This document shows positions 1-24,000 of a stretch of 24,000 bases of DNA, piece after piece. This stretch comes from Pseudescherichia sp. (GTDB lineage: Bacteria; Pseudomonadota; Gammaproteobacteria; Enterobacterales; Enterobacteriaceae), in assembly GCF_031987975.1 (NCBI RefSeq), contig NZ_DALZYX010000001.1:602010-626009 (forward strand), written 5' to 3'. The translations under genes were made by a program, and so were the position numbers. Below the pieces are notes generated by a model, which worked only from the letters and a program-made list of their open reading frames with translations, was not told where the DNA came from and made no database searches. How positions within the stretch are numbered: the first letter of the stretch is position 1; each line of letters begins with the position of its first letter.

Positions 1-18
1 TAACGTTCCTGGCTAAGA

Positions 19-2106
19 TCAGCCCAGGATTTTTCGGACGTGAGTTTCATACAGTTTTGCTTCCTTTTGGGCGGCCGCCAGTTTCTTAATAGCGAGCGTT
101 AACGCGCTGCGATTTGCCAGAGCATCCGTTTCGCCAAACATTTGCTTCAGGTTGTATGCAATATGCTCGCGCAGCTCACCAATCCTATCCTGATAATTGC
201 CGATTACGGTTTGTTCGTTATGGAACGACAGCTCTTCCATCCCACGACGAATGTAGTAAATCTGCGCTTTATCGCTGTCACGAATCACCCCCGTGAGTTG
301 ATAGATGCCATAGGCCACGCTAGCAACCAGCGCTGCTTTACCTATAAGCGCCAGCGGAGTGAATCCCCCCTCGCTATTTGGCGTACTTTTACCGTCTACC
401 GTTCCATCTGCCGCATCAGCACCCAAAAAGGCCATCATCGCTGTTTTTATAGGGTGATATTGCTCGCTGCTGGAAAATAGCGCATCAAAAATTTGTTTAG
501 GTTGGATCTCTTCTGCCAATTGCGTTGTACAGGCTGGGTCGAACTGGATGGCCAGTTTAGTGCGAGCGCTCTCCAGCATCAGCGCAGGCATAATCTCTAG
601 CGCCGCGGTGAGATTTTTAGGTGGCGCAATCTGATGCTCTTTGCCCGGTTTTTTAAGCAGCGTGCGCACGCCCGTTATCAGCTCAGGCTCCATTGGCAAA
701 TACTGTGTTTGCTTATCCTGAACGAGGTACCCCATTCTCCCGGCTGCGGTGGTCGGCAATAGCTGCTGGTCTTCAACGATAGGCAACAGCCCCTGAGCAC
801 GCAGCGCCCGGGTATTCACAGACGTGAGTGCCTTAAAGTTGTGCTCATGGATGCTAACGTCGCTATACGATCTGTTCCAGGCATCGATGATACGTTGGCT
901 ACGTTCGTCATCCACTTCCAGACCTCTGAAAGAGAGACGGCGGGCCAAAATTTTAAGGTTATTTTGAAAGCCGACCTCTTCGCTTTTATAGCTCTCTTCA
1001 CAATACTTAAGTGCATCGGTGAAGTGCTGGCGAGTCTGCTTTTTGATCGCGGCGCGTAATTTTTGCTCATAAGCCGCGGCGGATTCGTCAAAGCTGTCGA
1101 GGATCTCATCCACTATAGACTCGCGATGCTGCTGCTTCTCCGCCAAGAGTTTCAAATTATCGATAATTTCGACGACATTTTCGTGAATAAGCTTCATGAA
1201 ATTATCCAGCGCAATCGCTTCAGATGCGGCGCTGTTGGTAAGCTTACTGGTCACAGTGGCACGCAGTGCATCCACCCAGATATCACTGTTACCAGAACCT
1301 GTCGCTACGATATCCTCTTTTTTCATCCCCGCATTGGGGAAAACACGCTCAGCGGCACTGGTTTTGAGCTGGTCGATTTCATGCTCAGTGAGCAACTCTG
1401 TCTTGCTGATGACCACTACCGGGCCGCGTTCACTGAAGTTATCTCGTAAATCTTGCAGCACGCCAGATTTGCTGTCATTTGCTAATAGCGAGGCGTCGGT
1501 CACGAATATGACGCCACGAGCGTTAACCAGTACGTGGCGCATCATATCTTGCCAGAGATAGTTTTTACTGGTCGTTAATTCATAGCCCGGCAGCAGCGCC
1601 CAGGTGATTTGTTCATCGATGAAGGAACTTTTTCTGCTGATCAGCAGCTTAGGATAGAGCAGCTTAAAGCCTGCTTTTTCATAATGACGAATGCTGTTCC
1701 AGTCGCGAAGCAGACTCTGAAGCTGCTCTCCACCTTCGCCTTTTTGCGACTCCATTTCACCTGTTTCAAGATTGAGACACTGATAGATCACCTGCGGGAA
1801 GTCGGCGGGATCGCCATCCACCTGTTCGATAAAAAGCGGCACTTGTTCGCCACGACCCGGATTGGGGTCTAACCACTCATCATCAATACCGAGAATCTCT
1901 TTCGCCAGGGTAGTTTTGCCCGCCCCCTGCATACCGGCGATGGCGTAGATGGACTCCTGCTGTAGAAGTATCGTCAACTCAACCTGACGCAAAATATCAG
2001 TGATGTAATCGATATTTTCTTTTTTTTCATTGTTTTCAACAGAGAGTGTCAACGCAGTCAGTAGCGCACCACGAAGATTATGCAAGGTGTTGATATTAAT
2101 TGACAT
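19..2106 (-). CDS. Dynamin-like (BDLP / LeoA / CrfC-type) large P-loop GTPase; accessory gene
   Basis: Long uninterrupted ORF. The track gives 19..2142 from a GTG; I prefer the ATG at 2106 (MSININ...). Motifs read from the translation lie at dynamin-like spacing. G1/P-loop is GMQGAGKTT (nt 1909-1935). The G3 position reads LLPGY (1582-1596) and is followed by the strand GVIFVTD. The G4 position reads VVVISKTE (1396-1407). About 450 aa of Glu/Lys/Gln-rich, presumably helical, sequence follows, plus one hydrophobic stretch FTPLALIGKAALVASVAYGIYQL (nt 289-366). The block LLPGYE...GVIFVTD...VVVISKTE is collinear with what I recall of E. coli CrfC (LLDTPGPNE...AVLAVLDYT...YVLVNKFD). K-12 has yecA at this position. 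Confidence 0.7.
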   Translation of the reverse strand: MSININTLHNLRGALLTALTLSVENNEKKENIDYITDILRQVELTILLQQESIYAIAGMQGAGKTTLAKEILGIDDEWLDPNPGRGEQVPLFIEQVDGDPADFPQVIYQCLNLETGEMESQKGEGGEQLQSLLRDWNSIRHYEKAGFKLLYPKLLISRKSSFIDEQITWALLPGYELTTSKNYLWQDMMRHVLVNARGVIFVTDASLLANDSKSGVLQDLRDNFSERGPVVVISKTELLTEHEIDQLKTSAAERVFPNAGMKKEDIVATGSGNSDIWVDALRATVTSKLTNSAASEAIALDNFMKLIHENVVEIIDNLKLLAEKQQHRESIVDEILDSFDESAAAYEQKLRAAIKKQTRQHFTDALKYCEESYKSEEVGFQNNLKILARRLSFRGLEVDDERSQRIIDAWNRSYSDVSIHEHNFKALTSVNTRALRAQGLLPIVEDQQLLPTTAAGRMGYLVQDKQTQYLPMEPELITGVRTLLKKPGKEHQIAPPKNLTAALEIMPALMLESARTKLAIQFDPACTTQLAEEIQPKQIFDALFSSSEQYHPIKTAMMAFLGADAADGTVDGKSTPNSEGGFTPLALIGKAALVASVAYGIYQLTGVIRDSDKAQIYYIRRGMEELSFHNEQTVIGNYQDRIGELREHIAYNLKQMFGETDALANRSALTLAIKKLAAAQKEAKLYETHVRKILG

Positions 2107-2344
2107 GAGGAGGTCTTCCCGATGGTTAGTATGCCCTATCACGACACGCTTTCATTTCGACCCTCCCTGGCATCTCGCTGGGTCATCAACCCATTGCAGT
2201 TAGCCTGCCCGACATCAGAAATTTACCTTAAGGAACAGTATGATAAGAAGAAAATCGTGATAGGTTCCGGCGCTAATAATGCCATGAAATTGATATTAAT
2301 AGGAATGTGGTATGACTATTAAAAACAGTAGGTAAATCGCAGGC

Positions 2345-2370
2345 ACAAAAAAACCACCCGGAGGTGGTTT
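2345..2370 (-). terminator. Rho-independent terminator of the glyW-cysT-leuZ tRNA operon
   Basis: On the minus strand AAACCACC-tccg-GGTGGTTT is followed by a T-run (TTTTGTG), about 40 nt after the tRNA-Leu 3' end. Confidence 0.8.
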
Positions 2371-2411
2371 GACGACACTGCTTATTGCTTTGATTATTCT
2401 TGTCTTTCCCA

Positions 2412-2498
2412 TGGTACCCGGAGCGGGACTTGAACCCGCACAGCCTTACAGCCGAGGGATTTTAAATCCCTTGTGTCTACCGATTTCACCATCCGGGC
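2412..2498 (-). tRNA. leuZ: tRNA-Leu (anticodon UAA)
   Basis: The minus strand reads GCCCGGATGGTGAAATCGGTAGACACAAGGGATTTAAAATCCCTCGGCTGTAAGGCTGTGCGGGTTCAAGTCCCGCTCCGGGTACCA. It is 87 nt with a long variable arm, anticodon loop TTTAAAA and an encoded CCA. It is near-identical to E. coli leuZ as I recall it. Confidence 0.95.
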
Positions 2499-2510
2499 TC
2501 GGGAGGAAAG

Positions 2511-2584
2511 TGGAGGCGCGTTCCGGAGTCGAACCGGACTAGACGGATTTGCAATCCGCTACATAACCGCTTTGCTAACGCGCC
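2511..2584 (-). tRNA. cysT: tRNA-Cys (anticodon GCA)
   Basis: The minus strand reads GGCGCGTTAGCAAAGCGGTTATGTAGCGGATTGCAAATCCGTCTAGTCCGGTTCGACTCCGGAACGCGCCTCCA. It is 74 nt with anticodon loop TTGCAAA. Confidence 0.95.
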
Positions 2585-2648
2585 TTAAATCTTTGTCTTT
2601 CGACCTGCACCCGCACTATGCATTGTCACAGTACCGATGCTTTAAATT

Positions 2649-2724
<76 letters not shown>

Positions 2725-2796
2725 TTATCAGGCGATTATGCTAATCACTTGATTTTACTCTCATCTGGCAAGCTGTGCCGCCGTCTGATGCGATGC

Positions 2797-2824
2797 ATTC
2801 TACTTACCTGACGCACTGAGTCAA
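2797..2824 (-). promoter_or_regulatory. Putative sigma70 promoter of the glyW-cysT-leuZ operon
   Basis: The minus strand has TTGACT (2819-2824), a 16-nt spacer and TAGAAT (2797-2802). An A/T-rich UP-like tract (GGTTTTAAAAAATATCG) precedes it. It lies about 70 nt upstream of the tRNA-Gly 5' end. Confidence 0.55.
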
Positions 2825-2873
2825 CGATATTTTTTAAAACCAGGAGCGTTTGCTGAAAATTAAGCCGAAACGA

Positions 2874-3422
2874 TCACTGTTCCAGCAGATCGCCCCGCGC
2901 CGCGTTTAAATACTGGAACATGGACCACAGGGTCAGCACCGCAGCAACCCACAACAGGCCAATTCCCGCCCACTCTACCCAGGCGTTTGGCCGCCAAAGC
3001 ATCCATACCAGCGAAGTCATCTGCGCGGTGGTTTTCACTTTTCCAATCCATGATACCGCCACGCTGCTGCGCTTGCCCAGCTCCGCCATCCACTCACGCA
3101 GGGCGGAGATGATGATCTCACGAGCGATCATGGTGGCGGCAGGCAGCGTGACCCACCAGGTGTGGTAGTGTTCGGCCACCAGCACCATGGCGATGGCCAC
3201 CATCACCTTATCCGCCACCGGGTCGAGGAATGCCCCGAAACGGGTGCTCTGGTTCCAGCGGCGGGCCAGATAACCATCAAACCAGTCGGTTACCGCAGCA
3301 ACGAGAAAAATCAGTGCACATGCGAAAGGAGCCCAGACCACCGGCAGATAAAACGCCACCACAAAGAACGGGATCAGGATGACACGAAAAAGCGTGAGCA
3401 ACGTTGGGATATTGTATCGCAT
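2874..3422 (-). CDS. pgsA: CDP-diacylglycerol--glycerol-3-phosphate 3-phosphatidyltransferase (phosphatidylglycerophosphate synthase)
   Basis: 182 aa, [20 protein letters not shown]...[27 protein letters not shown] (CDP-alcohol phosphatidyltransferase motif). Full-length near-identity to E. coli PgsA as recalled. Conserved synteny next to glyW and uvrC. Confidence 0.96.
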
Positions 3423-3479
3423 AGTGGCAGGTAACTGTCTGTTGTCAGTAAAAATTAGCCCTATGTTGCTACAGAGCCT

Positions 3480-5312
3480 TCAATGTTTCAACGAGTAGAA
3501 GATCTTTTCTGCCAGCCCCTGCGAAATACCCGGCACTTTTGCGATGTCCTCAACGCTGGCGTTGAGCAAACCCTGCAATCCACCCATGTATTTCAGCAGC
3601 ATCTGGCGGCGCTTCGGTCCGACCCCTTCAATGGTCTCCAGCGTACTGGTATTTTTGACCTTGGCGCGTTTTTTACGGTGCCCGCTAATAGCGTGATTGT
3701 GGGACTCGTCGCGAATATGCTGGATCACATGCAGCGCCGGTGAGTCCGGCGGCAGATTAAAACCCTCGCCTTCCGGTTCGAAAAACAGCGTCTCCAGCCC
3801 CGCCTTACGATCGGTGCCCTTCGCCACCCCTAGCAGCAGCGGATGGTGCTTATCCCAGGAAACATCCAGCTCGGCAAAGACCGCCTTCGCCTGACCCAAC
3901 TGCCCCTTGCCGCCGTCGATCAAGATCACGTCCGGCACCTTACTCTCTTCAATGTCTTTACCGTAGCGACGGCGAAGCACCTGATTCATCGCCGCATAGT
4001 CATCGCCTGGGGTAATACCGGTAATATTGTACCGGCGGTACTCCGCACGCAACGGCCCGTTGGCGTCAAACACTACGCAGGAGGCTACTGTCTGTTCGCC
4101 CATGGTATGGCTGATGTCAAAACACTCCATACGCCTCACCGCCGGCAGCTTCAGCAGCGTAGCCAGTGCTACCAGACGCTGGCTCACCGTTGACTGCTGG
4201 GAGAGCTTAGTGCTGAGCGCCGTCGCGGCATTGGTGCGAGCCAGCTTCAGGTAGCGCGCCCGGTCACCGCGCGGTTTGGTCTGCACGTTGACGCGGCGGC
4301 CCGCCAGCTCGGAGAGAGAATCTGCGAGCAGGGTTTTGTCGCTCAGATCGAAGTCGAGCAGGATCTCCCCTGGCAGGGTGCGCATTTGGCTGCCCTGCAG
4401 GTAGAACTGACCGACAAAGGTCTCTACCACTTCACCAAGCTCGGTACCACCGGGCACTTTCGGGAAGTAGCTGCGGCTGCCCAGCACCTTGCCCTGGCGG
4501 ATAAACAGCACGTGCACGCAGGCCATCCCGGCATCGAACGAGACGCCAATGACGTCTAAATCGTCCCCGGTGTTAGAGACAAACTGCTTCTCCGTCACGC
4601 GGCGCACGGCCTGAATCTGATCGCGAATACGCGCCGCCTCTTCAAAGTCCAGATCGCGGCTGGCCTTCTCCATCCGTTCGATCAGCAGGTTCAGGACCTG
4701 ATCGTCCTTGCCCGCCAGGAACAGGCGGACGTAGTTTACCTGCTGGGCATACTCCTCTTCGCTTACCAGCCCCTCGACGCAAGGCCCAAGGCAGCGGCCA
4801 ATCTGATATTGCAGACAGGGGCGGGAGCGGTTGCGGTAGACGCTGTTTTCACACTGGCGAATAGGGAAGATCTTCTGCAGCAGCGCCAGCGTCTCCCGTA
4901 CCGCGTAGCCGTTAGGGAACGGCCCGAAGTACTCCCCTTTCGCATGCTTAGCGCCTCGGTGCGTCGCCAGACGCGGATGGGTATCGCCGCTAAGAAAAAT
5001 GAACGGGTAAGACTTATCGTCGCGCAGCAGCACGTTGTACCGGGGCTGGTACAGCTTGATATAGTTGTGCTCAAGCAGCAGCGCTTCCGTCTCCGTATGG
5101 GTTACCGTCACGTCGATCTGCTGAATCTGGGACACCAGCGCTTCGGTTTTTCGTGAGGCAAGGTTGCTACGGAAGTAGCTGGACAGGCGCTTCTTGAGAT
5201 CTTTGGCTTTACCGACGTAGATAACAGTACCGCCGGCGTCATACATGCGGTAGACACCGGGTTTACTGGTAACCGTACTCAGAAAGGCTTTTGAATCAAA
5301 AACATCACTCAC
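3480..5312 (-). CDS. uvrC: Excinuclease ABC subunit C
   Basis: 610 aa with a GTG start overlapping the uvrY stop (GTGA). N-terminal GIY-YIG ([29 protein letters not shown]) and C-terminal (HhH)2. Near-identical to E. coli UvrC along its length. Confidence 0.97.
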
Positions 5313-5965
5313 TGACTTGTTAACGTCTCCGCATTACACAGACCATGACGAATGGCCAGGTGGGTCAGCTCTACGTCGCCGTGAATGTTCAGTTTACTGA
5401 ACATGCGATAGCGATAGCTGTTCACCGTCTTCGGGCTGAGATTCAACTGCTCGGAAATCTCATTCACCTTTTGGCCTTTGGTTATCATCAGCATAATCTG
5501 CAATTCGCGTTCAGACAAACTGGCAAAGGGAGATTCGGTTTTCTCTGGCTCAATCTGGCTGAGCGCCATCTGCTGGGCAATGTCTGAGGCAATATAACGC
5601 TGGCCGGCATAAACGGCGCGAATAGCGTTTACCATCTCTTTCGGGGCGGCCCCCTTGCTGAGATAGCCTGAGGCACCTGCCTGCATCACTTTGGCAGGCA
5701 GCGGATTTTCAGTGTGGACGGTCAGCATAATCACTCTGGTATCAGCCATGGATCGCGCAATTTTACGCGTTGCCTCCAGGCCACCAATACCGGGCATGTT
5801 CATATCCATCAGCACCACATCCACAGGATGGGCGCGGCACCATTTTACGGCATCTTCGCCGCAACAGACCTCGCCGGAAACTTTTATGCCTTTAATATCT
5901 TCCAGAATGCGTCGTATCCCTGCGCGCACCAGCTCGTGGTCATCAACAAGAAGAACGTTGATCAA
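5309..5965 (-). CDS. uvrY: Response regulator UvrY (BarA/UvrY two-component system, LuxR/FixJ family)
   Basis: 218 aa, [29 protein letters not shown]... Receiver domain plus C-terminal LuxR-type HTH ([43 protein letters not shown]). Operon arrangement with uvrC as in E. coli. Confidence 0.96.
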
Positions 5966-6420
5966 AGCAAATCTCCAAAAAGGGATAACGCGACTGACAG
6001 TAAAGTCGCTCTATATTAGCGTTATTTTGGCAAAAACTAAAAGATTAATTGCAATGTGTACGATTTCGTTCGCAATTCTGGAAATAAAGCTGTACAAAAC
6101 GTGGAAAGAACCCCGTCTCGCTTGCCTTTAAAACAGGTGTTTTAAATACCATTTTTCAGGCGGTTATCGGCATAAATATTATTTCACTGCTGTAAGCAGG
6201 CCATTTTTCTTTGTAACAATAATTAACGCCTTTTATACCTCTTTTAAACATATACTCGACGTTATAAATTAGAGCAAATCGTAATAACAACCTATTTACG
6301 TGTAGAGTTGTATGGTGAACAAAAAACAAGCAGTGCTATTTTCTGCAGAGCTTGTGCTATACTCCGCCGCCTTCACATTCATGGGCGCATACAGGCGCTG
6401 TAACCTATCGAGGAAAATAG

Positions 6421-6645
6421 ATGAGCACTCCTGACTTCTCTACTGCGGAAAACAACCAACAACTGGCTCAGGAGGTCTCCTGCCTGAAAGCGATGGTCAC
6501 CCTGATGCTGCAGGCACTGGGCCAGGCGGACGCGGGCCGAATTATTCTGAAAATGGAGCGGCAGATCGCCCAGATGGAAGACGAGGCGCAGGCTGATGTG
6601 TTCGCCAATACGGTTAAGCAGATTAAACAAGCCTACCGTCAGTGA
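6421..6645 (+). CDS. yecF: DUF2594 family small protein YecF
   Basis: 74 aa, [25 protein letters not shown]...[10 protein letters not shown]. Matches E. coli YecF end to end as recalled. SD-like GAGGAAAA lies 5 nt before the ATG. Confidence 0.9.
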
Positions 6646-6650
6646 GCGTG

Positions 6651-6675
6651 ACCGGCTGGCAGAGTGTCAGCCGGT
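6651..6675. terminator. Hairpin between convergent yecF and sdiA (probable bidirectional terminator)
   Basis: ACCGGCTG (6651-6658) and CAGCCGGT (6668-6675) form an 8-bp stem with a 9-nt loop. There is no clear U-tract on either strand. Confidence 0.45.
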
Positions 6676-6707
6676 AATGCGTTCGGCACGCGAAACGCAG
6701 GCAGCGT

Positions 6708-7430
6708 TCATATAAATCCGGTCGCCGCCGCGTAGCACGCAATCTGCGTTTTATTCGGTGCGTTGAACTTCTTCTGCATGTTTTTCTGGTGAAAATTCAC
6801 CGTATTTTCTGAAATCGACAGAATCATGGCGATCTCCGCCGAGGTCTTTCCTTCCGCCGTCCACTTCAAAATTTCGCACTCGCGCTTGCTGAACTTCATC
6901 TCCGGCGACATCACGATCTCATTCTCAAGACGTGAGAGCGTTATCAGGCTCAACTGCACCAGCAGTTGTAAAGAGAGTTCAACCTCATCAGCACTCAGGC
7001 TTTTGCCATGTACGACGGTTTTTGATACCGACAGAAAACCGTTGGCACGGTTAGGCAGCATCAGACACTGGGTATACCCCTTACGAAGCCCATGGTCGCG
7101 GGCGCCATCCCACAGCGGCTGCGCATCCTGAAACAGGCGGTCGCTCCAGGGCAGATGGCCCTGCATAAAATTCTCCGCCTTGAGCACCGGGTCAATCGCA
7201 AAGTAATTTTCTGCATAGTAGTGGTTTATCCAGTCTTCCGGATAGGATGTTTGAAGGAAAATTTTGGGTCGCGTGAACGGCACCGGATGGCGCACACACA
7301 GCGAGTAGTAGTCAAATTCTAGCCGCTGCGTCTGATGTTCCAGCTCTTTATAAACCTCATCTGCTGTCGTCATCTCATTAAAACGCCGCAGCAGCTCCCT
7401 TCGCCATGTGAAAAAATCAATCTCCTGCAT
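6708..7430 (-). CDS. sdiA: LuxR-solo acyl-homoserine-lactone receptor / transcriptional regulator SdiA
   Basis: 240 aa from MQEIDFFTWRRELLRRF. The track ORF extends 19 codons further upstream to 7487; I reject that extension by alignment with E. coli SdiA (MQDKDFFSWRR...). The C-terminal HTH EILKWTAEGKTSAEIAMILSISENTVNFHQKNMQKKF is conserved. Confidence 0.95.
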   Translation of the reverse strand: MQEIDFFTWRRELLRRFNEMTTADEVYKELEHQTQRLEFDYYSLCVRHPVPFTRPKIFLQTSYPEDWINHYYAENYFAIDPVLKAENFMQGHLPWSDRLFQDAQPLWDGARDHGLRKGYTQCLMLPNRANGFLSVSKTVVHGKSLSADEVELSLQLLVQLSLITLSRLENEIVMSPEMKFSKRECEILKWTAEGKTSAEIAMILSISENTVNFHQKNMQKKFNAPNKTQIACYAAATGFI

Positions 7431-7658
7431 ACTGACCGCTAAAACCCCGTTCGTTATATATTTATTATGAATGTATAAAACTATCACATAAATCTTATTT
7501 ATAGATCCAAATTATCCCACTCCGGGGAAATTAACTGAACTTATATGCCAACCGAATGAAGATAAACGGAAGAAATGGCGGATCGTTAGCAGGGCGTTTT
7601 AACTGATGTGCCGCAGCGCCCACCGCAGGGTAAAGCCGGTGAGCGCATTAGCAGAGCG

Positions 7659-8411
7659 TTACTGCATGAGGAATTTTTCCAGGAACTGTCGTGTTCGCGG
7701 CTGCTGGGGGTGAGTAAACAGCGATTTGGCTGGTCCCTGCTCCACTATCTTTCCTTGATCCATAAAGATGGCACGATCGGCTACGTCGCGGGCGAAGCTC
7801 ATCTCATGGGTCACAATCACCATGGTGCGTTTCTCCTGCGCCAGCTGGCGAATGGTGTTCAGCACCTCCCCCACCAGCTCGGGATCCAGCGCCGAGGTTG
7901 GTTCATCAAAAAGGATGACATCCGGGCGCATCGCCAGCGCACGGGCGATAGCCACACGCTGCTGCTGCCCGCCGGAGAGGCGTTTCGGATAGCTGGTCTC
8001 TTTGCCGGTTAAGCCCACTTTCGCCAGCAGCTCCCGGGCGCGTGCTTCGGCCTCGGCTTTCGCTTCGCCCTTCACAATCACGGGTCCCTCAATAATATTT
8101 TCCAGTACGGTGCGATGAGGAAAAAGATTAAAGCTCTGGAATACAAAGCCAACGTGCTGGCGCAGCTGGCGGATCTGCCCTTTCTGCTGGCTTAGCGCCC
8201 GCGCCGTATCGATGGTGATGGTGCCAACGCGGATGCTGCCGCTCTCTGGGTGCTCCAGCAGATTAATGCTGCGCAGCAGCGTCGTTTTCCCGGAGCCGCT
8301 GGGACCGATGATCGCCACCACCTCCCCCTCGTTGACCTCTAAATCAATGCCGTGCAGCACCGTCTGGCCGTGAAACTTCTTCACCAGGTTTTTCACTTCA
8401 ATCGCACTCAT
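7659..8411 (-). CDS. tcyN: Cystine ABC transporter ATP-binding protein
   Basis: 250 aa. Walker A GPSGSGKTT, ABC signature LSGGQQQRVAIARAL, Walker B ILFDEPTSALD. Near-identical to E. coli YecC/TcyN. Its start overlaps the tcyL stop by 4 nt. Confidence 0.95.
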   Translation of the reverse strand: MSAIEVKNLVKKFHGQTVLHGIDLEVNEGEVVAIIGPSGSGKTTLLRSINLLEHPESGSIRVGTITIDTARALSQQKGQIRQLRQHVGFVFQSFNLFPHRTVLENIIEGPVIVKGEAKAEAEARARELLAKVGLTGKETSYPKRLSGGQQQRVAIARALAMRPDVILFDEPTSALDPELVGEVLNTIRQLAQEKRTMVIVTHEMSFARDVADRAIFMDQGKIVEQGPAKSLFTHPQQPRTRQFLEKFLMQ

Positions 8412-9076
8412 TTCGGATCGCGCTCCTGACGGTTAAGCTGATTTTCAAAATAGTTCTGCAACGCGGAGAGTACCGTGGCCATCACCCAGTAGATCAGGGA
8501 GGCGGCGAGGTACATGGTAAAGACCTCCAGCGTCCGGGAGGTGATCAGCTGCGCCTGGCGGAACAGCTCTGGCACCTGAATGGTCGCTGCCAGCGAGGTA
8601 TCTTTTACCAGGCTAATGAAGCTGTTGCTCAGCGGCGGCAACGCCACCCTCGCCGCCTGGGGCAGAATGGCGCGGCGCAGGGTTTGCCACGGCGTCATGC
8701 CGATACTGGCCGCGGCCTCCCACTGACCTTTATCAATTGAGGAGATAGCAGCCCGCAGCGTTTCCGAGGTGTAGGCTGCGGTATTAAGCGACAGGCCGAT
8801 CATCGCCGCCGGAATCGGATCCAGCTCGATACCAAACTGCGGCAGACCGTAGTAGATCATAAACAGCTGCGCGATCAGCGGCGTACCGCGAAATATGGAG
8901 ATATAGAAGCGTGCCAGCCAGCGTACCGGCGCGATGGCCGACATCCGCATCAGCGCCAGCACAAAGCCGAGCAGCAGGCCAAAGAACATCCCGCCGATAC
9001 TGAGCTGTAACGTAAATACCGCACCCCGCAGCAGGTACGGCAAAGACTCTATCACCAGTTGTATACTCTCTTGCAT
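8408..9076 (-). CDS. tcyL: Cystine ABC transporter permease
   Basis: 222 aa polar-amino-acid ABC permease with multiple hydrophobic segments (EAA-loop region ...AAASIGMTPWQTLRRAILPQA). Matches E. coli YecS/TcyL in sequence and position. Confidence 0.94.
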   Translation of the reverse strand: MQESIQLVIESLPYLLRGAVFTLQLSIGGMFFGLLLGFVLALMRMSAIAPVRWLARFYISIFRGTPLIAQLFMIYYGLPQFGIELDPIPAAMIGLSLNTAAYTSETLRAAISSIDKGQWEAAASIGMTPWQTLRRAILPQAARVALPPLSNSFISLVKDTSLAATIQVPELFRQAQLITSRTLEVFTMYLAASLIYWVMATVLSALQNYFENQLNRQERDPK

Positions 9077-9097
9077 TATGGTTTTTCTGCCTGATGG

Positions 9098-10084
9098 TTA
9101 AACGTGAGGATGATAGGCAAAGAGCGCAGGCGCGCCGCCGGTATGGATAAACAGGATCGGCCCATGATCTTTGAAACGGTTCTGGCTGATACCATCGATC
9201 AGCCCGGCCATGGCCTTACCGGTATAGACCGGATCCAGCAGAATACCTTCGAGGCGGGCCAGCAGCTTGATGGCCTCCATCCCCTCCTCGTTTGGCGTAC
9301 CGTAGCCGGGAGCGAAGTAGTCATCCCAGAGAGTAATGTCAGCCCTCGCCTCCACGTCCAGCTCACGTGCCACCGCCTGCTGAAGCGTGACCACTTTCGG
9401 TTTCTGCTCGTCACGTTTGCGTGAGACGGTAACGCCAATTAGCTCCGCCTCCGGCATCAGCTGCTCAAGGCCTACCGCCAGCCCGGCATGGGTTCCAGCG
9501 CTGCCAGAGGCCACCACGATCGACGATAGCTCTACCGCCCCTTCACACTGCTGGGCGATCTCCAGCGCACTCTCGACGTAGCCCAGCGCCCCCAGCGCGT
9601 TGGAGCCACCGACCGGAATAACGTAGGGACGAAAACCCTGGGCTTCGATCCGCGTCGCCAGCTCACTCAACTGCGCAACCGGATCGGTCAGAGCGTCGCA
9701 CATCTCAATTTGGGCATTGAAGAGATCCAGCAGCAGCCGGTTGCCGTTAGTAAGATAGTTCTCTGCCCGCGTGGCAATAGGATTCTCCAGCAGCGCCACG
9801 CAGTGCAGGCCGAGCTTTGCCGCCACGGCGGCGGTCTGGCGCACATGGTTTGACTGAATCGCCCCGGCGGTGATCAGCGTGTCGGCCCCCTCCCGCAGCG
9901 CATCGGCGGCGAGAAATTCCAGCTTGCGCAGCTTGTTACCCCCCAGCGCCATCGGCGTCACGTCGTCACGTTTGATGTAGATTTCACGTCCCAGATAGTC
10001 AGAAAAGCGCGGCAAATACTCCAGCGGCGTGGGCGCGCCAATAAATTCGAGGCGCGGAAAGCGGGTCAGGTTTTGCAAAGACAT
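9098..10084 (-). CDS. dcyD: D-cysteine desulfhydrase (PLP-dependent, ACC-deaminase fold)
   Basis: 328 aa from [41 protein letters not shown]... (PLP lysine in [10 protein letters not shown]). The 6-codon upstream extension in the track (to 10102) is not supported by alignment to E. coli DcyD. Confidence 0.94.
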
Positions 10085-10146
10085 AGGGCCTCCGGTGGCC
10101 AATAGTAAACGTGCGTGCTGTTAATTATGTACCTTTAGCGGCAGAA

Positions 10147-10178
10147 ATAAAAAAGGCGCTTAAATAAGCGCCTTTTTA
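10147..10178 (-). terminator. Rho-independent terminator after tcyJ/fliY (palindromic, could act in both directions)
   Basis: GGCGCTT-aaat-AAGCGCC is flanked by A-runs on one side and T-runs on the other. It begins 14 nt downstream of the fliY stop. Confidence 0.8.
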
Positions 10179-10191
10179 TCGCCGGTGAACC

Positions 10192-10992
10192 TTACTTCGT
10201 CACGTCAGCACCGAACCATTTTTCCGACAGCGCTTTCAGGCTGCCATCCTTCTGCATGGCGGCAATGGCGTCATCAACCGCTTTCAGCAGGTCTTCATTA
10301 CCTTTACGCAGCGCCACACCCGCCTCCTGACGGGAGAACGGTTCACCCGCAACCGCCAGCGTATCTTTGGTCTTTTTCACCAGATCCAGCGCCGCCAGAC
10401 GATCCACCAGAATGGCATCGATACGGCCTACGCGCAGATCCTGGTATTTAGTCGGGTCATCATCATAGGTACGGATATCCACGCCCTGCACGTTCTGGCG
10501 CAGCCACTCTTCATAGTTAGTACCCAGACCGACACCGACCTTTTTACCTTTCAGCTCGGCAGCGGTTTTGATCCCGCTCTCGTTGCCCTTTTTCACCAGC
10601 GCCTGGATACCGGAGACGGTGTAAGGGGTAGAGAAGTCATACTTTTTCTTACGCTCGTCGGAGATAGTGACCTGGTTGATCACCACGTCGATGCGTTTGG
10701 AATCCAGCGAGGCCAGCATCCCGTCCCACTTGGTGGGCTTCAGCGAGGCTTTAACGCCGAGGTGTTTTGCCAGTTCGTTTGCAAACTCCACTTCAAAACC
10801 GGTGAGCTTGCCGTCATCGCCCTGATAGCTGAACGGCGGATACGTTCCTTCCAACCCTACCAGCAGCGTACCGCGCTCTTTGACTTTATTCAGCAGGCCT
10901 TCATCAGCGAAGGATTTCGCGCTTACGCCTGCCATCAGCGCAACAGCCATCACACCCATCAGCGCCTGACGACCCAAAAGTGCTAATTTCAT
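10192..10992 (-). CDS. tcyJ: Periplasmic cystine-binding protein (FliY/TcyJ)
   Basis: 266 aa from MKLALLGRQALMGVMAVALMAGVSAKSFA (signal peptide). Near-identical to E. coli FliY. The track ORF start at 11046 is an unsupported 18-codon extension. Confidence 0.95.
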   Translation of the reverse strand: MKLALLGRQALMGVMAVALMAGVSAKSFADEGLLNKVKERGTLLVGLEGTYPPFSYQGDDGKLTGFEVEFANELAKHLGVKASLKPTKWDGMLASLDSKRIDVVINQVTISDERKKKYDFSTPYTVSGIQALVKKGNESGIKTAAELKGKKVGVGLGTNYEEWLRQNVQGVDIRTYDDDPTKYQDLRVGRIDAILVDRLAALDLVKKTKDTLAVAGEPFSRQEAGVALRKGNEDLLKAVDDAIAAMQKDGSLKALSEKWFGADVTK

Positions 10993-11081
10993 AGTTACCC
11001 CGAATATGATAATAGATTGCAGGTAGTGTAAGGTGCTGACCCACAAGGTACAAACACCTGTACGCTACATATTATTCACTT

Positions 11082-11633
11082 TTAATATATATCAGAAGTT
11101 GCGCCGGAGGCGATTTTCTGACTGGTCATAAAGTGCGACTGGGCTTTGAATTGCGCATACTTGCGCAGGGCGATCCGGTAATTATTGGTGCTGGTGGTAG
11201 GCAGCCACGGCTCCAGAACTTCATCCAGAAAACCGTCTTCAAGCTGGTCGGGGGTAATACGGTGGGCGGCCAGATGATTGCCGAGGCGGCGCAGGCGTAC
11301 AACATACTCACGCACCGTGCCGTGGCTCATCTCGGTTTGCTCAAACAGATACTGTTTAAAGCCGATAATATCAAAAAAGTCGCTCTGCTCTTTGCAGTGC
11401 AGATCGCCGCAGAAACGGCACAGGGCGACCCACTCTTTCTGCTCCTGCTCCCAGCCTGCGTCGTCCAGAAGCGTGTCGAGGCGCGAGATAGCAATTTTGT
11501 TGACGATTTCGCCCCGGCGCACCAGCGTGATGCGGTCGAGTAGCTTATGGCAATGGGCGCAATGCGTCTGGCTGTGTTTAAAGTCTTTCAGATAGCGGCT
11601 TAGTGGCCGTCTTTTTACTTGCAGCACCGTCAT
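11082..11633 (-). CDS. fliZ: Flagellar regulatory protein FliZ
   Basis: 183 aa, ...RRPLSRYLKDFKHSQTHCAHCHKLLDRITLVRRG...TNNYRIALRKY. Matches E. coli FliZ. Positioned between fliA and fliY as in the fliAZY operon. Confidence 0.94.
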   Translation of the reverse strand: MTVLQVKRRPLSRYLKDFKHSQTHCAHCHKLLDRITLVRRGEIVNKIAISRLDTLLDDAGWEQEQKEWVALCRFCGDLHCKEQSDFFDIIGFKQYLFEQTEMSHGTVREYVVRLRRLGNHLAAHRITPDQLEDGFLDEVLEPWLPTTSTNNYRIALRKYAQFKAQSHFMTSQKIASGATSDIY

Positions 11634-11672
11634 GATAACTCCTGGTTGTCAATACGTTGTGCGACATCGTTC

Positions 11673-11693
11673 AGGCAGCACGCATTGCTGCCT
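11673..11693 (-). other. Intercistronic hairpin at the fliA stop codon (fliA-fliZ junction)
   Basis: AGGCAGCA (11673-11680) and TGCTGCCT (11686-11693) form an 8-bp stem with a 5-nt loop. It overlaps the fliA TAG and has no U-tract, so it is more likely a processing, stability or partial-attenuation element than a full terminator. Confidence 0.35.
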
Positions 11694-12411
11694 ATAACTT
11701 ACCCAGTTTGGTACGTAAGCGTTTTATGGCCTGGCTATGAAGCTGGCTGACCCGCGACTCTCCGACGTCCAGCACCGCGCCGATCTCTTTGAGATTCAGC
11801 TCTTCCTGGTAGTAGAGCGTCAATACCAGTTGCTCACGCTCCGGCAAGGCTTCGATCGCCTCCATCACGCGATGACGAAGATTGCTCTCCAGCAGCTGAT
11901 GTAACGGGTTCTCCCGCTGGTGATCGTCAGTCACCAGCTCAATGCTATCGCCATGCTCTTCCCGCCACTCGTCGTAGGAGAAGAGTTGGCTATTATTGGT
12001 GTCGAGCAACATCTGACGATACTCTTCTACAGAAATATTGAGCCGCTGCGCAACTTCGGTTTCCGTTGCGTTACGACCTAACTCCTGCTCCAGCTGGCCC
12101 ATTGCCTGCGCCGCTTCGCGGGCATTACGCCGGACGCTGCGTGGCACCCAGTCGCGGCTGCGCAGCTCGTCCAGCATCGCCCCACGAATACGCTGTACTG
12201 CGTAAGTGGTAAATGCCGTTCCTTGCAGAGCGTCGTACCGGTCAACTGCATTCAATAACCCGATACCGCCCGCCTGTAGCAGATCGTCCAGTTCCACACT
12301 CGCCGGCAAGCGCACCTGCAGGCGCAATGCTTCGTGACGCACTAGCGGTACATAACGTTGCCACAGCGAGTGTTTATCCATTACACCTTCAGCGGTATAC
12401 ATTGAATTCAC
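11692..12411 (-). CDS. fliA: Flagellar sigma factor sigma28 (FliA)
   Basis: 239 aa with a GTG start (GTGAATTCAATGTATACC, as in E. coli). MNSMYTAEGVMDKHSLWQRYVPLVRHEALRLQVRLPASVELDDLLQAGGIGLL... is near-identical to E. coli FliA. Confidence 0.97.
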   Translation of the reverse strand: MNSMYTAEGVMDKHSLWQRYVPLVRHEALRLQVRLPASVELDDLLQAGGIGLLNAVDRYDALQGTAFTTYAVQRIRGAMLDELRSRDWVPRSVRRNAREAAQAMGQLEQELGRNATETEVAQRLNISVEEYRQMLLDTNNSQLFSYDEWREEHGDSIELVTDDHQRENPLHQLLESNLRHRVMEAIEALPEREQLVLTLYYQEELNLKEIGAVLDVGESRVSQLHSQAIKRLRTKLGKL

Positions 12412-12435
12412 GATAAACAGCCCTGCGTTAAATGA

Positions 12436-12443
12436 GTTATCGG
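12436..12443 (-). promoter_or_regulatory. sigma28-type -10 element (GCCGATAA) of the fliA autoregulated promoter
   Basis: The minus strand reads ...TCCAGAAT-cggataatcat-GCCGATAACTCATTTAACGCAGGGCTGTTTATCGTG(start). The -10 is a perfect consensus and the -35 matches about 4 of 8 to TAAAGTTT. Further upstream, AAATAACC resembles a FlhDC half-site. Confidence 0.6.
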
Positions 12444-12528
12444 CATGATTATCCGATTCTGGAGGGGTTTTAATCGGATGAATAGTGGGTGAAATGGGGG
12501 GTTATTTAGAGTTATAGATGAACAGGCA

Positions 12529-12555
12529 TAAAAAAACCCCGCCGGAGCGGGGTTT
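12529..12555 (-). terminator. Rho-independent terminator of fliC
   Basis: The minus strand has CCCCGC-tccg-GCGGGG followed by T7, beginning about 17 nt after the fliC stop. Confidence 0.85.
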
Positions 12556-12571
12556 AGGCAAGCGGTGCGAA

Positions 12572-13654
12572 TTAACGCAGCAGGGACAGCATGGTCTGCG
12601 GAACCTGGTTGGCCTGCGCCAGTACGGAAGAGCCAGCCTGCTGCAGGATCTGCGCGCGGGACATGTTGGACACTTCGGTCGCGTAGTCGGAGTCCTGAAT
12701 ACGGCTGCGAGCAGAAGATAGGTTGCTCACGGTGTTGTTCAGGTTGGTGATGGTGGATTCGAAACGGTTCTGGGAAGCACCCAGCAGGCTACGCTGAGAA
12801 TCTACGGATTTAATAGCTTCGTCGATATCTGCCAGCGGCGTGCTGCCATCAGCTTTACCGTCGGCGCCGACTTTACCTTTTAATACGTCAAAACCTTCGG
12901 CTGCAACAGTACGGGCATTACCATTTACCGCTTCGTTTGCATCGGTAGATGCTTTCAGTGCATCATCGTAATCAGTTTGTGCAGTTGCAAGTGCTTGTTT
13001 TTTAGTATCGTCGGTAGGAGCTGCTTCAAAATCTTTTTTAGCTGTATCAACAGCATCTTTAGCATCTTTCAGATCTTCTGTCGTGGTAAATGCGTAGGTG
13101 TTGATAGATTCAGAAGAAGTATTGTCTGAACCAGCAGTCGCCAAGTTCCAGCCAGCGCTTGAGCTGATAGCAATGCTGATCTGCTCGTTGTCTTTCGAAC
13201 CTACCTGGAAATCATAGTTGGTTTTGTCCGCTGTACGGTTATCCAGAACTTTAATACCGTTAAAGTCAGTCTGTTTGGTTACGCGGTTAATCTCTTCCAT
13301 ACGCTGGTTAACTTCAGACTGGATAGAGTCAATGTCGGAAGCAGAGTTAGAGCTGTTCTGCGCCTGAACGGTCAGGTCACGTACACGCTGCAGGTTGTTG
13401 TTGATCTCGGACAGCGCGCCTTCAGCGGTCTGTGCCAGAGAGATACCGTCGTTGGCGTTACGGGCAGCAACGTTCAGGCCGTTGATGTTGGAGGTGAAGC
13501 GGTTAGCGATCGCCTGGCCAGCAGCGTCGTCTTTCGCGCTGTTGATACGCAGACCGGAAGAGAGGCGCTCGATAGCAGTGCCCAGAGAGGACTGAGATTT
13601 AGTCAGGTTGTTCTGAGTCGTCAGCGACAGGGTGTTAGTATTGATAACAGCCAT
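12572..13654 (-). CDS. fliC: Flagellin (short form, 360 aa)
   Basis: Conserved D0/D1 termini (MAVINTNTLSLTTQNNLTKSQSSLGTAIERLSSGLRINSAKDDAAGQAIANRFTSNI... and ...RSRIQDSDYATEVSNMSRAQILQQAGSSVLAQANQVPQTMLSLLR) flank a compact variable centre. A sigma28 promoter lies upstream and a terminator downstream. Confidence 0.97.
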   Translation of the reverse strand: MAVINTNTLSLTTQNNLTKSQSSLGTAIERLSSGLRINSAKDDAAGQAIANRFTSNINGLNVAARNANDGISLAQTAEGALSEINNNLQRVRDLTVQAQNSSNSASDIDSIQSEVNQRMEEINRVTKQTDFNGIKVLDNRTADKTNYDFQVGSKDNEQISIAISSSAGWNLATAGSDNTSSESINTYAFTTTEDLKDAKDAVDTAKKDFEAAPTDDTKKQALATAQTDYDDALKASTDANEAVNGNARTVAAEGFDVLKGKVGADGKADGSTPLADIDEAIKSVDSQRSLLGASQNRFESTITNLNNTVSNLSSARSRIQDSDYATEVSNMSRAQILQQAGSSVLAQANQVPQTMLSLLR

Positions 13655-13721
13655 GATTGAATTCCTTTAAAAAGTTGTCTGAGTCAGGCATCTGCCTACG
13701 GCTTTCTCGCCGTTGATGTGA

Positions 13722-13748
13722 TTATCGACCGCCCTCGCATAACCTTTA
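13722..13748 (-). promoter_or_regulatory. sigma28 (class 3) promoter of fliC
   Basis: The minus strand has TAAAGGTT (13741-13748), an 11-nt spacer and GTCGATAA (13722-13729). The consensus is TAAAGTTT-N11-GCCGATAA. Confidence 0.85.
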
Positions 13749-13830
13749 GAAAAAATATTCGCTTTTTTAAAAGCGCAAACTGCCTGGTTTTTCCCCGCTT
13801 TATTTCGCCATTGTTTTTTGTAAAACACTC

Positions 13831-13857
13831 TAATCTTTTTGCTGTCGCTGCCGATAG
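13831..13857 (+). promoter_or_regulatory. sigma28 promoter of fliDST
   Basis: TAATCTTT (13831-13838), an 11-nt spacer and GCCGATAG (13850-13857), about 38 nt upstream of the fliD ATG. Confidence 0.75.
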
Positions 13858-13894
13858 TGCATCCAGTGATTGTCTTAAATTGAGGGATGTTATT

Positions 13895-15307
13895 ATGGCA
13901 ACAGTAAGTTCGCTCGGCGCGGGCACCAGCATGAGTTCATCGCTGAGTACGTTATATGATGGGCTGGAGTCTTCAGAACAGACCCGGTTAACGCCTATTA
14001 CACAGCAGCAATCGTCATATAAAGCCAAACTTACCGCCTGGGGCGTGGTGCAGACATCGTTGACCAAGCTGCAGACAGCAGCGGACGCGTTAAAAGATAC
14101 CTCAGCCATCGCTTCGGCCAAGGTCTCCAGCACCAATACCGCGTTCAGCGCGACGCTGGCCAACAGCGCTACGGCGGGAACCTACTCCGTAGAGGTCACC
14201 CAGCTAGCCACCTCGCAGTCGCTGCTCAGCCCGAAAGCAAGCAGTAAAGATACCGACCTCGGCGACAGCAGCCTCAGCTCGCGAACAATCACTATCACCC
14301 AGCCAGGCCAGGACGATCCGCTGACGGTAACGCTGGCCAGCGATAAAACCAGCCTTGCGGACGTTCGCGATGCGATCAACGCCAAACAGGGCAGCGTCAC
14401 CGCCAGCATCATTAAAGCAGATGATGACAGCTACTACCTGGCGCTAACCTCACGTGACAGCGGCACGGCCAACGCAATGACCATCAGCACTGACGACAGC
14501 AAGCTGGCGAAGTACATCAGCTATGACGCGACTGACAGTTCGAAGAGCACGATGACCCAGCAGGTGGCGGCGAAGGATGCTATTGTTGACATTAATGGCA
14601 TCACCATCACCCGCAGCAGCAACACCATTACCGATGCGCCAGAGGGCGTGACCCTGTCGCTGACCAAAACCAACGTCGGCAGTCCGGAGACGCTGTCGGT
14701 AGTAAAAGATAATGCCCCAATGACGGCGGCGATTCAGGCCTACGTTGATGCCTATAACTCGCTGCAGACCACCATCAGCAACCAGACCAAATATACGTCA
14801 GTAGACCAAGGCAGCGACAGTCAGAGCACCTCAAACGGGGATCTGCTCGGCGACGGCACCCTGCGTAATATCCAGACGCGCCTGCGCTCTCTGCTCTCCA
14901 CTACTCAGGGAAGTGGAGCTATCTCTACCCTGTCGCAGATGGGCATTACCCAGGATCTCAGCGGCAAGCTAACCGTGGACAGCACTAAGCTGAACAAAGC
15001 GCTGAACGAATCTCCGACCGACGTGCTGACCTTTCTCTCCGGCGACGGTAAAACCACCGGTTTTGCCACCCAGGCTAGCAGCCAGCTAGAGGATATTCTG
15101 GGCACCGACGGCACGCTGAAAAGCGCCACGGACGGGATAAATAAAACCCTGAAGCGGCTTTCAGATAAGTACGACCAGGTAAACGATCAGATTACCGCGA
15201 CGATGGCACGTTACAAGGCGCAGTTTACTAGCCTGAGCACGCTGATGTCGTCCCTGGACTCCACGGCCAGCTACCTGACCCAGCAGTTCAATGCCATAAA
15301 CAGCTAA
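13895..15307 (+). CDS. fliD: Flagellar filament cap protein FliD
   Basis: 470 aa from MATVSSLGAGTSMSS... with SD GAGGGA at 13882-13887. The C terminus ...RYKAQFTSLSTLMSSLDSTASYLTQQF is collinear with E. coli FliD. The track ORF start (13718) runs through the promoter region and is rejected. Confidence 0.95.
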   Translation: MATVSSLGAGTSMSSSLSTLYDGLESSEQTRLTPITQQQSSYKAKLTAWGVVQTSLTKLQTAADALKDTSAIASAKVSSTNTAFSATLANSATAGTYSVEVTQLATSQSLLSPKASSKDTDLGDSSLSSRTITITQPGQDDPLTVTLASDKTSLADVRDAINAKQGSVTASIIKADDDSYYLALTSRDSGTANAMTISTDDSKLAKYISYDATDSSKSTMTQQVAAKDAIVDINGITITRSSNTITDAPEGVTLSLTKTNVGSPETLSVVKDNAPMTAAIQAYVDAYNSLQTTISNQTKYTSVDQGSDSQSTSNGDLLGDGTLRNIQTRLRSLLSTTQGSGAISTLSQMGITQDLSGKLTVDSTKLNKALNESPTDVLTFLSGDGKTTGFATQASSQLEDILGTDGTLKSATDGINKTLKRLSDKYDQVNDQITATMARYKAQFTSLSTLMSSLDSTASYLTQQFNAINS

Positions 15308-15329
15308 TGAGTAATGATTGAGGTTTGAC

Positions 15330-15740
15330 ATGTATACAAAATCGGGAACACAGGCTTATGCCCAGGTCGGCGTTGAAAGCGCCGTTCTGAGTGCCAGCCC
15401 ACATCAGCTGGTGGTCCTGCTGTTTGATGGCGCGTTAAGCGCCATGAAAAAAGCAGCCATCCTGATCGATCAGGGAGACATTCCCGGTAAAGGCCAGGCG
15501 TTGTCAAAAGCCGTCAACATCATCACCAATGGCTTACGCGCAGGGCTTAACCACGACGTCGGTGGTGACCTTGCGTCAAACCTGGACAGCCTTTATGACT
15601 ATATGACACGGCGTCTACTCCATGCCAATCTGCATAACGATCTTGCCGCCATTGATGAGGTCATGACCCTACTGACCAACATCGCAGATGCCTGGAAAGA
15701 GATTGGTCCCAACAATCAAAATGCACGAGACACCTACTAA
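15330..15740 (+). CDS. fliS: Flagellin-specific export chaperone FliS
   Basis: 136 aa from MYTKSGTQAYAQVGVESAV... (E. coli: MYAAKGTQAYAQIGVESAV...). SD GAGG at 15320-15323. The TTG at 15318 in the track is unlikely. Confidence 0.94.
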   Translation: MYTKSGTQAYAQVGVESAVLSASPHQLVVLLFDGALSAMKKAAILIDQGDIPGKGQALSKAVNIITNGLRAGLNHDVGGDLASNLDSLYDYMTRRLLHANLHNDLAAIDEVMTLLTNIADAWKEIGPNNQNARDTY

Positions 15741-16099
15741 TGGAAGCCGATTTCGGGTTGCTTCACCACTATCAGCAGCTGCTGCTGACTAGCAATATGA
15801 TGCTCAGCCTCGCGAAAGAGGGGCGTTGGGATGAGTTGATCCAGCATGAGCTGAGTTATATTTCCGCCGTAGAAAAACTGACCCAGCTTCAGGATACGGC
15901 AGATACCGCGGCAACTATTCAGGGGCTGCTCCGCCCCCTGTTAAAGCAGATCCTCGATAACGAAGTGGAGCTTAAAACGCTGCTGCACATGCGCATGGAA
16001 GAACTACGCACCCTGGTCGGGCAAACATCCCGCCAGCACAACCTGAATTCAACCTATGGACGTCTCTCTGGTAATATCCTTTTTCCAAGCGAGCTGTGA
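15740..16099 (+). CDS. fliT: Flagellar chaperone / anti-FlhDC factor FliT
   Basis: 119 aa. The ATG overlaps the fliS stop (TAATG). Its position and the motif ...LLRPLLKQILDNEVELKTLLHMRMEELRTLVGQ parallel E. coli FliT ([26 protein letters not shown]). Confidence 0.9.
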   Translation: MEADFGLLHHYQQLLLTSNMMLSLAKEGRWDELIQHELSYISAVEKLTQLQDTADTAATIQGLLRPLLKQILDNEVELKTLLHMRMEELRTLVGQTSRQHNLNSTYGRLSGNILFPSEL

Positions 16100-16113
16100 A
16101 ATCTGCCGCCTGC

Positions 16114-16148
16114 AAGCGGGTGATATTTTTTAACGCCCCCACCCGCTT
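16114..16148 (+). terminator. Possible weak terminator or attenuator hairpin after fliT
   Basis: AAGCGGGTG (16114-16122) pairs with CACCCGCTT (16140-16148) across a 17-nt T-rich loop. An alternative small stem CCGC/GCGG is followed by GTGATATTTTTT. Neither is a textbook terminator, so read-through into amyA is plausible. Confidence 0.3.
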
Positions 16149-16200
16149 CGTTCTCTAATTTTCATCCATACTTCAAGTTCCTTACTCTGGAGCATGGTCG

Positions 16201-17688
16201 ATGAAAAACCCCACCTTATTGCAATGCTTTCACTGGTACTATCCGGAAGGCGGTAAACTCTGGCCGGAAGTGGCCGAGCGTGCGTCTGGTTTTAATGATA
16301 TTGGCATTAACATGGTCTGGCTACCGCCCGCTTATAAAGCGGCAACGGGAGGCTACTCCGTCGGCTATGACACCTACGATCTCTTCGATCTGGGCGAGTT
16401 CGATCAAAAAGGCACGATCCCTACTAAATACGGCGATAAAGCCCAGCTGCTGGCGGCTATCGGCGCGCTGAAGGAGAACGGCATCGCCGTGCTGCTTGAC
16501 GTGGTGGTGAACCATAAGATGGGGGCCGATGAGAAAGAGTCAATCTGTGTTAACCGGGTAAATGAGCACGATCGTACCCAGATCGACGACGAGGAGATCG
16601 CCTGCGAAGCCTGGACGCGCTACACCTTCCCCGCCCGTAAGGGAAAATATTCAAAATTTATCTGGGACCACAAGTGCTTTAGCGGTGTCGATCATATCGA
16701 AAATCCCGATGAAGACGGCATCTTTAAAATCATTAACGATTACACCGGTGACGGCTGGAACGATCAGGTGGACGAAGAGCTGGGTAACTTTGACTATCTG
16801 ATGGGATCCAACATCGACTTTCGCAACCGGGCGGTAACGGAGGAGATCAAATACTGGGCACGCTGGGTGATGGAGCAGACTCAGTGCGATGGCTTCCGCC
16901 TCGACGCGGTGAAGCACATTCCGGCCTGGTTCTATAAAGAGTGGATCGCCCACGTGCAGGAGGTCGCCCCGAAGCCGCTATTTATCGTTGCCGAATACTG
17001 GTCACACGAGGTGGATCGCCTGCAGCAGTATATCGATCAGGTCGATGGCAATACGATGCTGTTTGATGCCCCGCTGCAGATGAAGTTTCATCAGGCATCG
17101 CTGCAGGGCCGCGACTATGACATGAGCCAGATCTTTACCGGTACGCTGGTAGAAGCCGATCCCTTCCATGCGGTAACGGTAGTGACTAACCACGATACCC
17201 AACCGCTACAGGCGCTGGAGGCACCGGTAGAGGCCTGGTTCAAGCCGCTGGCCTACGCTCTGATCCTGCTGCGGGAAAACGGTGTCCCGTCAGTGTTTTA
17301 TCCGGATCTCTATGGTGCAAGCTATGACGATACCGGCGGCGACGGTGAAACCTACCATATCGACATGCCGATTATCGAGCAGCTCGATCAGCTGATTCTG
17401 GCCCGCCAGCGTTTCGCTCACGGCGTGCAGACTTTGTGGTTCGATCACCCTAACTGCATCGCCTTTAGCCGGAGCGGAACCGAGGAAGATCCAGGCTGCG
17501 TTGTCGTGCTCTCCAACGGCGATGAGGGTGAAAAGACCCTGGAGCTGGGGGAAAACTACGGCAATAAGATGTGGCGCGACTATCTGGGCAACCGTGAAGA
17601 GACCGTAACCACCGACGAAAACGGTACCGGCACCTTTACCTGCAACGGCGGCAGCGTCAGCGTCTGGGTACTGGAAGAGGTGTTATAA
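16201..17688 (+). CDS. amyA: Cytoplasmic alpha-amylase (GH13)
   Basis: 495 aa, [28 protein letters not shown]... with no signal peptide. GH13 catalytic regions [20 protein letters not shown] and NHDTQP. Near-identical to E. coli AmyA as recalled. Confidence 0.96.
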
Positions 17689-17693
17689 CAGAA

Positions 17694-17723
17694 GACGCTG
17701 AGTGAGGCTCCTCACTCAGCGTC
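17694..17723. terminator. Perfect hairpin between convergent amyA and yedD
   Basis: GACGCTGAGTGAGG and CCTCACTCAGCGTC form a ~13-14 bp stem with a tiny loop, placed between the two stop codons. U-tracts are poor. Confidence 0.55.
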
Positions 17724-17729
17724 ATTACC

Positions 17730-18143
17730 TTACGGCAGCGGCGTTGGCAGCGGGCTTTTCGCCAGCGCCTCAGCACACTCGGCGGTCGGGCGCTCAACCC
17801 GCTTCAGGGTCATTCCCGCATACTCAAGCATTGCCCCTTCCCGCTCAAGGGAGTAAACCTCTACCTTCTGCGTCACGTTATAAAAATCGTCCCCGCGCAG
17901 CGTCAGCTTGCCCGGAAGGGCAATTACCCGCTGCCACTGACGGCAGTCCAGGGTATCACCAGCAGGCGTCACGACCAGGCTGGCTATCGCCTCGGGGCTG
18001 ACCAGTTTGCTTTGCGGCCCGGCGGATTGCCAGTACCCGGCCAGACCCGCAGGTGCCGGGTGTTTTACCACCTCGTTATAGTTATCAATCTGTGCACAGC
18101 CGGTCAGTGCCAGCAGTGCGCTAAAAATCGCTACTTTTTTCAT
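17730..18143 (-). CDS. yedD: Lipoprotein YedD
   Basis: 137 aa with lipobox MKKVAIFSALLALTGC. ...DTLDCRQWQRVIALPGKLTL...RPTAECAEALAKSPLPTPLP matches E. coli YedD. Confidence 0.92.
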   Translation of the reverse strand: MKKVAIFSALLALTGCAQIDNYNEVVKHPAPAGLAGYWQSAGPQSKLVSPEAIASLVVTPAGDTLDCRQWQRVIALPGKLTLRGDDFYNVTQKVEVYSLEREGAMLEYAGMTLKRVERPTAECAEALAKSPLPTPLP

Positions 18144-18331
18144 CTAATATCCTGCCTGCGAAGAAAAAATTATTCTGGCATTAAAGCGCCATGCCCGCCA
18201 GCGATAACCATTGCGAGTTTAATTGATCTACGCCGTATAAATGCCATTTACCGCTGGGCAAATGTACCGTTCCGTGTAGGATTGCGGTTCCGCTTTATAC
18301 GATAAACCTTCTGAGTTCAGAGGCTATTACC

Positions 18332-19537
18332 ATGTCCTGGCAACACTTTAAGCAGCGCTGGCTGATCACCTTTTGGGCACCCCTGCCCGCCGTTATCGCC
18401 GCTGGCATTCTCTCAACCTACTATTTTGGTATCACTGGCACCTTCTGGGCCGTCACCGGTGAATTTACCCGCTGGGGCGGTCAGCTCTTACAGCTAATGG
18501 GCGTTCATACGGAAACCTGGGGCTATTACAAGCTGATCCACCTGGAGGGCACGCCGCTGACCCGCATTGATGGCATGATGATTATCGGCATGTTTGGCGG
18601 CTGTTTCGCCGCCGCGCTGTGGGCAAACAATGTCAAATTACGCATGCCCCGCAGCCGGATCCGTATTATGCAGGCCGTCGTTGGCGGCATTATTGCCGGG
18701 TTCGGCGCACGGCTGGCAATGGGCTGCAACCTGGCGGCGTTCTTCACCGGTATTCCGCAGTTTTCGCTTCACGCCTGGTTCTTCGCGCTGGCCACGGCAG
18801 TCGGCAGCTGGTTTGGGGCGCGCTTTACCCTCCTGCCCCTGTTCCGCATCCCGGTCAAAATGCAAAAGGTCTCTGCCGCCTCGCCGCTAACGCAAAAGCC
18901 CGTGCAGGCGCGCCGCCGCTTTCGCCTCGGCATGCTGGTGTTTGCAGGCATGCTGGGCTGGGCGCTGCTGACGGCGATGGATCAGCCGAAGCTGGGCCTC
19001 GCTATGCTGTTCGGCGTCGGCTTTGGCCTGCTGATTGAGCGGGCGCAGATCTGCTTCACTTCTGCCTTCCGGGATATGTGGATCACCGGCCGCACCCATA
19101 TGGCAAAGGCCATCATTCTTGGCATGGCGGTCAGCGCCATCGGCATTTTCAGCTATGTCCAGCTGGGCGTGGAAGGGAAAATTATGTGGGCTGGCCCGAA
19201 CGCCGTGATCGGCGGCCTGCTCTTTGGCTTCGGCATCGTGCTGGCGGGTGGATGCGAAACCGGCTGGATGTATCGCGCCGTAGAGGGCCAAGTGCACTAC
19301 TGGTGGGTGGGGCTGGGTAATGTTATCGGTTCGACGCTGCTGGCCTACTTCTGGGATGACCTGGCGCCAACCCTGGCTACCGGGTGGGATAAGGTGAACC
19401 TGCTGAACACCTTTGGCCCGCTGGGTGGATTGTTAGTAACCTACGGCCTGCTGCTTGTCGCCCTGCTGCTGATCGTGGCTTGGGAAAAACATTTCTTCAA
19501 GCGTGCCGCAACCCTGGCGGTGAAGGAAGCAATATGA
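18332..19537 (+). CDS. yedE: YedE/FdhT-family inner-membrane transporter (sulfur/selenium-compound transport)
   Basis: 401 aa polytopic membrane protein, MSWQHFKQRWLITFWAPLPAVIAAGILSTYYFGITGTFWAVTGEFTRWGG... Near-identical to E. coli YedE. The many overlapping track ORFs here are high-G+C artefacts. Confidence 0.95.
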   Translation: MSWQHFKQRWLITFWAPLPAVIAAGILSTYYFGITGTFWAVTGEFTRWGGQLLQLMGVHTETWGYYKLIHLEGTPLTRIDGMMIIGMFGGCFAAALWANNVKLRMPRSRIRIMQAVVGGIIAGFGARLAMGCNLAAFFTGIPQFSLHAWFFALATAVGSWFGARFTLLPLFRIPVKMQKVSAASPLTQKPVQARRRFRLGMLVFAGMLGWALLTAMDQPKLGLAMLFGVGFGLLIERAQICFTSAFRDMWITGRTHMAKAIILGMAVSAIGIFSYVQLGVEGKIMWAGPNAVIGGLLFGFGIVLAGGCETGWMYRAVEGQVHYWWVGLGNVIGSTLLAYFWDDLAPTLATGWDKVNLLNTFGPLGGLLVTYGLLLVALLLIVAWEKHFFKRAATLAVKEAI

Positions 19538-19767
19538 AAACGATCGTACCGGACTACCGACTGGATATGGTGGGGGAGCCATGCCCCTACCCTGCTGTTG
19601 CCACGCTGGAGGCGATGCCGCAGCTGAACAAAGGTGAAATTCTGGAGGTGGTGAGCGACTGCCCACAATCGATTAATAATATTCCGCTGGATGCGCGCAA
19701 CCATGGCTATACCGTGCTGGATATCCAGCAGGATGGACCGACGATTCGCTATTTGATTCAGAGGTAG
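19534..19767 (+). CDS. yedF: TusA-like sulfurtransferase-family protein YedF
   Basis: 77 aa, MKTIVPDYRLDMVGEPCPYPAVATLEAMPQL... with the CPxP motif. The ATG overlaps the yedE stop (ATGA). Essentially identical to E. coli YedF as recalled. Confidence 0.95.
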   Translation: MKTIVPDYRLDMVGEPCPYPAVATLEAMPQLNKGEILEVVSDCPQSINNIPLDARNHGYTVLDIQQDGPTIRYLIQR

Positions 19768-19773
19768 ATGCGC

Positions 19774-19798
19774 ACGCCGGGCAGCAGTAGCCCGGCGT
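19774..19798. terminator. Hairpin between convergent yedF and the kbp-like gene
   Basis: ACGCCGGGC (19774-19782) and GCCCGGCGT (19790-19798) form a 9-bp GC-rich stem with a 7-nt loop. Confidence 0.6.
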
Positions 19799-19807
19799 AT
19801 GGCTGGA

Positions 19808-20266
19808 TTACTGCGGAATACGCAGCACCTGGCCCGGATAGATTTTTTCCGGGCTTTTCAGCATCGGTTTATTCGCTTCAAAGATCTTATTGTACTGGTT
19901 AGCGTCGCCGTATACCTGTTTGGAGATGGCGCTCAGCGTGTCACCGGATTTCACGGTGTAGAACTGGCTCTCTTTTGCAGTGGTATCTGCGGCAGGCGCG
20001 GCCTTAACGTTGTCGGCTACGCTGGCGATACCGGAGATGTTACCTACCGCAACCAGAATCTTCTCTTTAGCTTCCTGGCTCAGGCCTTCACCGGTTACAG
20101 TGGCCTGACCGTCAGCAACCTGCACGTTAACCTTATCCGCGTCCGGGATACCCGTTTTACTCAGATGCTCCTGCACCTTTTTCGCCTGATCTTCCTTATC
20201 ATCATGCCCGGAAACGGCATCCCACAGCTTTTCACCTGCTTCTTTTACAAAATTGAAAAGACCCAT
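19808..20266 (-). CDS. kbp: BON + LysM domain protein, Kbp/YgaU-like (potassium-binding protein family)
   Basis: 152 aa, [20 protein letters not shown]...[39 protein letters not shown] (BON) ...[49 protein letters not shown] (LysM). Closely parallels E. coli YgaU/Kbp as recalled, but the locus differs from K-12, so it may be a paralogue. Confidence 0.8.
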
Positions 20267-20445
20267 TTTCAGCTCCTTACCGTTAAGTTAAGACTCTGAA
20301 AGTGTAGCAGAGACCAGCGGAAGCGGCTGACGTAAGCATAATTTAAGGAAGTTCTGACTATAGCGGCCTGGTCATGAAAAAGCAGCGCAAAACCTTGCAT
20401 CTAAATCACCTAAAAATTTTAGGGCCTTATTCTCTTTTATCGTAT

Positions 20446-21573
20446 TTATTTATTTTGCGTAGTCAGTACAAATTTCATTTTGACTTTGTCCCAGCCAGAC
20501 CTGATGGCTCGGTTGGCTGGCATCTCAATGAACTTGAATGAAAGAACAGAAACAACGATGGCCACTGCCAGGCTGGAGGCCGTATATATCAGTATGGAGG
20601 TAACGCTGCCCTTGTCAGGCTGCATGATTTCTATCATTTTTGACACAATCATCCAGTGGAACATATAAAAAGAAAATGACGCCTCGCCAAGCAGGATCAA
20701 ATATTTGTTTGCAAGGATGCGAGAAATGATGCCGCCATTAAAGGCGAATGCAATAACGATGGATGCCATGCAAGGAATGAACAGAACGTCATAGGCATAA
20801 TTTGTGTTCGATAGGTGATTTGACGAAACGTAAACTGTTAGCGCCAAAAAGAGCAGCGACCCCACTTCCATTGTACTGCATACGCTCGCTTTTAGCGTGA
20901 CTGGCTTAGCAAGGAATGCTCTGCATATGATGATACCCAGGATGAAATCGGTAATTCTGAACAGCGGATTTATATAATATAGCCAGTGCAGAGAAATATT
21001 TGCCGGAGGGTTATTAAGAAAATAGATATTAACCGCTTGTACGGCAACAAATATCGCTGTCAGGTATCTTGTTTTGCATTTAACAAGCAGACAAAAGCAA
21101 AGGTAGAAGAACATTTCGCATGAAATGCTCCATGATACTGGATTAAATGAAAAATAATAAGCTGAATCTGGAATAAATGATTGCAGTAATAGCACGTTGT
21201 ATGCCAACGCCTCTTTATTAGTCGCATCAAAATTCTGGATATAACCAAATAAATAAAGCACACAAATCAAAGAGACGACATGCACCGGGAATAGCCGCGC
21301 CAGCCTGTAAACTATAAAATCTTTGTTGCTAAACCGCCCTTCTGCCAGATGCTTACTAAAGCTGTAATTAATGATGAACCCTGAAAGTATATAGAAGAAG
21401 GTTACACCTATATAACCCTTTGAAAAATATCTCGATATTTCGTTCAACTGCGGAATTGAAGATAATGAGTAAATTCCTAAATGGCTCATAAAAACGCCAA
21501 GCGCTGCAAACATCCTTAACGATGTAAGGCTATGAATAATATTGCTATTTTTTGACATACTTCTGCCATTCAT
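20446..21573 (-). CDS. Acyltransferase-3 (AT3/PF01757-like) integral membrane O-acyltransferase, stand-alone (no SGNH domain)
   Basis: 375 aa (an alternative start at 21558 gives MSKNSN...). Hydrophobic segments run throughout. The N-terminal R-X10-H signature is LR(20)MFAALGVFMSH(31), and an RxxR motif (YRLARLFP) follows; both are as described for the AT3 domains of OafA/Oac-type carbohydrate O-acetyltransferases (from memory). Composition is strongly AT-rich. Confidence 0.8.
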   Translation of the reverse strand: MNGRSMSKNSNIIHSLTSLRMFAALGVFMSHLGIYSLSSIPQLNEISRYFSKGYIGVTFFYILSGFIINYSFSKHLAEGRFSNKDFIVYRLARLFPVHVVSLICVLYLFGYIQNFDATNKEALAYNVLLLQSFIPDSAYYFSFNPVSWSISCEMFFYLCFCLLVKCKTRYLTAIFVAVQAVNIYFLNNPPANISLHWLYYINPLFRITDFILGIIICRAFLAKPVTLKASVCSTMEVGSLLFLALTVYVSSNHLSNTNYAYDVLFIPCMASIVIAFAFNGGIISRILANKYLILLGEASFSFYMFHWMIVSKMIEIMQPDKGSVTSILIYTASSLAVAIVVSVLSFKFIEMPANRAIRSGWDKVKMKFVLTTQNK

Positions 21574-21588
21574 TAAAAAATTTCAGGC

Positions 21589-21617
21589 AGAATATGTCTT
21601 ATGTAAGCGTGTGTCAA
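21589..21617 (-). promoter_or_regulatory. Putative sigma70 promoter of the acyltransferase gene
   Basis: The minus strand has a perfect TTGACA (21612-21617), a 17-nt spacer and TATTCT (21589-21594), about 15-30 nt upstream of the two candidate ATGs. Confidence 0.55.
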
Positions 21618-21745
21618 TTCACTTACCGCGTCTGTCTTCAGGACGGTATTTTAATGCACCAAAGCGGATGCGAGCTAAACATATGCGATTACCACACGTA
21701 CATGATATGCATCATCAGCCTCGTCACACAAATAATGTAGCTGAC

Positions 21746-22057
21746 CTACACCTGCATGCTCATGACATCCTGATACGCTGTGACCAGCTTATTACGTACC
21801 TGAATCCCCATCTGCAACGACACGGATGACTTCTGCAGATCGGTCATCACGTCGTTGAGGGCGACGCCCGGCTCGCCGAGGGTAAATTTCTCAGCCTGAG
21901 TGCGCGCAGCGTTTTGCGTATCGCTGATGCGATCCAGCGCAGCGTGCAGCTGACCTGCGAAGCTAACGGTGGACTCAGCGCCAACGCTCTGGTTTTTCGC
22001 CATTCCTGCCGTTGCCTGCAGCTGGCTGATGACGCCTTCAATCCCCTGAATGGACAT
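21746..22057 (-). CDS. fliE: Flagellar hook-basal body complex protein FliE
   Basis: 103 aa from [17 protein letters not shown]... to ...[23 protein letters not shown], with SD AGGGG upstream. The 47-codon upstream extension in the track (to 22198) crosses the fliE/fliF regulatory region and is rejected. Confidence 0.95.
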
Positions 22058-22114
22058 GGTTTTACCCCTACATGATTTGACTGGCGACGAGATTACCAGC
22101 TTGTCAATAAGATG

Positions 22115-22157
22115 AAGGCGGTAAATAGCGACAAAAAACCAGGTTATTTGACCCATA
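22115..22157. promoter_or_regulatory. FlhD4C2-type binding box in the divergent fliE / fliF class-2 promoter region
   Basis: AAGGC-GGT-AAATAGCG (22115-22130), a 11-12 nt spacer and GGTTATTT-GA-CCCATA (22142-22157). The published consensus is AA(C/T)G(C/G)N2-3AAATA(A/G)CG as an inverted repeat. One half is near perfect and the other is partial. Confidence 0.5.
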
Positions 22158-22285
22158 GAAAATCGCGATTCATCAAATAATGGCAGGGCCATCAACATGG
22201 AACTTTTGTCGTGTTTGCCGACCCGGGAGTCCGTTTTGCTTCATTACACGAATAATGCCGTCCACCCAGAGCTACGAGGTGCGCA

Positions 22286-23971
22286 ATGAGTGCGACAGCA
22301 ACCGCATCACAGAATAAATCTCTCGAGTGGATGAACCGCCTGCGCGCGAACCCCAGAATTCCCCTGCTCATCGCTGGTGCTGCCGCCATCGCCATTATTG
22401 TTGCTATGGTGCTGTGGGCCAAACAGCCGGACTATCGCGTCCTCTATAGCAACGTCTCCGATCAGGATGGCGGCGCGATTGTTACCCAGCTAACCCAGAT
22501 GAATATTCCCTACCGCTTCTCTGAGACCGGTGGCGCGATTGAAGTGCCTGCGGATAAGGTGCATGAGCTGCGTCTGCGTCTGGCCCAGCTGGGGCTGCCG
22601 AAAGGCGGCGCGGTTGGCTTTGAGCTGCTGGACCAGGAGAAGTTTGGTATTAGCCAGTTCAGCGAGCAGGTCAACTACCAGCGTGCGCTGGAGGGCGAGC
22701 TGGCCCGCACCATCGAAACGCTGGGACCGGTAAAATCTGCACGCGTTCACCTGGCGATGCCTAAGCCTTCACTCTTCGTCCGCGAACAGAAATCTCCGTC
22801 GGCCTCCGTTACCGTTAACCTCGCGCCGGGCCGCGCGATGGACGAGGGCCAGATTAGCGCCGTGGTCCATTTAGTCTCCAGCGCCGTGGCTGGCCTGCCG
22901 CCGGGTAACGTTACTCTGGTGGACCAGAGCGGTCGGCTGCTGACCCAGTCCAACACCAGCGGTCGCGATCTTAACGATGCCCAGCTGAAGTATGCCGCCG
23001 ACGTTGAGGGCCGCGTGCAGCGCCGCATTGAAGCGATCCTCTCCCCTATCGTTGGCAATGGCAACGTCCATGCCCAGGTTAACGCTCAGATCGACTTTGA
23101 CAATAAAGAGCAGACGGAAGAGCAGTATCACCCGAACGGTAACCCGTCCCAGGCGGTAATGCGCTCTCGTCAGCTGAACGAGAGCGAGCAGGTTGGCGGC
23201 CCTTATCCGGGCGGCGTGCCGGGCGCACTCTCTAATCAGCCGGCTCCGGCCAATAACGCGCCGATTACTGCAAATACTCCGCAGAACGGCCAGCAGAACC
23301 AGAATGCGCAGCAGACCACGACCAGCACGGCAAACAGCGCCGGGCCGCGTAATACGCAGCGCAATGAAACCACTAACTACGAAGTCGATCGCACCATTCG
23401 CCACACCAAAATGAACGTGGGCGATGTGCAACGTCTCTCCGTTGCCGTGGTAGTGAACTATCGCACCCTGGCCGATGGCAAACCGCTGCCGTTGACCGCC
23501 GATCAGCTGAAGCAGATCGAGGACCTGACCCGCGAAGCGATGGGCTTCTCCCAGCAGCGCGGCGATACCCTGAACGTGGTGAACTCCCAGTTCAACGCTA
23601 GCGATGAGAGCGCAGGCGAACTGCCATTCTGGCAACAGCAAGCCTTTATCGATCAGCTGTTGGCCGCCGGCCGTTGGCTGCTGGTGCTGATTGTCGCCTG
23701 GATCCTGTGGCGTAAGGCCGTCCGTCCGCAACTGGTGCGTCGCGAAGAGGAGCGCAAAGCGCTGCTTGAGAATGCCCAGGCTCGCCAGATGCCGGAAGAG
23801 GAAGCCGTTGAGGTTCGCCTCAGCAAAGATGAGCAGACGCAGCAGCGCCGTGCTAACCAGCGCATGAGCGCCGAGGTGATGAGCCAGCGTATTCGCGAAA
23901 TGTCAGATAACGATCCGCGCGTTGTGGCGCTGGTCATCCGCCAGTGGATGAGTGGTGAAGAACATGAGTAA
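22286..23971 (+). CDS. fliF: Flagellar MS-ring protein FliF
   Basis: 561 aa, MSATATASQNKSLEWMNRLRANPRIPLLIAG... to ...DNDPRVVALVIRQWMSGEEHE. Near full-length identity to E. coli FliF apart from the Gln/Asn/Thr-rich linker. SD GAGG upstream. Confidence 0.97.
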   Translation: MSATATASQNKSLEWMNRLRANPRIPLLIAGAAAIAIIVAMVLWAKQPDYRVLYSNVSDQDGGAIVTQLTQMNIPYRFSETGGAIEVPADKVHELRLRLAQLGLPKGGAVGFELLDQEKFGISQFSEQVNYQRALEGELARTIETLGPVKSARVHLAMPKPSLFVREQKSPSASVTVNLAPGRAMDEGQISAVVHLVSSAVAGLPPGNVTLVDQSGRLLTQSNTSGRDLNDAQLKYAADVEGRVQRRIEAILSPIVGNGNVHAQVNAQIDFDNKEQTEEQYHPNGNPSQAVMRSRQLNESEQVGGPYPGGVPGALSNQPAPANNAPITANTPQNGQQNQNAQQTTTSTANSAGPRNTQRNETTNYEVDRTIRHTKMNVGDVQRLSVAVVVNYRTLADGKPLPLTADQLKQIEDLTREAMGFSQQRGDTLNVVNSQFNASDESAGELPFWQQQAFIDQLLAAGRWLLVLIVAWILWRKAVRPQLVRREEERKALLENAQARQMPEEEAVEVRLSKDEQTQQRRANQRMSAEVMSQRIREMSDNDPRVVALVIRQWMSGEEHE

Positions 23972-24000
23972 CCTTACCGGAACCGAAAAAAGCGTCATCC
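23964..24000 (+). CDS. fliG: Flagellar motor switch protein FliG (5' end only, truncated by window)
   Basis: The ATG at 23964 overlaps the fliF stop (ATGAGTAA). The translation MSNLTGTEKSVI matches the E. coli FliG N terminus MSNLTGTDKSVI. Confidence 0.85.
   Translation, partial: MSNLTGTEKSVI

Follow-up and report, generated by a model that had tools for sequence, protein, structure and literature searches.

Paired bacterial dynamins are already known as anti-phage systems, with Eleos and DynA as examples. Eleos (LeoA and LeoBC, or LeoABC in ETEC; Millman et al. 2022; Michie et al. 2014) consists of two adjacent dynamin-like genes in one operon and is found in defence islands, with a reported co-localisation with known defence systems of 60%. 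The ETEC LeoABC version includes a third small gene with a C-terminal membrane anchor. LeoC represents the N-terminal half of a split G domain, carrying the P-loop and switch 1, and comes first in the operon (PMC4159319), and defence by the two-gene dynamin operon of Eleos requires both P-loops (bioRxiv 10.1101/2022.05.11.491447). For Bacillus subtilis DynA, two cooperating dynamin-like units, of which one binds the membrane, are described in a statement quoted in PMC4159319, and DynA protects the cell from phage by acting at the membrane (PMC8844932, PMC12998192). Its units are fused in one polypeptide, the product of a core gene in Bacillus, without a third component. Tandem dynamin-like genes also encode DLP1/DLP2 of Campylobacter jejuni, and BDLP1 of Nostoc punctiforme follows the order G domain, neck, trunk and hydrophobic tip. 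The mycobacterial IniBAC operon consists of three genes, coding for the dynamin-like IniA and IniC plus a non-GTPase accessory protein, IniB, which is rich in Gly and Ala and is not known to be a tail-anchored coiled coil. To these systems the A-B-C cassette analysed here adds a natural asymmetric pair together with a predicted dedicated membrane anchor.

Insertion of the cassette at the leuZ–yecA junction

The 24,000-nt stretch of Pseudescherichia sp. DNA under study (the window) begins inside a 4.9-kb cassette located exactly between the terminator of the leuZ 3' trailer and yecA. Window positions 1–2339 (minus strand) are the first 2.3 kb of this horizontally acquired operon of three genes, A, B and C (Table 1). 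A three-way alignment displayed near-identity up to TTTTTTTGTGCCTG and divergence directly past it, and blastn placed the breakpoint at L007 9083/9084, equivalent to window 2340/2339. The terminator stem occupies window 2351–2370 (hairpin at L001 9737–9756), and gene A starts ~200 nt (GTG) or ~240 nt (ATG) past the terminator; the tRNA genes precede it and are oriented alike.

E. coli K-12 has yecA directly after leuZ and its 3'ETS, and a search of 5,426 E. coli genomes did not recover the cassette. It is also absent from the Pseudescherichia contig L008, whose PgsA is identical, with exact breakpoints and differing fillers at the site. The G+C content amounts to 49.5% for gene A and 48.8% for the whole insert, compared to 54.5% and 56.1% for the flanks. 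Its absence from L008 and the E. coli genomes, the varied sites and plasmids on which other copies reside and its G+C of 48.8% indicate that the cassette was horizontally acquired. The edges of the insert in the window's locus lack direct repeats, an integrase, att-like sequences and mobility genes; we therefore dropped the designation as an integrated mobile element and prefer cargo exchange at a hotspot. The site directly 3' of the leuZ trailer is hereby documented as a cargo-swapping hotspot in Pseudescherichia.

A first-pass annotation of the window had placed the gene about 200 nt past the leuZ terminator in the same orientation, as a lineage-specific insertion between leuZ and yecA with a partner left of position 1, all of which was borne out: the partner is the likewise dynamin-like gene B, which begins at window 50 and shares 32 nt with A. 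The lower G+C that it described relative to the neighbouring genes is real yet merely moderate, and the multi-gene module cut by the window edge, of which it took A to be the probable half, exists with three genes rather than two.

The leader upstream of A contains a conserved block, AAA(C/T)G(A/G)AAGC(G/A)TGT...ATG, in an upstream alignment of five loci. Consensus scans for sigma-70 promoters and for terminators yielded no excess over shuffled sequence, except for the leuZ terminator. A 66-aa antisense ORF (window 2122–2322) called in public contigs is probably spurious, having no family match and sitting in the leader.

Table 1 Features of the cassette and of its conserved edge in window coordinates.
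Feature	Window position	Strand	Remarks
Gene A, predicted 695-aa dynamin-like protein	19..2106	minus	ATG at 2106; predicted G domain, helical neck/trunk, paddle-like hydrophobic tip
P-loop (G1) GMQGAGKTT, A residues 58-66	1909..1935	minus	read from sequence
Degenerate switch II / G3 position LLPGYE, A residues 171-176	1579..1596	minus	read from sequence
G4-like motif SKTE, A residues 234-237	1396..1407	minus	read from sequence
Paddle-like hydrophobic segment of A, residues ~583-605, TPLALIGKAALVASVAYGIYQL	292..360	minus	in low-confidence loop 564-610 between trunk helices
Gene B, first 16 codons (MKLTSEKSWADLSQER...)	1..50	minus	start at 50; remainder past window edge
Non-coding leader, 5' end of cassette	2107..2339	minus	AT-rich; last ~60 nt conserved among enterobacterial cassette copies
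leuZ 3' trailer with terminator, homologue of E. coli 3'ETS-leuZ sRNA	2346..2411	minus	K-12 annotation; conserved edge of variable site
glyW-cysT-leuZ cluster	Gly-GCC 2649-2724, Cys-GCA 2511-2584, Leu-UAA 2412-2498	minus	ARAGORN, Rfam

Fold and sequence motifs of the A and B proteins

The ATG start of A is the one used by gene calls and agrees with the homologues, which comprise 694–696 aa; alternatively, a GTG start at 2142 would extend the frame (window 19–2142, minus strand) to 707 aa. Two public contigs contain a gene call for exactly the 695-aa protein, which corresponds to WP_312227129.1 ("hypothetical protein", Pseudescherichia sp.), whereas an exact look-up of the 707-aa form returned no match.

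The AlphaFold model of A reached a pLDDT of 77 and a pTM of 0.76, with pLDDT below 50 for residues 564–610. Foldseek comparison with the PDB gave Nostoc BDLP (2j69) as the best match with an E-value of 3.5e-10, followed by IniA, OPA1, Cj-DLP1/2, Drp1, dynamin, MxB and Fzo1/Mfn1; the best 50 matches were all members of the dynamin superfamily. In the viral structure library BFVD, giant-virus dynamins were the sole matches. Global TM-scores against solved dynamins were low (0.2–0.3), because multi-domain dynamins take different hinge states, and the fold call therefore rests on the Foldseek E-values and probabilities along with TM-scores of 0.4–0.5 to G-domain constructs. Based on this model, A is a predicted full-length bacterial dynamin-like protein consisting of a G domain, a helical neck/trunk and a hydrophobic tip.

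On the profile level, Pfam Dynamin_N (PF00350) scored 15.2 bits on A (E 0.023; profile positions 2–167 of 168), below its gathering score of 27 bits, and it was outside the 25 most frequent of the 31 Pfam families matched by 62 A-family members at E ≤ 0.01. PADLOC (PADLOC-DB v2) and NCBIfam gave no useful match for A, and comparing A and B with the PDB by sequence and by family profiles returned P-loop or coiled-coil noise only. The absence of a significant dynamin or GTPase profile match had been named in the first-pass annotation as counting against a dynamin; the fold comparison overrides it. Could A instead be a generic P-loop ATPase or kinase? Its best Pfam score belongs to AAA_22 (25 bits), ABC_tran matches 27 of the 62 family members, RefSeq labels homologues "sugar kinase", and the G3 Asp is absent. 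However, the AAA_22- and ABC_tran-type matches cover only ~30 residues around the P-loop and all fall below their cut-offs, whereas Dynamin_N spans its profile end to end, albeit weakly, A aligns with its dynamin-like neighbour B in hhalign, and the full-length model matches dynamin-superfamily structures alone in two libraries. We thus give the ATPase or kinase reading next to no weight and retain A as dynamin-like.

The G1, G3 and G4 positions of A are separated by 113 aa (G1 to G3) and 63 aa (G3 to G4), a dynamin-like spacing. These motifs are not a chance occurrence, as G58, G61, A62, G63 and K64 as well as L171–E176 are invariant among 62 homologues and conservation of E237 reaches 90% or more. 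Among 230 A-family sequences scanned, GxQGAGKTT is the dominant P-loop and LLPGYE occurs in 158, with close variants in ~20 more, adding up to ~178 of the 193 with a recognisable P-loop; none of the matched motifs has an Asp at the first G3 position. All 62 aligned homologues carry Leu at this Asp position, and the Glu two residues past the Gly is also invariant. LLPGY is therefore not a canonical G3, its DxxG Asp being replaced by an invariant Leu. LLPG of A aligns with DLPG of B in the profile–profile alignment. Without the Walker-B/G3 Asp, A may not hydrolyse GTP at all. At the G4 position the family displays SKTE, SRSE, TKTE or TRTE (S/T-K/R-x-E). Neither protein has the canonical guanine-specificity motif [N/T]KxD there (SKTE in A, T233-R-A-Y-S237-D in B).

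The hydrophobic stretch of A is Ala/Gly/Val-rich and moderately hydrophobic with a Kyte–Doolittle 19-residue mean of 1.51. A hydropathy scan of nine A homologues located the best or supra-threshold segment at residues ~562–638 in eight of them, Proteus being the exception. This region (~580–635) is a candidate paddle-like element by which the trunk tip would bind the membrane. The paddle of BDLP, at residues ~572–606, occupies nearly the same position. The first-pass annotation had thus correctly recognised a dynamin-like GTPase in a 695–707-codon frame with GMQGAGKTT, LLPGY and SKTE and a ~24-residue hydrophobic stretch near the C terminus: frame, motifs and stretch are present, and the fold was upheld by the A model in both structure libraries. 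Its assignment of dynamin spacing stands, the reading of LLPGY as a regular G3 does not. Two structures that it had suggested for comparison were recovered, Nostoc BDLP by the A model and LeoA (4aur) by the B model.

The full B gene (L001 12057–13943) encodes 628 aa. Both A and B possess a P-loop G1 of the form GxxxxGK[S/T], whereas DxxG at G3 is present in B and absent from A. The invariant motifs of B are G53..G58-K59-T60, T92 and D167-L168-P169-G170; its P-loop reads GPAQAGKT in this locus, and GxxQxGKT together with DLPG is canonical. Dynamin_N scored 21.2 bits on B (E 3e-4), likewise under the gathering score, and precomputed tables assign PF00350 to remoter homologues of B. The fold of B was modelled on a 92%-identical relative (P0095; pLDDT 83), for which Foldseek against the PDB gave IniA (6j72) as the top match with an E-value of 2.5e-9; the best 37 matches were all of the dynamin superfamily, and the model also matched BDLP, Cj-DLP, SynDLP, mitofusins and LeoA (4aur, E 2e-6). 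A hydropathy scan of B revealed no paddle-like or membrane segment. B is predicted to be a soluble dynamin-like GTPase in which the P-loop, the switch-I Thr and DLPG are all canonical. BLASTP aligned A and B over the P-loop alone, whereas hhalign aligned their G domains with a probability of 89% and an E-value of 2e-6, identifying them as distant paralogues over this domain. Two consecutive dynamin-like genes, both with a dynamin fold, are hence part of one operon.

Gene C and genomic contexts of the operon

Gene C lies 3' of B, overlapping it by 8–26 nt, and codes for 205–211 aa with a coiled coil and a C-terminal transmembrane segment. It has no P-loop and no family match in Pfam or NCBIfam. 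In PADLOC, C homologues weakly match the ZorA tail, JetC and Csn2; this reflects coiled-coil composition and not homology, and we rejected such a relationship. No signal peptide was detectable in the N-terminal sequences of A, B and C. From these features, C is predicted to be a cytoplasmic coiled coil with its C-terminal anchor in the inner membrane.

Genes in the order A-B-C are present in 12 separate contexts (11 loci besides the window's), down to 25% identity, with sizes of 694–755 aa for A, 625–668 aa for B and 155–332 aa for C. Each of the 11 loci scanned had LLPGYE in A, GxxQVGKT plus DLPG in B and a C-terminal transmembrane segment in C; the Gluconobacter copy is degraded and was left out of this motif scan. 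The distribution was pieced together from exact-protein look-ups, and a P-loop pattern scan of contigs gave at least one locus. Chromosomal sites differ between genera, and some copies reside on plasmids. A lone tblastn match labelled "phage" was a 6.6-kb unannotated faecal contig with 24% identity and is no evidence for phage carriage.

Three of the 12 contexts are clearly defence islands and four to five more contain mobile-element or nuclease genes, numbers too small for a statistic. The Enterobacter and Citrobacter copies are immediately preceded by type I R-M, YgjP, GmrSD or PDDEXK_4, Mrr-like and HNH genes, so that type IV as well as type I restriction genes adjoin some copies. The Pseudoalteromonas copy has an AAA_15 pair and type I Zorya upstream and a patatin–dynamin pair downstream, the Psychrobacter copy has integrase-like, HicB and WYL genes nearby, and other copies neighbour IS elements, a group II intron or nuclease genes. 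Four contexts are devoid of defence neighbours (Kosakonia, Proteus, Pectobacterium and the window's own locus).

In Klebsiella, Enterobacter, Pseudomonas luteola and Gluconobacter, distant copies are carried by large conjugative plasmids or megaplasmids, the P. luteola copy near traG and mobI. Together with the IS elements, group II intron or integrase-like gene flanking some chromosomal copies, this would fit a cassette serving mobile elements in plasmid or island competition, entry exclusion or conjugative membrane remodelling, with chromosomal copies as remnants. A location on plasmids or islands does not discriminate, however, because defence systems commonly ride on both; moreover, the window's copy has neither mobility genes nor edge repeats and many chromosomal copies are solitary. 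We consider a service to mobile elements decidedly unlikely.

Comparison with known systems and proposed function

The PADLOC models for LeoA and LeoBC did not match A. B matched LeoBC with 26.3 bits over profile positions 47–118 of 601 and LeoA with 13.9 bits; 12 of 27 B-family members matched the LeoA HMM weakly, and the best E-values of the B family against Eleos profiles were 8e-7 and 2.4e-7. No PADLOC defence HMM called the A-B-C module. Eleos and A-B-C share two adjacent dynamin-like genes in one operon and, in ETEC LeoABC, the small membrane-anchored third protein. In contrast to LeoC, the P-loop half encoded first, C is a variable coiled coil that lacks a P-loop and comes last, and A has LLPGYE in place of DxxG. 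As the Leo models miss A and reach no more than 26 bits on B, over a stretch of 72 of the 601 profile positions, the evidence, drawn from sequence comparison, favours A-B-C as an undescribed variant of the paired-dynamin systems rather than Eleos, and no description of the three-gene family was found in the literature.

Structurally, Nostoc BDLP1 (2j68/2j69) is closest to A and has the same domain order, and Cj-DLP1/2 (5owv/5oxf) strongly match both A and B. Identity to these proteins is merely 10–15%, with no sequence-level match even when family profiles were compared with the PDB; A-B-C differs from them by the extra tail-anchored coiled-coil gene and by the asymmetry of the pair, one member having a degenerate switch II. 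The membrane binding by one unit of DynA parallels the candidate paddle in A versus none in B, although no sequence relationship to DynA was detected.

We consider it on balance probable that A-B-C is an accessory anti-phage membrane system analogous to Eleos and DynA, with paired A/B heads placed at the membrane. The conserved triad, the defence genes beside some copies and the precedents of Eleos and DynA speak for this reading; the four contexts devoid of such neighbours and the lack of any defence HMM match speak against it. In this proposal, the overlapping frames would hold A, B and C co-expressed, and A and B would pair via their G domains like other tandem bacterial dynamins, B as the conventional hydrolysing head and A as an asymmetric, regulatory or slow one. 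The A paddle and the C anchor would put the complex on the cytoplasmic membrane, where a nucleotide-driven conformational change could remodel, tether or reseal the membrane at positions perturbed by phage and thereby limit productive infection or lysis.

A general membrane-stress or repair module, which would respond to damage by antibiotics or detergents or to the envelope at large rather than to phage specifically, as with IniBAC or a housekeeping DynA, appears unlikely to us, yet deserves some weight. The closest structure to B is IniA, IniBAC likewise combines two dynamin-like proteins with one accessory protein, though in another gene order, and several A-B-C contexts lack defence genes. 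DynA, moreover, responds both to pore-forming antibiotics and to phage (PMC12998192), which fits repair. iniBAC is, however, a conserved, stress-induced chromosomal operon, whereas A-B-C is patchy, mobile and strain-variable at varied loci and plasmids, a better fit to an accessory conflict-type gene than to envelope housekeeping, and R-M, Zorya, HicB and WYL genes adjoin its copies.

Very little weight falls on a vesiculation or secretion factor promoting outer-membrane vesicle release, the role first proposed for ETEC LeoABC, with which the cassette shares the architecture of paired dynamins and a small membrane-anchored protein. Vesicle-associated cargo drops to half when leoA or leoB is deleted (PMC4159319), but the Leo operon has since been reassigned to defence (bioRxiv 10.1101/2022.05.11.491447), which weakens this reading. 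In A-B-C, moreover, no signal peptide was detectable, C is predicted to be tail-anchored with a cytoplasmic body, and a virulence-island context is lacking.

Within the preferred anti-phage reading, we tentatively propose as one possibility a so far undescribed immune system that is built on dynamins, has three components and differs from Eleos. B would be canonical, whereas A would have a rebuilt switch II (LLPGYE, along with GRGE as a conserved switch-I-like element), perhaps forming a kinesin/myosin-style Arg-Glu gate instead of using a Walker-B Asp. C, fast-evolving and variable in length, would be a tail-anchored, membrane-proximal sensor or ruler licensing the pair at sites of phage attack. 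As A-B-C occurs in tractable Enterobacterales, the hydrolysing head, the recruitment and the membrane effect could become directly testable. The A family amounts to ~590 clusters labelled "hypothetical" or "sugar kinase", which Pfam, NCBIfam and PADLOC alike overlook, an annotation gap.

Gene layout of the cassette

The long open reading frame of gene A lies downstream of tRNA-Leu(UAA) (see the table of features). From the ATG at window position 2106 it encodes 695 aa, the form called in public assemblies and adopted here, and its homologues measure 694–696 aa. Exact-match look-up identified A as WP_312227129.1 and B as WP_312227128.1, both labelled 'hypothetical protein' in RefSeq, and assigned UvrC, PgsA, YecA, A and B alike to Pseudescherichia sp. 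The motifs GMQGAGKTT (residues 58–66), LLPGYE (171–176) and SKTE (234–237), read in A by the first-pass annotation, are conserved among homologues, with G58, G61–K64 and L171–E176 invariant in 62 of them. The C-terminal hydrophobic stretch noted there is real (residues ~583–605), but its hydrophobicity is just moderate.

Coordinates of the features discussed
Feature	Location	Strand	Remark
uvrY	window 5309-5965	minus
uvrC	window 3480-5312	minus
pgsA	window 2874-3422	minus
tRNA-Gly(GCC)	window 2649-2724	minus
tRNA-Cys(GCA)	window 2511-2584	minus
tRNA-Leu(UAA)	window 2412-2498	minus
leuZ 3' trailer	window 2346-2411	minus	terminator included
66-aa ORF	window 2122-2322	plus	antisense to leader of gene A
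long ORF of gene A	window 19-2142	minus
166-aa ORF	window 19799-20299		low-G+C patch
Acyl_transf_3 membrane acyltransferase	window 20446-21573	minus	375 aa; low-G+C patch
A	L001		695 aa; first gene of three
B	L001 12057-13943		628 aa; second gene of three
C	L001 13936-14553		205-211 aa; third gene of three
C, variant lengths	L005 11945-12673; L016 13909-14646
Mrr_cat/NA-iREase1 and HNH_2 genes	L005 5727-7834; L017 7745-9834
hexapeptide transferase and MaoC dehydratase	L006 13936-15113		after A-B-C
149-aa ORF	L008 9072-9689		sister strain
giant gene, sacsin-like (SACS) domain	L016 15240-22088		Pectobacterium wasabiae
second dynamin pair	L023 17343-22211		Pseudoalteromonas
hypothetical gene and site-specific integrase	L025 2731-4751		E. 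coli ECCHD184

A partner gene had been presumed beyond the window edge, and one was found: an ATG in a different frame within the window's final 50 nt (MKLTSEKSWADLSQER...) gives a 32-nt overlap of gene B with the end of A, and B is complete on L001, a 962-kb metagenome contig with an identical A. There, three overlapping genes are followed by yecA, tyrP, ftnA and yecR. In B, GPAQAGKT is present, and both Thr92 and DLPG are invariant. C, a tail-anchored coiled coil, finishes in 20 strongly hydrophobic residues and matches no family. The triad is translationally overlapping and apparently co-transcribed.

Across the family, the length of C varies between 155 and 332 aa, with the N-terminal motif LLDQLVQDLF and the C-terminal anchor keeping their places; compared with the L001 copy, the L005 and L016 copies differ in length by internal duplication of a ~37-residue coiled-coil segment (QNVTL.SLTEQ... 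repeated). The ORF of 66 aa that runs antisense to the leader of A is called in four public contigs; it matches no family and probably reflects an error of gene calling.

Dynamin folds of A and B and relation to known systems

The Pfam Dynamin_N profile scored 15.2 bits on A against a cut-off of 27, yet was spanned in full, whereas AAA_22 and ABC matches were confined to the P-loop; PADLOC and NCBIfam returned nothing for A. For B, Dynamin_N reached 21.2 bits and PADLOC LeoBC 26.3 bits across a short stretch of the profile, and profile searches of A and B against PDB sequences gave no match. We compared structure models with known folds, using for B the model of P0095, a protein 92% identical to the B of the window genome. 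The A model (pLDDT 77, pTM 0.76) matched Nostoc BDLP best among PDB structures (E 3.5e-10), followed by IniA, OPA1, Campylobacter DLP1/2, Drp1, dynamin, MxB and Fzo1/mitofusin with nothing else in the top 50, and giant-virus dynamins were its sole matches among viral models. The B model (pLDDT 83) matched IniA (2.5e-9), BDLP, Cj-DLP, SynDLP, mitofusins and LeoA. TM-scores were low globally (0.2–0.3), as expected because the proteins are hinged and multi-domain, and reached 0.4–0.5 against G-domain constructs. A and B are related to each other over the G domain (hhalign probability 89%, E 2e-6), with LLPG of A falling on DLPG of B. Despite the weak sequence profiles, the predicted structures settle the assignment of A and B as dynamin-like; the earlier dynamin reading of A, sub-threshold by profile, is thus borne out by comparison of modelled folds, and a non-dynamin identity is scarcely credible. 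One of the two folds shows a paddle-like tip and the other none.

When 1.84 billion representative proteins were searched by profile, 592 A-family clusters were recovered at E <= 1e-3, of which 396 reached E <= 1e-30; among the matches listed nearly all are full length (~700 aa), and the family is discrete, without merging into mainstream dynamins. A recognisable P-loop was present in 193 of 230 sequences scanned; LLPGYE occurred in 158 of these 193 and close variants in ~20 more, without a single case of Asp at the first position of the matched motifs. The family's G4 reads S/T-K/R-x-E, and a GRGE..P element occupies the expected switch I position. A is therefore a protein of dynamin fold that keeps the P-loop but has its switch II rebuilt, beside a canonical B. 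As speculation, we take the xxxGxE of A with an upstream Arg to resemble the switch II/switch I salt bridge of kinesin and myosin. Some A homologues carry the names 'sugar kinase' and, in one case, 'tektin family protein' in RefSeq/UniRef (records behind P0003, P0073, H21, H22, H24 and H29); no result of the analysis supports these names, which appear to be propagated mis-annotations.

Eleos/LeoABC is the system that the module's presumed working most resembles, but the module does not pass as an Eleos member: A was recognised by neither Eleos HMM and B just marginally. LeoC is the first-encoded P-loop half of a split G domain (PMC4159319), whereas C is a non-GTPase coiled coil encoded last. 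The nearest three-gene analogue is IniBAC, whose IniA is the top structural match of B; it differs in gene order, accessory protein and core-versus-accessory status. Literature searches returned no description of the A-B-C family. A-B-C is an unannotated variety of paired bacterial dynamin-like systems, set apart by the asymmetry of its pair and by its third component.

Insertion at the leuZ–yecA junction

In E. coli K-12, leuZ and the 67-nt 3'ETS-leuZ sRNA are followed directly by yecA. The window's leuZ trailer is near-identical to E. coli 3'ETS-leuZ, terminator included. No Rfam model reported it, and the window parts from both K-12 and the sister strain immediately past TTTTTTTGTGCCTG. Comparison among contigs with identical PgsA revealed three junction states: A-B-C only in L007 and L009, the latter being the window; A-B-C with additional hexapeptide transferase and MaoC dehydratase genes in L006; and, in sister strain L008, no cassette and an unrelated ORF of 149 aa (G+C 42%) whose N terminus resembles a signal peptide. 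The strain-variable insertion proposed at this site is thereby confirmed, and with dynamin fold and partner B also supported, the first-pass observation stands along with its interpretation. By blastn, the insert measures 4,918 bp with breakpoints at L007 9083/9084 (window 2340/2339) and 14001/14002; its G+C content is 48.8% versus 54.5% and 56.1% in the flanks, and neither flanking repeats nor an integrase were found at its edges. None of 5,426 complete E. coli genomes has the cassette, and E. coli ECCHD184 holds a hypothetical gene and a site-specific integrase at the same junction. The cassette is accessory cargo carried at a hotspot next to tRNA genes.

The variable region starts exactly at the last T-run of the 67-nt trailer, and the junction, for which at least three fillers are documented, is a hotspot of cargo exchange. 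Five metagenome contigs (L010–L014) stop within a few hundred bases past pgsA, as expected from strain heterogeneity there. A low-G+C patch (37–46%; window 19799-21573) lies between yedE and fliE and comprises the acyltransferase gene and the 166-aa ORF without a family. The surrounding flagellar region is otherwise conserved, and the patch resembles another insert gained by horizontal transfer.

Distribution, neighbours and possible role

A-B-C recurs with its order kept in Enterobacter and Citrobacter (A 84% identical), Pectobacterium, Kosakonia, Proteus, Psychrobacter, Pseudoalteromonas, a Rhodocyclaceae MAG and one other genome, as well as on plasmids of K. pneumoniae, P. luteola and Gluconobacter, the last copy being degraded and adjoining IS5. 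All 11 loci scanned encode A with LLPGYE, B with GxxQVGKT and DLPG, and C with a terminal TM segment; among closely related enterobacterial copies C evolves fastest (identity 70%, versus 78% for B and 84% for A). The cassette is horizontally mobile, and beside its plasmid and IS5-linked copies stands the reading that A-B-C serves mobile elements, which we rate as improbable.

Association with defence islands is partial. Clear islands comprise HsdMSR-YgjP-(GmrSD or PDDEXK_4)-Mrr-like-HNH directly upstream in Enterobacter and Citrobacter, and, in Pseudoalteromonas, an AAA_15 pair and type I Zorya upstream with a patatin-dynamin pair downstream. Suggestive neighbours are integrase-like, HicB and WYL genes in Psychrobacter and, at other loci, IS elements, a group II intron and FokI-like, PD-(D/E)XK or RecB-like nuclease genes; Kosakonia, Proteus, Pectobacterium and the window showed no defence neighbours. 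On this evidence we lean slightly towards a defence module, a proposal both interesting and unproven, and regard a general membrane-repair module as rather unlikely. By analogy with the tandem bacterial dynamins LeoA/LeoBC, Cj-DLP1/2 and DynA, A and B would form a heterodimer through their G domains, the paddle of A and the anchor of C would hold it at the inner membrane, and nucleotide-driven changes could remodel or reseal phage-perturbed membrane. A role as vesiculation factor seems very improbable.

The Mrr_cat/NA-iREase1 and HNH_2 genes directly upstream of A-B-C in Enterobacter and Citrobacter might travel together with A-B-C within that lineage; the window's copy lacks them, and the remaining island differs between the two (GmrSD versus a 163-aa gene and PDDEXK_4). 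The Pseudoalteromonas patatin-dynamin pair, 2.5 kb downstream of A-B-C, consists of a patatin-Dynamin_N fusion of 1,221 aa and, after it, a further protein with Dynamin_N. From PADLOC came just a phospholipase-effector match (3.5e-6) and weak LeoA/LeoBC matches (7e-4), and the pair may represent a further dynamin-based system, likewise unrecognised, within the Zorya island. In Pectobacterium wasabiae, the giant gene with a sacsin-like domain (>2,500 codons) follows A-B-C by ~600 bp in the same orientation.
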